Source of the DNA: Infirmifilum sp.
GTDB taxonomy: Archaea > Thermoproteota > Thermoprotei > Thermofilales > Thermofilaceae
DNA: 64,000 nucleotides
Reading direction: 5' to 3'
NCBI GenBank assembly: GCA_041287245.1
Contig: JBEULP010000046.1
Location: 1-64,000 of the forward strand
This document shows positions 1 to 64,000 of this stretch, one piece after another. Made by a program: the position numbers and the translations under genes. The number at the start of each line of letters is the position of its first letter. The first letter of the stretch is position 1. The notes under the pieces are model-generated. The model was not told where the DNA came from and did not search any database. It saw only the letters and a program-made list of their open reading frames with translations.

Positions 1-366
1 GTGCTGGTTCCAGTAGTAAAAGTAGAAGAAAAGATGTTTCTATCGCCGCATTTCGGCCGCGCCCCAGGGTTCGCAGTCTACGAGGTGAGCAACGGCAACG
101 TAACACTGGTAGAGTACGTTGAAAACCCGTATAAAGGGTCCCACGAGCACTCCGGCCACGGCAGGCAAGTGCTTGACTTCATAATGAGCCTTAGGCCAGG
201 AGTGGTCGTGGTGAAGTCGATCGGCGCAGGCGCCTTCTACAGGCTCAAGGAGGCCGGCGTCCCCATCTACCTTTCCAACGACAGGATGGCTGAAGAGGCC
301 TTGGCTAAGCTCGTGAGAGGGGAGCTTGAGGAACTCTCGGAGCCCAACGAAGACCACACGCATTAA
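1..366 (+). CDS. NifB/NifX-family (dinitrogenase FeMo-cofactor biosynthesis-like) small metal-binding protein; start may lie upstream of the window
   Basis: SPHFGRAPGF motif, His-rich HEHSGHG, IGAGA...L...GV; ORF begins at base 1. Confidence 0.85.
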   Translation: MLVPVVKVEEKMFLSPHFGRAPGFAVYEVSNGNVTLVEYVENPYKGSHEHSGHGRQVLDFIMSLRPGVVVVKSIGAGAFYRLKEAGVPIYLSNDRMAEEALAKLVRGELEELSEPNEDHTH

Positions 367-378
367 TAGGCTTGCCAG

Positions 379-1062
379 TCAACCAAAAGTGTAGCTAGCC
401 CCCACTCCGCAGCTCCTTATCCTCCCATGAACGGCTCGCAGTATCTCCGTAGCTCTCCTACCCGTGCAGTGGCAGGGCACGAGCTCCTCTACTCCGAGCT
501 CTAAAAGCCTCCTAGCGGTGGCAACAACCTCTTCATCCCTGCTCTCAACAAGGTGAAACCCTCCGACTACGGCTGAAACCTTGCCCTCGCCGAGGTTTTT
601 AGCGGCCTCAACCAGCTTGTCCACGCCTGGGTGTGAGCATCCGACTAGAAGCACGACGCCCCTTCCGGTCTCGACTGCGAGAGCCTGCTCCAAGATTAGA
701 GTGTCCTTGTACCTCGCCTCAAAGGGGCCTACTAATCGAACCCCAGGGGGGAAGTTTGGGCTTGTGGTACCGGGCATCACGACCTTTAAAGCCGGGTTTA
801 TAGACAGGAGGGCTGAGAGTCCACCAGTGTGGTCCCAGTGGTTGTGCGATATCACCACGGTTGAAATAGAGTTTGGCGACACTCCAAGAACCCCCATATT
901 GTAGAGCAAAACCCCCGGGTTCCCCCCTGTGTCGAACAAGATGCCAGTCTCTCCGACACGTAGTAGAGCGGCGAAGCCATGCGAAGAAAAGAGGCGTTCG
1001 TCGACGCGGTCGTTGTCATAAAGAATTTTTAAAGCTACGCCGTGGCTTGGGCCTCCATGCAC
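379..1062 (-). CDS. MBL-fold metallo-hydrolase
   Basis: ILFDTG, SHNHWDHTGG, GCSHPG, GGFH, PCHCTG motifs. Confidence 0.9.
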   Translation of the reverse strand: MHGGPSHGVALKILYDNDRVDERLFSSHGFAALLRVGETGILFDTGGNPGVLLYNMGVLGVSPNSISTVVISHNHWDHTGGLSALLSINPALKVVMPGTTSPNFPPGVRLVGPFEARYKDTLILEQALAVETGRGVVLLVGCSHPGVDKLVEAAKNLGEGKVSAVVGGFHLVESRDEEVVATARRLLELGVEELVPCHCTGRRATEILRAVHGRIRSCGVGASYTFG

Positions 1063-1154
1063 AAAGATCTAAGGAGAGGGAATATAAATTTCTTGTGCAT
1101 AGGCGCTTTTTCCCTGCGCATTCCGAAACAACAGCCTGTAACTCTTGCCCCCGC

Positions 1155-1379
1155 TTATTTCTCAGGGTAAAGTAGTCCTTCCCGTATTAAAAGCCTAAGT
1201 ATCCTTGAAGCCTCAGAACGGCTCTTCACGCGGAGCACCAGCCTGTCGCCATCCGGAATGAAGCTTATGCCGCGTGGCAGGATTTTCACAGCCTCTTTTT
1301 TAGCTAGTATCACGTAGAAGCCATCAGGATCCCTCCTTCCGAGAAGTCCACTCTCGCTAGCCATGTCACCAAACATCAA
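1155..1379 (-). CDS. small hypothetical protein
   Basis: 74-aa ORF with normal composition filling an intergenic gap; no family recognised. Confidence 0.55.
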   Translation of the reverse strand: MMFGDMASESGLLGRRDPDGFYVILAKKEAVKILPRGISFIPDGDRLVLRVKSRSEASRILRLLIREGLLYPEK

Positions 1380-1501
1380 AGGGTAATGATATTTTATGTT
1401 TTCTGTCCGCGCCGGGTATACCTCCTAAGAGAGGAATTTGAGGGGGAAACTATAAGCCTCGTGGAGGAGCCCTTAAATATGTCTCTTAACACCAGCATCC
1501 C

Positions 1502-2692
1502 GTGCATGAAAGAGGTTGGAGGTTGCTAGTGTTAGTAACGCTTATCTCGTCAGCCAGTGCGCTTTCAGCCCCCATCACTTTAAAGCTTGCGTGGAAAGCT
1601 TACTCTGTAGAGGGTCTTGCATACTCTTCATGCATTAGCCCCCCGTACGTTTACGTGGTTGGATATGCGGCGAACGGCTCCGCCCATGCCACGCGGGTCG
1701 AGGCTAGGAGAATAACTGACGGCTCGCTCGTAAAGTCGGCAAGCCTCGGCCCCGGGGTCTTGTATTCCTGCGCGGTTTACAGCGGGAAAATCTTCGTGGG
1801 CGGCATGGACGCGGACGGGAAATGGCTTATTGCAGTGTTAGGCAAGAACCTCGATTTAGAGAATTCGGTGAAAGGCGTGAAGGGCTATGTGTCTTCCTTA
1901 GTTATTATGGACGGTAAGCTCTACGCTTCGGGTTTCTCGGCGATTACTGTCAAGGTCCGCGTAGAGAAAAGGGATCCTACAACCTTATCCCTAGAGGCGA
2001 GCTATGAGGCGCTAGCGCCTAACACCTACGCGTTCGCATCCACCGCCAGCGGCGGCAGCTTGTGGGTTGTCGGCTCAGCGTTTACATCGGGGGGTTTCGT
2101 TTGGCGTGTTGAGCGTCTAGACCCGAATCTCTCCCCTGTGTTTATACTTCGCCCACCGGTGACGGGCCACGCTTACTCCGTATCGGCTGGAGGGCTCGTA
2201 TTCGTCACCGGTCCAAACGGGACGATAGCATTGAACGATAATGGCGAGGTCATTTCAAAGCAAGGGTTTGGGGGCGACAAGCTGGTAGTGGAGAAAGATG
2301 TAGTGGCTGTTTTCTCTGGGAGTGGAAAGCCCCAGGTTCACTTCTTCAACGCCACTACGCTATTCCCGATTGGAAACATCTCGTTGTCTGATTACGAAGG
2401 CGTCCACTCGTTCGGGACGTCGTCTAGCTTGAACGGGTTATATATCTTCGCGGGAGCTGTTAGACAGTCTAACGTTACCGTCTGGGCTATCTACGCTGTG
2501 AACGCTACACGAGCGCAGATTACTACGCAGACCGCGTTACCCGGGACAGCCTCTTCAAACTCAACCGCTAAGAAGCCAGAGGCTCCGACGGCACAGCCCG
2601 TTCAAATCTTTGATTACCTCACACCTGCTCTCATGCTTGGAGGCATTGTTCTAGCGCTGATCATGGCTAGGCGCAAGAGGAAACGTCGATAA
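1502..2692 (+). CDS. secreted, membrane-anchored beta-propeller-like surface protein
   Basis: N-terminal signal peptide; repeated beta-strand units (YVVG/FVGG/WVVG followed by W/R-V-E-x-R); T/S/P-rich linker; C-terminal TM helix plus RRKRKRR tail. Confidence 0.7.
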   Translation: MHERGWRLLVLVTLISSASALSAPITLKLAWKAYSVEGLAYSSCISPPYVYVVGYAANGSAHATRVEARRITDGSLVKSASLGPGVLYSCAVYSGKIFVGGMDADGKWLIAVLGKNLDLENSVKGVKGYVSSLVIMDGKLYASGFSAITVKVRVEKRDPTTLSLEASYEALAPNTYAFASTASGGSLWVVGSAFTSGGFVWRVERLDPNLSPVFILRPPVTGHAYSVSAGGLVFVTGPNGTIALNDNGEVISKQGFGGDKLVVEKDVVAVFSGSGKPQVHFFNATTLFPIGNISLSDYEGVHSFGTSSSLNGLYIFAGAVRQSNVTVWAIYAVNATRAQITTQTALPGTASSNSTAKKPEAPTAQPVQIFDYLTPALMLGGIVLALIMARRKRKRR

Positions 2693-2738
2693 CACTTCTG
2701 GAGAAAAGCTTTTCTGGAGATAGTACTGGATATTTGCT

Positions 2739-3329
2739 GTGGAGGAGATCGTTGAAAAATCTCGCGAGCTTTCAAAGAAAATCATGGGCTCTGATTTCGC
2801 CCATGGGTACCCTCACGTGGAACGTGTCTTAGCATATGCTAAGGAGATTGCTGGAAGCCTTCCCGGCGTAAACCTTCCTCTTTTACAGGTATCGGTGTAT
2901 CTTCACGACGTCGGCCGTAGGATCGGGGAGCCCCACGCGTATTACTCTGCAAGGTTTGCAGAAGCTATCTTGAGGGAGTGGGGTTTGGATGAGAACAGCA
3001 TTAGTATTGTCGTAAATGCCATCGAGTACCACAGCTTCAGCTATGCTAGGTCAAGGGGGATTAAGCCCGCAGGCACAGAGGCTATGGTTCTAAGCGACGC
3101 AGACAAGCTTGACGCTCTGGGTATAGTGGGCTTCCTAAGGGTCTTTCAATTCGGTTTTGAGAATGGGAGAAGTGTTTATGAGAGCCTAAAGCACTTCGAC
3201 GAAAAGATCTTCGAGCTGAAAAATCTTCTACACTTTGAGGTCTCTAAGAGGATAGCTGATAAGCTGGAGTATAGGACCAGAGTGGCTGTCGAGTGGCTAA
3301 GAGAGGAGCTTTCAGGTGAAAAAATATAA
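2739..3329 (+). CDS. HD-domain metal-dependent phosphohydrolase
   Basis: AHGYPHVERV, LHDVGR, H...SA, DADKLDALG motifs. Confidence 0.92.
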   Translation: MEEIVEKSRELSKKIMGSDFAHGYPHVERVLAYAKEIAGSLPGVNLPLLQVSVYLHDVGRRIGEPHAYYSARFAEAILREWGLDENSISIVVNAIEYHSFSYARSRGIKPAGTEAMVLSDADKLDALGIVGFLRVFQFGFENGRSVYESLKHFDEKIFELKNLLHFEVSKRIADKLEYRTRVAVEWLREELSGEKI

Positions 3330-3358
3330 CTCGCGGCGTCGATAGAAACTGAGGTTTT

Positions 3359-4150
3359 ATGGCTGAACCCGCCACGGGCGTATCCGGACTAGTAGTAGAG
3401 CCCGGAAGAGACCTTTATCTTGTTCTACTGGCTCTCGAGAAGGGCAGAAGCCTCACGCAACCACTAGCTGGGATAATTGAGTGCACAGGGAAAACAGGGA
3501 TAGAGCTCCTAGACGTATGGACAACCCATGGGGAGTTCATGACTACCACGCTTCTAGCCATCTCCTCTCCCTCGCTGGACGAGGTCAAAGCTCTAACCCA
3601 GTGCTTATCCTCCTCTACCGGAGCCTTGGCCGTGAACTATCTCGCCAGCCGTAGGAAAGGAATAATAGTTGAAAGCTGGGGCTTCCCGGTTTTGCCCTAC
3701 ACGCGTAGAGTCCTCCTTGTAGAGCTAGACATGCTCTCAAATGTCTTGCGCGAGGGTTGGAGGCTCCTCGGGCGCTCTCTAGGCGTGGCTATCTATCACG
3801 CCTCCTTCCTCTACGGACAGGATCTTGTGAAAAAACTCAGGGGGCTGGGACTAGAAGGAGAGGATGTTCTAATAGTTTCCTCTGAGATCCTGAGGCACCT
3901 AGGAATGGGGCATGTCGTGTGGGAGGAGGTAGGCGGGTCAAAAGCCGTTGCGGCGGTTCATGATAGTATTGAGTGTCGAGGGGCGGCTGGGATTCCAGGC
4001 TATGAGTCCTCGCTTATGAGGGGCGTCGTGGCAGGGATTCTAGCTGGGTTCTGGGGGGTTGATAAGGGCAGAGTTGAGGCTCGAGAGGTAAACTGTATCG
4101 CTAGGGGCGACAAGGAGTGTAGATTCGAGGTGACTCTCAAGCCACGATAG
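3359..4150 (+). CDS. ACT-like plus V4R (4-vinyl reductase) domain protein
   Basis: C-terminal DSIEC...RGVVAG...EVNCIARGDKECRF V4R signature. Confidence 0.85.
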   Translation: MAEPATGVSGLVVEPGRDLYLVLLALEKGRSLTQPLAGIIECTGKTGIELLDVWTTHGEFMTTTLLAISSPSLDEVKALTQCLSSSTGALAVNYLASRRKGIIVESWGFPVLPYTRRVLLVELDMLSNVLREGWRLLGRSLGVAIYHASFLYGQDLVKKLRGLGLEGEDVLIVSSEILRHLGMGHVVWEEVGGSKAVAAVHDSIECRGAAGIPGYESSLMRGVVAGILAGFWGVDKGRVEAREVNCIARGDKECRFEVTLKPR

Positions 4151-4379
4151 AACCCCGAGACTTCATCACCTGGCTCAGCCCGCTGAAGGAGCAGTCATCC
4201 CTTCTCCTACACGTTTCATTTCTCTGATCATCCTTAATAAGGTTTACTGCGGGAATTAAGGTGCTATCGCCCCTGAGAAACCTTCTATTTCAAACCTGGG
4301 GGACAATAAATGGGGTAACCCGGAGGTCTACGCTTGCATCATCATAGAGGTTTTATATGAACTAGGGTCTACATTCAAC

Positions 4380-5300
4380 GTGCAAACACTACTGGACCTT
4401 ATAGGCAATACCCCGATGGTCAGGATAATGAGACTTGAGAAGCTGCGAGAGCGTGAAGTGTTTGTAAAGCTTGAATACCTGAATCCCACAGGGAGCCATA
4501 AGGATAGAATAGCTCTCTACATGATTCAAGATGCGGCTAAACGTGGACTTCTCAAGCCCGGCGGGGTTGTCGTTGAGGCGTCAAGTGGCAACACAGCTAT
4601 CAGTGTGGCATGGGTATCCCGCCTCCTCGGATATAAAGCCGTCATCGTGGTGGAGGAGGGAACATCTCCTGCAAAGGTTTCAGTTATCAAGGCTCTTGGC
4701 GCCGAGGTGGTTTTCGCCCCAAGGGTCCCCAGGGAAAGTCCCGAACACATGATAAATCTAGCGCAGCGTATTGCCAGGGAGAGGGGTGGTGTCTTCATCG
4801 CCCAGTATGCTAACGAGGCTAACGTTGAGGCACACTTGAACACCACGGCTCCCGAGATATACAAGGTTTTGGGGAACAGGGTGGGTTGCTTTGTGATGGG
4901 AGTAGGGACAGGAGGCACCTTGATCGGTGCTTCAAAGTTCCTAAAGACCAGGTGTAGCAGACGCGTAAAAGCATACGCGGTTGTCCCCAGGGGTTCTCCT
5001 ATGGTTGGGGGTATCGGGAGGGGGGAGGAGATAGAGGGACTCGCTGTCTCTTCAACACCCGAGATTTTTTCCAGAAACAAGGACATGGTCGACGGGGTTA
5101 TCGAAGTAGGGTTCAAAGAGTCCTTTGATTATATGCTTCGACTTATCCGCGAAGAAGGGATACTCGGTGGCTTGTCAACAGGTGCCAACATCGCCGGAGT
5201 ATACAAGGTCTTAGAGGAATGCGAGGACGCGATTGTAACTCTAGCCCCAGACAGCGTTTTCCGGTACGCGCACCTGCTCGGCCACCCGCCGGAAAAATAG
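4380..5300 (+). CDS. PLP-dependent cysteine synthase / cystathionine beta-synthase family protein
   Basis: IGNTPMV, KLEYLNPTGSHKDR (PLP lysine), EASSGNT, GVGTGGT. Confidence 0.93.
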   Translation: MQTLLDLIGNTPMVRIMRLEKLREREVFVKLEYLNPTGSHKDRIALYMIQDAAKRGLLKPGGVVVEASSGNTAISVAWVSRLLGYKAVIVVEEGTSPAKVSVIKALGAEVVFAPRVPRESPEHMINLAQRIARERGGVFIAQYANEANVEAHLNTTAPEIYKVLGNRVGCFVMGVGTGGTLIGASKFLKTRCSRRVKAYAVVPRGSPMVGGIGRGEEIEGLAVSSTPEIFSRNKDMVDGVIEVGFKESFDYMLRLIREEGILGGLSTGANIAGVYKVLEECEDAIVTLAPDSVFRYAHLLGHPPEK

Positions 5301-5342
5301 GTAGCCCATCACCCCCTTTGGGAAGGGTGAAACACAGTTAGG

Positions 5343-6305
5343 CTAGGGAAAAACCGGGCGGCTAGACTCCACCGACATGAAAGGCGGAGCCCAGTCCTTG
5401 TCCCGCAGGCTCTTCCACAGAAGAGGCCTCCAATGCGAGGACTCGCCAGGTGGAACAACAAGCTCCCCGTAAACGTTTTTACAGCCTAAGGCTCTAACCG
5501 CCCTGTAGAAGCCGACTTTCTCCTGTGCTCTGAACTGACCGACTATGAGTGATCTTTTTTCATCGATGAGTGAAAACCAGTGCCCCGTGAGGCTGGAGGC
5601 GATCCTAGCTAAGGCGGGGCTACGCCAACCCTCTACAATGTAGACTTGAACTGGAACCTCGCTGCTCGGCAGGACAAGGTAGAAGCCATTGCCGACCCAT
5701 AGCGGTTTCAGGTGCCTCCTAAAGTGGTACTCTACGGCATAGCCGGATATTTCCCTGAGGGAGCCGTCTACTGAACGTGCCCTCTCGTATGCCCTTGTAG
5801 CCTTGAGGAAGGGGTGATCGATTTTGAAGGAATATAGAGCTATATCGACGGCGTCGGGTCTACGCGTATATACCTGTGAAATACGGGGGGTCTCGTAGTC
5901 CTTCTCGACTGGTTCTCGGGGAGTCGACGCTGGATAAAAGTTATAGTCCCAGTAGCGAACCTCTACTCCTTTAACTATCTCTAGATTTGCCCCTGCTTCA
6001 ATGGCCTTCTTCAACGGGGCTAATCCTAGGCAGAGTTTAAGTTCAATATTTCCTTCGACCCTGGCGAGCAGGGTTCGCGCCACCCACTCGGGACAAGGAT
6101 CCTCGGATAACACGGCAATAGGTAGCAGCCGAAGTGAGGGATAATCTACCAGGAATCTCATCTCAAGAATTGAGGAAAGATCGGAGTAAATTGTCCGGAT
6201 GGAGTGGTAGGGTATTCCTAGGCTACGAGAGACTTCTCTCAGACTGAGAACCCCCTTTGAGGCCTTGATAAAATCCAGGTACTGGTTCCTGAACCAGCTG
6301 ATCAT
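5343..6305 (-). CDS. putative tandem HTH (Lrp/AsnC-like duplicated) transcriptional regulator
   Basis: N-terminal HTH (SLREVSRSLGIPYHSIRTIY) and a second HTH-like segment (DAVDIAL...SGYAVEYHFRRHL); start moved to the ATG at 6305 to avoid overlap with marC. Confidence 0.55.
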   Translation of the reverse strand: MISWFRNQYLDFIKASKGVLSLREVSRSLGIPYHSIRTIYSDLSSILEMRFLVDYPSLRLLPIAVLSEDPCPEWVARTLLARVEGNIELKLCLGLAPLKKAIEAGANLEIVKGVEVRYWDYNFYPASTPREPVEKDYETPRISQVYTRRPDAVDIALYSFKIDHPFLKATRAYERARSVDGSLREISGYAVEYHFRRHLKPLWVGNGFYLVLPSSEVPVQVYIVEGWRSPALARIASSLTGHWFSLIDEKRSLIVGQFRAQEKVGFYRAVRALGCKNVYGELVVPPGESSHWRPLLWKSLRDKDWAPPFMSVESSRPVFP

Positions 6306-6309
6306 AAGG

Positions 6310-6927
6310 CTAGCCCCTCCGAAGGGCGTCCCGTAGTGCCTCTTCAAGCCCCGACCTTATCATTGATACGGCAAGAACGGCTAAAAGTAGGGAGAATATC
6401 CTGGAGAGTACTAGAATCGTGTTCTTGCCGACCTTGTTTATGAAGAAGTGGCTCCCCACGAGGATGAAGTATGCGATTAGAGTGTTAAGCGCTATAGAGA
6501 CCAGGGTGGGGAGTGTGCCGTAAACAGTGTCGAGGTACATTACGACGTATATACTGCCTGGACCAGCTAGTAGCGGCGTAGCCATTGGGACTATCGCGAC
6601 GTCCTCGCTCCTCAACGTCTCAGCCTCGACGCGTCCAATGAGCCCCTCCAGGGCGAGGAGCAGGAGAAGTATCCCCCCGGCTATCTTAAAGTCTGTGAAA
6701 GTGACGTTGTAATATGTAAAGAACGAATATCCAAAGAGCGTGAAGAAGATTAGTAGGCTTGAAGCTACAAGCACCGACTTTGCGAATACCTTTCTCCTCT
6801 CAAACTCGCTAAGCTTGGCTGTGAGAGAGTAGAATATGGGAATGTTACCTATCGAGTCGAGAATAATGAAAAGCATTATGAACGCGTCCCAGTATTCACG
6901 CATAAAAAACTCTTCCGCTTGGGGCAT
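6310..6927 (-). CDS. marC: MarC family integral membrane protein
   Basis: LFIILDSIGNIP, FKIAGGILL, AIVPMATPLLAGPGSI. Confidence 0.93.
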   Translation of the reverse strand: MPQAEEFFMREYWDAFIMLFIILDSIGNIPIFYSLTAKLSEFERRKVFAKSVLVASSLLIFFTLFGYSFFTYYNVTFTDFKIAGGILLLLLALEGLIGRVEAETLRSEDVAIVPMATPLLAGPGSIYVVMYLDTVYGTLPTLVSIALNTLIAYFILVGSHFFINKVGKNTILVLSRIFSLLLAVLAVSMIRSGLEEALRDALRRG

Positions 6928-7091
6928 ATTAAAGCTGCGTTCATCCGGGGTGAGCCTTACTAGGTAGAGGTCTCCACGTTAGTGAGGGGCGTGGGTTTAT
7001 TCCTTACCTAAGTATACTCTTTAAGCTTATGATACTTTCACCTTTCAAAGCAAACACCTTATATTTTCTAAATCTGTCACATATAGGAGAG

Positions 7092-8249
7092 ATGAGGGTC
7101 GGCGTAGCTGAGCTCCCCCTGCACGGCGGTGAGGTCCCAAGGTGGCTGATAGTTAGAATGATCAAACTAGCAAGGGTTCTTGCCGAGCTTATAATAGATG
7201 AGCACGGCCCCCGAGGCTTCATTGAGAGGGTATCAGACCCTGTCTATTTCCAGGCGATAAACAACATAATAGGGATGGACTGGGACTCGTCAGGGTCGAC
7301 TACGGTCACCACCGCTGTGCTGAAGAGCGTGTTAAACGAGGCTGACCTTGGAGTGAGAGTAGCCGGGGGGAAAGGTAGGAAAAGCCGGGACACACCCCAG
7401 GAGCTCGAGGATATCGCTGGAAAATACCAGCTGGATGCCTCAAGGTACATTGAGACATCCTACCTCGTGGCTAAGGTTGACACGGCGGCTGTCCAGGCGG
7501 GCTACCAGCTTTACCACCACACATTCTTCCTAGCTGAGGACGGCACGTGGGCCGTGGTTCAGCAAGCTATGAAGCCTGATGCTAAGGTTGCTAGACGCAT
7601 TCACTGGTACTCTGAGAAGGTGATCGATCCAGTGAACGAACCACACGCAGGAGTCGCGGGTTTTAGGGAACCCTTCGCCTTGAACACGATTGCAAGGGAA
7701 GCCTCTGGTTTCAGGAGATTAGCTGTGGACCTGGTTGAAGAAGGGCCCTCGAAGCTAGAGGAACATCTCAGACAGGCTGAAGCCTTGACTTCAGGCTACC
7801 AACCCCTTTTCGTATACCGGCCCTACGAGCCTCTAAGCCTGAGGGAGGTTGTTAAAAAATACTCGAGGCTTGGGCTCCCCCGGGTTGAGAGGAAGAGCCT
7901 GGAGGCCGCCCGTGAGAAGGGAATCAGCAGCTACACTGAGCTCCTGAAAGTGAGAGGAGTCGGCCCCTCCACGATTAGGGCTTTGGCCCTTGTAGCCGAG
8001 TTGGTCTACGAAACCCCACCCTCCTGGCGCGACCCCGTTACGCATCCAATAGACCCCTTCAAGTTCGCCTACGCTGTTGGCGGTAAGGATGGTGTACCCT
8101 TCCCTGTTGACAAAAGAACTTATGATGAGCTTTTATCCATTTTAAACGCTCTCTTGGAAAGGAAGATCTACTCCAAGTGGGTTCTACGGCAGCTAGCAAC
8201 GCTAACGAGGAGCTGGTCTCCCAGCCCTGAGGAGAAAAAGCCCACATAA
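7092..8249 (+). CDS. DUF763 domain protein
   Basis: LPLHGGEVPRWL, GMDWDSSGSTT, LVAKVD, GYQLYHH, HhH-like GVGPSTIRAL, GGKDGVPFPV; start placed at ATG 7092 after GGAG. Confidence 0.9.
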   Translation: MRVGVAELPLHGGEVPRWLIVRMIKLARVLAELIIDEHGPRGFIERVSDPVYFQAINNIIGMDWDSSGSTTVTTAVLKSVLNEADLGVRVAGGKGRKSRDTPQELEDIAGKYQLDASRYIETSYLVAKVDTAAVQAGYQLYHHTFFLAEDGTWAVVQQAMKPDAKVARRIHWYSEKVIDPVNEPHAGVAGFREPFALNTIAREASGFRRLAVDLVEEGPSKLEEHLRQAEALTSGYQPLFVYRPYEPLSLREVVKKYSRLGLPRVERKSLEAAREKGISSYTELLKVRGVGPSTIRALALVAELVYETPPSWRDPVTHPIDPFKFAYAVGGKDGVPFPVDKRTYDELLSILNALLERKIYSKWVLRQLATLTRSWSPSPEEKKPT

Positions 8250-8290
8250 AGATTTTTACGTAAGGAGAGGTACTATTACTTCTGACACAA

Positions 8291-9481
8291 ATGGAGGAGG
8301 AGAAGAAAAGAGCATACAGGGTAGTTCTCTCCTTCGGGCTTGTCAGCCTTCTCGGCGACATCGTCTACGAGGGTTCGCGTGGCACGGTTCCTGAATACCT
8401 GAAATACCTCGGGGCCTCAGCTTCAGTAGTAGGCTTTGCTATGGGTCTTGGGGAGCTGATGTCATATTTCTCGAGGCTTCTCGGGGGCTACCTCGCCGAC
8501 AAGACCCGGAGTTACTGGCTCCTGGTATTCCTAGGCTACGGCTTGATAATAGCAATCCCCCTAATTCCTCTAAGCGAGATACTTGGGCTAGGGTGGGCGT
8601 TAGCAGCTGCTCTCGTCGTACTTGAGAGGCTGGGAAAGGGTATAAGAACCCCATCCCGTGACACAATAATCTCCTTTGCGTCGAAAAGCATAGGAGGGGG
8701 CAAGGCCTTCGGGCTACATGAGCTTATGGATCAGATTGGGGCGACCAGTGGCCCGTTAATGTTTGCCGCTCTACTGGCCTTTAGGGGTAGTTATAGGGAT
8801 GCGTTCCTCTTCTCTATTATACCTTACGCTTTCCTAATGGCTACTTTAGCCCTTGTAAGGGCTAGAACAGGGCTTCCCATAGAGATGACCTCGCAGGGGA
8901 GTGCGAATAGTCGGAGAGGCAAGAGCATGTTAAGCAAGAGAGCGGCTGCATATATAACTGCGGTCGGGATTAACGCGTTAGGGCTGTTCCCAGCATCTCT
9001 AATTCTCTATCTAGCAGCCGAGACAAGCGAGGTGCAAGCATTAGGCTCCTGGCTTCCCCCTCTACTCTACGCGGCTATTCAGTTCATCGACGCTATATTC
9101 GCTCTAATGTTCGGGCTTCTCTACGACAAGTATAAGCTCTGGGTGCTGCTGTTTCCCTTCTCCCTGTCGCTTTTAATACCCCTCCTTGCGCTACAGCGGG
9201 GCTTCATCTTCATCCTTGCAGCCGCTGCGGTTTTTGGGGTGGTACTGGGGTCGCAGGAGTCTGTTTATCGTGCTGCTGTTGGGGACCTAACTGATCCGAG
9301 CGTGAGGGCAACGGCCTACGGGGTCTTCAGTACAGCTGTGGGATTGGGCTCTCTGGCTGCAGGAGTAATCTATGGCTTAATGATAGATTTGAAGGCTCCC
9401 TTGTGGATGGGTGCTGCTTACGTCTTTACGACGCAGCTCGTCTGCCTAGCACTCCTCTACTACGTCATAAAAACTGGTTAA
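8291..9481 (+). CDS. MFS transporter
   Basis: VSLLGDIVYEG, GYLADK, ERLGKGIRTPSRD, GKAFGLH; about 12 TM helices. Confidence 0.92.
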   Translation: MEEEKKRAYRVVLSFGLVSLLGDIVYEGSRGTVPEYLKYLGASASVVGFAMGLGELMSYFSRLLGGYLADKTRSYWLLVFLGYGLIIAIPLIPLSEILGLGWALAAALVVLERLGKGIRTPSRDTIISFASKSIGGGKAFGLHELMDQIGATSGPLMFAALLAFRGSYRDAFLFSIIPYAFLMATLALVRARTGLPIEMTSQGSANSRRGKSMLSKRAAAYITAVGINALGLFPASLILYLAAETSEVQALGSWLPPLLYAAIQFIDAIFALMFGLLYDKYKLWVLLFPFSLSLLIPLLALQRGFIFILAAAAVFGVVLGSQESVYRAAVGDLTDPSVRATAYGVFSTAVGLGSLAAGVIYGLMIDLKAPLWMGAAYVFTTQLVCLALLYYVIKTG

Positions 9482-9538
9482 AGAATCTATAAGAATAAAG
9501 ATATTAGCTAAGGTAATGTTCCTCTTCTCGGAAAAGCC

Positions 9539-10360
9539 ATGTCATATCCAGAGGATTCTCTCGAAGAGCTTGTAAGGCGTAGAGTCTCCGAGGTCGGGCT
9601 CACTAATGCTCTGCGAGAGATCGCATACCAGTTATACCCTGAAACAAGTGCTCCATTCGAAGCCGTGGAAAAGATCCTCTGCGTTCAGCCTCACCCGGAC
9701 GATTGCGAGTACGGTGCAGGAGGAACCCTGGCGAGTCTCTCGGGCAAGGGTGTGGATATAGTCTACCTTACCCTAACCGACGGCTCCATGGGTACTACTG
9801 ATCCTTCCGTCAAGCCTGAAGAGCTAGCCAGGGTGAGGCGTGCCGAACAAGAAGAGGCTGCAAGGATTATTGGAGTGTCAAAAATCCTGTGGCTTGACTA
9901 TAAGGACACAATGCTCCCCTACAGCGTTGAGGCTCGAAACCGTGTCTTAAGCGTAGTAAGGGCGGAGAGGCCTGACATTGTGCTGGCACCAGACCCGTGG
10001 CTTATGTACGAGGCCCACCCGGATCATAGGAACGCGGGCTTACTAGCGGTTGACGCTGTCATGTTCTCACCCCTCCCCCACGTGAACGCTGAGTCAAAGC
10101 CACATATAGTTCCAATGATTGCCTACTACTACACTGCTAGGCCCAACTTCTTCTACGACGTTACTGAAACACTGGAGAAGAAGCTCCAAGCCCTATCTAA
10201 ACACAAGAGCCAGTTCGACTCAATATGGCCGGTGTTCTCAAACGAGATAAGGACTCTAGCCGCGGCTTATGGCCAGGTAATAGGCACGAGGTACGCTGAG
10301 GCTTTCCGCGTACACCCCCGCGGTCTACTCCACGCCACCCCGCTCTCAGAGCTCTTGTAA
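9539..10360 (+). CDS. PIG-L/LmbE family N-acetyl-sugar deacetylase (diacetylchitobiose deacetylase-like)
   Basis: QPHPDDCE, TDGSMG, R..E...A, HPDH, KLQAL..HKSQ. Confidence 0.92.
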   Translation: MSYPEDSLEELVRRRVSEVGLTNALREIAYQLYPETSAPFEAVEKILCVQPHPDDCEYGAGGTLASLSGKGVDIVYLTLTDGSMGTTDPSVKPEELARVRRAEQEEAARIIGVSKILWLDYKDTMLPYSVEARNRVLSVVRAERPDIVLAPDPWLMYEAHPDHRNAGLLAVDAVMFSPLPHVNAESKPHIVPMIAYYYTARPNFFYDVTETLEKKLQALSKHKSQFDSIWPVFSNEIRTLAAAYGQVIGTRYAEAFRVHPRGLLHATPLSELL

Positions 10361-10421
10361 AATCCGACTGAATATTTATACCCGAGGGTTCATTCTTTTT
10401 GGGTATCAAGGGTGAAGGGTT

Positions 10422-11636
10422 TTGAAGCTCGTAGTTCTAGGCTGTGGGGCTGTTGGGTCCGTTATTGCCAGGCTGGCGCAAAAGCTGGGCGTAGCCAGCG
10501 AGGTCGCATGCCTAGACAAGAACGTCGAGAGGGCTAAAAGTTACCTTTCGTATCCGGATGGCGGAGACATCAACGTTGAAGCGGTTGACGCGTCTCAAGT
10601 CGATGACCTAGCCGCCAAGATATCCGGCTTCGACGTTGTGATCAACTCGCTTCCAACTTTCATCCGTGTGAACGAGAAGGAAAGGCCCCTCAACCCTCTG
10701 GTTATGCAGGCAGCCCTTAAGGCAGGCGTTACATACGTCGACCTGGCCTGCTACGGTGGGAAGCGCCGGAGCGCGGAGCAACTTTCCTTGGCGAAGCAGT
10801 TTAGGTCTGAAGGTGGCTTGGCGCTTATAAACGCCGGTGCCTCACCCGGCTTGACTAATCTTCTCGCTAGAGAAGCATATGAAGACTTTGACCGCGCAGA
10901 TAGTGTCAAGATTATGTCTCTCGAGGATCAAAAAGGAACTTCGTTCCTAATCTCATGGTCACGTGAAGAGATGCTGAATGTCGCTATCCCTGTTCTCGTT
11001 TATAAGGAGAAGCGATACCGTGTGGTTGAGCCATTCAGCGAGGCAACGCTCTGCGAGTTCCCCATCCCCACCGGGCCTGTTAGGTGTTATCCTATCTCTA
11101 ACGACGAAAGCTATACAATACCTTTATTCCTACGTATAAACAGGTTTGCCTACTACGCCGGCGGAAGCGACATCGAGATACTGAGAGCGCTTTACAGGCT
11201 GGGCGTTCTAGAAGAGAAGAATATCTACGTTAGAGGTAGGCCGATACCTCTAAGGAGCTTGTTGTATCAGGTTCTCCGTGAACCCGCTTCCCCAGAGGAC
11301 TTCGTAAGGGCAATAGAGGAGGGTGAGCTCGAGGATGCCTTTTTCGCAATAAAGGTGGAGGTAGAAGGAGAGGTCAACGGAGAACAAGCATATTCGTCGA
11401 GGAGCGTAATATTCCCAAGCCAGAGGAAGGTTAACGAGATTTCCCCCGGCGCGACATACATTAGCTACCCCACAGCTCTAGTTGCACTTGTCTTCGCCCG
11501 GAGAATCCTCGGATACCGAATATCAGGAGTCTACCCTCCTGAGGCGCTTCCTAGGGCTGTCAGGAGAGGTATTCTAGAGGATCTCGAGAAGAATAAAATA
11601 CTCGTGAACCTGGATTTCCACGTGAAACAACGCTAA
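10422..11636 (+). CDS. saccharopine dehydrogenase family oxidoreductase
   Basis: LGCGAVG Rossmann motif, YVDLA, GASPGLTN, GVYPPE. Confidence 0.85.
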   Translation: MKLVVLGCGAVGSVIARLAQKLGVASEVACLDKNVERAKSYLSYPDGGDINVEAVDASQVDDLAAKISGFDVVINSLPTFIRVNEKERPLNPLVMQAALKAGVTYVDLACYGGKRRSAEQLSLAKQFRSEGGLALINAGASPGLTNLLAREAYEDFDRADSVKIMSLEDQKGTSFLISWSREEMLNVAIPVLVYKEKRYRVVEPFSEATLCEFPIPTGPVRCYPISNDESYTIPLFLRINRFAYYAGGSDIEILRALYRLGVLEEKNIYVRGRPIPLRSLLYQVLREPASPEDFVRAIEEGELEDAFFAIKVEVEGEVNGEQAYSSRSVIFPSQRKVNEISPGATYISYPTALVALVFARRILGYRISGVYPPEALPRAVRRGILEDLEKNKILVNLDFHVKQR

Positions 11637-11675
11637 AATTATATAGGTGTTACACTTTATGACGGTGGCATATCC

Positions 11676-12392
11676 ATGGAGGGCATTATCGTTGAAAACT
11701 TACATGTAAGGGTCGAGGGAAAAGAAGTATTAAAAGGCGTAAACCTCAGAGCGCCTAGGGGTAAAGTAACCGTAGTGATTGGACCCAACGGCGGTGGGAA
11801 AAGCACACTCCTACTCTCCATCATGGGCTACCCCCGCTATGAGATAACCAAAGGAAGAATCTTCCTTGACGGTGAAGATGTCACAACCCTTAAACCCCAC
11901 GAGCGGGCCCGTAAAGGCTTGTTCCTCGCTTTCCAGTCGCCCCCCGAGCTTCCAGGCGTCCCGGTTGCAAACTTCCTGTACGAGGCAGCCGGCAAGCTCG
12001 GCTTGTCGGTTGGGACTGAACACTTATCATCCTCCCTCAAACTCGTCGGCTTGTCGGACAGCTATCTAGAGAGGTTTGTCCACGTAGGGTTCTCCGGCGG
12101 GGAGAAGAAAAGGTTTGAGGTGGCCCAAGCCTTAGCGCTCAACCCAACCTTTATAATGCTGGACGAGCCTGACTCCGGGCTGGACATTGAAGGTTTAAAA
12201 CTACTTGCGACTATAGTGGAAGGCTTTGCAAAAAGCGGAAAGTCAGTACTCCTCGTAAGCCACAATACGAGAACCATTGACTTCATTAACCCTCACAGCG
12301 TGCTCGTACTTGTGGCGGGAAAAATCGTGGCTCAAGGTGGACTAGACCTGGTTAGGAAGATAGAGGCTGAGGGGTTCCCGGTGGTGGACTAA
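11676..12392 (+). CDS. sufC: Fe-S cluster assembly ATPase SufC
   Basis: GPNGGGKST, ERARKGLFLAFQSP, GFSGGEKKR, LDEPDSGLD; upstream of sufB. Confidence 0.95.
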   Translation: MEGIIVENLHVRVEGKEVLKGVNLRAPRGKVTVVIGPNGGGKSTLLLSIMGYPRYEITKGRIFLDGEDVTTLKPHERARKGLFLAFQSPPELPGVPVANFLYEAAGKLGLSVGTEHLSSSLKLVGLSDSYLERFVHVGFSGGEKKRFEVAQALALNPTFIMLDEPDSGLDIEGLKLLATIVEGFAKSGKSVLLVSHNTRTIDFINPHSVLVLVAGKIVAQGGLDLVRKIEAEGFPVVD

Positions 12393-13804
12393 TGGGCAAG
12401 GCGGTCTCTCTAGGCGAGCTCCCGGAGCTGGATTATACCGTGAGCTCCATCACCCACAAGCCGCGTTTAGAGCTCCGGGGCAGGGTTTCGCGGAGTCTCG
12501 TAGAGGAGATCTCACGGTCGAAGGGCGAGCCTGAGTGGATGCTGAGGCTTAGACTCCGAAGCCTCGAGCTTTTCGAGAAGCTTCCCACTCCGAACTGGCT
12601 TGTACGTGTTGAAGAGCTGGATTTAGAGGAGCTTGCCCACTACGTGAAGCCTGACGTGGAGAAGGCCAGTAGCTGGAGTGAAGTGCCTGAGGATATCAGG
12701 AGGGTTTACGAGCGGTTAGGGTTGCCTGAGATAGAGGCGAAGTATCTAGCGGGGTTGTCCGTGCAGTTCGAAAGCGAGAACATTTACCTTGCATTCAAAA
12801 ACTACCTGAGTAAGCTTGGAATCATACTGATGGATATGAGCGACGCTGTGGTGAGATACCCGGACCTTGTTAAAAAGTACTTTATGAGGATTTTCCCGCC
12901 CAGCGACCACAAGTTCGCGGCTCTCCACGGCGCTTTGTGGAGTGGTGGAGTCTTCTTATATGTCCCGCCTGGGGTGAAGATTGAGGCTCCCATCGAGGCC
13001 TTCTTCTTTGTAGCAAGCGAGCTCGAAAGCCAGTTTGAACACACACTTATTGTGGCAGACGAGGGGAGCTATATCCACTTCATCGAGGGCTGCTCTGCGC
13101 CTCTTTCCAAGAGATACAGTTTTCACGATGGGATGGTTGAGATATATGCCCACAAGGGTAGTCACGTTAGCTTCACAACAGTCCAGAATTGGAGCAAGAA
13201 CCTCATCAACTTCAATAACAAGCGCGCCATACTTGAGGAAGGCGCTACCATTGAGTGGGCCGAGGGGAGCCTCGGGAGTAAAGTCAGTTATGTTTACCCC
13301 TCAGCTATACTTAAGGGGAGAGGGTCTCGGGCTAGCATATCCAACATTACGCTTGCTAAAGGCCCTGTCTGGAAGGACGGTGGAGCCAAGGTCTTCCACC
13401 TCGCCGAGGAAACGAGTAGTGAGATTATAAGCAAGAGTATAAGCGCAGCAGGGGGGGTTGCCGTTTACAGGGGCCTGGTTAAGGTAGCCCGGGGGGCTAG
13501 GGGCTCCAAGGCTTCTGTTCACTGCGATAGCCTCATACTGGACTCGGAGTCTAAAGCATACACGTATCCCCGTAACGAGGTGGAGGAAGAGGATGCTACA
13601 GCCGTCCACGAGGCTACAACTGGCCGTCTAAGCGAGGAGGCACTCTTCTACTTGCAGTCGAGAGGACTGCCCGAGCCTGAGGCCAGGAGGCTCTTAATAC
13701 TGGGCTACGTGGGGGATCTTTTAAAACGCCTTCCATTCGAGTACCAGGTCGTGTTCCGCAAGGTCCTAGAGTTGGAGTTTGAAGAACTGGGTGGCTACGG
13801 TTGA
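12392..13804 (+). CDS. sufB: Fe-S cluster assembly protein SufB
   Basis: EPEWML..R, KFAALHGALWSGG, QFEHTLI, EGCSAP, TVQNWS, HEAT, FYLQSRG. Confidence 0.96.
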   Translation: MGKAVSLGELPELDYTVSSITHKPRLELRGRVSRSLVEEISRSKGEPEWMLRLRLRSLELFEKLPTPNWLVRVEELDLEELAHYVKPDVEKASSWSEVPEDIRRVYERLGLPEIEAKYLAGLSVQFESENIYLAFKNYLSKLGIILMDMSDAVVRYPDLVKKYFMRIFPPSDHKFAALHGALWSGGVFLYVPPGVKIEAPIEAFFFVASELESQFEHTLIVADEGSYIHFIEGCSAPLSKRYSFHDGMVEIYAHKGSHVSFTTVQNWSKNLINFNNKRAILEEGATIEWAEGSLGSKVSYVYPSAILKGRGSRASISNITLAKGPVWKDGGAKVFHLAEETSSEIISKSISAAGGVAVYRGLVKVARGARGSKASVHCDSLILDSESKAYTYPRNEVEEEDATAVHEATTGRLSEEALFYLQSRGLPEPEARRLLILGYVGDLLKRLPFEYQVVFRKVLELEFEELGGYG

Positions 13805-14889
13805 AGGAAACCAACGTTTTAAGCGTGCCCTATCAACAGCTTGCGGATTCTCCCACTATTCGCTACTATACTGATTGGAAGCTCTTCGACCCCTACATCG
13901 AGAAACCCTCTCCTCCTAGCCAGCTCGGCTGGAGCGATGCTCTGCTAAACACTCTGGGCCTCAAGCCGGACACAATATTAAAGCCTGGAGATATACAAGT
14001 GAAACCTCCACTAAGCAGGACGGATCAGATGCGAATACTAGCTTTTCACGCTAACAATCTAAACGCGTATAGCAAGTTCCTGGTTAGGGACGCAGAGTTC
14101 ACGATACTTATACCGAAGCCGAAAGAGGGAACACTATCCGCCCACCTCTCACTGCACGCGGAGGGAGACTCTACAGTTAATCTCCTGCTCTTATCTGAGG
14201 AGGACTCACCGGGACTAGACACTATAACACTGGACGTCACAATAGATGAGACGTCTACCCTAGAGCTAAACTATCTGTTGTTCGACTCGCGAAGCTCTCC
14301 CTCGGCGATATTCCAGGAGGCAACCCTCCCGGCCTCCGCAACGCTTCAAACAAACATTGTTGCTCCCAGGGGGAAAATGCTACACATCGAGACCCGTAAC
14401 TTTCTAAAGGGTCCAAAGGCTAGAGCTAGTACAAAGGCCCTGCTGGCTGCAAACAAAGGATCCCGAATAACACTTGTGACCGACGCCGAGGCTAGTGCGC
14501 CTAACAACGAAATCTCGGTGGAGGCTTTGGGATTCGCACTGGAAGGCTTAATAGTCCACAAGGGGTTCGGCAGGGCTAGGAGGGGCTGCCGCGACTCGAG
14601 GCTGAAAGTCGGCTCGAAGGCAATATTATTATCAGAGCAGGCTAGAGCTTATGCCGCGCCAATACTTGAGATAGAGTCTGATGATCCACTCGAGGCAAGC
14701 CACTCTGCGTCCCAGTCTCCGATCGATGAGGAGCAGGTCTTCTATCTTCAGTCGAGAGGCTTCAACCGGGAGGAAGCTATAGCTATGATTGTCCGCGGTC
14801 TAGCGTGGGGGCTCATGGGCTCTGTGGCTATGAGGCGCGCAGCCCTACAAAAAGCCGTTGAATTATTGCTCAAGGAGCTAGCAATCTAG
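13801..14889 (+). CDS. sufD: SufD-like Fe-S assembly protein
   Basis: PILEIESD..EASHSAS, EEQVFYLQSRG; follows sufB with a 4-bp overlap. Confidence 0.9.
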   Translation: MKETNVLSVPYQQLADSPTIRYYTDWKLFDPYIEKPSPPSQLGWSDALLNTLGLKPDTILKPGDIQVKPPLSRTDQMRILAFHANNLNAYSKFLVRDAEFTILIPKPKEGTLSAHLSLHAEGDSTVNLLLLSEEDSPGLDTITLDVTIDETSTLELNYLLFDSRSSPSAIFQEATLPASATLQTNIVAPRGKMLHIETRNFLKGPKARASTKALLAANKGSRITLVTDAEASAPNNEISVEALGFALEGLIVHKGFGRARRGCRDSRLKVGSKAILLSEQARAYAAPILEIESDDPLEASHSASQSPIDEEQVFYLQSRGFNREEAIAMIVRGLAWGLMGSVAMRRAALQKAVELLLKELAI

Positions 14890-14994
14890 TATCAAGGCTT
14901 AAGTTAAAAAATTACATCATTTCTTAGGAGATTTCTAGGCTTCTGCTAATTAACTCCGGGTAGTAGAAAGGTTTTTGAATATAAATCTTTTTCC

Positions 14995-15015
14995 TATCAC
15001 ATATATAGAGTGATA
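14995..15015. promoter_or_regulatory. palindromic operator candidate TATCAC-N9-GTGATA upstream of the sugar ABC operon
   Basis: tatcac (14995-15000) and gtgata (15010-15015) lie between an AT-rich TATA-like region and the ATG at 15033. Confidence 0.55.
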
Positions 15016-15032
15016 AGACAATAAACTAACGT

Positions 15033-16103
15033 ATGAGCCAACAACAAAAAAGTAAGACTTCACAACTGCTGGTCTACCTTGTTATAGGCCTTCTCGTCGG
15101 AGCACTCATAGGATACGGGGCCGCCTATGCAACAATGGTCCCCTACTCTAAATACGCTGAGCTCGAAAAACAGCTAGAGCAGTATAAGGCTGGAGCCCCC
15201 GTAGGCGCTCCTGAATACACGATTTATTACGTATCCCACGGCGGGCCTGCAGACCCGTGGTGGGCTCCTGTTATAAAGGGTGCCCAGCTAGCCGGACAAC
15301 TTCTAAACGTTAAGGTTGTCTACAGTGGACCCGAGAAGTTCAGCATACAGGCCCTCGTGGACCTCCTAAACAGCGCTATCGCGGCTAAGCCCAACGGAAT
15401 AATACTCACAATCACGGACTACAAGGCTCTGGACGAGCCTGCCCGCCGCGCAATCAACCAAGGCATCCCGATAATAGCTGTGAACGTCCCCGATCCTAGA
15501 CCCGCTAACCAGAGGATACCCTATTTGAGCTATGTGGGGCAGAACGAGTACGACGCCGGATACTATCTCGCAAAATATCTGGTAGACAAGGGCTACAAGC
15601 CCAAACGTGTCGTCATAGGCATTCACGAGGTTGGACACATAGGACTAGAGACTAGGGCGAAGGGTATAATCGATGCGATTACACAGGCATACCCAGGCAC
15701 ACCGGTCGAGAAGCTCGACATAACCACAGACCCAACAAAGGCTGCCGAGGCCTTTAAGAGCTACTTGACCGCACACCCAGACACTGATGTCATCTTCACT
15801 CTAGGTCCGCTTGGAGCCCACCCGGCACTACAAGTTCTCGATGAGATGGGTCTTTCAGGCAAGGTACACCTCCTCACGATCGACATAGACGATACAATTC
15901 TGAACGCGATAGCAGCGGGCAAGATAGACGCAGCTGTCAGCCAGCAGCCCTTCGCTCAGGGCTTCCTACCCGTAGTCTTCATGTACCTCTACCTTAAGTA
16001 TGGCATTATACCCCCAGACCACGTCCCCACTGGGCCTACTGTTATTGACAGGGCGAAGCTGGATACTGTTAGGAAGCAGATCGCCACCACGGGTGGCGCT
16101 TAA
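15033..16103 (+). CDS. sugar ABC transporter substrate-binding protein (CUT2/RbsB-like)
   Basis: N-terminal TM anchor; HGGPADPWW, YVGQNEYDAG, QQPFAQG. Confidence 0.93.
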   Translation: MSQQQKSKTSQLLVYLVIGLLVGALIGYGAAYATMVPYSKYAELEKQLEQYKAGAPVGAPEYTIYYVSHGGPADPWWAPVIKGAQLAGQLLNVKVVYSGPEKFSIQALVDLLNSAIAAKPNGIILTITDYKALDEPARRAINQGIPIIAVNVPDPRPANQRIPYLSYVGQNEYDAGYYLAKYLVDKGYKPKRVVIGIHEVGHIGLETRAKGIIDAITQAYPGTPVEKLDITTDPTKAAEAFKSYLTAHPDTDVIFTLGPLGAHPALQVLDEMGLSGKVHLLTIDIDDTILNAIAAGKIDAAVSQQPFAQGFLPVVFMYLYLKYGIIPPDHVPTGPTVIDRAKLDTVRKQIATTGGA

Positions 16104-16131
16104 AAAAATATATTTTTTGGGTGTTTTCTCT

Positions 16132-17118
16132 ATGAGTAGAAGCGGCATTCGAAAGGTTTCAATAGCTTTTCTAACACAACACCCAGAGCTCGGCGTCATC
16201 GCCAGTTTCTCCTCGATAGCGCTAGCCTTCGCACTTATTGTCCCTGACAAGTTCCTCACAACACCCACCCTTTACAGCATGCTGACGCTTGCAGGCGAGC
16301 TCGGCGTTGCATCAGTTGGAGTAGCGTTTTTGATGATTACGGGGGAGTTCAACCTCTCAGTAGGGTCTGTCTATGCTCTTGTCCCCATGGGTGTCGCCAT
16401 AATGGCTGACAGCGGTGTAGACTTGCTCCTCGCGAGCATCCTCATGCTGTCGGTGGCCTTCCTGATAGGCGTCGCGACCGGTTATATAACGCTTAGAACA
16501 AACGTTCCCAGCTTCATTACGTCGCTCGGAATGATGATGTTCCTAAGGGGCATCTTGCTAGCTGTGACGGGCGGCTTCCCGGTCAGGCTTACGGTTTCCC
16601 ACTGGCTGACTGACGTTTTGAACGGGCCTATCGGCACCGAGGGACTGCGGACGAGTGCGGTCTGGCTTATCCTCTTAACGCTGTTTTTCGCGGTGATACT
16701 CGACTTCACCCCATACGGCAACTGGACCTATGCCGTGGGGGCTAGCTCTGCAACGGCTCGGGAGCTTGGCGTTAAGGTTTTCAGGGTTAAGCTGATCAAC
16801 TTTGGTATATCCTCACTCCTCGCAGGGCTTGCTGGACTTATGGCGTTCTCGAGGTTTCGCGTCGTCGACCCTACTCTCGGGCAGGGACTCGAACTAGATA
16901 CTATCACAAGCGCTGTACTAGGCGGGTGCCTACTGACAGGAGGCTATGGAAGCATAGCCGGTACTTTCCTCGGAGCGCTACTTGTAGCTATGACTAGGGT
17001 CGGACTTGTGTTGGCACAGGCCCCGGCTTATTGGTACAGCGCGTTCATAGGCGTCATACTGATAATTGCCGCTGTGATAAACACGTACATAGTGAAGAAG
17101 TTTGTCACCTCCGGATAG
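16132..17118 (+). CDS. sugar ABC transporter permease (RbsC-like)
   Basis: GEFNLSVGS, VPSFITSLG, TPYGNWTYAVG, ELDTITSAVLGG..L.GG.GS; start at ATG 16132. Confidence 0.93.
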   Translation: MSRSGIRKVSIAFLTQHPELGVIASFSSIALAFALIVPDKFLTTPTLYSMLTLAGELGVASVGVAFLMITGEFNLSVGSVYALVPMGVAIMADSGVDLLLASILMLSVAFLIGVATGYITLRTNVPSFITSLGMMMFLRGILLAVTGGFPVRLTVSHWLTDVLNGPIGTEGLRTSAVWLILLTLFFAVILDFTPYGNWTYAVGASSATARELGVKVFRVKLINFGISSLLAGLAGLMAFSRFRVVDPTLGQGLELDTITSAVLGGCLLTGGYGSIAGTFLGALLVAMTRVGLVLAQAPAYWYSAFIGVILIIAAVINTYIVKKFVTSG

Positions 17119-17886
17119 GTGGTTAAGGTGGACAAGCTGCTTGAGATGAAGGGAATTGTTAAGCGATTCGGCAGGGTAGAGGCCTTGAGAGGTGTGGACT
17201 TCCACGTGGCTAAAGGGGAGGTTGTCGGTCTCGTAGGCGATAATGGGGCTGGGAAAAGCACCCTCGTTAAGATCATAGCTGGAGTCTACCAGCCCGACGC
17301 CGGCGAGATGTACTGGGAGGGTTCGCCCAGGGTCTTCTCAGACCCAGGTGAGGCTCGCGCCGAGGGGATAGAAATAGTTTACCAGCACCTAGCACTTATA
17401 GACCTCCTGAGCATAAGCCGCAATATATTTCTAGGCCGGGAGCCTGTTAAAAAGATAGGTCCCTTCGCCTTCCTTGATAGGAGGACGATGGACGAGCAGT
17501 CGTGGAAGATCATTCAAGGTATAGGGTTGAAGAGGCTGAGGAGCCCCTCCGAGAGAGTGGCTAAGCTTAGCGGCGGCGAAAGACAATCAGTCGCTATAGG
17601 GAGGGCGATGCACTTCAAGGCAAAGCTCCTCATAATGGACGAGCCAACAGCTGCCTTATCAGTCCGGGAGACGAGACAAGTGCTCGACCACGTCTTAAAC
17701 GTGAAGAACCAGGGCGTTAGCGTCATCATCATCTCCCACAACATATACCACGTGTACGAGGTTTCCGATAGGATTGTTGTCCTGGACCACGGTCGGAAGA
17801 TAGCTGACGTGAGGAGAGAAGAGGTTACGCCTGAGGAGGTTATAGAGGTTATAAGAAAAGGAGAACCCTTGAGAAACAAGGCATAG
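17119..17886 (+). CDS. sugar ABC transporter ATP-binding protein
   Basis: GDNGAGKST, LSGGERQ, IMDEPTAAL. Confidence 0.95.
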   Translation: MVKVDKLLEMKGIVKRFGRVEALRGVDFHVAKGEVVGLVGDNGAGKSTLVKIIAGVYQPDAGEMYWEGSPRVFSDPGEARAEGIEIVYQHLALIDLLSISRNIFLGREPVKKIGPFAFLDRRTMDEQSWKIIQGIGLKRLRSPSERVAKLSGGERQSVAIGRAMHFKAKLLIMDEPTAALSVRETRQVLDHVLNVKNQGVSVIIISHNIYHVYEVSDRIVVLDHGRKIADVRREEVTPEEVIEVIRKGEPLRNKA

Positions 17887-17887
17887 G

Positions 17888-20800
17888 CTATTTTTTCCTT
17901 GTGATGAGAAGAGTCTTTATCTCGAAAGGTGCCAGTTTTATCCTGAAAGAATCCGCCTCTTTATGGATAAGCTTGGGGTGTAGCTCAACTAAGTCTACCT
18001 CGTGCACGTCGACTTTTATTGGTAGCCTAATATTCACATCGGCACCGCCGCCGGTTATATCGTATAATCTAGCCACAACACCACTCTCGGAATTCTCAGC
18101 CCTCTTCAAGGACTCCAAGACACCTCCGTTCACCTCGAAAAAGCTGTGCTCAGGAGGCTCGGACCCCATCTCGCCTGATTTTTCGACGATCTTTACACCT
18201 GAGAAAACCGCGTAGGCCATCCTATAGACATTGCCTGACACGTAGTCACCCGTGTGCGGGTATAGATACACCTTTGTACTCATCTTACCAGTATCTGACC
18301 ATGGGTTAGGCATGGTAGGAGATTTTAGGAGACTCAAGCCTATCCTTTTTCCCTCGAAGCTGTAGCCGTGCCTGTCGATCGCTATCAGCGCAAGCCCGTG
18401 CTGTCCATCGCTGAGATCCACCCAGTGTAGCGCGGGAACCTCGAACATAGCCTCGGCTCTCCTGTCAACGGGGCTTGTACGCCTCTCTACGACTCCGAAA
18501 GGCACGTGACAGTGTGCCACGTCAGAGTGTATAGTGGAGTCAAGCCATAGCTTGAGGAGCCGGGACTTCTCCCACCAGTCAAAGTCGAAATCAAGCTCTA
18601 CGAGGCTTAATCCTGAGTAAACGCGCACTTCAAGCTCTACAGTGGATAAGCCGTACCTGAAGGATAGCCTAGCCGATGCAAACGCAGGGCCTCTCGATAT
18701 TATCTCGGGGCCCTCGACAAGCTCCAGCTGATCCGATGGTAGTTGAAAAGCAGATCTGTCGATATCCCACGCGTCGAACGCCCCAGGCTTATCCACGTGG
18801 ACCCTAAGCTCGCCTTTCTCTAGGTAGTTGAAGGAATCCTGCTTAAGTGCGAGGCCGCGTAGATAACCCCTTCTATCTATCTTGATTGTGACTGTTTCAT
18901 TCTCGAGAACCACACCATCCTCAACAGGGTAGGCTAAGGCTCTCCCACGTTGAGAACCTTGAGACGCCGGGAAGAGAGTAGTATAGCCCAAGGCCGGGAC
19001 CTTTACCACCGCCACCGCCCCTTTATCCTTCTCCTGGCATGCGAGGATCGCGTCCGACGTATACCTACAGCTGGGTAGCTCAACCACGTATACTACCTGC
19101 CAGGGCAAGCGGTTCAGAATAACCGCACTTCCTCTAGGCGCCTTGACCCTCTCAGCCAGACTTTCTGCGATCCTGCGCGAGACATTCTTTAAGTCACGTA
19201 TAGTCTTCTCAAGCTCCTGGTAAGCCTCCTCGTAGGCTTCACGGCACGAAGAGCCTGGTAGAACGTCGTGAAACTGGTTCCTAAGGATGGTTTTCCAATA
19301 CTTAACCGTCTCAAAGACTAGAGGCTCTCCTTCGAGAAGCAGTAACGCCCCTAGATGATCCGCCCAGATCGCCTCGTTTTCAGCCTCCGCGACAAGCTGC
19401 TTTATCCGCAGGTTGGTGGTGTAGACGCCCCTGTGAAACTCGTTGTAGATCTCACCCATCCACACCGGCAGGGATCCCTTAGCTGAGAGGAGCGTTGAAA
19501 CGTAGTCCTCCTCGCGTGGCGAGGAGACCAAGCCTGGCAGTAGGTTCAGCTTTTCAAGAAGCTTAAGCCTCTCAAGCATGGTAAATGTAGGGCCTCCGCC
19601 CCCGTCGCCGAAGCCGTAGGCGTGGACGGCGACCGGGAAGGAATCCTTCTCCTTGTACCTGTCCCAAAGAGAGAGAAGCTCCTCCGCCGTTAATGCACCA
19701 TTATAGCTCTGCACCAATATATGTGAAACAACCTCAGAGCCGTCGAGAGCCTTCCAGACGAACGCGTGGTGCGGAAATGGGTTGGTATCGTTCCACATAA
19801 CCTTATGTGTAACGAAAACCTCTAGGCCAGCCTTCTTTAGAAGCTGTGGTAGCTGTGCTGAGAAGCCGAAGCTGTCGGGTAGCCAGCCTATCCTACAAGT
19901 CTTCCCGAACCTCTCGAGGAAATATCTCTGCCCATAAAGGAACTGCCTTGCGAGCGACTCCCCAGTTAGGAGCTGCGTGTCAGATTCAACCCACATGCCG
20001 CCGACTGGAAGCCAAACGCCTTTCTCTACCAGCTTCCTAACCTTCTCGAAGAGTTCTTTATCTGTCTCCTCAAGCCACTCGTAGTTCTGCGCTCCACTCT
20101 GCAAGTACGTGAAACGGTAACCCATCTCGGCGAGCCTCACCACCGTACTGAATGTTCTCTTAATCTTACGTCTCGTCTCGCTATACGGCCACAGCCAGGC
20201 AGTATCTATGTGCGCATGCCCGAAAAGATAAATGAGTCCACCTCTAACACGTGACTCCAGAAGAGGCTTAAGCTCCTCATAAACCTCCCCTACTGTTCTC
20301 TTGACCTCCCCCGGGTCAGGCCCCCTAAGGTCAACCGCCAGCCCCCTAGCGATGACAGGACCGTATACAGACGCCATGTAAGCATAGTCCCACCTGAGGC
20401 CGCGGAGCTCGGGGTTCTGCTCCTGAAACAACGCCCCATAGAGCATCCTAGAAAGAGAGTAAACCTGGAGCACCGACGGGGTCAACGTCACATGGGATAA
20501 TGCTCTACCGAGAGCCCTTTTCGCCTCATCGTTTTTACGCGCGATGGGGATAAGATCTAGAAGAGCTAACGTCTTTGCAAACTCATCCCAGAGTACGGAG
20601 GCAACAGCCCCGCCCCAGAAGGTTACAGACCAGGGGCTCTCCCCGAAAAGCCTACGAGGAGTTATCGAAACGGTAAGGGAGTGCTTGCCAGGCGGAACCG
20701 GCGCAAGCCTGTGGTACTCATCCACAGCCTGGTATAGCTCCCCGTCAAGGTATAGCTCCCCGTTTCCAGTAACATCCACCCTGAGAAGCCATCTATCACT

Positions 20801-20986
20801 CCCGGCTAGCTCAATCTTTGTATGAAAGGCTAGGCTCTGCTCGGGGCTTAACGATTGAGTGTAGGGTAAGGGTATAGCCTGACCATTTAAAACCCAAGTG
20901 TTGAGCTCTGATAAACCTGTGAAGCAGGAGGCAAGCAAATCGAACATTCTTCTCTCAATCTCATGTAGGGATAGACTCGCCTGCAC
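17888..20986 (-). CDS. GH38 alpha-mannosidase
   Basis: GHAHIDTAWLW, GGMWVESD, GESLARQ, WLPDSFG, GFGDGGGGP, EFHRGVYT, NQFHDVLPGS. Confidence 0.96.
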   Translation of the reverse strand: MQASLSLHEIERRMFDLLASCFTGLSELNTWVLNGQAIPLPYTQSLSPEQSLAFHTKIELAGSDRWLLRVDVTGNGELYLDGELYQAVDEYHRLAPVPPGKHSLTVSITPRRLFGESPWSVTFWGGAVASVLWDEFAKTLALLDLIPIARKNDEAKRALGRALSHVTLTPSVLQVYSLSRMLYGALFQEQNPELRGLRWDYAYMASVYGPVIARGLAVDLRGPDPGEVKRTVGEVYEELKPLLESRVRGGLIYLFGHAHIDTAWLWPYSETRRKIKRTFSTVVRLAEMGYRFTYLQSGAQNYEWLEETDKELFEKVRKLVEKGVWLPVGGMWVESDTQLLTGESLARQFLYGQRYFLERFGKTCRIGWLPDSFGFSAQLPQLLKKAGLEVFVTHKVMWNDTNPFPHHAFVWKALDGSEVVSHILVQSYNGALTAEELLSLWDRYKEKDSFPVAVHAYGFGDGGGGPTFTMLERLKLLEKLNLLPGLVSSPREEDYVSTLLSAKGSLPVWMGEIYNEFHRGVYTTNLRIKQLVAEAENEAIWADHLGALLLLEGEPLVFETVKYWKTILRNQFHDVLPGSSCREAYEEAYQELEKTIRDLKNVSRRIAESLAERVKAPRGSAVILNRLPWQVVYVVELPSCRYTSDAILACQEKDKGAVAVVKVPALGYTTLFPASQGSQRGRALAYPVEDGVVLENETVTIKIDRRGYLRGLALKQDSFNYLEKGELRVHVDKPGAFDAWDIDRSAFQLPSDQLELVEGPEIISRGPAFASARLSFRYGLSTVELEVRVYSGLSLVELDFDFDWWEKSRLLKLWLDSTIHSDVAHCHVPFGVVERRTSPVDRRAEAMFEVPALHWVDLSDGQHGLALIAIDRHGYSFEGKRIGLSLLKSPTMPNPWSDTGKMSTKVYLYPHTGDYVSGNVYRMAYAVFSGVKIVEKSGEMGSEPPEHSFFEVNGGVLESLKRAENSESGVVARLYDITGGGADVNIRLPIKVDVHEVDLVELHPKLIHKEADSFRIKLAPFEIKTLLITRKK

Positions 20987-21202
20987 AATACTGATTTTTA
21001 ATGCAAGCTAATATCCTTAGCGCGAACGGGTACATGTAGATTTTGACTTTGTTTTTTAAATTTCCTTTTTAAAAATTAAAAACAAAAATTTTATGCTAGT
21101 ACAGTTCAAGTTTGAAAACGATAAAAAGTTTTAACCAACTCCAAAAAAGATATAATCAACTTTTTTCATTAAAATATTAAGTATACAAGTTGAGGGCTCT
21201 TC

Positions 21203-21637
21203 ATGTCTGAGTCGGGAAATCTAAATATATCTATAAGTGATTTTCTAAGGCTGATAGAGGATATTGCTGTTGCCCACGGATTCGAGGTCTCGCGTGAAGT
21301 GTATGTAGAAGGCCTAAGCCTCTACAACCACAGGTTTGATGCCTTACTACAAAAGTCATCGTTAAAAATTCTTGTCGACCTGCCCCAAGGAGTCTTCGAG
21401 TTCCTGGCCAGCCTCGCCAAGAGGGTTGACGTGCTTGAATACAAATTCCTAACGGTGGTTCATGAGGGTACTCTAACAAAAATCTTACCAGAGCTAGAGG
21501 AACATAAAAACAAAACTGCCCTCGAAGAGCAAAGCATTGTCATATATCGTGGGGTTGAGGATCTTCGAGAAAAACTTGAGATTTATTTCAAAAACCTAGC
21601 TACAGAAACACCTCCTGAAACGTCTCAGCCTCTCTAG
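21203..21637 (+). CDS. hypothetical protein, restriction-endonuclease-like (PD-(D/E)xK) fold, probably inactive
   Basis: GFEVSREVYVEGLS..HRFDAL pattern typical of Mrr-like domains; the E-x-K position reads D-L-P. Confidence 0.5.
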   Translation: MSESGNLNISISDFLRLIEDIAVAHGFEVSREVYVEGLSLYNHRFDALLQKSSLKILVDLPQGVFEFLASLAKRVDVLEYKFLTVVHEGTLTKILPELEEHKNKTALEEQSIVIYRGVEDLREKLEIYFKNLATETPPETSQPL

Positions 21638-21763
21638 TTAATACCTCGATCTATGCCCGGCGAGGTGTGCATCAAAAGGTTTGTATATCCTGTGCAAAAT
21701 GTGCGATGCGAGGTTAAGCTGGCCTTAAATATTAGGGAAATGTATATAAAAGTGGGATAAGAA

Positions 21764-22558
21764 TTGTTTCTGATGGGCCAAGCTGCCATGGCAGATGATC
21801 AGTATAGACGCGGAATGGAACTTCTCAGGTCCTCCGCCAAATGGGCATTAATCTCCATCATCCTGGGCGTTATTGCATTAGCCCCGTTTCTCTACACGCT
21901 CATCCTATCCTTGACTATCGCGCCGCGCGGGATAACAGCTCCCACTATTCCCTCTAGACCCCTCGAAGACTTAGCTTCGCTCTTGGCGAAGGTTTTTATC
22001 CCTCTCGCCATAGGACTTATACTCGTACTTGCGGCGGCTGTTACACGGCTATTCGCAGTATATGCGAGGTTCATCCCCTCGGCGACAACTCTAGCCCGGT
22101 GGAGGGAAAGCCTATCTACACCTAGCAAGCTTATAATGTATGGCTACTGGGGCTCGCTTATCGCCGGCGTCCTCTCGTTGGCTGTAATAGGCTTGGGGCT
22201 TGTCAAGGCCGCCTCCTTATTCCCGCCGGGCCTCAGCGAGAGCTCACACATGTATGAATTTTTAGGTGCTCTCATGGGCGGGCTGGCACTAGGCATTATA
22301 GCTGGGATACTGTCCATCCTGGCATGGGTGGGTAGCATTATGCTCTTCTTCGAGCTTTCGTCTTCTACCGGTATAAGGGATTTTCAAACTGCCGCTATCA
22401 TCAGCATAGTCAACATCGTTCTGGGCGTTGCAGTGTTCTTCCCGTATATCGCGTTAGTAGTCATTCTAGTTGACGTCGCACTGGAAGCCCTACAATGGTA
22501 TTTTGTAATGGAGGGGGCAGGCAAGGCTCTAGCGCCACCAACTTCTCAGCAAGCTTAA
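21764..22558 (+). CDS. hypothetical multi-pass membrane protein
   Basis: About 6 hydrophobic helices; start may be ATG 21773 or later. Confidence 0.7.
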   Translation: MFLMGQAAMADDQYRRGMELLRSSAKWALISIILGVIALAPFLYTLILSLTIAPRGITAPTIPSRPLEDLASLLAKVFIPLAIGLILVLAAAVTRLFAVYARFIPSATTLARWRESLSTPSKLIMYGYWGSLIAGVLSLAVIGLGLVKAASLFPPGLSESSHMYEFLGALMGGLALGIIAGILSILAWVGSIMLFFELSSSTGIRDFQTAAIISIVNIVLGVAVFFPYIALVVILVDVALEALQWYFVMEGAGKALAPPTSQQA

Positions 22559-22577
22559 AACTGACCTCATCGCAGCC

Positions 22578-23150
22578 CTAAATGGGCGAGGCTTTCTGAT
22601 TTCGCCATATGTAATTCCTAAGCTCTTCGAATTTATTATTGAAAGACTCTAGAATGCATTTCTCGTCGAGATACAGGTTGAGTATTTCGGAGACTTCCCT
22701 GATGATCTCTCTCACCTTATTTACGGTCTCGAAACTCGGGGGAGTCCCGAAGGAGGTGTTAGCTGCCACGGGGCCTATAACCCAGACATCACCCTTGAAT
22801 CTTCCCGAGGCATAGGCCAGCACAGCCACATGGGCCGGGCTAACATTGTGGGCTCCTGTATCCCGTGAAAGGAATTCAGCGACCTCCTCGGGGGATAAAA
22901 GCTTAGGGTCGAGCCTCACTTTCACGAGGTCTCCGACCTTACCATAGGACTGGTCGAAGACGTCGATGAAGATGACCAGCTCGACTCCTTCAAGGTAGGA
23001 TGCTACGGTGAACGCGTCGAGCTCTGCGTTGACAGCTCTTACTCCGCACTCAGCAAAAGCCTCGGCGAGCAGCGGGCCTATCGCGTCATCCCCGTAGAGT
23101 GGGTTTCCTATACCCACAACTAGAAAGTTTTCACTCAATTTGAGGCGCAC
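22578..23150 (-). CDS. hydrogenase maturation protease
   Basis: VVGIGNPLYGDDAIG, IFIDV, GAH motifs. Confidence 0.9.
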   Translation of the reverse strand: MRLKLSENFLVVGIGNPLYGDDAIGPLLAEAFAECGVRAVNAELDAFTVASYLEGVELVIFIDVFDQSYGKVGDLVKVRLDPKLLSPEEVAEFLSRDTGAHNVSPAHVAVLAYASGRFKGDVWVIGPVAANTSFGTPPSFETVNKVREIIREVSEILNLYLDEKCILESFNNKFEELRNYIWRNQKASPI

Positions 23151-23824
23151 CGCTCTCTAAACTCCCTCTCAACCATTTCGAAGAGCTTATCCGTGCAGAA
23201 GGAGGGGGCACTGCCGCCCGGGTCGCACTCGACGACTTCAAGGGTAACACCAGGTGCGAAGACGCGTAGGCCCTCTAGGAGATGGTCTATGTTCAGCGAC
23301 CCGTCGAGGCTCGCTCTCACTGCCTCAGGGGCTTCCTCAGCGTTTGTCGGCTGAAGACTAACCTCGTATGTGTAGATCCCGGGGTCCCTGTTTTTCCTAC
23401 GTAGAGTTAGAACCTTTATTTCTTGGGGTTTATGCTTCTCGATTAGGTAGCTGACTGTGAGGCTATCTGTTGAAAAGTCTTCTACTACGAGGTTACGGCA
23501 GTCATTTAGTCTTAGTGCCCTCTCGTAGGCTTTGTAGACAGCTTCGCCGTCTTCCCCATAGTAGAAGAGAAAGCCTAAAAGGAGTTTTCTCCCCGTATTA
23601 GAGAGCTCGTTTATCAGATTTTCAAAACCATTCTCTTTAAGGGCTTTCTTCATCTCCTCCACGTCCTCATCTTTTACGCTGAACGTGTAGATCCGTTTGT
23701 ACAGGTCGCGGGTTAACGCATCTATGGAGGGTTTTGGTACAAGCTGGCTCATGAACTCTTCCACTGCTTTCGAGGCACGCAGTAAGAATAGGAAGAACCT
23801 CCTAAGCTCCTCCGTATCGCTCAA
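23135..23824 (-). CDS. hypothetical protein co-transcribed with the hydrogenase maturation protease
   Basis: 229-aa ORF overlapping the protease start; no family recognised. Confidence 0.7.
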   Translation of the reverse strand: MSDTEELRRFFLFLLRASKAVEEFMSQLVPKPSIDALTRDLYKRIYTFSVKDEDVEEMKKALKENGFENLINELSNTGRKLLLGFLFYYGEDGEAVYKAYERALRLNDCRNLVVEDFSTDSLTVSYLIEKHKPQEIKVLTLRRKNRDPGIYTYEVSLQPTNAEEAPEAVRASLDGSLNIDHLLEGLRVFAPGVTLEVVECDPGGSAPSFCTDKLFEMVEREFRERCASN

Positions 23825-24038
23825 TCAAACCACTATTCAAAATTTTCTCTACTTGAAAATAAAGGTTTTTATTAAAACAATGATATAAATATTCATATCA
23901 ACAAACCAGGCTCTTCCTGTGGTTAAGAGAAACCCCTTTAGCCGCAAGTTTTTAAAAGGAGTTTTATGCAGAAGATATAGCCACTCTTATCCCAAGAGTA
24001 TCGTTTATAACAATCCAAGTTTTTCCAGCTTCCTAGAA

Positions 24039-24578
24039 CTAAAACCTTGGTTTTCTCCCGATTGATTTCACAAGAGCCTCAGCTAGCTCAGATTTTCCTT
24101 TCGCTCTAAGAGCCTCCTCAAGATTTTCCCAACGTCTCCTCCTAGGCTGAACCTTGGCGTCCAGCTCCGTTAGGATTGAGGCGCTCCCCAACCCAAAAGT
24201 TGACCCTAACTTCACGACGATAAGCCCAATCCCGTACTTGCCCAGCTCCTTTGGCCTGCCTAAGGCGACGTCAGCTTCTGGTGTTAGGGCTAGCCAGTGG
24301 ACATTGGCTACGGCCTCTTCCACGGTTTTAAGGAGTCTTTGGAGCGCCTGGACGCCTTCGCTGTAAGTAGAGGCTACCGCCACGGCGTGAACCACTGGGT
24401 CGTCCGCAATCGATGTTGCTACAAGTTCCAGCTCTACACCTCCCGGTGTCTTTAGGTTCTCTGTGGCGATATATCTCTCCCCGAAAACACTGTAGCCACA
24501 CATTGAGATCTGTTTAGCCATAGTGGCTCGTGTAACGGCGGGGGGAGACAACCCTACATCTGTATAAAATGTTACCAC
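24039..24578 (-). CDS. hypothetical protein, possible degenerate PD-(D/E)xK fold
   Basis: ELELVA...HAVAV...QAL...ANVHWLAL...YGIGLIVV spacing resembles this fold; catalytic residues absent. Confidence 0.5.
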   Translation of the reverse strand: MVTFYTDVGLSPPAVTRATMAKQISMCGYSVFGERYIATENLKTPGGVELELVATSIADDPVVHAVAVASTYSEGVQALQRLLKTVEEAVANVHWLALTPEADVALGRPKELGKYGIGLIVVKLGSTFGLGSASILTELDAKVQPRRRRWENLEEALRAKGKSELAEALVKSIGRKPRF

Positions 24579-24693
24579 TTCTGATAAAAATGTATTTCTA
24601 TAGATTCACGGGGCAAAAACATAGACGCCAGCGACTCTAAAGTTGAACCGCAAACCACAGCCTTAAGAGCAACTTTAGCCAATAAAGTCTTCG

Positions 24694-25005
24694 CTATTTA
24701 AGAATTAAAACTTGCTTCTCCGGTACAAACCTCCACTTCACACCTGGGGCTAGGAGCTTGTACTGGACCACGGCACCCTCCTCGCTCTCTTCGACCCTCA
24801 CAATTCCTACATTAAAGCCCCTATGGGAGAGCAGAATCGCGAAGTCCTCAAAGTAGTCGTAAAAGCCGCATGTCACGCAGAAGCTTCCCGTGAACTCAAC
24901 CGTAAAGGTCTCACCTTCTACTCGAATAACCCTGGCTTTAGCCTCTACCCCGTGGTAACGGTTAAACTCATCCAACGCCTCTCGGAGGGCTCTCTCAAGG
25001 CTCAT
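24694..25005 (-). CDS. small CxxC protein, NifU C-terminal (Nfu)-like
   Basis: ARVIRVEGETFTVEFTGSFCVTCG resembles the Nfu V.L.G.CxxC motif. Confidence 0.55.
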   Translation of the reverse strand: MSLERALREALDEFNRYHGVEAKARVIRVEGETFTVEFTGSFCVTCGFYDYFEDFAILLSHRGFNVGIVRVEESEEGAVVQYKLLAPGVKWRFVPEKQVLILK

Positions 25006-25043
25006 ACCTTATAACCCGATATAACTTTATTTTTAATTCGCCG

Positions 25044-25874
25044 CTACACGTAATAGTCTTTCCTTGTAAGGTTAAGGAAAAGCTCTCGTAGTTCCTCAAT
25101 CTCCTTTTTAACCTGCGGGTCTTTCAGCTCATCAAGCCTCTTCTCATTAGACTCCAATACAAACTTCAAGAGCTCGGATGGGTTTGTCTTAACAAGTATC
25201 TGGGTGTTCGGTATCAAGCAGTGCCCGCCGATGAAATCCGGGTAGTAGACGGGCCTGTCGTGTAGCACGCTGTGAACCTCAGCCGTGAACTCCGCTATAA
25301 TCTTAAGGCCAACTCCGTAGCTGCGAGCTATGCGGTGCATCTCCTGCCAAGCCGCTATCATTATAGCCCTGTATACTGTTTCCCAGAGCTTTGCCAGCTC
25401 GAGAGCCTCAGGCTCCTCGTTCGACACCCTCACTTTAAGATTCATAGATTCAAGGTGGGCTTTAGCCTCAGATATAAAATCCCCTGGGAGCGCGGTGACC
25501 CATTTAGGCCAGAAGTATAGGTGCTCCTTTATTTTAGGGTGTTTACCCCTTACAGGAGAGAAGGCTACTGGCATAGCTAGTTCCTCATATAGCCTCCTCG
25601 TTGTGCCTGGGGCTACTGTGGAGTGTACTATTATACCCCTTGGATGTATGGTTGAGACGTACTGCTTGACGTTCTCGACAAACCTATCGTTGTAGGGAAT
25701 AGCTATGTGCATGTAGTCAATCTGCTTGGGAACATCCTCCAAAGAGTTTATCCTCTTAGAGGGGTCTATGTCATACCCGTAGAGCTCAAACTTGCCTGAG
25801 TCTTTAGCGACCTCATAGACGGCGCCTCCAACCTCGCCTAGTCCTACAACTAGTACTCGTGGTTTCGACATCAC
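25044..25874 (-). CDS. UDP-glucose/GDP-mannose dehydrogenase family protein (short form)
   Basis: VVGLGEVG, GYDID, HSTVAPGTT, ELAKL, GGHCLIPN catalytic Cys. Confidence 0.88.
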   Translation of the reverse strand: MMSKPRVLVVGLGEVGGAVYEVAKDSGKFELYGYDIDPSKRINSLEDVPKQIDYMHIAIPYNDRFVENVKQYVSTIHPRGIIVHSTVAPGTTRRLYEELAMPVAFSPVRGKHPKIKEHLYFWPKWVTALPGDFISEAKAHLESMNLKVRVSNEEPEALELAKLWETVYRAIMIAAWQEMHRIARSYGVGLKIIAEFTAEVHSVLHDRPVYYPDFIGGHCLIPNTQILVKTNPSELLKFVLESNEKRLDELKDPQVKKEIEELRELFLNLTRKDYYV

Positions 25875-25957
25875 TCGGATAAGACATCCTAGGTAATAAA
25901 ATATTATGTTTTACTCAACCCCCGGGGGGTAGAGTTATAAACGACTCTAAAAGCATT

Positions 25958-26536
25958 ATGAATATGCGTAAGAGATATCTAATCCTCTCGGCATCCCTCT
26001 TCCTCCTAGGATTTGTAGGAGGCTATCTTCTCCCGTTCTCAGCGCCGGATACCGCATCATTCCTGTACAACTTCATTAGGGGCTCCGTGCTTGAGAAAAT
26101 CGGGAACCAGGTTACCCCTGGTTTCAGCTTAAGCCTCCTAATCTTCCTAAACAACATCCGCGTGGCCTTGGTTTCACTGGCCCTCAGTATAACCATCCTA
26201 GGACCTCTCTTAGTCGCTATGGGGAATGGGGCGATACTGGGGCTTGTAGCATCCGTCACAATATTAAACGGCAGGTCGCCCATAATCGTAGCAGCCTCCA
26301 TCCTCCCTCACGGCGCTCTGGAGATACCAGCCCTCGTTTATGTCGTGAGTATTTCGCTGGAGCTCGGGCTCGCATTATGGGATAAGATTCTGAAGGGATT
26401 GGGCGACGAGCTCAGCCTTGCTTTGAAGAATGCGCCTAGAGAGCTAATGATCGCGTTTCTACTTTTTCTCTTCGCAGCCATTGTTGAGGGACTGATAACG
26501 CCCTACGTCGTACTCTGGGTACAAAACATATTATAG
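25958..26536 (+). CDS. stage II sporulation protein M (SpoIIM) family membrane protein
   Basis: IFLNNIRV, NGAILG, ILPHGALEIPA, AAIVEGLITP. Confidence 0.92.
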   Translation: MNMRKRYLILSASLFLLGFVGGYLLPFSAPDTASFLYNFIRGSVLEKIGNQVTPGFSLSLLIFLNNIRVALVSLALSITILGPLLVAMGNGAILGLVASVTILNGRSPIIVAASILPHGALEIPALVYVVSISLELGLALWDKILKGLGDELSLALKNAPRELMIAFLLFLFAAIVEGLITPYVVLWVQNIL

Positions 26537-26565
26537 TCCTTGAAGTCTGTGGTTACACAGGGATA

Positions 26566-28311
26566 GTGGTTACAGTGGCAAACGACAAGGTTCACGAACG
26601 CATCATACTCCTCCGAAGATACTTACCCCAGATAGAACAGCCGACAGGATGGAGCCTCCGCGCCAAGCTCTACAAGGAGGTACTGGGGCTAGACTACGAC
26701 TGGCCTAAGAGCATAGAGGAGCTCGCCGCCCGCATCTCAGATGAGCAGCTAGTAGAGATTTTTAAGCTTTCACCCTACCGCGAATACTACTCTTTCCGAG
26801 GCCGCTTCTACACTGTGAAGAACGGTGAGCTAAGGCTGCAGGACTCCTGGGGGGAGGTTAAAAACGCCATCTGGGAAGCTTTCAAGCTCAACGGCTTAAA
26901 AGCATATGCATTGCTAAAGGCTCTTCTCGAGCTAGGTGAAACTCCCTTTGCCGCTGCAGCCGCCAGGGCTGGGGAAATTATCGGTACAAGGTTCAATGCC
27001 GCCCAGGTACTAGCCGAGCTTAGAGACCGCTGGGAGCTCGTATGGGAGTCAGGTGGGGCGCGGGAGAAAATGTGGGTTATACCGGAGGAGATCCGTCCCG
27101 TGGTTGAAGAGTTTATAAAGACTGTTGAGTCTAAGCCCTTGCCCAGGCTTAGCACGAGACACTCGGAGGAAGAGTTTGTAAGGATTCTAGAGATGGAGGC
27201 AGAGTACGACTCATACCTCCACGTGCTTGTCAGCGAGAGGCTTGAAGAGACGATGAGATTCGGGAAGAGCTTCGGCGTCAAATCCCTAGTGGACTATCTC
27301 GTCGACCTCTTCGGGCCTGAAATATTCTTCGACGAGCTTCTAACACTAGCGCAGCAGTACTCCCTGTCTGATACGGCGGTTGTGACGGAGTCGGGACACA
27401 AGTCTATGTCAACCGGCTTCAACCTCGCATTGTTCGGCGAACCTGGGACTGGGAAGACCTTCGCAACGAAGGACTTTATCCTCGGCAATGAATCCATGGG
27501 CGTGTTGCCTCACGGTCTACCCGGGGTCAACAGGTATTGCGGGGGCATCACTCCTGCGATGTTTATCGCTATTGGGGAGGCTTATTCGGGTAGGAAGTTC
27601 AACTTCATTGTGCCGGAGTTTAACGACTGGTTCAGGTATAAGGGGATGGTTGAACCCCTAAAGCTAGCGATGGAGGGGGGTGTGATAGCATACGAGACAA
27701 AAGCTTACCGCGTAGGCCCCTATAAATTCACATCTTACTTCAGCGTGAACTACAATACTAAGGTGTACGAGAGGGGCTACGAGGTAACGGTTAGCGACCC
27801 CAACTTCAACGCTATCGAAGACCGTATGCTCTGCAGGCTCCACAGGCTTACTAAGGAAAAGTATAGAGAGCTGGCAGAGAGCCAGAAGAGGCTAATGCTT
27901 GGAATCACTACGCAGAAGATGAAGAAGATGGCTCCACGCATAAGGGACCATCTCACCCTTGTACATGCTATTCAGACTGGGAACGCAAAGGTGAAAGACT
28001 TTAAGCCTAAAGACATCCTTCTAACAGAGAAAGAGTTAAAGCTCATAGAAAACGCGCGCGAGTTGATCCTCGAGCACATCCCAGCATCAAGCATTCTACC
28101 TTTCTCAATGAGGCTTGAGAGAAGGGCAATACAACTAGCCTCTGCTCTAACCCTGGTGTCATACTTCCAGTTTGACAGCCCATATATGACGATAGACCAT
28201 GAAGCACTGGTTCTCGCGGCTAGGTTCTACGTTGAGGAGGCCTGGATCCGGTTGCGGGAAAGCTTCCCCCTGGGCGAGGTTCTTCGGAAGCTGGAGAAGA
28301 CTTCTCTCTGA
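26566..28311 (+). CDS. winged-helix plus MCM-like AAA+ ATPase domain protein
   Basis: LALFGEPGTGKT Walker A; FIVPEFND Walker-B-like; LKLAMEGG; SVNYN; IEDRML; SMRLER. Confidence 0.7.
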   Translation: MVTVANDKVHERIILLRRYLPQIEQPTGWSLRAKLYKEVLGLDYDWPKSIEELAARISDEQLVEIFKLSPYREYYSFRGRFYTVKNGELRLQDSWGEVKNAIWEAFKLNGLKAYALLKALLELGETPFAAAAARAGEIIGTRFNAAQVLAELRDRWELVWESGGAREKMWVIPEEIRPVVEEFIKTVESKPLPRLSTRHSEEEFVRILEMEAEYDSYLHVLVSERLEETMRFGKSFGVKSLVDYLVDLFGPEIFFDELLTLAQQYSLSDTAVVTESGHKSMSTGFNLALFGEPGTGKTFATKDFILGNESMGVLPHGLPGVNRYCGGITPAMFIAIGEAYSGRKFNFIVPEFNDWFRYKGMVEPLKLAMEGGVIAYETKAYRVGPYKFTSYFSVNYNTKVYERGYEVTVSDPNFNAIEDRMLCRLHRLTKEKYRELAESQKRLMLGITTQKMKKMAPRIRDHLTLVHAIQTGNAKVKDFKPKDILLTEKELKLIENARELILEHIPASSILPFSMRLERRAIQLASALTLVSYFQFDSPYMTIDHEALVLAARFYVEEAWIRLRESFPLGEVLRKLEKTSL

Positions 28312-28318
28312 GGAAAGG

Positions 28319-29659
28319 TCAATAGGCTTGGGACTTGGAGTAGAAGTCGTTCACGAGCTTGTTTACCTCTACCAGAACCTTATCCATGTTCCAGTAGTGC
28401 CAGGAGCCCCACCTACCCACGCTTAGGATTCCCAGTTGGGAGAGATATTCAAGGATGCTCTTCCTGGACTCCGCGTGCCCACGCGTATATACAGGGTAGC
28501 CGTACTTATGTGCCCAGCTCCTAACAAGCCTCAGCTCGTTGCCCGTCTCTGACAAAACACCTATGTTTTTAAGCCCGTCGACTACGGCCTCCTCTATCTT
28601 CTCCTTGTCAACCTTAGCAGCCGGCTCGAGGGTTATTTCCGCTATCAAAGACGAGCTTCCCCTCGGAGCATTCAACGGGCTATAATTTGATATCCAGGCA
28701 TACCTGTGAAAAATTATGTCCCGCTGAGGGACATAGATCCAGTGTTCCTGAGGAGCTGCTTTACGGAGGGCGACACCCACAACAATAACCTTGTTGTGTT
28801 CTAGCTGTGAAGCTGCTCGCTTAATATCGCTTGGAGGGTCCAGGGCTTTTAAAAGATCCACAAGAGGAATTGTGGAGAAAACATGTCTTGCCTCAACCAT
28901 CCTATTTACCAGCCACTTCTCACCCTTAACCACTTCTTTTACCTCTACCCCCGCCAGTACCTCAACACCCTGTGAAAGGGCTCTGTGCAAAACTGAGTTG
29001 AAGAGGCTTTGAATACCCCCTCTTAGGGGGTAGTAGAACGTTGCCTGCTCAGCATATCCCACGGTTGGGACCCCAGTGGCGCTCTTAACAATGTCTCTCC
29101 AATCGGGCCATGGGAGGCGGCCCGGCACATACAGCCAATCGGAGTCGATGTCTCCAGCGCTTCGCTTCCATATCTTCTCGTTATAAGGTATGAGGTATTC
29201 TTGTGCTATTGTCTTGCCGAAGAATAGCTCCGCCCACTCTCTCAGGTTTGATACCTTTGCGTCTCCGCGAGCGTTTTTAATTAAAGCCTCGACAAACCCG
29301 ATGAGCATTTCTGCCCTCGTCTCAGGTGGAAGGACAAAGAGCCCGTTTTCAAACGGGTAGGGGACCTTGTAGCCGTTATAAAGGATGAAGCTTTTCCTTT
29401 CATGCTTCACAAAATTGTCTCCAAGGAACCCGAGTAGCTCCCTGAGGACTTCTTGGTCACGCGAGAAGAGGATGTGGCTTCCACCCACGTCAAAGGTGAA
29501 GCCATCAATAAGCTCGCTCCTCAGTAGGCCACCGAGAGCCTCATCCTTGTCTATACATATTACCTTTGCACTGGGATACTTCTCCTTCAGCCGAAGCGAG
29601 AGTAGTAGGCCTGCCCATCCGCACCCTAGTACTGCGAAATCCGTTTCTCGAGAAGGCAT
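28319..29659 (-). CDS. FAD-dependent oxidoreductase, UDP-galactopyranose-mutase/protoporphyrinogen-oxidase-like
   Basis: LGCGWAG, GGLLRS, FDVGGSHILFS, VPYPFEN, YNEKIW, YGYPVY, GRWGSWHYWNMD. Confidence 0.85.
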   Translation of the reverse strand: MPSRETDFAVLGCGWAGLLLSLRLKEKYPSAKVICIDKDEALGGLLRSELIDGFTFDVGGSHILFSRDQEVLRELLGFLGDNFVKHERKSFILYNGYKVPYPFENGLFVLPPETRAEMLIGFVEALIKNARGDAKVSNLREWAELFFGKTIAQEYLIPYNEKIWKRSAGDIDSDWLYVPGRLPWPDWRDIVKSATGVPTVGYAEQATFYYPLRGGIQSLFNSVLHRALSQGVEVLAGVEVKEVVKGEKWLVNRMVEARHVFSTIPLVDLLKALDPPSDIKRAASQLEHNKVIVVGVALRKAAPQEHWIYVPQRDIIFHRYAWISNYSPLNAPRGSSSLIAEITLEPAAKVDKEKIEEAVVDGLKNIGVLSETGNELRLVRSWAHKYGYPVYTRGHAESRKSILEYLSQLGILSVGRWGSWHYWNMDKVLVEVNKLVNDFYSKSQAY

Positions 29660-29677
29660 AGTTATGCCTCAGAACAC

Positions 29678-30463
29678 CTAACCTTTAGTTAAGTTCCTTA
29701 GGTAGATCAATGCTGCTGCAACTAACATAAGTGACGCCCAGATCAGGAGCATGACAAGGCGTTGCTCCACGTTTATCGCAGTATTATACCTGAAAGCCCA
29801 CCTGTAAATGTCGGCGGCAAGAGACACCGGAGAATACCCTATAGCCTCAGCAATCGGCTTTGGGAACCTCATCTCGAGGATCTGTCTAGGGTAGAATACA
29901 TTGGAAAAGAAGAAGAATATGTAGTAGGTTAATGCCCTAAAGGTTGCCTGAAGGTTAAAGTCCTTGGTTGACGAGGAAATCGCGATAGCTAGCCCCGACA
30001 TCGAAGCTGACAGGGAAAATGAGGTGACGACGATAAGGAGGAAGCCGTAGAGGTCTGGAGCGCCGACGAGTATAGCCGCGAGGATAATGAAGCTTGACTG
30101 ATAAATGACTCCTCTAAGGGTGCCTCCCAGTATTCTCCCTGCTACAAGTGTCTGTCGTGTAAAAGGTAGCCCTAGGAGGTAATACGTGTACTCCCTTCTT
30201 ATCTCTATTCCAACCTCGCGTCCGATTGAGAAGGCCGAGGCAAAAGCAGCTATTGCTATTACGCCCGTCGTGAAAAACTTGAAGTAGTCGGGGATTAGCT
30301 GGGTGTTCACCATGTTGTTAAAGACCAGCGCGTATATCAGGATGTCTGCAAGGTTCATACCTATCTGACCTGCTAGCCAGAACCTATACTTCCAGAACCT
30401 TGCAAGATCCCTCTCAACGATAATCATCATCTTCCTAAACTCCTCCAGAGCATTCATTTCCAA
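29678..30463 (-). CDS. ABC-2 type exporter permease
   Basis: 6 TM helices, FFSNVFYP motif; operon with the ATPase gene. Confidence 0.9.
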   Translation of the reverse strand: MEMNALEEFRKMMIIVERDLARFWKYRFWLAGQIGMNLADILIYALVFNNMVNTQLIPDYFKFFTTGVIAIAAFASAFSIGREVGIEIRREYTYYLLGLPFTRQTLVAGRILGGTLRGVIYQSSFIILAAILVGAPDLYGFLLIVVTSFSLSASMSGLAIAISSSTKDFNLQATFRALTYYIFFFFSNVFYPRQILEMRFPKPIAEAIGYSPVSLAADIYRWAFRYNTAINVEQRLVMLLIWASLMLVAAALIYLRNLTKG

Positions 30464-31272
30464 CCACCACCCTCCACCGCTTTCTCGACAACGAGTATGG
30501 CCAGGGTTGAGAGACCAGCTGCGAATCCGAACAGGTAAGCACCCATCAGCTCAGGGCTTCCGATGGCTATTGTCTTGAACTCGTTGAAGAAAAAGACCGT
30601 GCGTAGAAAATCGACGAAGTGAGAAATCGGATTAATGGCTGCAGCGTAGTAGTAAGGCGCTATCTTAGCCAGGACAACCGCTGGGTAGAACACGGTGCTA
30701 AGCCTGATCAGGAGGGCGTCGAGGAGCCCGAAAACTATGTCTGTCGTGTCGCTGGACTTTAGGCTTAAGACGACTGTTAGCACAAATCCTACAACGCCTA
30801 TTGAGAAACCAAGCGCGCTGATCAGCGATATGGCTATTGCTACAGGGTCATACGCTCCGAGGAGATAAATAATGAAAATAAACATTGGAAGGGTGAAGAG
30901 AAATGACGCAAACCCCCCGCCTAGAGCTCTTCCCAGCGCCAAAACCTTTCTCGTAAAAGGGAGTGCGAGAAGGTACTCCATCATACCCTCCTCAAACTCT
31001 TCAGCGATGTCATAGGCGCGTGAAACACTTATAGAGAATAGCATGGAGGTGTAGACTCCGAAGAGGTAAAAGTGGTAGTAGTCAAGGTTTGTCCCCGTAA
31101 TGTTACGGAACCTCACCATGGCCGACAAAGCCAGCCCGAAGAGTGACACCTGTATAGCAAACCAAGTTATGCGCATGACGACGAAGAGTGTTCTGCTCTT
31201 CATCCTACCAAGATCCCAGAGGACGAGGAGCCACAAACCCCTAATGTCCTCTCTAAGCCTACCCCACGCCAT
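30454..31272 (-). CDS. ABC-2 type exporter permease
   Basis: EFEEGMMEYLLALP, LSTVFYP, INPISH. Confidence 0.9.
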   Translation of the reverse strand: MAWGRLREDIRGLWLLVLWDLGRMKSRTLFVVMRITWFAIQVSLFGLALSAMVRFRNITGTNLDYYHFYLFGVYTSMLFSISVSRAYDIAEEFEEGMMEYLLALPFTRKVLALGRALGGGFASFLFTLPMFIFIIYLLGAYDPVAIAISLISALGFSIGVVGFVLTVVLSLKSSDTTDIVFGLLDALLIRLSTVFYPAVVLAKIAPYYYAAAINPISHFVDFLRTVFFFNEFKTIAIGSPELMGAYLFGFAAGLSTLAILVVEKAVEGGGWK

Positions 31273-31278
31273 GAAAGG

Positions 31279-32220
31279 TCACTCTCTCAGGATAGCACCC
31301 GTGAAGTAGAAGAAAACATCGTCAAGCGTAGGCTCATGTATCATCACCTTCTTGACCCGGATGTTAGAGCTTGTGAACATGTTTATTATCTCGACAGCTC
31401 TTTCCTCGCCCTTGTTCAGGTAGATTCGAATCTTATGGTCGCTCAGCTGGTATTTCCCTATATCCCTTATCGACTCAACTATTCTTTTAATTGTGCCTTC
31501 ATCCCCATCGAAGTGGATCTCAACGATATCCCCGCCGGGAATCTGATCCTTCAGCTCGTCAACCGCTCCGAGCGCCTTCAGCTTCCCCTTGAAGATTATC
31601 CCCAGCCTCTCGCAGATACGCTCAGCCTCGAACATGTCGTTAGTAGCGACTATTACTGTTGTACCCTCATCGCGGAGCCCTCGTATTATATCCCACAGTG
31701 CGTGCTTCGTTATCACATCAACCTGGGCTGTGGGCTCGTCAAATATTGCTACCCTGGGACGCTGTATCAACACCTTGGCTATCTCAAGCTTTTTCCTCGT
31801 CCCCCCGCTCAGCTGGTAGAACTGTTTTTTCCGGTGTTCCCAGAGGTTCAGCTTCTCCATCACCTCCTTGACAACCTCCTTAGCCTCGCCTGAAGAGTAA
31901 CCAACAACCCTCGCGTGCCACAACAAGAGCTCGTAAGGCGTGTCGATCCACAGGGCCTTAGGCTCCTGAAACGCTATACCCACGTATTTCCTTACGATAT
32001 CCCCCTCTCGAGAGACCGAGTGTCCAAAGACGTAGATGTCTCCACTCGTGGGTTTGTATACGGTGGACAAGGTGAGGAGTGTCGTGGATTTTCCGGATCC
32101 GTTTGGGCCTAAAAGCCCGAAGATTTCACCCTCGTAAATGTCAAGGTTGAGGTTGTCGACTGCGACCGTAGACCCAAACTTCTTCGTGAAATTTTTAATC
32201 TCAACAGCTTTCGTCGCCAT
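31279..32220 (-). CDS. ABC-2 (DrrA-like) exporter ATP-binding protein
   Basis: GPNGSGKST, LSGGTRK, FDEPT, EPTLDDVF. Confidence 0.95.
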   Translation of the reverse strand: MATKAVEIKNFTKKFGSTVAVDNLNLDIYEGEIFGLLGPNGSGKSTTLLTLSTVYKPTSGDIYVFGHSVSREGDIVRKYVGIAFQEPKALWIDTPYELLLWHARVVGYSSGEAKEVVKEVMEKLNLWEHRKKQFYQLSGGTRKKLEIAKVLIQRPRVAIFDEPTAQVDVITKHALWDIIRGLRDEGTTVIVATNDMFEAERICERLGIIFKGKLKALGAVDELKDQIPGGDIVEIHFDGDEGTIKRIVESIRDIGKYQLSDHKIRIYLNKGEERAVEIINMFTSSNIRVKKVMIHEPTLDDVFFYFTGAILRE

Positions 32221-32364
32221 AAGGTAAGACCAACTCTAAAACCCCTCTTCTGTATTTATCAATTTCGCGATTTGGAGCAAATCGCAAAGAGGGAGAAACA
32301 GTTTCTAAACTACTATACGGCAAAAAATTAATAGGTTCCAACAGCCTCGAATACAAGAACATCT

Positions 32365-32871
32365 ATGGCTGGCGAGGCGAAACCCCCCTCCAGAGAGGAG
32401 GCTTTACTACAGGAGCTTCTGTATGCTATCGCCCATATAGCACATGCCGAGCAACACCTTGTCGAGATTGACTCGCAGCTCAGCGAATCCAAGCTCTCAT
32501 CCTATATTGACAGGCTGAGGATTAGCAGGAAAGACCTTGGGCAGATACTATTGGAAATAGCTGGCTTTAAGGAGAGCGGGAACGGTGGCGAGGCTAGAAC
32601 GCCTGCCGAGAGCCTGTGGTGCACGATAAAACACCTTTCAATGGCCGTCGTGCACTGTGACGAGTGCGCTGAGAAGGTCATTCGCAGGTTAAACGAAACC
32701 CTCAAGAACGGTGCAGCGGCCGAGGCTAGACCTCTTCTAAGCTACCTACACGAAATTTATAGGGTGAGGCGCGAGGCTTTTGACATGTTGACTAGGCTTG
32801 TCCGAGGTAATGAGATCTCTGGGGAGACCGTTGAAGCCGTAAGGTGCAGAGAGGATCTCTGCGTGGAATAA
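32365..32871 (+). CDS. hypothetical helical His/Cys-rich protein upstream of tatC
   Basis: AHIAHAEQHLVE and WCTIKHLSMAVVHCDEC motifs; C-terminal RCREDLC. Confidence 0.75.
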   Translation: MAGEAKPPSREEALLQELLYAIAHIAHAEQHLVEIDSQLSESKLSSYIDRLRISRKDLGQILLEIAGFKESGNGGEARTPAESLWCTIKHLSMAVVHCDECAEKVIRRLNETLKNGAAAEARPLLSYLHEIYRVRREAFDMLTRLVRGNEISGETVEAVRCREDLCVE

Positions 32872-32883
32872 GAGGTACCTTCT

Positions 32884-33714
32884 ATGGTCGAGGAGGAGCT
32901 GCCTGAGAAGCCGTTAATGGAGCACGTCTATGACCTACTCGAGACAATTAGGAGGATCCTGATACTTCATGTGGTCTTTATCCTAGGGCTTTTATTCATT
33001 CCCGCTCCGAACGAGCTGCCTAAGTCCTACGACCCTCTACTCTTTTACGCTATGAACCTGACCAAGGGCTATATGTTGGACTTCGACCACAACATTTTCG
33101 CCTACCCCTTTGCCAGGCTCTTCGGCGTAAACGGGACAAAGGTAGTCTTAATAGCCCACGGTTGGTTTGACAGCCTCACAGCCTCGCTTTACCTGGCCGC
33201 GTTAATCACCATTGCCGTTTTAAGCCCGGTAACCACTCTATATATCTACAGGTTTATAGAGCCGGGGCTATATTCACACGAAAGAAGAATACTGAAAAAA
33301 TACATTTTCATCGCTCTTGGGCTTTTCATTTCAGGCCTGGTCTACGGCTTTTTCGTCGTCATGCCTATAATCTTCGCAACCGGTGTCTGGATTGCTACCC
33401 TCGGGGGTGCCAGTCTCTTCTTCTCGATAGAGGAGTTCTACGACAACATCTTTATAGGGAGTTTGGCAACCGGCGTTTTCTTCATGTTTCCCCTAGCAAT
33501 CCTAATATTGCATAAGCTGGGGATTGTGAGCTACGAGACCTTAAACAGTAACTGGAGGGTTATAGTATTCGCAGGATATGTTTTCCTTGCACTCATAACG
33601 CCCGATCCAACGCCATTTAGCGACCTTGCACTCGGGGTACCCTTCATATTTCTCTACTTCTTTTCAATGTGGCTCGTGAAGCGATCTGAAAATAGAAAAT
33701 CAAATAAGTCATGA
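32884..33714 (+). CDS. tatC: twin-arginine translocase subunit TatC
   Basis: PLMEHV.DL...R, FIEPGLYSHER, ALITPDPTPFS. Confidence 0.93.
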   Translation: MVEEELPEKPLMEHVYDLLETIRRILILHVVFILGLLFIPAPNELPKSYDPLLFYAMNLTKGYMLDFDHNIFAYPFARLFGVNGTKVVLIAHGWFDSLTASLYLAALITIAVLSPVTTLYIYRFIEPGLYSHERRILKKYIFIALGLFISGLVYGFFVVMPIIFATGVWIATLGGASLFFSIEEFYDNIFIGSLATGVFFMFPLAILILHKLGIVSYETLNSNWRVIVFAGYVFLALITPDPTPFSDLALGVPFIFLYFFSMWLVKRSENRKSNKS

Positions 33715-33765
33715 TTAGTTGTGCTATTCTTATATATATTTAAATCTTTATATATGAAATTATTC

Positions 33766-33805
33766 AATAAAATAATACTAACATTTGACTTAGTATTATT
33801 TTATT
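33766..33805. promoter_or_regulatory. perfect 16-bp inverted repeat (8-bp spacer) upstream of the hydrogenase operon
   Basis: AATAAAATAATACTAA-catttgac-TTAGTATTATTTTATT, ending 63 bp before the small-subunit ATG. Confidence 0.65.
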
Positions 33806-33868
33806 TTATTATATTGAAGAAAAATATAAATAAATCACAATTATAATAATAACGTTAAGGCGATAAAA

Positions 33869-35137
33869 ATGCCACAGTCAGAGTTTATGTTGAGCCGCCG
33901 AGGATTCTTAAAACTCGCAGGGACTACAGCTGTTCTATCTTCACTTGATTGGAACCAGCTTGTCAAACTAGCAGCAGCCCAAGCCCAGAGCGGAGCAATA
34001 AACATCGTGTGGTTCGAGGCCCAGGACTGTGCTGGCAACACGACAGCCCTGATCCAGGCAACTGAGCCAGACCTCATCGACGTTCTCGGTGGGTCTTTCT
34101 ATGCCGTCGGTCCCGGCAACGTAAAACTTGTCTTCCACGAGACCGTTATGCCCCAATGGGGAGAAGGCGCACTCGACATCGCTAGGGCGGCTGCAAACGG
34201 GCAGCTAGACCCATTCGTTCTTGTACTTGAGGGCAGCTTCCCGCAGGACGAGAAGGCCGGTGGACCCCCCGGAAGCGACTATTACTGTTTCATAGGAGAG
34301 GAGAATGGAAAGCCGATCTCATGCGTCGAGTGGATGAGGAGACTAATCCCCAAAGCTGTAGCCGTCGTTGCAGTAGGTAACTGTGCTTCTTATGGCGGTC
34401 TAGTTGCGAACAAAGTCTTAGAAAGGGTTCCCGGCTTGCCATCCTCTACCTGGGGCGACAGCCCCACGGGAGCCGTGGGCTTCTTCCCAGACCCAATCCG
34501 AGGGCTGAAAGGGCTTGTAAATCTCTTACCTGAGGCCGAGCCGTTCAGAAGGTTCATCTCTGGACAGTGCAGCCTTAAACCGGGGGAGATACGAGCCGAT
34601 TGTAGACCCGCGGTGGCTGTGCCTGGGTGCCCGGCTAACGGAAACGGCCAGTTGAGAACGCTGGCTGCTCTTGTGCTCTGGGCTAAGGGTCTATTACCGC
34701 TTCCAGAGCTAGACCTATACTGGAGGCCAAAGTTTATCTACGGTCACACGGTTCACGAGCAGTGTCCAAGGGCTGGTTTTTACGCAGCAGGAGACTTCAG
34801 GGCATACCCAGGGGATAATACTGCTCAATGTCTCTATGCTGTCGGCTGCAAGGGTCCTATCTCCAACTGCCCGTGGAACAAGCTTGGCTGGGTTAACGGC
34901 GTGGGTGGCCCGACGCGTACTGGAGGCGTATGCATAGGGTGTACGATGCCCGGCTTCACAGACTATTATGAGCCGTTCTACAAGCCTCTCCAGGCCCCAC
35001 GCGTACCTTCAGGTTTAGAGGGGGCGGCTGCTGTAGCAGCACTGCTCGCGGGCGTTGGACTGGCTTACGGCGTTTCCAAGAATATTGAAAAGAAGAAGGA
35101 GGAGGCTCTCAAGGCTTCTAAGGGTGAGTCGTCATGA
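33869..35137 (+). CDS. hynS: membrane-bound [NiFe]-hydrogenase small subunit with Tat signal
   Basis: SRRGFLK; AQDCAGN; GNCASYGG; PGCP; HEQCPR; CLYAVGCKGP; CIGCT; C-terminal TM anchor. Confidence 0.95.
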   Translation: MPQSEFMLSRRGFLKLAGTTAVLSSLDWNQLVKLAAAQAQSGAINIVWFEAQDCAGNTTALIQATEPDLIDVLGGSFYAVGPGNVKLVFHETVMPQWGEGALDIARAAANGQLDPFVLVLEGSFPQDEKAGGPPGSDYYCFIGEENGKPISCVEWMRRLIPKAVAVVAVGNCASYGGLVANKVLERVPGLPSSTWGDSPTGAVGFFPDPIRGLKGLVNLLPEAEPFRRFISGQCSLKPGEIRADCRPAVAVPGCPANGNGQLRTLAALVLWAKGLLPLPELDLYWRPKFIYGHTVHEQCPRAGFYAAGDFRAYPGDNTAQCLYAVGCKGPISNCPWNKLGWVNGVGGPTRTGGVCIGCTMPGFTDYYEPFYKPLQAPRVPSGLEGAAAVAALLAGVGLAYGVSKNIEKKKEEALKASKGESS

Positions 35138-36924
35138 GTGTGAAGGAGGTTTTTATTGATCCTATTACCAGGATTGAGGGACACCTTGCCCTTAGAGCGC
35201 TTGTTGACATAAACGCCAGGAAGCCAACCGACGTGTGGGTATACGCAACTATGTTCAGGGGATTTGAGGTCTTCCTCAGGGGGAGACCGCCTGAGGATGC
35301 CATCCACATCACCTCAAGGATCTGTGGTGTGTGCGGCGCTAGCCACGCGAACGCCTCGATGCATGCTGTCGACATGGCATACGGTGTCGTACCGGAGCCT
35401 ATGGGCGTCGTCCTTAGAAACATGGCTTTTGCCATGACGGACCCATTATACGATCACCCGCTGATCCTCAACATGCTTGGGGGACCTGACTACAGCGAGC
35501 TAATTGTAAGTAAGCTAACACCCAAAGTTTGGGCGGACGCGCAGAGAACAGACGCCCCGCACCGAGACATACACGGCTTCGCGAAGATATCAGACATAAT
35601 GCGTGCGCTAAACCCGATAGAGGGGAAGATCTGGCAGCTCACAGTGAAGTACCAGAGAATAGCTCGAGAGGGAGGCGTCTTAATATACGGCAGGCACAGC
35701 CACCCGAGCACGATAATACCGGGTGGGATCTCGACAGACCTCTCAAACCTCGAGTACTTGCTCGTAGGATATACTTATAGGCTGACGAAGCTCACCGCTT
35801 GGGCGAAGTTCCTCTACACGGTGTGGCAGGACATCGTCTGGTTCTACGAGGAATACGAGGGCTACAGGGACCAGGGCGTCACGTATCGCCAGCATAACAT
35901 GGTTAGCGGAGGTGTATTCGATGATCCCGAGGTTTACTCCTCGCTGGGCGAAACGCCGGAGGACGTCTATAAGAACATCGACAAGGCTGCTTCGAAGCGC
36001 TCGATAAAGCCCGGTGCCTTCGTGAAGGGACAGCTGGTGACTACAAGCTACAAGGAGATTAACCTCAGCATCAAGGAGACGGTGGACAGGTCCTTCTACG
36101 AGGACTGGGTGGGAAGCTACCCAATATATACTGAGACAGACCCCGAGGGGAACAAGCTCCTCTGGGGCCAGCAAAATCCAGCCTACCACCCGTGGAACAA
36201 GACGACAATTCCAAAGCCAGGCGCCAGGGACTGGAACGGCAAGTACAACTGGGCTGCCACGGTCCGCTTCGTCTGGAAGGACGGGACCGTCACCCCATTC
36301 GAGGTAGGCCCTATCGCTAGGCTGACGGTCACTGCTTACCAGCCTAGCGACTTCGGGAGCGGTAACGGTGTGCTAAGGGTTGACTTGCCTCGCAGCGGGG
36401 GTGCAGACGACCTACCGGCAGGCGTAGTAGACGAGATGACACTCGAGTGGAAAGCACCTCCATACTCTACCACGCTACAACGCGTCCTCGCGAGGGCCTT
36501 TAACGTTGCTCTCGACGCAGGTATAGCGTGGCAGGACGTTCTCAAGGCTATCGAGCTGGCTAGAAACGGTAGGACAAAGACTTCTAGACCCTGGGTCGCC
36601 CCCAGTAGGAGGACCTTTGGAGTGGGCTTCACCGAGGCGCCTAGGGGCACTGTGAGGCACTGGGTTGTGCAGGAAGGCGGGAAGATTGTGAATTACCAGA
36701 TTCATGCTCCGACTACTGGGAATGTATCCCCGAAGGATCAGTACGGGATGTCGCCTTTCGAACAAAGCGTCGCTAACAGTGTTGTCACTGAGGAGGTGCC
36801 TCCTGATCAGTGGGAGGGTCTTGACTTTGTAAGGGCTATTAGGAGCTTTGACCCTTGCATAGCCTGTGCCGTGCACATACAGGTGGGAAGGGTTAAAGCC
36901 ATCAAGAAGATGATAGTACGGTGA
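35134..36924 (+). CDS. hynL: [NiFe]-hydrogenase large subunit
   Basis: DPITRIEGH, SRICGVCG (L1), EAPRG, RSFDPCIACAVH (L2) plus a cleavable C-terminal tail. Confidence 0.97.
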   Translation: MSVKEVFIDPITRIEGHLALRALVDINARKPTDVWVYATMFRGFEVFLRGRPPEDAIHITSRICGVCGASHANASMHAVDMAYGVVPEPMGVVLRNMAFAMTDPLYDHPLILNMLGGPDYSELIVSKLTPKVWADAQRTDAPHRDIHGFAKISDIMRALNPIEGKIWQLTVKYQRIAREGGVLIYGRHSHPSTIIPGGISTDLSNLEYLLVGYTYRLTKLTAWAKFLYTVWQDIVWFYEEYEGYRDQGVTYRQHNMVSGGVFDDPEVYSSLGETPEDVYKNIDKAASKRSIKPGAFVKGQLVTTSYKEINLSIKETVDRSFYEDWVGSYPIYTETDPEGNKLLWGQQNPAYHPWNKTTIPKPGARDWNGKYNWAATVRFVWKDGTVTPFEVGPIARLTVTAYQPSDFGSGNGVLRVDLPRSGGADDLPAGVVDEMTLEWKAPPYSTTLQRVLARAFNVALDAGIAWQDVLKAIELARNGRTKTSRPWVAPSRRTFGVGFTEAPRGTVRHWVVQEGGKIVNYQIHAPTTGNVSPKDQYGMSPFEQSVANSVVTEEVPPDQWEGLDFVRAIRSFDPCIACAVHIQVGRVKAIKKMIVR

Positions 36925-37724
36925 ATGACAGTATGGATCTATTAGACTTTGCAATCTATGTCGCACCGCCCTATGTGGTAGCGCTATTCCTCCTTGGCGT
37001 GGGCTACAGGCTGGGAAGGTATGTTTTCAGGTGGAAAAGACGTGTCCCGGCGACCCGAAGGACTAGGCCTCTACCAAGCCTGCTTGTAGGAATAATTAGA
37101 ACCTTTGCCGACCCTCTGATCGTCGGACTTAAGCAGAGGAAGGGGGACTTTATAGGCGGTCTCGTAGCCTTGCACATTCTGGGCGTAATACCTCTGATTT
37201 TCCTGTTAGCCCCGCACGTGATCGTGTTCACATACTGGCTCCCCATCTACTCCATTCTAAAGCCTCTGGCGATACCGGCCTCGATAACCTCGTCGGGCCT
37301 CACACTCCTGCACAACGTGCTTCCGGCGTCAGACATGTCTTGGACCTTTGTTAACACCCTCTGGGGTCCACTAGTCATAATTCTCAATGGGGATCTTCTA
37401 GCAATTCTAGCAATACTCGGCGTCTCATACAAGATAGGTGATAAGCTTGTACGCCTCTTCCACAGGCTTCCCAACAACAGGATAGGCGACTGGTACGCTC
37501 TGCTGCTCCTCCTATCAATCCTAGTCACAGGCTTCCTAGCTACACATCACCTACCCTCAGGCGACATAGGGACTTACAGGTTTGTACTTGGCCTCCATAT
37601 AACGCTGGCAGAGCTCCTGGTGATATCCCTGCCCTTCACGAAGTTCTGGCACTTCGTCTTCGGTTACTGGTACGGCAAGCTTCACGAGTGGTACGACTTA
37701 AAGTTCAACAGGGGGGCATTATGA
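36921..37724 (+). CDS. NarI/DsrM-like cytochrome b membrane subunit (Isp1-like)
   Basis: 5 TM helices, conserved His residues, GLHITLAELL...LPFTKFWH. Confidence 0.85.
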   Translation: MNDSMDLLDFAIYVAPPYVVALFLLGVGYRLGRYVFRWKRRVPATRRTRPLPSLLVGIIRTFADPLIVGLKQRKGDFIGGLVALHILGVIPLIFLLAPHVIVFTYWLPIYSILKPLAIPASITSSGLTLLHNVLPASDMSWTFVNTLWGPLVIILNGDLLAILAILGVSYKIGDKLVRLFHRLPNNRIGDWYALLLLLSILVTGFLATHHLPSGDIGTYRFVLGLHITLAELLVISLPFTKFWHFVFGYWYGKLHEWYDLKFNRGAL

Positions 37725-39061
37725 GCGGTGTAATGAACCTGGATACCGAGAAGATTAAGGCTGCCGAGGCCTACGCCCTCTCCCACCTCGACCCCGTAAT
37801 GATGCACTTCTTCGAAGACTGCGTAAACTGCGGCCTCTGCGAGGTTAATTGTCCCTATACGCCGGCGGGCGAGGAGTATGGTCCTGTTGAGAAGGCAGAG
37901 GGTCTTAGAGACATATACCGCTTTAACACTCAACTGCTGCCCAGGATCTTTCCATGGCTCTTCGGAGGCAAGAGGCCGAGGGACGCTGCTGAGCTGGAAA
38001 AGTGGATGGAGAGGGCATATAGGTGCACTAACTGCGGCCTTTGCTACGTAACATGCCCATTCGGCATACACAGCGGGGAAATGATAAAGGTTCTAAGGGG
38101 CTACCTAGCTTTAAACGGGAAGATACCCACCCTGCTCAAAATGATGATCGATGCTGAGGCCTCCAATACTCTCCTGGAAAACCCCGGCTTCAAAAAGATC
38201 TGGGAAGACACCATCAGTAAGATCAGCGCTGAGGGCGTCCAGTTCAACAAGAAGGGAGCTAAATACCTCTACCTCACCTCTCTGGCAGAAGCCATGATGA
38301 CCCCCAACTCTGTGTTCGGCGCTGTGAAGCTCCTTAACAAGCTCGGGCTTGACTGGACGATGCCCGACCAGCCTCTCTCGATGAGAGTCCCAATAGGATC
38401 CCTCGCAGGCGACGACGGCGCGACCGCTGTCGTTACTCGGAGGGTATACGAGTACATAAGGCAGATAAACCCCGAGTACGTGGTGCTCAGCGACGGGGGC
38501 TACCCGTATAGCTTCCTAAGGTTCGATCTTCCGAGGATAGTGGGAGAAAAGCCTACCTTCAAGGTTATACACATTGTTGAGCTCGTAGAGGAGTCCTTGA
38601 AACAGGGTAAGATAAAGTTCAGGCAGACAAGCGAGAAGGTTACGTGGCACAGCCCCTGCAAGATGGGCCGCTTTGGCGGGCTAATAGAGGAACCAGTCCA
38701 CGTACTTAGAAACGTCTCTACAGGGTTTGTCAAACTGAAAAGCCACGGTATTTACAGCAAGTGCTGCGGAGGCGGAAGCAGTATCGCCTGCATAGTTCCT
38801 CCGACACAAGAAGCCATGGAGAAGATAATGGGTGGAGCTGTGCCAGTCTCTGACGGCGAAAAACAATTCCTAGACAAGCTCTACAAGGACATGCTAGTAG
38901 CGGGGAAGGCAAAAGTCGACGAGATAAAAGAGTCCGGAGCATCTATTGTCGTGACGTCCTGTGTAGGGTGTTTTCACACCCTAGGGATGACTACAAGTGC
39001 CTATGGAGTTAACGTAAAGCTGAAAATGCTATCAGAATATCTTGCAGAATATATAGAATGA
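37721..39061 (+). CDS. HdrD/DsrK-like Fe-S oxidoreductase (Isp2-like)
   Basis: CVNCGLCEVNCP, CTNCGLCYVTCP, WHSPC, KCCGGG, TSCVGC; start at ATG 37721 (ATGA overlap). Confidence 0.9.
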   Translation: MSGVMNLDTEKIKAAEAYALSHLDPVMMHFFEDCVNCGLCEVNCPYTPAGEEYGPVEKAEGLRDIYRFNTQLLPRIFPWLFGGKRPRDAAELEKWMERAYRCTNCGLCYVTCPFGIHSGEMIKVLRGYLALNGKIPTLLKMMIDAEASNTLLENPGFKKIWEDTISKISAEGVQFNKKGAKYLYLTSLAEAMMTPNSVFGAVKLLNKLGLDWTMPDQPLSMRVPIGSLAGDDGATAVVTRRVYEYIRQINPEYVVLSDGGYPYSFLRFDLPRIVGEKPTFKVIHIVELVEESLKQGKIKFRQTSEKVTWHSPCKMGRFGGLIEEPVHVLRNVSTGFVKLKSHGIYSKCCGGGSSIACIVPPTQEAMEKIMGGAVPVSDGEKQFLDKLYKDMLVAGKAKVDEIKESGASIVVTSCVGCFHTLGMTTSAYGVNVKLKMLSEYLAEYIE

Positions 39062-39407
39062 TTTTTTTACCATATTTCTTCTTTTCTTTCTTAAGTCCTT
39101 TAGGTACTTTCGCATGTGATGCTCTTGAGTTATATACTAGAACGTATCAACAATATGGCGAGCGTGCTAAGCATTATTTGGTGGAACAAACTACGTGCTT
39201 AGACTCCAAGATTGTTCTTCACCCCTGGGTTAAAAAGTGAGATGCCTCATTTGTTTATCACGTATGCAAACAAGAATAGCAGGCTGGCTCACATACTACG
39301 CCAATGATGCCGCAAGGGCAAAATAGAGACTATTAATGTTAATAGACGGGTTTCTACAAACATACAAATTTTTTATAAGCTGAATCAATTAATATCTTAG
39401 GGCCTTA

Positions 39408-40310
39408 ATGTCAGAGCTTCCTTACCAGCTGATAGGCGAGCTTGCGACAATTTTAGCCTCTATCGCCTCCCTAGCATACTGGCTCGGCAGGAAATTCACA
39501 GAAATAGATTCAAGGTTCAGAGGAATAGAGTCTAGGCTGGATGGTGTCGACGAGAGGCTTGGAAGGGTAGAGTCTAGGCTGGATGATGTCGACGAGAGGC
39601 TTGACAACGCTGAGAAGGGTGTCGAAGCACTGAAAACCGACATGGAAATACTCAAGAGTAGGCTTGCCGGCGTTGATGATAGGCTTAGCAGAATTGAAGA
39701 AAGCGTTAAAAACTTGCAGGAGGATCTCGCGAAAGTCAATTCTCGGCTTACCAATGCTGAAGAAGGCTTCGAGCGCTTGAAAAGCGCTCTCCAAAAAGTC
39801 GAAGAGAGGCTCGATGGGATCGATTCAAAGCTTGCAGGTATCAACACCAAGGTTGAGAAGGTTGAGATAGACTTTAAGGCTTTGAGGAATGTGCTTCTGG
39901 ATTTAGTATCAACGGTTAGGAATGCTCAGGAATTCATGACGGAAATCATGTCATATGAGGGTGCCCTAAGCCAGAAAGGAGCTATCCTCGTGAAAGCTGA
40001 GCTAGGCAGGCTATACTCGTCACTGGTGGGCAGGATTAGAGGCAATCCTCTAACCAAGGAGGAGTTTGAGGAGATAGGAATCTACATAAAGAAGGATAGG
40101 CTAACCCTTGAGGAGGCCCAGCGGTTCAAAGAGCTGGCCTGGAAGCTCGTCCAGGAGTACTCCCACGAGATACCCGAGGTCTGGAAGTTTTACTGGTACG
40201 CGGTTGCATGGATAGGGTGGGCCGCCAGAATGGAGGAGGAAGAAGCTAAGAAGAAGACTCGGGAGACACAGGGGCAAAGCCACCAGTCGGGAGAGTCCTC
40301 CAACTTATGA
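39408..40310 (+). CDS. membrane-anchored coiled-coil heptad-repeat protein
   Basis: N-terminal TM (LASIASLAYWLGRKF), about 110 aa of RLDGVDE-type heptads, C-terminal GNPLTKEE domain. Confidence 0.8.
   Translation: MSELPYQLIGELATILASIASLAYWLGRKFTEIDSRFRGIESRLDGVDERLGRVESRLDDVDERLDNAEKGVEALKTDMEILKSRLAGVDDRLSRIEESVKNLQEDLAKVNSRLTNAEEGFERLKSALQKVEERLDGIDSKLAGINTKVEKVEIDFKALRNVLLDLVSTVRNAQEFMTEIMSYEGALSQKGAILVKAELGRLYSSLVGRIRGNPLTKEEFEEIGIYIKKDRLTLEEAQRFKELAWKLVQEYSHEIPEVWKFYWYAVAWIGWAARMEEEEAKKKTRETQGQSHQSGESSNL
39526..39603 (+). repeat. 36-bp direct repeat, 2 copies, 42-bp period, inside the coiled-coil gene
   Basis: tagagtctaggctggatg(g/a)tgtcgacgagaggcttg at 39526-39561 and 39568-39603, one mismatch. 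Confidence 0.9.
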
Positions 40311-40440
40311 CCTCACTCTCGCCTAAACGGCGTGGCTTTCAGTTGTCTTCTTACTAGAATCCTCATATTTTACCGTAGTAGGCCTTTCTGAGAATTAAGG
40401 GGGGCCTATAGGGAAGGTTTACCTCTGCGGCTTCTTCTCC

Positions 40441-41061
40441 CTAAAAAGGTATTCTGAGGAGTAGGGGGACGGGTAAGACGTAGAGGGTCAGGTAAAGCCA
40501 CAGGGAGTGTGCGATTCCAGAGGCGGGGACTCCGCATTTTTCAGCAACAGCCCCCATTACAAGCCCAACGGGCAGCGCAGCCAATATGAGGAGAGGCATG
40601 CCTGAAACAACGTGTATAAGTGAATATGGGATTGCGGAGGCCCACCATGGAAGCCTGAGGAAATCTTTTATTATGTAATCCTGAAGGAATCCTCGCCAGT
40701 AGACCTCCTCGCCGATCCCCAGCAATAGAATCCCCGCCAGCTGGATGAAGTCGGGCTTCACTGACTTATATACGGCTATCACCTGTTGCCACATCCCAGC
40801 AAATCTTGCGAAAACGCCTCCAAGTAGGAATACCAGGTAAAGCACGAGCGCCGCCGCGATAGAGACGACGGGCCAGTTCCTACTCCTGCTTTTCAGCTTT
40901 ACTCTCCCCAACAGAAGTACTGGTACAGCTAGGGTTGCAGCTACGAGAGTCATTGCCTCGACTAGGTGCTCTGAGGCTAGGCGAAAAGGTATTGGGAAGA
41001 GTAGCCATGGAAGGAGGAGCATAGCGTAGTCTGTTATCCGGAGTTTAGCCTGAGCGTACAT
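40441..41061 (-). CDS. CPBP (CAAX protease/Abi) family intramembrane metalloprotease
   Basis: GEEVYWRGFLQ, YSLIH, IAHSLW. Confidence 0.9.
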   Translation of the reverse strand: MYAQAKLRITDYAMLLLPWLLFPIPFRLASEHLVEAMTLVAATLAVPVLLLGRVKLKSRSRNWPVVSIAAALVLYLVFLLGGVFARFAGMWQQVIAVYKSVKPDFIQLAGILLLGIGEEVYWRGFLQDYIIKDFLRLPWWASAIPYSLIHVVSGMPLLILAALPVGLVMGAVAEKCGVPASGIAHSLWLYLTLYVLPVPLLLRIPF

Positions 41062-41087
41062 ACATGGGAAATGAAAACGGGGTAGAA

Positions 41088-41363
41088 TTATTCTTTACCC
41101 TGCAGCAACAACTCGACGCGTGTCAGCTCAGCCTCAACCCTCTCCAGCCTGGCCTCGATGTCCAGCAACGCGACGAACATCATAGACCCGAGAAGGTACG
41201 GGTTAGACATAGACTCTATAACGTGCGTCTTGCCAATCCACTTCGACTCTAACTGCTCGAAGGCACCTCTCTCCCGCGTGTCCAGGAGTTGCCAAAGCTC
41301 GCGCTTAATCCTTGAAACCTCCTCCCTCAGCCTAGAGGTGAAGCTGTGATTCACCCGTCCCAC
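41088..41363 (-). CDS. small alpha-helical protein resembling the conserved PolB2-associated archaeal protein
   Basis: MGRVNHSF...L.EE...L...ER.AFE.L...NP...LLD.E.RL..VE pattern (family recalled from memory); GTG start overlaps the upstream TAG. Confidence 0.6.
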   Translation of the reverse strand: MGRVNHSFTSRLREEVSRIKRELWQLLDTRERGAFEQLESKWIGKTHVIESMSNPYLLGSMMFVALLDIEARLERVEAELTRVELLLQGKE

Positions 41364-42025
41364 TAGAACCACCCCTCTACACCAGTAGCCTCGGATGTAA
41401 AGGTTCCACGCGCCTCCGGCCTCAAGGGGCTCTTGAGGAGCCTAGCCTCAAGGAAGGGACCTCTTGTTCTTCTAAGTTGGACGATGCTTGAGGCGAAGTG
41501 TAGTAAGTATGGTGGTGCATCGGGCAATCCTCTCCTGGTCTGGGATTCGTCGACAAAAATTACTAAGGGGAGTCCTCTCCTAAGAACCTCCCTCGCCCTG
41601 GAGAGGGCGGAGAGGAGTAAGGGATACTCCGCACTGCTAAACAGCCGTGTAACCCTGTAAAGCGCGACGAGGCCTGCGCCGGTAGCCTCTAATAGCTTGC
41701 CATAGTCTATGCTTGCGGCTTGTCTCTTATTATAAAGGGTCGCGAGGTATACGAGCTTAAGCCCAAGGGTGGGGTCAACCCCCTCGCCAAGCATGGCCTC
41801 GGCCAGGGAATAAGTGTCCAGAAGCTGTGACTCGTGGTAGTCGACGAACGATACGACGAGCGAACGTTCCCCCTTTGAAGCCCAGGTTGAAGCAAGCCTA
41901 TACAGTGATTTTTCAAGTAGTGCCCGGGGGCCGTAGATGAGCATGGCTGAGCCTGGTCGAACCTCTCCTAGGAGGAACTCTTCCCCGTTGCGCGCGAGAC
42001 CGGAGGCACGTGTAAACATGTTCAC
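41363..42025 (-). CDS. inactivated RadA/RecA-like protein
   Basis: RecA-fold layout (PGSAMLIYGP..., LHFASSIVQLRR...ARLLKSP) with the Walker A GKT lost. Confidence 0.65.
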   Translation of the reverse strand: MNMFTRASGLARNGEEFLLGEVRPGSAMLIYGPRALLEKSLYRLASTWASKGERSLVVSFVDYHESQLLDTYSLAEAMLGEGVDPTLGLKLVYLATLYNKRQAASIDYGKLLEATGAGLVALYRVTRLFSSAEYPLLLSALSRAREVLRRGLPLVIFVDESQTRRGLPDAPPYLLHFASSIVQLRRTRGPFLEARLLKSPLRPEARGTFTSEATGVEGWF

Positions 42026-42033
42026 ATGTGCCT
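42004..42033. promoter_or_regulatory. 30-bp imperfect palindrome over the start of the RadA-like gene
   Basis: AGGCACGTGTAAACATGTTCACATGTGCCT; 13 of 15 symmetric positions are complementary. Confidence 0.65.
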
Positions 42034-42128
42034 AAACGGGGTACAGGCAAATAAGAACTGCAGCTTCGTTGTCGGGGTGGGTAGTTTAGAAAAATAAATA
42101 CTTTTCGTACAAGGCTTCACTCTAACTT

Positions 42129-42314
42129 TTACTCGCCAAAGTCCGAGTATGGATAGTCTATTGTAAATGTATGCGGGTTTCTTGTCTTTACAAAGTATCC
42201 TATGAGCTCTGTTACAATCTCCTCAGGCGTCTTCCCAATCTCCCGTGCTATGGTTGCCAACTCAATGTACTGCTCCTCCGGTATTCCCAGCATGTGTTGT
42301 TTTTTGTCGACCAT
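42129..42314 (-). CDS. small ribbon-helix-helix (CopG-like) DNA-binding protein
   Basis: QHMLGIPEEQYIELATIAREIGKTPEEIVTELIGYFV fits the strand-helix-G-x-T-helix RHH pattern; start placed at ATG 42314. Confidence 0.65.
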   Translation of the reverse strand: MVDKKQHMLGIPEEQYIELATIAREIGKTPEEIVTELIGYFVKTRNPHTFTIDYPYSDFGE

Positions 42315-42534
42315 TAACTTGTCGTTGTTAAAACCTACTATTTTAGCTTTCTGAGACAAGATATGTAAAAAATACATAAAAATTCGGATTATTAATATAT
42401 TTATTCACAATGTACCCTGGAGATCATTTTACATTATTTCTCAGAACTGGGTCCCACTTGAAGATTTATTAAGGGTCTGCCTAAGGTGATGGGCGGAAAA
42501 CTTAACTATTTACCGTCTCTTGTGTACCTTGGCT

Positions 42535-43272
42535 ATGAACGCCTGCATCGTGGTTCAAGGCCTAGTTAAAACTTACGGTAAAACACAGGTTCTAAAGGGA
42601 CTAAGTTTCAGAGTGGGTGCCGGGGAGATCTATGGTCTCCTAGGCCCGAACGGGGCTGGCAAGACTACCACCCTTAAATCCATAGTTGGGCTTGTGAGGC
42701 CCGATGAAGGGGTTGTCGAGGTCTGCGGTTATAACGTCTCCACCCAGAGGGTTCAGGCACTGTCGAAAATCGGCTATGTGCCTGAGCTTACAGTGGGCTT
42801 TGACTATCTCACGGTCAGGGAGTTCCTCGAGTTCGTGTCCTCTCTCCGCGGAGTTGAGTGGCAGGGTGTAGAGGGGGAGGCTGAGAGGCTGGCCCGGGTT
42901 TTCGGCATTGAGGACTATATGGATGAGTTCATGGGTAGGCTTTCAAGGGGGACCGTCCAAAAGGCGTTAGTTATCAGTGCTTTGATGCATAAACCGCCCG
43001 TCTTAGTTATGGATGAGCCTACATCTGGGATGGATCCTGAGAGCCAGAAGACGTTCAGAGATGAGATTGTAAGGCTTGCATCTAAAGGGGCGGCCGTACT
43101 CCTTTCTAGCCACATGCTGTACAACGTCGAAAGGCTCTGCACCCGTGTGGGGATTCTCCACAAGGGCTTGCTTATAGCCGAAGGCAGTATTGAAGAGATA
43201 AGGGGGATGGCGACGGCGGGGGAGAACGCCAACCTTGAGGATGTGTTTCTAACTCTCACGCGGGGTGAGTAG
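42535..43272 (+). CDS. ABC-2 type transporter ATP-binding protein
   Basis: GPNGAGKTT, LSRG, MDEPTSGMDP, SSH, LEDVFL. Confidence 0.93.
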   Translation: MNACIVVQGLVKTYGKTQVLKGLSFRVGAGEIYGLLGPNGAGKTTTLKSIVGLVRPDEGVVEVCGYNVSTQRVQALSKIGYVPELTVGFDYLTVREFLEFVSSLRGVEWQGVEGEAERLARVFGIEDYMDEFMGRLSRGTVQKALVISALMHKPPVLVMDEPTSGMDPESQKTFRDEIVRLASKGAAVLLSSHMLYNVERLCTRVGILHKGLLIAEGSIEEIRGMATAGENANLEDVFLTLTRGE

Positions 43273-44834
43273 TGCTGAGGCCGTACACATCCATTATAAT
43301 CGCCAAGTATCTCGTTATGAATAGTCTCAATCCACTGCTGAGACGCCTTGCTGGGCGTATCGCTATTTTTTCGCTGCTCTCCCTTTTAGTCTTTTTACTG
43401 GCTATTCCGCTCCTCACCCCGAAGAACAGCGCAAGCTACCCAGAGTGGGTTCTTACGCTAAAGCTGAGCCGGAGCTACTTGACGGATGTTACAAGCGCTA
43501 CGCTAACACTAACTTTTCTCTTAACCTTGGTCCGTGGCAGACGTGAGATTGCTGCGTCGGAGGAGGCGGAGCACGAGCTGCTTCTAGCCTTGCCTGTCAC
43601 GATGTCCGACTACCTTCTCGGGAAAACCCTTTATTTCGCGTTGCAGACCCTTTTCTACACAATTCCACTCGTGTTCATGGCTGTTCCCCTCCTCTACAGC
43701 ATGGTTGGTTTTGACGTTATCAGGCCAATCTTCCTAATAATATCCCTTGTGCTTGCGGCAGTCTACTCTGAGACAGTCATAATGCTTGCTACTCTCCTGC
43801 GAATAACCTCTACAAGACAAGGCTTACCTGAGCTTGCTGGGTACTCCTACCTTGCAACCTCCCTCTTACACTCTGCTATAATTCGCCAAGTGTCCCCCCT
43901 CCTTGTCTGGCCTGCCGTGCCAGCTGTAAAGCCTATTATAGACGTTTTCTCGAGGCATGTTTCACCCCAGGAGCTTGGCTTGGAAGCTCTTCTCCTAGCC
44001 GGCTCTGTAATACTTCTCGTAGTCATTTTCTACGTCTTCTCTGGACGGATACACGCAGAATATGTGAGGCCGCTGCATGAAATCCTGCGTGACATCGGAG
44101 CTAAGAGGAGGAAGCCCTTGTCTCTAAAGGATCTATCCCCAGGAGACGCCGTTAGAAAAGTGGTCGTTTCTTTAAGCGTGGGAAGCAGAAACCACCTAAT
44201 ACTTGTGATACTAGGCTTCACCCTCGCAGCCTCTGTTGCAGCTGTACTCAGACATTTGGGGCTTCAAATCGACGCACTAACCCTATCATCCTTCGGTGTT
44301 GTCTTCCTCGCGAGTGAGGCAACAATCGCTAGCGCATTCACAGTGCAGAGAGACCTCTCCCACCTGTGGCTTTACAAGACTACGCCGGCTAGCCTAAAGC
44401 CTCTGACTAGGGCACTTCTACTAAAGACGACAATCTATTTAACGGAGGCTTTTATGGTAGTCTCCATCTTCCGCGCGTTCTACTCCTTGGATCCCGTGTG
44501 GCTCCTTGTTCCCATATCATCCCTTCCCGTGATCCTTTTCACCGCGCTAGCTATCCTCGCATTCCTCGTACGGATCGCCTCATCCCGTCGCTTGGTACGT
44601 TACTCCTCACGGGGCTTCTACATGGTGGAGGATATCGTAGCGACGGGGATAATGGGCCTGGCTACGCTAATGGCTATTGTGGACCTAACGCTCTACGAGC
44701 TGATGGTAGAGTACTCCCCGAACCTCTGGTGGCCGATCTACCTATCTCTAGCCTCGCTTGCAGCATCTCTAATCCTAACGAGGGTTGCTGAGGACATGTT
44801 GTACCGCCAGCTCTGGTATACGGATTTGCGCTAG
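43272..44834 (+). CDS. putative ABC exporter permease (about 12 TM)
   Basis: Highly hydrophobic; E.ELLLALPV...YLLGK; coupled to the ATPase gene. Confidence 0.8.
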   Translation: MLRPYTSIIIAKYLVMNSLNPLLRRLAGRIAIFSLLSLLVFLLAIPLLTPKNSASYPEWVLTLKLSRSYLTDVTSATLTLTFLLTLVRGRREIAASEEAEHELLLALPVTMSDYLLGKTLYFALQTLFYTIPLVFMAVPLLYSMVGFDVIRPIFLIISLVLAAVYSETVIMLATLLRITSTRQGLPELAGYSYLATSLLHSAIIRQVSPLLVWPAVPAVKPIIDVFSRHVSPQELGLEALLLAGSVILLVVIFYVFSGRIHAEYVRPLHEILRDIGAKRRKPLSLKDLSPGDAVRKVVVSLSVGSRNHLILVILGFTLAASVAAVLRHLGLQIDALTLSSFGVVFLASEATIASAFTVQRDLSHLWLYKTTPASLKPLTRALLLKTTIYLTEAFMVVSIFRAFYSLDPVWLLVPISSLPVILFTALAILAFLVRIASSRRLVRYSSRGFYMVEDIVATGIMGLATLMAIVDLTLYELMVEYSPNLWWPIYLSLASLAASLILTRVAEDMLYRQLWYTDLR

Positions 44835-44876
44835 AAAGCTAGGTTTAAATCCACCACTTTTTATAACAAGAGTTGG

Positions 44877-44971
44877 AGCCCGGTGGTGTAGCGGTCAAGC
44901 ATGGCGGGCTTTGGACCCGCAGAGCCTTTGAGGCGCGGAAATCCCGGGTTCGAATCCCGGCCGGGCTACCA
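44877..44971 (+). tRNA. tRNA-Gln(UUG) with an 18-nt intron at position 45/46 (44923-44940); CCA encoded
   Basis: Acceptor AGCCCGG/CCGGGCT, anticodon arm GCGGG-CT-TTG-GA-CCCGC, T-arm CCGGG-TTCGAAT-CCCGG, ACCA end; TTTAAAT about 30 bp upstream. Confidence 0.95.
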
Positions 44972-45079
44972 CTCTATTGTCTATAACGAATGACTAGGAT
45001 GACCCCGTGAACTCGCGGTATGAAAACCTCTTAAACAATAATTAAATATTTGATCTTAGCGTAAAATATGTGAGTTTGA

Positions 45080-45484
45080 ATGGAGGTTAAGAGCCTCGTA
45101 AAAAGGGAGCCTATTGTTGTAGAGCTCGGCACGCCTCTCAGGACTGCAGCCCAGATCATGGTTAAGGAGAACATAGGTCTCCTGCCGATAGTCTCCCCCG
45201 GTAACAACCGCAGGGTCATCGGAGTTATTTCCGAACGGGACTTTGTGAAGGCTTTTGCAACTCATAGAGGACTTGATGAGCTCAATGTGGAGGATGTCGG
45301 CACGATGAACAACATAGTAACTATTCGTGATGAGGAGCAGGTTTCGAAAGCTGCGGCGCTGATGTGCGAGAACAATATACGCCACCTAGTAGTCGTGGAC
45401 AAGGATGGGTTGCTTGTCGGCGTGATCTCCATAAGGGACATAATAAGGATAGAGGAGCTACTCAAGCTCACTTCCATGGCTTAA
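45080..45484 (+). CDS. CBS domain pair protein
   Basis: IGLLPIV...GVISERD and IRHLVVVD...GVISIRD. Confidence 0.95.
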   Translation: MEVKSLVKREPIVVELGTPLRTAAQIMVKENIGLLPIVSPGNNRRVIGVISERDFVKAFATHRGLDELNVEDVGTMNNIVTIRDEEQVSKAAALMCENNIRHLVVVDKDGLLVGVISIRDIIRIEELLKLTSMA

Positions 45485-45532
45485 TACTAATTCTTTCATA
45501 AAGTATTCATAGAAGCTTGACATTAGCCTTGC

Positions 45533-46816
45533 GTGTCGACCTCGGAGGAGTCTGTCGGGCTTAAACGCCAGCTTGGACTGCTCGACGCCCTATCGATCGG
45601 CCTGGGCGCTATAATAGGAGCTGGGATCTTCGTCATAATAGGACTGGCAGCGGGATTAGCAGGACCGGCGGTAGTATTATCCGTGATAATCGCTGGTGTA
45701 AGCGCCTCCTTCACAGCGCTGAGCTTCTCAGAGCTCGGCGCAGCCCTACCGAGGGCCGGGGGGATATACGAGTACGGTCACACCCTTATACATCCAGCCG
45801 TTGGCTTCCTGATGGGATGGATGTGGGTTAGCGGAAACATTGTTCTAGGAGCTACTGCAAGCCTCAGTTTCGGATATTACCTTGTAAACGTCTTCCCGGC
45901 GCTTGAACCCAAGGTAGGGGCCATACTTCTGATTCTAGCTGTGACCATTATCAACATCGTAGGGGTGAAGTTGTCGGCAAGTGTTAATAACGTCTTCGTA
46001 CTAGGGAAGATACTCGTCTTGATAATCTTCGCCGCGATAGGGCTTCTCCACGTAAACCCCGCTAACTTCCAAAACTTCATGCCGAGAGGGCTTGGGCCAG
46101 TGTTTTCCGCTGCAGCCCTCTTCTATTTTGCATACATAGGTTTCCCCCGTGTAAGCACCATGGCGGAGGAGGTCGTCGAGCCCGAGAAGAATATACCCCG
46201 CGCTATAATCGGATCCCTCATAATATCCATGAGCATCTACATAGCTACAGCAGTCGCAGCAGTCGGGCTCGTCGGCTATGAAGCTCTTGCAGGTTCAAGC
46301 GCACCCATCGCAACCGCTGCTGAGAGTCTAGGACTAGCAACGTTGGTGGATGCAGGCGCGTTACTCGCGACCTTCAGTGTTACCCTCACATCCGCTATGG
46401 GGCAGTCAAGGGTTTTCTTCGCAATGGCTAGGAACAAGGAGATACCGTACTCGCTTTCAAGAGTCTCACGCAGGCTCGGTACGCCTGTAAACTCCATCCT
46501 GCTCTCGGGGATTATAATGTTAGTTCTCGTTCTAAGCATAGATATAACGGGTCTAGCATCCTTTACCAGCTTCTCCGTTCTCTTTACACACATACTTACG
46601 AACATAGCCGCGATAAGGCTCTACAAGGTTCAGCCCCCAAGGAAAGGCTCTGCGATTATGGGAATCCCGGTTCATGCGTATATAGGGGCTATACTAAGCC
46701 TAATCCTAAGCCTCAGCCTAGGGTTACAAACCGTCGCTGCTGGGCTAATCAACCTCGCCCTTTCTATTGCGTGGTTCTACGGATACAAAGCTTATGCTTC
46801 TATGAAGAGAGGTTAA
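45533..46816 (+). CDS. APC family amino acid permease
   Basis: GAIIGAGIF, ELGAALPRAGGIY, FAYIGF...AEEV..PEKNIPRAI. Confidence 0.95.
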   Translation: MSTSEESVGLKRQLGLLDALSIGLGAIIGAGIFVIIGLAAGLAGPAVVLSVIIAGVSASFTALSFSELGAALPRAGGIYEYGHTLIHPAVGFLMGWMWVSGNIVLGATASLSFGYYLVNVFPALEPKVGAILLILAVTIINIVGVKLSASVNNVFVLGKILVLIIFAAIGLLHVNPANFQNFMPRGLGPVFSAAALFYFAYIGFPRVSTMAEEVVEPEKNIPRAIIGSLIISMSIYIATAVAAVGLVGYEALAGSSAPIATAAESLGLATLVDAGALLATFSVTLTSAMGQSRVFFAMARNKEIPYSLSRVSRRLGTPVNSILLSGIIMLVLVLSIDITGLASFTSFSVLFTHILTNIAAIRLYKVQPPRKGSAIMGIPVHAYIGAILSLILSLSLGLQTVAAGLINLALSIAWFYGYKAYASMKRG

Positions 46817-46822
46817 AGCTAA

Positions 46823-47080
46823 TCATTTTAGGGAATATATTCTCAGTTTTTTAGATGGACAGGCATTAGCAAGAGGGCACTTCTCGCATACCATGTTACA
46901 AGCCAGTGCCTTCTTCTCCAGGTCAAGAACCTTGAGTTCGCGAAGCATCACCAGAATAAGCTCTACCCTCTCCCTGCTAAGCCCCGTAATCCTGCTTAGA
47001 GACTCAACATCCAAGGAACCGTGCTTAAGAACAGCTTCGAGAACCTTGCCGGAGTCTTCTTGAAAGCTATCCGAAACCAC
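46823..47080 (-). CDS. FeoC-like winged-helix protein with a C-terminal Cys cluster
   Basis: wHTH (LSRITGLSRERVELIL..L) followed by CNMVCEKCPLANAC. Confidence 0.7.
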   Translation of the reverse strand: MVSDSFQEDSGKVLEAVLKHGSLDVESLSRITGLSRERVELILVMLRELKVLDLEKKALACNMVCEKCPLANACPSKKLRIYSLK

Positions 47081-47148
47081 TCGCCAACACCCTGGATAAA
47101 ACTTCCCAAATATAAAAAGGTTATCTTTAACCCGGGTGAGGAGGATGG

Positions 47149-47988
47149 TTAAAGTTGTCCTTCAAGCCACCCGACTATATCTGAAGCCACTATATTCCAT
47201 TGAGGCTCATTTAGAATCTCATGCCTAAAGCCCTGATAGATGCGAAGCTTCTTGTCCGAGGAACCCAGCTTGTCGTATAGCCTCTTTGAAGCATCTGGCG
47301 GAACAAGACAGTCCTCACCTCCGTGCATAACAAGTGATGGGGTAGTGATTGACGGCACAAGCCTCCACACCCTGGATATGCCCTTTCCGAACTCGACTAG
47401 GAGTTTAACGGTGGGATCCTTGAAAACAAGAGGATCTTCAAGGTATTTTTTAATGACCGACTCATCGTGAGTAAGGCACTCTGTTCTCACGGGAAGTGGG
47501 ACTCTCCTCCTCGGCGTAACAAGGGCGAGAAGGTTTAGGAGGAAGGCTTGTGAAAATCTCGTCTGCAGCTTTACGGCAGCCCCGCTCGTTATAAGCCCCT
47601 TCAGCTCACCGGAGATCCGAGCTGCGACGTGGGTGGCTATTAGCCCACCCATGCTGTGACCAAAGAGGAAAACCTCTTTATTTCCAAACTCCTTCCTGAC
47701 CAAGTTATAGAAGTGGATTGTGTCTTCTATGAAGGCTTCGAAACTTGGTATGTACCCCTTCTCGCTCTTTGACAGACCATGCCCCCTCAAATCATACATA
47801 TAGTAAACGAAGCCCTCCTTAACCAGATACTCCCCAAAATGGGCATATCTTCCCGAGTGCTCGGCGAAGCCGTGGATGCCGAGCACAACAGCTTTCGGCG
47901 TAGTATTGGGTTGCCACAACCTAGCAATGGTCTCAAAGCCGTTCTCAAGTTTTACGTTTTTTATTTCTGCTCTCACGTTTTGTAACAA
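47149..47988 (-). CDS. alpha/beta hydrolase, lysophospholipase/monoacylglycerol lipase family
   Basis: HGFAEHSGRY, DLRGHG, GHSMGG, HGGEDCLV, RHEILNE. Confidence 0.95.
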   Translation of the reverse strand: MLQNVRAEIKNVKLENGFETIARLWQPNTTPKAVVLGIHGFAEHSGRYAHFGEYLVKEGFVYYMYDLRGHGLSKSEKGYIPSFEAFIEDTIHFYNLVRKEFGNKEVFLFGHSMGGLIATHVAARISGELKGLITSGAAVKLQTRFSQAFLLNLLALVTPRRRVPLPVRTECLTHDESVIKKYLEDPLVFKDPTVKLLVEFGKGISRVWRLVPSITTPSLVMHGGEDCLVPPDASKRLYDKLGSSDKKLRIYQGFRHEILNEPQWNIVASDIVGWLEGQL

Positions 47989-48124
47989 GCGCTTTTTATT
48001 TTAAAAACATTATTTCCTCATTTGTATTATAGGAAAACTCCCCTATAAAATTTACATAGTATTTTTATTTTTCTATAAATAAAAAACTATTTAAGCTGTA
48101 TAATTGTAAAGTTGAGAGGTTTTT

Positions 48125-49630
48125 ATGGGAAAAGAGGAGGGTCGTGAAGGGAGCCTAAGGGTTTCAAGATATCTGTGGACGGTACTCTCGGTCACTACTC
48201 TAGGTGCGTTCATGGCTGGCCTCGATACTAGAATAGTTCTAGTTGGCCTAGACACAGTTGCCAATGCTCTACACGCCGACATTGAGCAGGCTCTCTGGTT
48301 TACGCAGGCATACATGCTTGGGAGCACGTTAATGCTCCTCCTTGTGGGCAGACTGGCGGATCTATACGGGAGAGTAAAGCTTTACCTTGTAGGCTTCGCC
48401 ATATTTGCGCTTGGGTCGTTCCTAGCGGGGCTTTCGACCTCTCCTCTCATGTTGATAGCTTTTCGCTTCCTCCAGGGACTGGGAGGTGGAATATTAAACA
48501 CTGTTAGTGCTGCGATAGTCACAGACGCCGCTGTTGGAGGCCCCTTAGCGTTCGCCTTAAGCATAAACTCTCTAGCTTTCCGCCTTGGCTCGCTTTTAGG
48601 ACTAACCCTAGGAGGCTTGATAATCGGCCTCTGGGATTGGCGTTTCATTTTCTGGATAAACGTCCCTGTTGGCGTGTGGGCTATCCTCTGGGGTCGGAGA
48701 GCCTTAAAGGAGACATATAAACCCCGCGAAACGCCAGAGATGGACTGGATTGGCTTCGTTGCATTCACAATCTTCAACTTTGCAATTCTACTTGCGTTAA
48801 CCTTTGAGGGTTACGGCTTGTCGTATAGGAGGATAACCACCTTTTTAACGGCTCTCTCCATGATATCTCTCCTTACGTTCGTGGTATGGGAGTTGAAAAC
48901 CAAGCATCCAATCCTGGATCTGAAGCTTTTCCGTGTATGGAGCTTCACAGGGGGGGTTATAGCCCAGTTCTTGAATGCCATAGCATTCGGGTCTGTGATG
49001 CTTCTGCTAACGCTCTATTTTGAGGTGGCTAAGGGTGCCTCTGCCGCTGAAACAGGAATCCTACTCTTACCCTTCGAGCTAACCTTCTTAGTTTTTAGTC
49101 TGCTTAGTGGAAGACTAGCCGACGCCTACGGCTACGTTGGCTTTGCCATTGCAGGGTTGATCATAGGGAGCATAGCTCTCTTCATATTGTCAGGGGTGAA
49201 TCTCGATACACAATATCTTTACATTGCCCTAGGCTCGGCACTCCTAGGAGCCGGTAACGGGATGTTCATCTCACCTAATAGCAGTGCGATAATGTCATCT
49301 GTTCCAGAGCAGAGGAGGGGCGTTGCATCCGCTATTAGGAACGTGCTCTTCAATATAGGAATGACGATAAGCTTGAATATTTCTGTACTCCTCCTCTCCA
49401 GCCGCCTATCCTACGGGTTAATAACTAAGCTCATGCTAGCAGCTGAAATCGACACGGCAGAGCTAGCTAGCGGTAGGCACGCCCTTGCAATAGCTATCGG
49501 CGAGGCGTTCCGCATACTGGCTCTGGTAAACCTCTCGGCGGCAATATTCTCCTTCACCAGAATCAATACATCCAGGAGAAAAAGAGAAAATCTGAACACA
49601 CGTGAACACCAAGTTCTCTCAGAAGTATAG
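48125..49630 (+). CDS. MFS transporter, DHA2 (14-TM) family
   Basis: GRLADLYGR, RFLQGLG, WRFIFWINVPVG, PILDLKLF. Confidence 0.93.
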   Translation: MGKEEGREGSLRVSRYLWTVLSVTTLGAFMAGLDTRIVLVGLDTVANALHADIEQALWFTQAYMLGSTLMLLLVGRLADLYGRVKLYLVGFAIFALGSFLAGLSTSPLMLIAFRFLQGLGGGILNTVSAAIVTDAAVGGPLAFALSINSLAFRLGSLLGLTLGGLIIGLWDWRFIFWINVPVGVWAILWGRRALKETYKPRETPEMDWIGFVAFTIFNFAILLALTFEGYGLSYRRITTFLTALSMISLLTFVVWELKTKHPILDLKLFRVWSFTGGVIAQFLNAIAFGSVMLLLTLYFEVAKGASAAETGILLLPFELTFLVFSLLSGRLADAYGYVGFAIAGLIIGSIALFILSGVNLDTQYLYIALGSALLGAGNGMFISPNSSAIMSSVPEQRRGVASAIRNVLFNIGMTISLNISVLLLSSRLSYGLITKLMLAAEIDTAELASGRHALAIAIGEAFRILALVNLSAAIFSFTRINTSRRKRENLNTREHQVLSEV

Positions 49631-49713
49631 TTCATAGATTATTTTCTAGGGGGTCCTTCTCGCATAAAATATATAGGTGGAACCCTCTGTGAAAAGTAAC
49701 TGCGTGATTACTA

Positions 49714-50595
49714 ATGAATCATAGGGAGGAGCTGAAGAAAGTTTTTCTCGCAGCTTCTATTGGTAACGCCCTTGTTAGCGTTGTAAAAATAATAGGCGGG
49801 CTTATTGCTGGAAGCACAGCTCTCCTAGCAGACGGTAGCGATTCAATCCTTAACGTGGCCAGCTCTGCAATAGGCTATCACTTCTACACGAGAAGCCTCA
49901 AGCCCCCAGACGAGAAACACCCCTATGGGCACACTCGCTTCGAAGTTTATGGCTCCATATTGATCCTCCTGCTTATGGCTGCTACTTTCAGCTTCGTAGC
50001 TTTCACAGCCCTCGACCGGTTTAGCCATGGAGAGCCCGAAAAAGTCGGGACAATTGGAATAGCATTCGCCGCGGTTTCCCTTGTCCTCAACCTTGCGGTC
50101 TCCAGGTTACTTAGACTTTACGGAAAAGGAAGCCAGATAGCCATGACTGAGTCCCGACACACAAGCCTCGACGTGTTCGAGGGGGTGACAACCCTAACTG
50201 GAGTAACCCTAGGGTCTCTAGTCTCAGCATACTATGATTTAGCCGCCACTGTACTTATACTCTGCATTGTAGTGTTTTTCATATACGAGACTCTCCAGGA
50301 GTTACGGGGGCAGATTCTGGACACGAGCCCACCACAGAATGTTGTTGAGACGATCCGAGAGGAGGCTGAAAAAATAAGAGGAGTGGAAGGCGTACATGCT
50401 ATAAGGGCTAGGGTCGTAGGGGAGAAGATCTACGCCGACCTGCACTTGGAGGTTAGCCCCGGGATAACCGTGGAGGAGGCGCATAGAATATGTGACGAGG
50501 TTGAGAAAAACGTTAACGCCCGACTTGGCGGAAAGGTTGACCTAACAATCCACGTCGAACCGTCGGTTGTGGATCAGCAAGGTGTGAGTACTTGA
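49714..50595 (+). CDS. cation diffusion facilitator (FieF-like) transporter
   Basis: STALLADGSDS, PPDEKHPYGH.RFE, H...D, DLHLEV...EAH, IHVEP. Confidence 0.95.
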   Translation: MNHREELKKVFLAASIGNALVSVVKIIGGLIAGSTALLADGSDSILNVASSAIGYHFYTRSLKPPDEKHPYGHTRFEVYGSILILLLMAATFSFVAFTALDRFSHGEPEKVGTIGIAFAAVSLVLNLAVSRLLRLYGKGSQIAMTESRHTSLDVFEGVTTLTGVTLGSLVSAYYDLAATVLILCIVVFFIYETLQELRGQILDTSPPQNVVETIREEAEKIRGVEGVHAIRARVVGEKIYADLHLEVSPGITVEEAHRICDEVEKNVNARLGGKVDLTIHVEPSVVDQQGVST

Positions 50596-51216
50596 TCATG
50601 ACCCCGAGGAGAGCAGCTCCCCCACACATGTGGCAATGCATGCCCGTAGCCCGGTGGCTACAACCTCAGGAGCCATCGACGGGGTGTTGCCCTCTAGGGA
50701 CTGCTGCGGTAGGCTTGGAATGTGGATGAAACCTATCTTCGAAGGGATACCTTTCTGTGAGACGTAATGGAGTGCCGTGAACATTGCTGTGTTGCAGACA
50801 AATGTTCCAGCGCTGTTTGAAACTGCTGCTGGGACGTTCGCTCTCCTTATCGACTCTAGAACCTTTTTAATAGGTATGGTCGCGAAGTAGGCGGCTGGAG
50901 CCCCTGGGAAAATAGGCTCGTCTTCTGGCTTATAACCCTCATTGTCTCCAATGCGCGCATCCATAACGTTTATTGCAACGCGCTCGACGTGGAGGGAGGG
51001 GATACCCTTAGCCTGCCCGGTTAAAATGATAATGGAGGGCCTATGCTCTTCTATTAGTCTCGGTATCAGCTCGCGGACAGCCTTGAAACTCACGGGTAGT
51101 CGAGCTTTAACAATCTCAGCCCCCATAATTACAGTTTCGAGTAGTTTAACGCTCTCCCATGAAGAGTTAACCTCGTCACCCCCAAAGGGTTCAAACCCTG
51201 TTACCAGAATCTTCAT
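50596..51216 (-). CDS. pcp: pyroglutamyl-peptidase I
   Basis: LVTGFEPFGG, ERVAIN, SNSAGTFVCN, GFIHIP. Confidence 0.97.
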   Translation of the reverse strand: MKILVTGFEPFGGDEVNSSWESVKLLETVIMGAEIVKARLPVSFKAVRELIPRLIEEHRPSIIILTGQAKGIPSLHVERVAINVMDARIGDNEGYKPEDEPIFPGAPAAYFATIPIKKVLESIRRANVPAAVSNSAGTFVCNTAMFTALHYVSQKGIPSKIGFIHIPSLPQQSLEGNTPSMAPEVVATGLRACIATCVGELLSSGS

Positions 51217-51421
51217 ACGTTAACCGTCCTCAGAATGCGGATTTAAGAGTAACGCGGTTCTATGTCAAGCCTTTACCGTAGAGCCACTTAGTATTATCCT
51301 CTACTTCCCGCGAGGTGTGGTAATAATTTCCAAAACCACCTCTTGATTTATTTGATTTATGTAAAATATTCTTTGATTTAAAGTAAAGGCTTTTAAAGGG
51401 TGTGTATCCTTGCGTGGTGTT

Positions 51422-53008
51422 ATGAAGCCCAAGTCGAAGCAACTGTTAATAGTAGTGCTAATACTAGTTGCGGCAGCCGCAGTAGCTGCGCTCTTTATGA
51501 GTAGAGCCCCGCGGGTAACCACTAAAGATGTAATAGTTATTGGAACCACCGACTCTGTTCAGACTACCCTCGACCCCTGCGAGGCTTACGACTACCTCGG
51601 CGTGAACATCATCGAGAACATGGGCGAGGGGTTGTTCGCATACGAGCCGGGTACGGCGAAGATTGTTAACAAGCTAGCAATAAGCTATACGATTAGCCCT
51701 GACAGGAAGGTCTGGGAGATCAAAATAAGACGGGACGCCAAGTTCCAGGATGGGACGCCACTCGACGCAAAGGCAGTTGTGTGGTCGTGGAACAGGACGA
51801 TAAGTCTAAATCAAGACCCCGCATTCCTCATAGGGGATCTAATTGAGAGAGCTGAGGCCATCTCAGATGACACCATTAGGGTCTATCTGAAACAACCCTT
51901 CGAGGAGACATACGTAAAGTCGTTACTTGCCACCTGGGTGGCTTTCCCGGTTAACCCCAAGACAACGCCCATGGAGGTTGTTAAACCTCCAAACACGGTG
52001 GATATGATAGGGCCTTATAAGCTTGCGAGCTGGAAACCAGGCGAGTATATAGAGCTTGTAGCCAATCCAAACTACTACGGCGACAAGCCCAAGACGCAGA
52101 GGATAGTAATAAGGTTCTACAAAGACGCCCAGAGCCTTAGACTCGCCGTCGAGAACGGTGAAGTAGACGTGGCGTTCAGGACATTGTCACCAGCCGACGT
52201 TAAGGATATTATGTCGAAGGGTCAACTCCAAGTTGTAAGCGGCCCGGGCATCGCGCCCATACGATACCTGGTCTTCAACACTGCTAAAGAGCCCTTCAAC
52301 GATGTCAGGATCCGCCAGGCCATAGCTTACCTCGTGGATCGAAACCAAATCGTCAACACCGTTTACATGGGGAAGTTCGCTCAACCCCTCTACAGCATGA
52401 TCCCCATAGGGTTCATAGGGCATAAAGACTCCTTCAAGGAGATATACGGCGACACGCCTAACATTCAGGCGGCACGGAATCTCCTCACCCAGGCGGGTTA
52501 CAGCGAGTCCAACCCTCTACGCATAGAGCTTTGGTACACCCCTGTTAGATACACCCCTGCCGAGCCCGATATAGCTGCGATACTAAAGCAGAACCTGGAG
52601 GCCAGCGGAATGATCAAGGTGGATCTGAAGAGTGCTGACTGGGCTACGTACAGGAGCCTTTTCAGGGGAGAAAAGATAGCCTGCTGGCTCCTAGGCTGGT
52701 TCCCAGACTTCCTCGACTCAGACAATTATGTTAGGCCCTTCTACCACTCGGGCGCTAACGGGTGGCTACACGTCCACTACGCCAACGCCCAGGTGGACCA
52801 GCTGATAGACCAGCAAGTCTTGCAGCCTACCGATCAGCGCATCAAAACATTGGAAAGGATACAGGATATCGTTGCCCGCGACGCGCCTATCATACCCCTA
52901 TGGCAGGAGGGGCAGTATGCCGTAGCCCAGAAGAACGTTAAAGGCATAGTCCTTGACTACTCGCAGATATTCAGGTACTGGCTTATCTACGCGGAAGTTC
53001 AAGGCTAG
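51422..53008 (+). CDS. dppA: peptide ABC transporter substrate-binding protein (family 5)
   Basis: N-terminal TM; TLDP, KFQDGTPLDA..V, GPYKL..W, PFNDVRIRQAI; start at ATG 51422. Confidence 0.93.
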   Translation: MKPKSKQLLIVVLILVAAAAVAALFMSRAPRVTTKDVIVIGTTDSVQTTLDPCEAYDYLGVNIIENMGEGLFAYEPGTAKIVNKLAISYTISPDRKVWEIKIRRDAKFQDGTPLDAKAVVWSWNRTISLNQDPAFLIGDLIERAEAISDDTIRVYLKQPFEETYVKSLLATWVAFPVNPKTTPMEVVKPPNTVDMIGPYKLASWKPGEYIELVANPNYYGDKPKTQRIVIRFYKDAQSLRLAVENGEVDVAFRTLSPADVKDIMSKGQLQVVSGPGIAPIRYLVFNTAKEPFNDVRIRQAIAYLVDRNQIVNTVYMGKFAQPLYSMIPIGFIGHKDSFKEIYGDTPNIQAARNLLTQAGYSESNPLRIELWYTPVRYTPAEPDIAAILKQNLEASGMIKVDLKSADWATYRSLFRGEKIACWLLGWFPDFLDSDNYVRPFYHSGANGWLHVHYANAQVDQLIDQQVLQPTDQRIKTLERIQDIVARDAPIIPLWQEGQYAVAQKNVKGIVLDYSQIFRYWLIYAEVQG

Positions 53009-53026
53009 AGTATTCGGTGCGACATA

Positions 53027-54049
53027 ATGGGTTTAAAAGAGTATGTTATTTCTCGCATCCTACTCACCCCTATAATGGTTCTCATATTGCTGACAGCGGT
53101 ATTCGTATTGATGCGTGTCCTGCCAGGGGATCCTGTGACAATGCTTGAGGGGAAAAACATCCCGGAGGATGTTTTAGCTAGGAGACGGGCTGAGCTGGGC
53201 CTAAACAAACCCTTGTACCAGCAGTACATTGACTATCTATACTCAATCCTCGTTAACCACGACTTGGGTTATACCGCGCTCGAGCGGATCCCAGTCTCCT
53301 ACCTCATACTAACGAGGTTCCCTGCGACGGTAGAGCTAGCGCTGGCTTCCTCCGCGATAGCCATCTCTCTTGGAGTGGCGATGGGACTGCTTACAGCCAG
53401 ACACCGTGGAACCAAGGTCAAGACCCTTGTAAGAGTTTACTCATCCGTCGTGTACTCGATCCCTGTTTTCTACATAGGAATGCTTTTACAGCTCTCCTTG
53501 GCCAAACCCCTGGGGCTCCCGACAACCGGGAGGCTTTCACCGTTGAACATGATCACGCTGGACGAACTCCCCCACCGGACAGGCTTTGTCGTTGTCGATG
53601 CGATTATCGCCGGGAGGCCTGATATCATCATGGATTTCCTGGTGCACATAGCGCTTCCAGCTACAGCCCTGGGGCTCTACCTGTCAGGCGTTTTTACACG
53701 CGTCACATACCTCGCCGTTGAAGAGGCGATGCTGCAGGAATACGTGCGATCCGCTAGGGCTAGAGGTATCAGAGAGTGGAACATTATCCTCCGCTACGGG
53801 CTAAGAAACGCGATGATACCATTACTTACCATGGGAGGGCTCCAGATCGCGGCCCTTCTTGGAGGGGCAGTACTTACAGAAACCACCTTTAACTGGGATG
53901 GGCTGGGGCTTCTCGTATACGAGGGGATCCTAAAGAGGGATTATGCAATAGTCCAAGGCACAGTTACCATCTACGCTGTGATTGTGGCACTAGTTAGCCT
54001 CCTAGTAGACATCGCCTACGCTTACGTTGACCCTCGGGTGAGATACTGA
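53027..54049 (+). CDS. dppB: peptide ABC transporter permease
   Basis: LPGDP, RFPATVELA, EYVRSARARG, LRNAMIP, DPRVRY. Confidence 0.95.
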   Translation: MGLKEYVISRILLTPIMVLILLTAVFVLMRVLPGDPVTMLEGKNIPEDVLARRRAELGLNKPLYQQYIDYLYSILVNHDLGYTALERIPVSYLILTRFPATVELALASSAIAISLGVAMGLLTARHRGTKVKTLVRVYSSVVYSIPVFYIGMLLQLSLAKPLGLPTTGRLSPLNMITLDELPHRTGFVVVDAIIAGRPDIIMDFLVHIALPATALGLYLSGVFTRVTYLAVEEAMLQEYVRSARARGIREWNIILRYGLRNAMIPLLTMGGLQIAALLGGAVLTETTFNWDGLGLLVYEGILKRDYAIVQGTVTIYAVIVALVSLLVDIAYAYVDPRVRY

Positions 54050-54930
54050 TGTGGACGCCTAAAAGCTACGGCGAGTTAAACCTCCTAGTCGGCGCGGGCC
54101 TCATACTAGCTATAATCTCCGTAGCTGTTATCACCTCGTTTTACCCACTGGGAAACGCAACCGAGAGCTACGTCGTAGTGGACGGCAGGCGTGTAGAGGT
54201 GCCACCCCTCCTACCCCCGGGCTCCCAAATAAAAGTCGGGTCTCACGTCATTGTCTTCCCCCTTGGCACAGACCAGCTTGGAAGGGACGTTTTAGCCCGG
54301 GTGGCGTCCGGGGCACGTTTCGTCCTGACGATCGCGTTTCTATCGACTACTATCTCAGCCGTCCTAGGGGTTGTTTTAGGGCTGCTCTCAGGATACGTCG
54401 GCGGCCTCCTTGATAGGGCTTTGAGCCTTGTAATGGACAGCATGTACGCCCTACCAGGGTTAATCCTTGCCATGGCTATCGCAGCCCTCCTCGGAGTCGG
54501 AGTACTAAACATCTCTGTGGCGATAGCTGTTGTATACATACCAAGCTACTTCAGGATGGTGAGGGGCGTTGTCCTATCCTTAAAGTCTACCCCCTTCGTC
54601 GAGGCTGCTAGAGTCGCAGGCGCAGGGGCATGGGCCATAGTTAGCTACCATATACTCCCGAATACGATACCAGCTGTGGCCTCCCTATTACCCATTAGCT
54701 TCGCCGACGCTATAATCACTGAGGCAGGCCTTACCTTCTTGGGACTCGGGATTGAGCCGCCGACCCCGGACTGGGGCTTCGACTTAAACAAGGGACGCCA
54801 GTTTTTCCTTTCAGGCTACTGGTGGGTCGGGGTCTTCCCAGGGTTGATGATAATTCTCAGCGTTTTAGGCTTCCTGATGCTCGGCGAGGGGCTAAACGAT
54901 ATCCTCAACCCGAAAAAGGTGGAACTATGA
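54049..54930 (+). CDS. dppC: peptide ABC transporter permease
   Basis: LGTDQLGRD, FVEAARVAGA, HILPN, FLGLG..PP.PDWG. Confidence 0.95.
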   Translation: MWTPKSYGELNLLVGAGLILAIISVAVITSFYPLGNATESYVVVDGRRVEVPPLLPPGSQIKVGSHVIVFPLGTDQLGRDVLARVASGARFVLTIAFLSTTISAVLGVVLGLLSGYVGGLLDRALSLVMDSMYALPGLILAMAIAALLGVGVLNISVAIAVVYIPSYFRMVRGVVLSLKSTPFVEAARVAGAGAWAIVSYHILPNTIPAVASLLPISFADAIITEAGLTFLGLGIEPPTPDWGFDLNKGRQFFLSGYWWVGVFPGLMIILSVLGFLMLGEGLNDILNPKKVEL

Positions 54931-55874
54931 GCCTACTTAGAGTGGAAGGTCTTACAGTTTCCTATAACTCGAGAAGGGGCCGGGTTGAAGCATTGAACAA
55001 CGTTACGCTGGACCTGGGCGAGGGCGAGGTTATGGGAGTCGTCGGGGAGAGCGGGTCCGGCAAGAGCACGCTCGGATTATCAATCCTCCGCCTCCTACCT
55101 GACAACGCTGTGGTAGAGGGAGGGTCAATCCACTTCAACGGCGTGAACCTCCTCGAGCTAGACGAGGAGAAAATGAGGGAGATAAGAGGGAAGGGCATCG
55201 GCATGGTGTTTCAAGACCCCTACTCTGCCCTGAACCCCGTAATGAGAATCGGGGATCACTTTGTAGAGCTGTTTCTCGAACACGGGTTTTTCCAGGACCG
55301 TGAGGAGGCCTTGGCGGAGGCCGGCGATATCCTTGAAAGCCTTGGGGTTCCTAGGGCAAGGCTAAACGACTACCCGCACCAGCTCAGCGGCGGTCAGAGG
55401 CAGCGGGTTGCGATAGGTCTCGCACTCGCTCTGAAGCCGAGGCTTGTAGTAGCTGACGAGATAACAACGGCTCTCGACGCACTAGTGGAGGCGCAGATAA
55501 TGGAGCTACTCAAAGACGTTAAGAAAGCCTACAAGACCTCAATGATATTCATAACCCATAACATGGGGCTCGTAGCAGAGTTCTCCGATAAAGTAACCGT
55601 GATGTACGCCGGGAAGGTGGTTGAGTCCGGAAAGACCGAGGAGGTCGTCGGCGAGCCGTATCACCCCTATACAAAAGCCCTCTTAGCCTCTGTCCCCCGG
55701 ATAGGAGGGTCGAAGGAGTTAAAGCCAATTCCCGGTGAGACGCCTGACATGAGGAGCCCCCCTAGTGGGTGCCGTTTCCATCCGAGATGCCCACTAGCGT
55801 TCGATAAGTGCAGAATAGAGGAACCTCCTCTGAGAAATGTGGGTGGTCGTCTTGTCAGCTGTCACATATGGTAG
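54927..55874 (+). CDS. dppD: peptide ABC transporter ATP-binding protein
   Basis: GESGSGKST, YPHQLSGGQRQR, HPYT, GCRFHPRCP; start at ATG 54927. Confidence 0.95.
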   Translation: MSLLRVEGLTVSYNSRRGRVEALNNVTLDLGEGEVMGVVGESGSGKSTLGLSILRLLPDNAVVEGGSIHFNGVNLLELDEEKMREIRGKGIGMVFQDPYSALNPVMRIGDHFVELFLEHGFFQDREEALAEAGDILESLGVPRARLNDYPHQLSGGQRQRVAIGLALALKPRLVVADEITTALDALVEAQIMELLKDVKKAYKTSMIFITHNMGLVAEFSDKVTVMYAGKVVESGKTEEVVGEPYHPYTKALLASVPRIGGSKELKPIPGETPDMRSPPSGCRFHPRCPLAFDKCRIEEPPLRNVGGRLVSCHIW

Positions 55875-56868
55875 GGAGCTGTTGAGGATTGAGAATTTAA
55901 GGGTCTACTACCCGGTCAAGAGGACGATAGAGGAGGTGCTCGGGAGGAAACAGCGATTCTTGAGGGCTGTGGACGGCGTCAGCTTTACTGTCTCAAGGGG
56001 CGAGATAGTGGCGCTGGTCGGTGAGAGCGGGTCAGGTAAAACAACAGTAGCTAGAGCCATTGTTGGGCTTGTGAAGCCTACCTCCGGGAAAATATTCTTC
56101 GACGGGCTAAGCCTAACAGACATGAAGCCTGGAGATATGAAGCGTCTCAGGAGGAGGATACAGATGGTCTTCCAGGATCCCACCGTTAGCCTTAACCCTC
56201 GGATGCGGGTCGGCGCGCAGCTCGAGTTCCCCCTTATGGTGAACGGGGTTGACTCTAAAAAGGAGAGACGGGACGCGGCATTGGAGGCCCTGAAAACGGT
56301 TGGCCTCACACCTCCAGAGGACTTTTACACCAGGTACCCGCACCAGCTGAGCGGGGGGCAGAGGCAGCGGGTAGCAATAGCCAGGGCTCTTGTCCTTAAA
56401 CCTGAATTCCTCATAGCAGACGAGCCCATATCAAATATAGACGTCTCAGCTAGGGCGCAAATCCTAAACTTGCTTCGAGAGATACGGAGTGATATGGGGC
56501 TCTCAATGTTGTACATAACACATGATCTCTCATCCGCGTGGGCCATCGCTGACAAGGTTGCGGTCATGTACCTGGGAAAAATCGTAGAATATGGAGACGT
56601 AGACCAGGTGTTCAGCAACCCCCTACATCCCTATACTAAAGCTCTCCTCAGCTCAGTCCCCAGCCTGACCCCAAAGCAAACGACTACGAGAAGGATACTG
56701 CTCCCAGGCGAGGTCCCCAATGCCATAGACCCCCCAGGGGGGTGTAGGTTACATCCCCGATGTCCCTATGCATCCAATCTCTGTGCGACCCTGGAACCGG
56801 AACTGACGGATGTGGGCAAAGGGCATCTAGTGGCTTGCCACCTCTACTCACACCACGAGGAAAAGTGA
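55837..56868 (+). CDS. dppF: peptide ABC transporter ATP-binding protein (exact start uncertain)
   Basis: AVDGVSF, GESGSGKTT, YPHQLSGGQRQR, GCRLHPRCP, VACH. Confidence 0.95.
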   Translation: MWVVVLSAVTYGRELLRIENLRVYYPVKRTIEEVLGRKQRFLRAVDGVSFTVSRGEIVALVGESGSGKTTVARAIVGLVKPTSGKIFFDGLSLTDMKPGDMKRLRRRIQMVFQDPTVSLNPRMRVGAQLEFPLMVNGVDSKKERRDAALEALKTVGLTPPEDFYTRYPHQLSGGQRQRVAIARALVLKPEFLIADEPISNIDVSARAQILNLLREIRSDMGLSMLYITHDLSSAWAIADKVAVMYLGKIVEYGDVDQVFSNPLHPYTKALLSSVPSLTPKQTTTRRILLPGEVPNAIDPPGGCRLHPRCPYASNLCATLEPELTDVGKGHLVACHLYSHHEEK

Positions 56869-57104
56869 TTTCACTTCAGCTCAACCTAGAAGACGTTATT
56901 TTCTCCTCTTGGGCGTCCAAATAGGTTAATTATTTCTCGAGCTCCATCCCCCATCTGGTTCAGTCACCGACTAGACCGGCTTTCCTTATACACAGCCGAT
57001 TCTAGGCTAGAAAGGAGTTTCTTCCACCATTGAGACGTGACGTGAAAATGTCGATATCATAATGTTGCATGAAAAACAGTGTCAACACTTTTCAAATTTT
57101 TTTA

Positions 57105-57372
57105 GTGTAGTGTCTGGTAGCCATCAGACCTCCTCCCCGCCCTAAAGAGGCGAGGGTTTTTGCGGGGGCTGCATCCACGGCTGAAGCTGGGTTTGAGGCT
57201 TGTGCCGGGTCTCGGGCACGTTGCCCCCTACCCTGCTCGGCGTGGGGCGTGGGCACGGGTGTCCGGTACACAGCCTCTACGGCGCTTCGAATACCCGCCT
57301 GAGGTCCACCAAGGCCCTCCCAATAACGTACTAGGGAGTACACAGCTAAGCGTTTCCGCTCACACCCCGCAA
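57105..57372 (-). ncRNA. structured RNA resembling an IS200/IS605 TnpB omega-RNA (reRNA), or a non-autonomous IS605 derivative
   Basis: GC-rich non-coding island; right-end-like hairpin CCCTCGCCTCTTTAGGGCGGGG followed by AGGAGGTCTG; hairpin-loop AGACC complementary to terminal GGTCT; GAAA tetraloop hairpin; long-range closing helix. Confidence 0.6.
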
Positions 57373-57430
57373 TAAACGACAAGGCTTTCAGTTGTAACAA
57401 GCTTTTAATAAGGAGGCTTGCACGGATAGC

Positions 57431-57859
57431 TTGATGAGCACGTCTAGATCCGAGCTTATTGGTAAAAGTGTTTACGACCAGGAAGCTAAGCTGATCGGGA
57501 CAGTTCAAGACATAGCAATAAAGTTAGGTGAAAAGGAAGTATCCTTGCTTGTTAGAACTCCCTCCGGGGTTTCCATGGAAATACCAGCAGACAAGGTTTT
57601 GAGTGTTAAGGATATTATTCTATTGAAAGAGGCTGTTCAGCTCCCTTCCGAGGCGGCTATTCAACCGCCTACGGTACCTGTAAGCCAGCCTCCACCCCCC
57701 GTGCCCGTATCACAGCCTCAGGCGCCTTTAGCTGGGATTAAGCTTCCCTTTTTCAGGCACGAAGAGAAGAAGATCTGCCCCTACTGTGGCAAGCCGGCAA
57801 CTTATATACCACAGTACAAGCGCTGGTATTGTTACAATTGTCAGAGATATATAGACTAA
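57431..57859 (+). CDS. PRC-barrel protein with Pro-rich linker and C-terminal zinc ribbon
   Basis: SELIGKSVYD.EAKLIGTVQDI...V.SVKDIILL; PPPVPVSQP; CPYCG...WYCYNC. Confidence 0.88.
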   Translation: MMSTSRSELIGKSVYDQEAKLIGTVQDIAIKLGEKEVSLLVRTPSGVSMEIPADKVLSVKDIILLKEAVQLPSEAAIQPPTVPVSQPPPPVPVSQPQAPLAGIKLPFFRHEEKKICPYCGKPATYIPQYKRWYCYNCQRYID

Positions 57860-57892
57860 GACGTTAAAAATACCACTTTTTATAGCTTCTTC

Positions 57893-58459
57893 CTAGAAGC
57901 CCACATAGGATTTCTGGCTAGCACCGCAGATAGGGCATTTCTCCGGGGGCTCCTCCCCAATATAGGTGTGGCCGCAGACTGGGCATATCCATACTTTCCC
58001 CTGAATTTGCATATCCTTCCCTTGCTCCACAACTGATTGTGCTTCGCGGAAGAGTTTAGCATGAATCTTCTCGGCCTCTAAGGCGAAGTGGAAGCTTCTC
58101 TCAGCGTTTTTCTCGCCTTGAAAACGCGCAGCCTCCAGGTAGACGGGGTACATCTCGCTAACCTCGAACTCCTCGCCCCGAGCCGCCTCTTCCAAATTCT
58201 TTAACGTGTGTCCCGGGCCCGCGGGGGTTCCCGCTGAAACGTCGAAGTCAGCGTCGTATTCTCTAAGGTTGTTGTAGTGGTTGCGCGCGTGGACTTGCTC
58301 GGCAAAGGCTATTGCTTTGAAAAGTCTAGCCACGTTTGGGAAGCCGTCTTTCTCGGCTATCTCTGAGAATATTAAATATCGCATGTGCGCCATTGATTCG
58401 CCTGCGAAGGCATTAAGCAAGAATTGTCTAGTCATATCGTGGATGGACATTTTTATCAA
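57893..58459 (-). CDS. rbr: rubrerythrin
   Basis: AFAGES.A..RY, AEQVHA, GEEFE...MY, AEKIH, WICPVCG, CPICG. Confidence 0.96.
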   Translation of the reverse strand: MIKMSIHDMTRQFLLNAFAGESMAHMRYLIFSEIAEKDGFPNVARLFKAIAFAEQVHARNHYNNLREYDADFDVSAGTPAGPGHTLKNLEEAARGEEFEVSEMYPVYLEAARFQGEKNAERSFHFALEAEKIHAKLFREAQSVVEQGKDMQIQGKVWICPVCGHTYIGEEPPEKCPICGASQKSYVGF

Positions 58460-58561
58460 TAATTTTTTCCCTAATTCACTTATATATTTTTAATTTCTAC
58501 GGGTCTTGCTCAAATAACTCTTCATTATTATTACCCCGATAAACTACAAGAATAAGCTTGT

Positions 58562-59329
58562 CTAGCGTGTTCTAGCAACGACCACCAGCTCAGAGCTTGC
58601 CTCGGTGAGAGGCTTGCAGGAATAATCTTCAAACATTGCAACGACTTCGAAGCCGCTCTCCTGTAGCAAGTGCTTAATCTCACGCGGGGTGAAGAGCCGA
58701 AGATTAAGCGTGTGGCTTGCACTATCTATGGTTCCAGCTCTCAGGTCTATGATGGACCAAGATATATCCGCCGCGGTTGTCTGGCTGAGGACGTTAATCC
58801 TCCATGATTCCTCCTTCAAAGCTAAAAAGTTCCCATACTTGCGTATATGAGTACTCGGCGTCTCATAGTACACTCTTTTTTCAAGGACTCCAAGGATATT
58901 CCACGTGTCGAACACGAATACAGCACCTTCCTTCAGCGAAGATCGTATACTCCTCAGAAAGGCTACAACGTCTTCATCCGCTGTAAAGTAGCTTACGACC
59001 CCGTACATAGCTATCGCGGCGTCAAACGCCTCTTGAACCTTTAGCTTCCGCGCGTCGGCTATAACATAAGAGACGTTTTGAAACTCCTTTGACTTCTCCT
59101 TGGCTCGCTCGATCATTGTTGGAGAGGCGTCTACTCCGAGTACTGTATAGCCTCGCCTCCCAAGCTCTACGCTGTGAATCCCAGTCCCGCACCCCACGTC
59201 TAGGACTCTCCTGACCGGGATTTTCGAGTATTTATTGAAGATCTTTTCCAGGAAGTCGACCTCACCTTTTACGTCACGGTGAGAGTATAATATGTCGTAG
59301 TACTGGGCATAGAATTCTTCGCTACTCAC
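58562..59329 (-). CDS. class I SAM-dependent methyltransferase
   Basis: VLDVGCGTG, GVDAS..MI, ADAR, LKEGAVFVFD. Confidence 0.93.
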   Translation of the reverse strand: MSSEEFYAQYYDILYSHRDVKGEVDFLEKIFNKYSKIPVRRVLDVGCGTGIHSVELGRRGYTVLGVDASPTMIERAKEKSKEFQNVSYVIADARKLKVQEAFDAAIAMYGVVSYFTADEDVVAFLRSIRSSLKEGAVFVFDTWNILGVLEKRVYYETPSTHIRKYGNFLALKEESWRINVLSQTTAADISWSIIDLRAGTIDSASHTLNLRLFTPREIKHLLQESGFEVVAMFEDYSCKPLTEASSELVVVARTR

Positions 59330-59461
59330 ACCCTGATAAGGAAATGGGATAATAAAAGAGTTATTGTGGTTTTGATAAATAAAAGGAAGCTTAAATCGAA
59401 TATCTTTAAGATAAAAAAGCTTGAGGTAAAAACATCTTCTCAGGGAGATCGAGACTCTAAG

Positions 59462-61858
59462 CTAGCCATAAAATCTCTTTGAGAGGATTACCTTTAGCGG
59501 CTCAAGTGCCAGAACGCCGAGAGAACTGGCTAAGACAACACCAATTGTTTCCGCTGGGAGTCTTGGAATAATAATGCCCAGTAAACCCATAAGTGTGAAG
59601 AGGATGAAAGTCGCTACCACGCTTAAGGCGAGCTCCCTACCAGGTCTAGTGGCCCATAGCCACTTTCTCTCCCGAACCATCAAGATTCTGAATTGGCTCG
59701 TGTATACCATTGCTAGCATGGAGGCAGTCCGAACCTCGGGCCACCCCATGTTACTTGATACTGTAAGATTCGAGACGAAGAGGACGGGGAGGGCCATGAG
59801 GACCCCCAATAGGAAAGACTGGATGGTTATAGGTACAAGGCGCCACTTGGTTGGCTTGTTTGAAGGTGTAGCGTGGTCCGTTGCTAGGGACATTGTGAGG
59901 AAATCGTTTGCTAGGAGAATCAAAGCCATATCCACAGGTTCTAGGACCATCCTACGGTAGAGAAGCATCCCAGCCACCAGCACGGTTATCGTCTGGGTTG
60001 TCTTAGTCACCTTGTTGATAACCCATGAGAGAGCTCTCTCATGTAAAACTCGGGAGACCTTCACGGCTTCAACGATGGGCTCGAGACCAGGCCTTAACAG
60101 CACGATGCTTGCAGCGGCCTTAGCTGCATCTGTAGCATTGTCAACCGCTATGCCTACCTCTGCCTGGCTGAGGGCAGGGGCGTCGTTAACACCGTCTCCC
60201 GTCATCGCTACGAAATGCCCTCTTTGTTGAAACGCCTTAACAACCTTAAATTTGTCCTCGGGGTAAACTTCTGCTAAGCCGTCGACATCTTCAATTATCT
60301 CGGCGAGGTCTTCTTGCTTAGACTCTATCTCGCGGACTGAAACTACACGTTCCCCTATACCCACCTCTTTCGCTATCTCTCTCGCAACGGCTGAGTTGTC
60401 GCCTGTCAACATTATGGGGCGAATCCCGTTATCCTTAAGCTGTTTAATCAGGCTTGGAGAGTCAGGACGCGGAGGATCCAATAAGTGCAGAAGACCCACA
60501 AGCTTAACATTTGAAGGTTCCCCGTAACTCCTTGCTACAGCCAGCGTTCTCATACCTTGAGAAGCGGCTTTCTCAAGCTCCTCGAGAAACTCTTTCTCAA
60601 TCTCGCTACGGTTCGAGGATAGGGAGAGAATAGTCCTCGGCTCGCCGAGAAGCACCCTGAAGCGCTCACCGTCGCGTTGTACAGTAGCCTCAGACCTCTT
60701 TATTGAGGGGTCGAATGGAATATACTCCAAGACCTGGTAGCTATTGGGGTCAATACCCTTACTCTTCGCAAACTCTATAACAGCCACGTTAAGAGGGTCC
60801 TCCGATTCCTGACGCGAGGCAACCAGGGCGTAAGCAGCTACCTTCTCCTCGTCTTCCCCGAAAACCCTGACTCCTACAACTCTGAGCTTATTCATCGTTA
60901 TCGTCCCCGTCTTGTCGAGGCAACTCACGTCCACCGCAGAGAAATCCTCTGCAGCGCTCAGCCTAGAAACAAGCACACCCCGTTGTGCGAGCTCACGCGC
61001 CGCATACGCCTGCATAATTGTTAACACAGCGGGTAGGGCAACAGGCACGGATGACATCAAAAACACAACAGCCATGTTTACGAGGTCGATAACCGGCTGT
61101 TTTTCAACTACAGAGATAATAGAAGATAGGAGAAGACCGGCCAACCCTAGAAGCAGGGCATACCTAGTCACCTGCAACACAACCTCCTCTTGCTCCGAGC
61201 GGCTCTTAGCTTGTTTTACCAGCTCGAGAGTCTTCCCGAAATACGTCCTGGGACCCGTGTTTACGACTAGGCACTTCGCCTCCCCCTTCTTTATAATGGA
61301 GCTTGCAAAGACCACGTCTCCAGTTTTAACCTCCCTAGGCAGGGACTCTCCTGTCAGAGCAGACTGATCCACCAGCAGTTTACCCTCAATCAACTTGACG
61401 TCCGCAGGGGCGACGGAGCCCAGCTTTAGGAAGATTATATCGCCGGGGACCAGCTCACGGGCTGGAACGCTGATCCACTTCCCGTCTCTGAGGACTCTAG
61501 CAGTGATTGTTAGCCTCTGCTTCAAAAGCTCTACAACCTTCCTAGAGGATCTGGCGTGAAAGTAACCTAGGGTGGCGTTTAGCACGAGTAGGCTAGACAT
61601 TATCACGGCTTCGGCGTACCGCTCCGCCAGGTAGGACACGATGATGGTTAGCTCCATGAGCCACGGGAGAGGCCCCCAGTACCTTTTCAAGTACGCTAAC
61701 AGCGGGTTCTCCTTTTTCTCTGGGATTTCATTGTATCCGTAGACTTGAGCTCTTCTCCTTGCCTCAATGCTACTTAGGCCCTCCGGGGAGCATTCAAGTC
61801 TTCTACAAGCATCCTCTATCGTTAAAGCCTCAAAATCCTTCGTCGAGAGATTTTCCAT
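59462..61858 (-). CDS. P-type ATPase, plasma-membrane H+-ATPase (type IIIA)-like
   Basis: DQSALTGES, VPVALP, DKTGT, DPPR, MLTGD, TGDGVNDAPAL, LANDFLTMSLATD. Confidence 0.92.
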   Translation of the reverse strand: MENLSTKDFEALTIEDACRRLECSPEGLSSIEARRRAQVYGYNEIPEKKENPLLAYLKRYWGPLPWLMELTIIVSYLAERYAEAVIMSSLLVLNATLGYFHARSSRKVVELLKQRLTITARVLRDGKWISVPARELVPGDIIFLKLGSVAPADVKLIEGKLLVDQSALTGESLPREVKTGDVVFASSIIKKGEAKCLVVNTGPRTYFGKTLELVKQAKSRSEQEEVVLQVTRYALLLGLAGLLLSSIISVVEKQPVIDLVNMAVVFLMSSVPVALPAVLTIMQAYAARELAQRGVLVSRLSAAEDFSAVDVSCLDKTGTITMNKLRVVGVRVFGEDEEKVAAYALVASRQESEDPLNVAVIEFAKSKGIDPNSYQVLEYIPFDPSIKRSEATVQRDGERFRVLLGEPRTILSLSSNRSEIEKEFLEELEKAASQGMRTLAVARSYGEPSNVKLVGLLHLLDPPRPDSPSLIKQLKDNGIRPIMLTGDNSAVAREIAKEVGIGERVVSVREIESKQEDLAEIIEDVDGLAEVYPEDKFKVVKAFQQRGHFVAMTGDGVNDAPALSQAEVGIAVDNATDAAKAAASIVLLRPGLEPIVEAVKVSRVLHERALSWVINKVTKTTQTITVLVAGMLLYRRMVLEPVDMALILLANDFLTMSLATDHATPSNKPTKWRLVPITIQSFLLGVLMALPVLFVSNLTVSSNMGWPEVRTASMLAMVYTSQFRILMVRERKWLWATRPGRELALSVVATFILFTLMGLLGIIIPRLPAETIGVVLASSLGVLALEPLKVILSKRFYG

Positions 61859-61905
61859 AATGACGTCAATAGAGTGTTGAATTTAAGCTTAATAAAATTT
61901 TGAAG

Positions 61906-62421
61906 CTACAACTCTCTGTACTTGTTGTCGTAGTGGAGGAAGAGTCGGGCTTCAGGATGTATACTCCTAGCCTTCAGGAGCACCTCCTCCTCGTCATCGT
62001 GGACCTCAACTACATGAGGTATCCTCGCAAGGACACTAGCCTTGAACTCCGCGTCTCTCCTCTTATCCACGTTTGGCCTCATGCTTAGAATCACCTTGTC
62101 GACCGGGACGCCGAACCCGGAAAGCTGTCTGATCGTAGCGTGGTAGAGCCTGTATGGTCTCCCGGTTAGAACCAAGATCACGCCCACACCTAACCTTTCA
62201 AGGAGGAGTTTAATCCCTAACTCACGGGGCCTGTCGAGTACTAATAGCTCCTCGGAGAGGAAGCGTTGCCAGAACTTCTGGCGTAGCCTAGGCTCAAGTT
62301 TGTGCGGGTTAATATCATCACCGACGCCTACCTCGGAAAGCGCTCTCCTAAGGCGCTCCTTCGAATCGACGAGTACCCCATCAACGTCGAAGACGAACAC
62401 ATCGCCCTCGGGGAGGAACAT
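61906..62421 (-). CDS. HAD-superfamily phosphatase (polynucleotide kinase-phosphatase-like)
   Basis: FDVDGVL, LTGRP, MRP...D..FK, HDD. Confidence 0.85.
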   Translation of the reverse strand: MFLPEGDVFVFDVDGVLVDSKERLRRALSEVGVGDDINPHKLEPRLRQKFWQRFLSEELLVLDRPRELGIKLLLERLGVGVILVLTGRPYRLYHATIRQLSGFGVPVDKVILSMRPNVDKRRDAEFKASVLARIPHVVEVHDDEEEVLLKARSIHPEARLFLHYDNKYREL

Positions 62422-62457
62422 AACAGGTGTCTTACCTTTCCTACCTGTCCCTTAGAC

Positions 62458-63957
62458 TCACTTACCAATTTTCTTGAAGAGAATAGGTGCATCGGAAACC
62501 CTGTAGCTCTGCGTCTGCCCGTATTCCAACTGGCTGGGGGGTAAGAGCTGGAAACCGAGCGCCTTCGCAACCCTTTCAGCCGTCTCAGGCATGACCGGGT
62601 AGAGCAAATTTGTCGCGATTCTTATGGATTCAAGAGTGTTGTATATTGCCTCACGGGGGTTCTGGCTCGCCCACGGCTCCGTCCTGTTCATATACGCGTT
62701 AGCCTCGCGCAGGAGATCAAACACCACAGCCAGGCTCTCCGCGATCTTCAGATCAAACATTAGCTGGCTGGATTTAGAGATAACCTCCTCCGCGGTCTTC
62801 CGCAGCTCGACGTCTAGTGAAGTCTTCTCCACGTCACCGCCGAGCCTTCTTAACGCCAGTACCCCGGCGCGGCGCACCAGGTTCCCGTATGTATCGGCTA
62901 GCTCACTGTTGTAAATATTGTCGAGCAGGCTTTGGTCAAACTCGACGTCCTTCTCGAGGTTCAGGAGCCTCATAAGCAGGTATCTGATAGCGTCGGAAGT
63001 CTGGTAGCGCTCTATAAGGTCATCTATCAGCACGACATTCCCGGTACTCTTCCCCATCTTTAAACCCCTGTTCACGATATAGGCGTGGACAACAAGCCTC
63101 TTCGGCGGGGAGAGGCCGAGCATGCGGAGGACACTGAACCAGATAGCGCTGTGAAACCAGAGTATATCCTTGCCTATTACGTGGTGTGCGTTGGTCCAGT
63201 ATTTTTCAAAGGACTCGTCGTCCCGCAGGTAGCCTACGCCGGTCAGGTAATTTAGGAGAGCATCAATCCACACATAGGCTACATAATCAGGGTCAAAGGG
63301 AAGCTCTACACCCCAGTAGACGCGGGACTTGGGCCTTGCCACTGACAGGTCCTTCAACCCCTCCTTTCGAATCCTACTCGCAACTTCCCGTGCGTAGCTT
63401 GGAGGTTGGATAACTCCTCCTTCTTCGATAATTTTTAACGTCTCGTCCTGCAGTGCTGAGAGTCTTAAAAAGTAGGTTTCCTCCTCAACCCACTCCAACG
63501 GTTTGTGATGGATGGGGCAAATCTTCTGGCCGTTTTGCTCAATGTATTCCCCCTCGCTGTAAAACTTCTCGCAGCTCACACAGTACCAGCCACTATACTT
63601 TCCCTTGTAAACAAACCCCTTCGAGTATAGATCCTTGAAGACCTTCTTCACAAGCTCCTCGTGGTCAGGGTCAGTAGTCCTGATGAACCTGTCATATTTT
63701 ATACCTAGAGCTTCCCAGTATTTTTTGAAAACGGGGACCATGTCGTCGACGAACTCTTTAGGCGTCTTGCCAGCCTTCTCCGCGCTTCGTTGAAGCTTCA
63801 ACCCATGCTCGTCCGTACCTGTGAGGAAAAAGACGTCGTAGCCGTTGAGCCTATACCATCTCGCGAGTACATCCGCTAGGATGGTGGTGTACGCATGGCC
63901 TATGTGGGGAACATCATTCGGATAGTATATAGGAGTAGTGACGTAAAACGTCTTCAC
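62458..63957 (-). CDS. metG: methionyl-tRNA synthetase
   Basis: TTPIYYPNDVPHIGH, TGTDEHG, FIRTT, YVWIDAL, GKDI..FH, KMGKS. Confidence 0.97.
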   Translation of the reverse strand: MKTFYVTTPIYYPNDVPHIGHAYTTILADVLARWYRLNGYDVFFLTGTDEHGLKLQRSAEKAGKTPKEFVDDMVPVFKKYWEALGIKYDRFIRTTDPDHEELVKKVFKDLYSKGFVYKGKYSGWYCVSCEKFYSEGEYIEQNGQKICPIHHKPLEWVEEETYFLRLSALQDETLKIIEEGGVIQPPSYAREVASRIRKEGLKDLSVARPKSRVYWGVELPFDPDYVAYVWIDALLNYLTGVGYLRDDESFEKYWTNAHHVIGKDILWFHSAIWFSVLRMLGLSPPKRLVVHAYIVNRGLKMGKSTGNVVLIDDLIERYQTSDAIRYLLMRLLNLEKDVEFDQSLLDNIYNSELADTYGNLVRRAGVLALRRLGGDVEKTSLDVELRKTAEEVISKSSQLMFDLKIAESLAVVFDLLREANAYMNRTEPWASQNPREAIYNTLESIRIATNLLYPVMPETAERVAKALGFQLLPPSQLEYGQTQSYRVSDAPILFKKIGK

Positions 63958-64000
63958 ATTTCCACCTCAGACGCTTAGCATACCCATCGAAATAAAAACT

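Follow-up and report, generated by a model that had tools for sequence, protein, structure and literature searches.

Several described systems contain AAA+ motors that resemble the protein analyzed herein. McrB of McrBC combines an interchangeable N-terminal DNA-reading domain with a ring AAA+ beside a nuclease, a layout like the one predicted in this study. BrxL of BREX (8emc), according to the accessible parts of its descriptions, is a DNA-dependent ATPase of MCM-like type that phage restriction requires (PMC10164562) and is present in 76% of Type-1 BREX (PMC12839542); it carries a sigma-HTH and OB N-terminus and, in Type 1, a Lon or HKD C-terminus. MtsA of MANTIS, in the available text of a preprint (bioRxiv 10.64898/2026.09.23.753747), is an AAA+ protein with a wHTH (winged helix-turn-helix) that loads a DNA methylase; it belongs to the ORC/Cdc6 clade, forms a dimer and acts in a four-gene system, and MCM is mentioned 0 times in that text. 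The MCM-like helicases of mobile elements (Cch, 5dgk; SaPI Rep, 8tch; BcMCM) join an MCM-clade core to a non-MCM N-terminus and have an iteron-binding WHD at the C-terminus (PMC9371898, accessible part).

In the present study, a stretch of 64,000 nucleotides from Infirmifilum sp. (contig JBEULP010000046.1; hereafter the window) was analyzed, in which an intact ORF at 26566-28311 on the forward strand codes for 581 aa. The true start may be the GTG at 26575, because the protein is 578 aa long in the public record and alignments with homologues begin at residue 4. Among named homologues, those of Infirmifilum and Thermofilum are nearest (61-77% identity). The features of the locus are as follows.

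25958..26536, forward strand: SpoIIM-family membrane gene, upstream; a neighbor in 4/7 genus genomes mapped, and no family-wide partner
26566..28311, forward strand: gene for the wHTH plus MCM-clade AAA+ protein, 581 aa; start possibly at 26575
26575..26841, forward strand: N-terminal helical/beta subdomain, residues 4-92; no clear solved structural match (matches cover 89-185); moves with the wHTH as one module, also in ATPase-less proteins
26842..27135, forward strand: predicted wHTH, residues 93-190; VIA-align Z up to 10.8
27043..27075, forward strand: wing of the wHTH, residues 160-170, without the GSxx[YH]P motif of sister lineages
27157..28260, forward strand: predicted MCM-type ATPase tier, residues ~198-565, with external hairpin, PS1 hairpin and pre-sensor-2 helices and no helix-2 insert
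27436..27459, forward strand: Walker A, residues 291-298; canonical Gly at the position of MCM's Ala
27601..27627, forward strand: Walker B region, residues 346-354; Pro350 (Thr or Pro in the family), Glu351 invariant
27682..27726, forward strand: pre-sensor-1 beta-hairpin (PS1), residues 373-387, from DSSP of the model and spacing compared with MCM
27742..27756, forward strand: sensor 1 (N395, N397), from invariance across family loci
27817..27825, forward strand: arginine finger (E418-D419-R420), from invariance across loci and spacing compared with the host MCM
28105..28113, forward strand: sensor 2 (S514, R516), from invariance across loci and spacing compared with the host MCM
28319..29659, reverse strand: flavin oxidoreductase gene, convergent; synteny local only

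An AlphaFold model built from a 33-row alignment reached a pLDDT of 88.3, and all of the PDB rows that Foldseek listed for it were MCM or CMG chains. In an independent structural alignment against 48,161 chains, MCM chains occupied ranks 1-11 (Z 18.0-20.2) over residues ~190-565, followed by BchI (15.1), RavA (14.3), BrxL (14.0), ComM (12.8), the MoxR-like 2r44 (12.5) and Cch (11.2). Many wHTH proteins matched residues 93-190 at a Z of about 10. The N-terminal module folded alone gave a pLDDT of 94.7 and the same wHTH matches, the best of which, the Cdc6/Orc1 winged helix (10.8), was tied with many others, and the structural search gave no clear match for residues 1-90, with Atlas scores under 0.9. 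Because the MCM matches cover residues ~190-565 and the wHTH matches residues 93-190, the model places the beginning of the ATPase tier near residue 190-200. Thus, the AAA+ fold expected by the original prediction, which had been made from the sequence without database searches, was recovered with MCM chains as the best matches, and its wHTH was located at residues 93-190; the ATPase start at about residue 270 was misplaced, as the N-terminal module comprises just residues 1-190. The claim that this part lacks cysteines and the MCM Zn-finger/OB region agrees with the absence of Cys from residues 1-270 and with the module folding as a helical subdomain plus wHTH.

All of the MCM ATPase motifs that had been cited were found in the MCM order and at spacings close to those of the host MCM, namely 18 residues in both proteins from the PS1 hairpin to sensor 1, 26 against 27 from sensor 1 to the arginine finger, and 95 against 89 from the arginine finger to sensor 2, with the protein ending 68 residues past sensor 2. 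The PS1 hairpin strands lie at 373-377 and 382-387 in the model, and their spacing equals that in MCM. When compared by profile, the protein and the host MCM showed no significant similarity (probability 3%), so that the connection to MCM is based on the structure and the spacing of the motifs. The view that this is not the replicative MCM was correct, since the only PF00493 match in the host genome is its own MCM on another contig (C49).

Compared with MCM proteins (3ja8, 4r7z, 8q67, M. kandleri 3f8t and MCM8/9), the predicted structure shares the fold (280-320 residues aligned at an rmsd of about 4 A, Z 18-20), the motif order and spacing, the external and PS1 hairpins and the pre-sensor-2 helices. 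However, identity is just 11-15%, PF00493 does not match, the OB/zinc N-tier and the helix-2 insert are missing, Walker B reads Thr/Pro-Glu-Phe-Asn instead of DEFDK, Walker A is followed by 11 additional residues, and the wHTH is N-terminal rather than C-terminal; membership in the MCM family was rejected on the tier, the insert, Walker B and PF00493. The MCM part of the proposed MCM/MoxR/chelatase placement was retained, whereas the MoxR and Mg-chelatase part was rejected (Z 12.5-15.1 versus 20 for MCM, and no helix-2 insert). BrxL shares the MCM-family AAA+ core, putative N-terminal DNA-binding parts and, if the gene linkage of the relatives is functional, an accessory role in a methylase-based defense system. 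Identity with BrxL was rejected despite the Z of 14.0: the present protein has none of OB, Lon or HKD, its neighbors are the SpoIIM and flavin oxidoreductase genes instead of a BREX operon, and its relatives are paired, in units of two genes, with Type IIG or Zn-ribbon methylase-nucleases, other BREX genes being absent from the recurring neighbors. McrB, a possible structural relative, was absent from the top 50 structural rows listed; no McrC neighbor occurs here, and the partners of the relatives methylate as well as cut. MtsA, despite its different clade, is a precedent for the ancestral role that we infer below, and among the mobile-element helicases Cch and SaPI Rep matched at Z 11.2 and 9.4. 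In its working mode, the protein is thus modeled as an MCM-clade motor that is not MCM, BrxL or MoxR.

The missing helix-2 insert, a 16-residue deletion at the MCM position, had been overlooked by the original prediction. From strand 2 to Walker B there are 26 residues versus 42 in MCM, and the helix at 330-340 is uninterrupted in the model. The insert has been reported as necessary for MCM helicase activity (PMC1635305, accessible part), and duplex unwinding by this protein is therefore unlikely, to judge from the model. These results bear on whether the gene is a viral or plasmid replication helicase that was captured, of the Cch, SaPI Rep or BcMCM type. MCM cores with a foreign N-terminus can still unwind DNA, as described for BcMCM in the available text of PMC2715239, Nitrosocaldus copies adjoin ParB and VirB4-like genes, Cch matches the model (Z 11.2), and viral MCM-like proteins match it weakly (E about 1e-7, TM 0.3-0.4). 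Nevertheless, two scans of a viral contig collection confirmed no relative, no primase or integrase was recognized among the recurring neighbors scanned, and the helix-2 insert is absent, so that we give this origin a very slim chance.

With regard to the active site, K297, E351, N353, N395, N397, E418, R420, S514 and R516 are invariant in 81/81 loci. At the position of the MCM Walker B Asp, 346 distinct sequences matched by pattern carry Thr (224) or Pro (122) and never Asp. The replacement of Asp by Pro that had been noticed in this protein is real, although Pro350 is particular to this genome, the other 7 genus genomes having Thr. Because Thr or Pro is found family-wide while the other catalytic residues are invariant, the Walker B change is an old family trait and not decay. 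Inteins are present in three members (P0125, P0134 and P0167), right after Walker B or right before the arginine finger, which are insertion points typical of essential sites. Four very divergent members (P0206, P0207, P0226 and P0268; 21-29% identity) have altered or lost Walker motifs. In the accessible part of PMC9599734, a key catalytic role in P-loop NTPases is ascribed to the Walker B Asp, and rare cases of Glu as the Walker B acid are noted. Thus, ATP turnover may be slow, and Glu351 could be the catalytic base or itself the Walker B acid. A nucleotide-binding switch or scaffold with poor hydrolysis would suit the importance of the Asp and its replacement in 346/346 matched sequences; we consider it improbable in view of the invariant Walker A Lys, Glu351, sensor 1, arginine finger and sensor 2, the inteins beside Walker B and the arginine finger (P0134, P0125), and the rare use of Glu as the acid.

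The membership of the protein in a large family, with nearest relatives linked to restriction-modification (R-M), had also been overlooked. Of 7995 candidates scored, 1359 were homologues; clustering at 50% left 159 family representatives, and profile matches were found in 29/401 genomes sampled from the phylum, 3 of them partial. The family is a conserved MCM-clade ATPase family undetected by Pfam, NCBIfam, PHROGs and PADLOC: searches of the protein against Pfam gave nothing specific (sub-threshold AAA_22 only), those against NCBIfam, PHROGs, PADLOC and the PDB by sequence gave no specific match, and PF00493 is absent from the 25 families listed for 33 members, while two members are entered in UniRef as "MCM domain-containing protein". 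The literature searched, supplements with possible arCOG-level lists apart, contained no account of this family, which is also unmentioned in the accessible parts of PMC6563490, PMC10853773, PMC9371898 and PMC11188069.

The domains of the family are shuffled in a defense-like manner, and the two halves of the protein also occur separately. The 190-aa N-terminal module, a mobile domain without a name, stands alone or is joined to TIR, PLD-like or nuclease-like domains (P0223, P0227, P0241, P0259, P0266, P0253, P0238; L188:4889-5521), with fusion to TIR in 5/27 ATPase-less cases scanned, and it may be an undescribed sensor. The ATPase was found behind an Mrr nuclease, HhH (4 proteins, below the Pfam cut-off) or an AbiEi HTH. 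One member (L185:5031-6908, P0110) has the ATPase attached to another N-terminus, which by eye resembles EVE/YTH and has no Pfam match; at a distance of about 130 kb, the same contig contains an IIG gene with a frameshift. A 1095-aa member from a Dehalococcoidales bin (L044:344-3628) has a C-terminal extension of ~520 aa of no recognized family. A form of ~820 aa (L045:7809-10247, L059:7989-10451, P0130, P0269-P0322) is mostly from Planctomycetota where named, and the two loci of this form that were seen (L045, L059) come after a Zn-ribbon methylase-nuclease fusion. A C-terminal RNxxxH motif is carried by all 45/45 members of 760-850 aa; this region may be HEPN-like, the DUF4145 match of the long members being at E 0.014 only, and a HEPN-like domain there is a possible abortive back-up effector.

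The neighborhood survey suggested by the original prediction tied the nearest relatives to R-M genes. It covered 161 loci, made up of the window and the 80 best hits each from genomes (out of 365) and metagenomes (out of 543), a choice that favors close relatives. Within two ORFs of the ATPase, a ~548-aa coiled-coil gene was found at 54 loci, a Type IIG family (d2) at 42, a second IIG family at 5, a Zn-ribbon methylase-nuclease (best PADLOC match PglXI) at 9, a Nitrosocaldus block with ParB and VirB4-like genes at 13, and none of these at 38. An R-M gene lies directly upstream on the same strand with a gap of -30 to +30 bp at 44/161 loci (25/102 after 90% dereplication), and this place is filled by three different methylase-nuclease fusion families. 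The identities of the ATPase and its IIG partner co-vary across 22 pairs (rho 0.47, 0/2000 permutations), although the kin are not independent and the Mantel test overstates this. The IIG partners keep NPPW in 22/22 and PD-(D/E)xK in 20/22, the other two being truncated. The named hosts of the cassettes include Desulfurococcales, Methanodesulfokora, Bathyarchaeia, Micrarchaeota, Methanosarcinales and three bacteria; IIG-linked loci show no tRNA enrichment (0/23). In several IIG plus ATPase cassettes (L139-L144, L152), an EVE-domain gene lies upstream and a DGQHR (DpdB/DndB-like) gene downstream. In the reverse control, the ATPase was present in just 4/30 genomes with an IIG match and adjacent in 1, and one genome (G269) has a full-length IIG gene, 62% identical, with no ATPase found. 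IIG enzymes of this kind are thus often without the ATPase, so that the linkage could be hitch-hiking, and the ATPase would be at most accessory to IIG, as BrxL is to BREX.

The coiled-coil pairing is the largest part of the family sampled. The ~548-aa gene (L022-L080, e.g. L033:942-2588) is directly upstream of the ATPase, mostly in Bathyarchaeia; its product belongs to no Pfam or NCBIfam family and has a weak JetC match (E 0.0016). A convergent gene of ~230 aa and of no known family often follows these loci. This arrangement, together with the structural matches to BchI, RavA and 2r44, would suit a protein-remodeling ATPase of the MoxR/chelatase type. We regard such a role as decidedly improbable here, since MCM chains lead by about 5 Z units, all nameable N-termini are of nucleic-acid-binding types, no VWA partner was recognized among the recurring neighbors, and the coiled-coil gene was not found in this genome.

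The phylogenetic place of the ATPase is closest to IIG-linked copies. In a tree of 54 of the 102 non-redundant rows (short rows were dropped, and 6/45 coiled-coil and 10/19 unlinked rows were kept), the genus clade (support 100/99) is sister to an IIG-linked locus, L103 (100/98), and both lie inside a clade of 31 rows (97/96), 23 of which are IIG-linked; two members (P0015 and P0017) fall outside the genus clade. In an AU test on 37 rows, a clade of the IIG-linked rows excluding the genus was not rejected (p=0.069), so that "sister to" is safe, "nested in" is not, and descent from an IIG cassette is likely on this sequence evidence.

Within the genus, the gene has the appearance of a resident. 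It is present in 7/7 other genus genomes (8/8 of Thermofilum/Infirmifilum with this one) and in 0/15 genomes of other genera of the family, where one weak match (G030, E 1.5e-4) lands in an unrelated ORF. Three gene contexts were seen among the 7 genus genomes mapped. The genus copy is under purifying selection: dN/dS is 0.01-0.18 in unsaturated genus pairs, which alone were used because synonymous distances are saturated between most species, and 0.08-0.18 in IIG-linked pairs, and core identity across the genus is 67-86% versus 72-88% for MCM. Codon use is native (78th percentile of 592 long ORFs). The suggestion that the gene is domesticated was thereby supported for this genus, and the reported absence of mobile elements nearby was likewise upheld: the flanking ORFs scanned are housekeeping-type or without assignment, and the window has no tRNA or telling repeat flanking the gene, the sole tRNA being 16 kb away and the repeats unremarkable. 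Neither the window nor the flanking DNA in 6 other genus genomes has a Type IIG gene adjacent to the ATPase, and no Eco57I-family gene (PF07669) was found in the 6/6 genus genomes searched, i.e. this genome and five relatives. Two other genus genomes carry distant IIG genes elsewhere. Several methylase-like ORFs are found elsewhere in the present genome (G000 contigs C4, C28, C76, C77, C66 and C93), along with an EVE-like ORF and a C-terminal fragment of a Type IIG gene (321 aa), and the methylase-like ORFs or the fragment could act in trans with the ATPase.

The wing of the wHTH has changed as well. The motif GSxx[YH]P is found in 19/23 IIG-linked rows and 16/27 ATPase-less modules. In the genus clade it occurs in 0/12 rows, and the wing there varies and is in many cases acidic. 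With this motif of the sister lineages missing, the DNA-binding character that had been predicted for the protein is less sure, even though the wHTH is present. However, the coiled-coil, Nitrosocaldus and Zn-ribbon-methylase groups also lack the motif, so that its loss need not end DNA binding, and the change probably marks an altered specificity rather than proven loss of DNA binding.

Herein, we propose an explanation to which we give an even chance: the winged-helix plus MCM-fold ATPase is likely a dsDNA-translocating ring, formerly an accessory motor of Type IIG cassettes, that is now partnerless in the genus and likely kept as a non-specific motor for chromosome upkeep. The fold is predicted, and we infer ring formation, nucleotide use and DNA binding. 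The ring would move along double-stranded DNA without unwinding it; ATP would be bound between adjacent subunits, with R420 and R516 spanning the interface in the manner of MCM, E351 would be the catalytic acid, and the PS1 hairpin would grip duplex DNA during tracking. In the ancestral cassette, the wHTH would have placed the ring on DNA, and the Type IIG enzyme would have been loaded or pushed by the motor, on the analogy of BrxL in BREX and MtsA in MANTIS. In the genus, the ring would act alone and non-specifically, and its present job might be clearing proteins off DNA or aiding repair, which is the weakest step.

The protein might still be a defense factor, either as a stand-alone ring clamping incoming viral or plasmid DNA or in trans with a host methylase or nuclease, as the family's associations with R-M, HEPN-like, TIR and Mrr parts, the requirement for BrxL in phage restriction, and the other methylase-like and EVE-like ORFs of the genome would allow. 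Defense genes are typically patchy in distribution; the genus-wide presence (8/8), native codon use and housekeeping neighbors are therefore unlike them, this copy has no effector domain, and the Eco57I family is missing from the 6 genus genomes searched. We thus consider a present role in defense unlikely and prefer the partnerless chromosomal motor.

A wider formulation is offered tentatively and lies on the doubtful side of even. The family would be the motor of an undescribed ATP-driven R-M class, in which a Type IIG or Zn-ribbon methylase-nuclease is combined with an MCM-like ring with a Thr/Pro-Glu Walker B and sometimes a fused HEPN toxin. It would have been domesticated more than once (alone in Thermofilum; with a coiled-coil partner in Bathyarchaeia), the partner and the DNA-reading wing having been lost together here.

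The present study adds tests of the sister relationship to IIG-linked copies (supported in the tree), of the co-variation and of the wing change, as well as the reverse control. To our knowledge, Type IIG enzymes are normally thought to need no ATP, and the linkage, if functional, would represent a motor-assisted form of Type IIG restriction; the present locus is the partner-less case and the least informative on such a system. The retention of the catalytic residues without the Walker B Asp and the helix-2 insert provides a natural test of the roles of both elements. Moreover, the genus has cultured species, and the apparent move from defense to core gene is thus open to experiment.

A promoter and terminator scan around the gene gave chance-level results, and no RNA runs are listed for the locus. 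On the upstream side in the window, two small ORFs (21203-21637 and 24039-24578) have a restriction-endonuclease-fold look by eye and no Pfam family, and an ORF at 22578-23150 resembles a hydrogenase maturation protease when its translation is read by eye. On the other side, the translations of 32365-39061, also read by eye, suggest a membrane-bound NiFe hydrogenase cluster with a TatC-like gene.

Follow-up and report, generated by a model that had tools for sequence, protein, structure and literature searches.

The PATEs of Haloquadratum walsbyi have been described as lacking terminal inverted repeats and carrying IS605-type near-terminal palindromes, as too short to encode a transposase, with an origin by deletion of the core, and as occurring in heterogeneous, diverged copies together with terminal-only versions (PMC3119063). 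Excision of IS200/IS605 elements has been reported to require both hairpins and short DNA guides that pair with the TAM or end motif, and the same report describes PATE-like, omega-RNA-only insertion sequences of Geobacillus stearothermophilus that are gene-less, retain both ends and an omega-RNA, and depend on TnpA and TnpB in trans, with a genome-encoded TnpA able to excise such an element (PMC10055086). The omega-RNA (reRNA) of TnpB systems such as ISDra2 is described as overlapping the 3′ end of tnpB and the right end of the element, with the flank serving as guide and with a terminal pseudoknot, formed with an upstream loop, as its known core (PMC10097598). Standalone trans-acting omega-RNAs, with neither effector nor transposase at the locus, have been reported from genomes that hold a compatible effector, with activity in trans demonstrated (PMC10691335).

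The element described here occupies positions 57393-57125 on the minus strand of the window, by which we mean the whole 64,000-nt stretch of Infirmifilum sp. contig JBEULP010000046.1 that was analysed, and is very probably a gene-less PATE derived by internal deletion from an IS605 element with tnpA and tnpB, surviving as a likely immobile, decaying relic with no working TnpB guide. It is likely an ordinary member of a kind already published, gene-less PATEs that bear an omega-RNA being known. It differs from the H. walsbyi PATEs in belonging to a hot-spring archaeal IS605 family with a TTAC target, and in having kept the junction of tnpA start and tnpB tail together with a recognisable omega-RNA region; from the G. 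stearothermophilus elements in that its ends have suffered damage and searches turned up no cognate protein; and from the ISDra2 reRNA in the loss of the linker and stem beside the pseudoknot, in two broken helices, and in having neither an upstream tnpB nor a promoter. It resembles a standalone omega-RNA but would not be filed as one because its scaffold was not found intact and no promoter of its own was recognised. ISC1733 is a member of the IS200/IS605 family. SMN1 of Sulfolobus islandicus, a mobile, non-autonomous archaeal element of ~300 bp that takes its transposase in trans from ISC1733 (PMC3718332), is likened to the window element by description and not by sequence.

Genomic setting and element boundaries

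The genome assembly (1.81 Mb, 119 contigs, 50% GC) places the element in a 565-bp intergenic gap, with a peptide ABC-transporter ATPase gene (55837-56868, plus strand) on one side and, on the other, a gene divergent from the element that encodes a PRC-barrel protein with a C-terminal zinc ribbon (57434-57859, plus strand; PF05239, E 4e-8); the stretch is present in three DNA runs of one hot-spring study, of which two may be its source. The insertion lies 8 bases from a TATA-like box (57402-57411) that, as the sequence reads, would face the PRC-barrel gene and point away from the element. Neither the list of open reading frames nor Pfam revealed a tnpA or tnpB gene at the locus, and two open reading frames of 138 and 71 aa that overlap the element, without a Pfam match, were taken as spurious.

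The element was delimited as 269 bp between TTAC| and TCTG|, with the would-be guide beginning at 57124, because of the register of TTAC and the TCAG end of the family. The TTAC target motif (TAM; 57394..57397, minus strand) lies directly outside the element; of 51 motif hits among the fetched loci, 46 have TTAC in this register before the left end, and the bases farther upstream vary. At the other side, TCAG is the terminus in 28 of 29 aligned tnpB-adjacent copies and conservation stops beyond it. The terminus of the window element, GGTCTG (57125..57130, minus strand), comprises GGTC, the 3′ pseudoknot strand, and TCTG ending at 57125, a mutated end motif in which a T stands where 29/29 relatives have A. 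The guide boundary, which the original prediction had left at 57125 or 57124, is thereby settled at 57124 from the family TCAG end, and the chromosomal flank at 57105..57124 (minus strand) would be the guide if an RNA were made.

The neighbouring 250-bp stretch (56870-57124) is AT-rich, with a near-palindrome at ~57075-57086 and a plus-strand T-run, and found no match in 60 relatives. A 10-codon open reading frame begins directly past the element end, where the GGAGG of the element end could mimic a ribosome site.

Two ends of one IS605 family and the origin of the fold

Numbered from the TTAC, element bases 1-92 align with a Thermogladius element (L112) over its left end and transposase promoter at 74.7% identity (BLASTN, E 2e-11), with 16 further loci at E < 1e-3, and 57397-57365 reads as an eroded left end, in which TTAC precedes the same sequence as at the start of other elements of the genome. 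Within the left end (57365..57393, minus strand), 5 of 29 bases differ from intact L112 and the subterminal hairpin (57384-57365) is degraded: it folds as DNA at -0.3 kcal/mol, whereas 21 of 22 parent loci give values of -1.2 to -8.7 and the remaining one 0.0. Next to it, alignment to the parent 5′ ends identifies a probable relic of the transposase promoter (57340..57364, minus strand), a purine-rich BRE-like stretch and TATA position to which the role is assigned from position and archaeal consensus; the TATA-like motif, found in 20 of 22 parents, is replaced by a 3-nt gap, so the element has no TATA box of its own. A sigma-70 promoter scan was set aside, archaeal promoters lying outside its scope. 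Next, at 57262..57339 (minus strand), come the leader and the decayed beginning of tnpA (Y1 transposase), ~17-20 codons long, as placed by BLASTN and multiple alignment: BLASTN homology from the left end reaches 57290 against L105 (67%, E 7e-9) and 57277 against L134 (65%, E 2e-5), the final ~15 nt aligning with tnpA codons in the multiple alignment only, and the parent open reading frame behind this half is an NF033573 IS200 transposase.

On re-reading the sequence, every segment on which the original prediction was built was found where it had been placed, to within one base, including the GAGCG-GAAA-CGCTT hairpin (57361-57348), the segment with GTGCC...GGCAC (57234-57202), the arms of a closing helix (57372-57365 and 57167-57160), and the complementary AGACC (57212-57208) and GGTCT (57130-57126). 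The proposal that the ~110 nt at the 5′ side form an added RNA domain did not survive alignment, which identifies them as the left end, the decayed promoter and the first tnpA codons. The GAAA 'tetraloop' hairpin lies on the promoter relic, and the other 5′ hairpins and the closing helix likewise sit on the parent left end, promoter and tnpA start; judged by homology, these hairpins are left end, promoter and tnpA remnant, not a new RNA domain. The closing helix joins the arm of the left-end hairpin to a segment whose complement in the family is the right-end arm, and owes its existence to the likeness of the two element ends; it is lengthened by two G-to-T changes within the left hairpin. RNAalifold on three whole copies, with the C55 row poorly aligned, gave no convincing common 5′ structure. 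Folding of the 273-nt strand is modestly better than chance (z -2.29; 1 of 200 shuffles equally good), and the pseudoknot is not significant by itself because, when the sequence upstream was shuffled 5000 times, 27% of the shuffles contained a complement of the given 5-mer.

The claim that the 3′ half derives from a TnpB omega-RNA and IS200/IS605 right end is borne out by homology. The region 57125..57255 (minus strand) is a damaged omega-RNA scaffold made of the tnpB C-terminal tail and the right end, 70-71% identical to L109 and L112 and scoring 44.8 bits with a model of tnpB-adjacent omega-RNAs; element bases 145-271 match L109 at 71.4% (E 8e-15) and L112 at 69.7% (E 1.6e-13), similarity to tnpB-adjacent right ends of a kind whose lack was to have counted against the prediction. 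Nor did a confident Rfam assignment to another family appear: a scan up to E 10 gave four matches in all, none of them RNase P, SRP or H/ACA, and the sole match overlapping the feature was a sub-threshold one to HgcC (RF00062; 57228-57112, 19 bits, gathering 50), an RNA described as containing the IS200/IS605 right-end tetraloop (PMC4615843).

The intact elements L105, L108 and L112, with open reading frames for an IS200 transposase and TnpB, each match the window element at both of their ends, one end per half, and ~1.6 kb are missing between the two halves. The element thus presents a left end behind TTAC, a right end, no genes in its 269 bp and a single parent family, as PATEs do, and agrees with the alternative raised in the original prediction of a minimal non-autonomous element, here gene-less with both ends from IS605. 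In the course of events that we propose, one deletion would have produced a mini-element of ~270 bp, which would have been copied at least once, probably by TnpA in trans, yielding a sister on contig C86; the cognate autonomous element would then have been lost, or has gone unassembled, and the copies would have drifted to the present state, presumably a poor TnpA substrate with its left hairpin degraded and right-end motifs changed, with no promoter of its own and a scaffold without the conserved linker and stem. The omega-RNA-like structure would be a legacy of the parent element: all remnants of this sort retain the right end, and the omega-RNA overlaps it. Scans for omega-RNAs face a corresponding caution: any IS605 right-end remnant shows an omega-RNA-like fold with a good pseudoknot, and hairpins 5′ of such a fold can be left-end and promoter DNA.

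A first covariance model, built from five genome copies, matches 30 of 120 genomes of the class, the own genome included, and several of its top matches are 3′ ends of intact tnpA+tnpB elements; a scan with four parent TnpBs gave 79 loci. Thermogladius and Desulfurococcales are among the named thermophilic archaea from which the closest intact elements come. A family alignment of 29 tnpB-adjacent copies, some of them beside broken or partial tnpB genes (L119 was included; L136 and L138 were held out), supports a structure of 41 pairs, drawn by eye, that forms in 94.9% of cells, a value inflated by related sequences and by the drawing of the structure from the same sequences; two-sided changes occur at 17 pairs, 0 of 500 shuffles reach its pairing, and slid controls give 37-56%. 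This covariation-supported structure, the TTAC TAM and the TCAG end of a hot-spring archaeal TnpB family are a by-product that would be helpful in rebuilding a thermostable TnpB, with L112 as an example of an intact member to start from.

The tnpB copies of Ca. Wolframiiraptor (L136, L137, L138, L156 and L167) have omega-RNAs without the right-end DNA hairpin that retain the CCUCCCC/GGGGAGG stem and the pseudoknot strands; the loss of the hairpin may mark immobilised TnpB systems.

State of the scaffold and possible retained functions

The scaffold had been called apparently intact, a description that comparison with the family contradicts. Mapped by hand onto the 29-copy alignment, the window copy forms 30 of 41 family pairs, against 83-100% in relatives (lowest 34/41), and even in the kindest register ~33/41 by hand count, below the lowest relative. 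It has 9 of 41 invariant columns changed or deleted, 17 of 79 near-invariant columns changed (0-6 in relatives) and three single-base insertions. A 9-nt deletion at 57166..57167 (minus strand) removes the end of helix P3, the AAA linker and a CCU strand, a segment found in 29/29 relatives (as AAACCTC in 25 of 29 tnpB-adjacent copies) and accounting for five of the invariant columns; the CCU strand normally pairs with AGG beside the pseudoknot. Linker and P5 are thus deleted, and P3 and P4 are broken. With a model of relatives the window copy scores 44.7 bits. The tnpB-adjacent copy L158, which was held out, reaches 157.3; scores range over 61-93 in five tnpB-adjacent copies that have no right-end hairpin and over 55-140 in gene-less or remnant copies of other genomes. 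An omega-RNA of this genome that belongs to another TnpB family is level with the window copy at 44.2. Changed pairs still pair in 3 of 8 cases, against 180 of 240 among relatives with L112 as reference (Fisher p 0.03; p 0.003 against L109 and 0.09 against L113, the sequences not being independent), while differences from L112 fall at 17 of 51 unpaired and 12 of 76 paired positions (p 0.03), a bias not significant against three other parents (p 0.07-0.19). Judged by these comparisons the scaffold is damaged, not intact.

Several features count against a mere relic, namely the right-end hairpin (8/8 pairs), the pseudoknot (4/4) and private changes that add RNA pairs. Hairpin P2 (57202..57219, minus strand), whose loop GACC (57211-57208) is the 5′ pseudoknot strand, forms 5 of 6 family pairs, one of them changed on both sides to U-A from C-G/G-C, a state seen in 0 of 29 relatives; the right-end subterminal hairpin (57135..57156, minus strand) contains one inserted base and folds as DNA at -6.6 kcal/mol. 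Of the 5-bp pseudoknot originally proposed, the 4-bp GACC/GGUC core is the family pseudoknot and is intact, whereas the fifth pair, produced by the A-to-T change in the end motif, is private to the window copy, the two positions being A-A in 29/29 relatives. The covariation sought for AGACC/GGUCU was not seen: GACC/GGUC pairs in 95.7% of cells over the 29 tnpB-adjacent copies and is conserved, with no two-sided change.

It is conceivable, though improbable, that the mutations crippling the transposon were kept, as a lock on a refolded RNA with the 5-bp pseudoknot and the end-joining helix, which would guide a non-cognate TnpB or act by itself as a regulatory RNA next to the PRC-barrel gene; this rests on the private changes in the end motif and left hairpin that add RNA pairs. 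We regard as comparably improbable a domesticated remnant that is independent of TnpB, serving as a structured RNA (a TnpA decoy or regulator) or as DNA beside the PRC-barrel promoter. The persistence of full length after ~26% divergence from the sister copy, the addition of pairing by three private changes, the proximity to the TATA-like box of the PRC-barrel gene and the report from Halobacterium of an expressed PATE-derived RNA whose overexpression improved growth (PMC4615843) are in keeping with it. The added pairs, however, are missing in the sister copy, the whole-strand fold reaches a z of only -2.3, and the closing helix follows from the likeness of left and right ends. Template switching between inverted repeats could perfect such a helix at the DNA level. 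Were the first of these two readings true, the locus would be a transposon relic turning into a host RNA, with a guide crossing TnpB families.

Nor was the element found at the ortholog loci searched, and many other remnants of all sizes persist in the genome. The family model had no hit at 18 PRC-barrel ortholog loci scanned, of ~95; the best orthologs share 61-64% amino-acid identity, are not syntenic and have unalignable upstream regions, and no true empty site was seen, the nearest orthologs being <=64% identical. BLAST of the element interior gave no match in 40 genomes of the order, and the family model matches 4 of 22 other genomes of the family; an exact degenerate motif searched over 301 genomes of the phylum, too strict to inform, hit the own genome only. 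Neither a donor joint nor an empty site was found in the three hot-spring DNA runs, of which run X3 leaves part of the element uncovered and is uninformative on excision. The outcome that fits best is the one named beforehand as a refutation, a decaying IS scar without conservation in relatives.

The original prediction had raised the possibility of action in trans. A working omega-RNA, supplied as a read-through transcript, that loads a TnpB encoded elsewhere and directs it to copies of the flank next to TTAC, above all at the empty site, is unlikely in our judgement. PATEs are reported often to encode omega-RNAs that need TnpB in trans (PMC10055086), and standalone omega-RNAs to function in trans (PMC10691335); the window copy has a whole pseudoknot and right-end hairpin, the correct TAM and a defined guide boundary, and the genome holds two full-length TnpBs, one with the same right end. 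Against this stand the deleted linker and P5, the broken P3 and P4 and a score at the level of a non-cognate omega-RNA, together with the missing promoter, for which read-through would be a possible route. Searches of the 119-contig assembly by tblastn with four parent proteins and with a profile found no TnpB of the cognate family, only the two distant full-length proteins (417 and 437 aa) together with a third, broken one and a short tail, the best matches to the parents reaching 21-31% identity over partial lengths; the assembly being fragmented, the cognate element may be unassembled. The suggestion of a nuclease-dead partner finds no counterpart here: both full-length TnpBs have acidic residues at the three RuvC motif positions in their translations, read by eye. 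A tnpB with the same 3′ end, which had been sought elsewhere in the genome, does exist on C86, but it is of another TnpB family, and there the right end pairs with an AACCTCC segment that is missing in the window copy.

This C86 element (G000:C86:31500-32848, L001) is a complete tnpB-only element with a left end, a TATA box, the 417-aa TnpB and a right end, and C9:1560-1832 is an internally deleted 270-bp derivative of it. The 437-aa TnpB (G000:C82:31350-32820, L002) has no family right end and is probably an IS607-type remnant, because an apparent broken helix-turn-helix resolvase start, read by eye, precedes it.

By the usual logic the natural target of the guide would be the empty site, and the genome offers no good TTAC-flanked target, the best of 10,947 sites matching 7 contiguous bases or 10 of the first 12; the guide 20-mer is missing from the metagenome contigs, and phage and plasmid collections match the right-end hairpin only. 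One IMG/VR contig has TTAC followed by 14 exact guide bases, a length in the range that sufficed for SisTnpB7 (13-14 bp; PMC11043419), but the match ends at guide base 14 and lies in an open reading frame of a 36% GC contig. We judge this 18-mer match to be chance, about one being expected by our own estimate if the collection holds tens of Gb.

Sister copy, past mobility and related remnants

Past mobility of the gene-less PATE is indicated by the sister copy at G000:C86:30102-30360, which is colinear with the window copy through the junction (identity at 187 of 254 aligned positions, ~74%) within different flanks, and is old. The two have in common the promoter gap and an exact 15-mer, found within 3 mismatches at 1 of 89 other loci, and the sister too is without the linker, while the private pairing changes of the window copy are missing from it. 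Because of this colinearity, the common gap and 15-mer and the linker loss, the mini-element appears to have arisen once and been copied long ago, probably after the linker was lost.

That the locus belongs to a homogeneous PATE family still mobile today and kept by TnpA in trans is very improbable. The intact TAM and right-end hairpin and the existence of the sister would accord with it, but the sister is only 74% identical and no near-identical copy occurs in the genome, the left hairpin is degraded and the right-end motifs have changed. The four bases 5′ of the right hairpin, which from their position would be the right-end guide, read AAAC in the window copy and GAAC in 27 of 29 relatives. 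No Y1 transposase above the Pfam cut-off was found in the fragmented assembly, where one 17.7-bit fragment was seen, and tblastn with four parent TnpAs returned nothing.

Four other decayed copies occur in the genome, among them, besides the sister, three of the same omega-RNA family on contigs C29, C38 and C55, and terminal hairpins and end remnants of all sizes are numerous. Terminal-only remnants of ~40 bp lie at 22563-22605 and 40310-40346 of the window (both minus strand) and, just beyond it, at G000:C69:64092-64130; in these the start of the left end and the tail of the right end are fused with a single hairpin, and about eight such fusions occur in the genome. The elements seem to cluster near one another. 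At G000:C86:30102-30440 (L056) the sister mini-element and a terminal-only remnant on the opposite strand meet tail to tail, and the best-preserved omega-RNA copy (C38, 1880-2015; 95 bits) is cut by the left end of another element.

Same-family mini-elements formed independently are found in relatives: L099 (G043:C2), L101 (G006:C1), L073 and L077 are gene-less, with other deletion points. L099 and L101 have kept the TATA box and score 100-138 bits, and their genomes, G043 and G006, hold an intact tnpA+tnpB element; these are better candidates for trans-acting omega-RNAs than the window copy.
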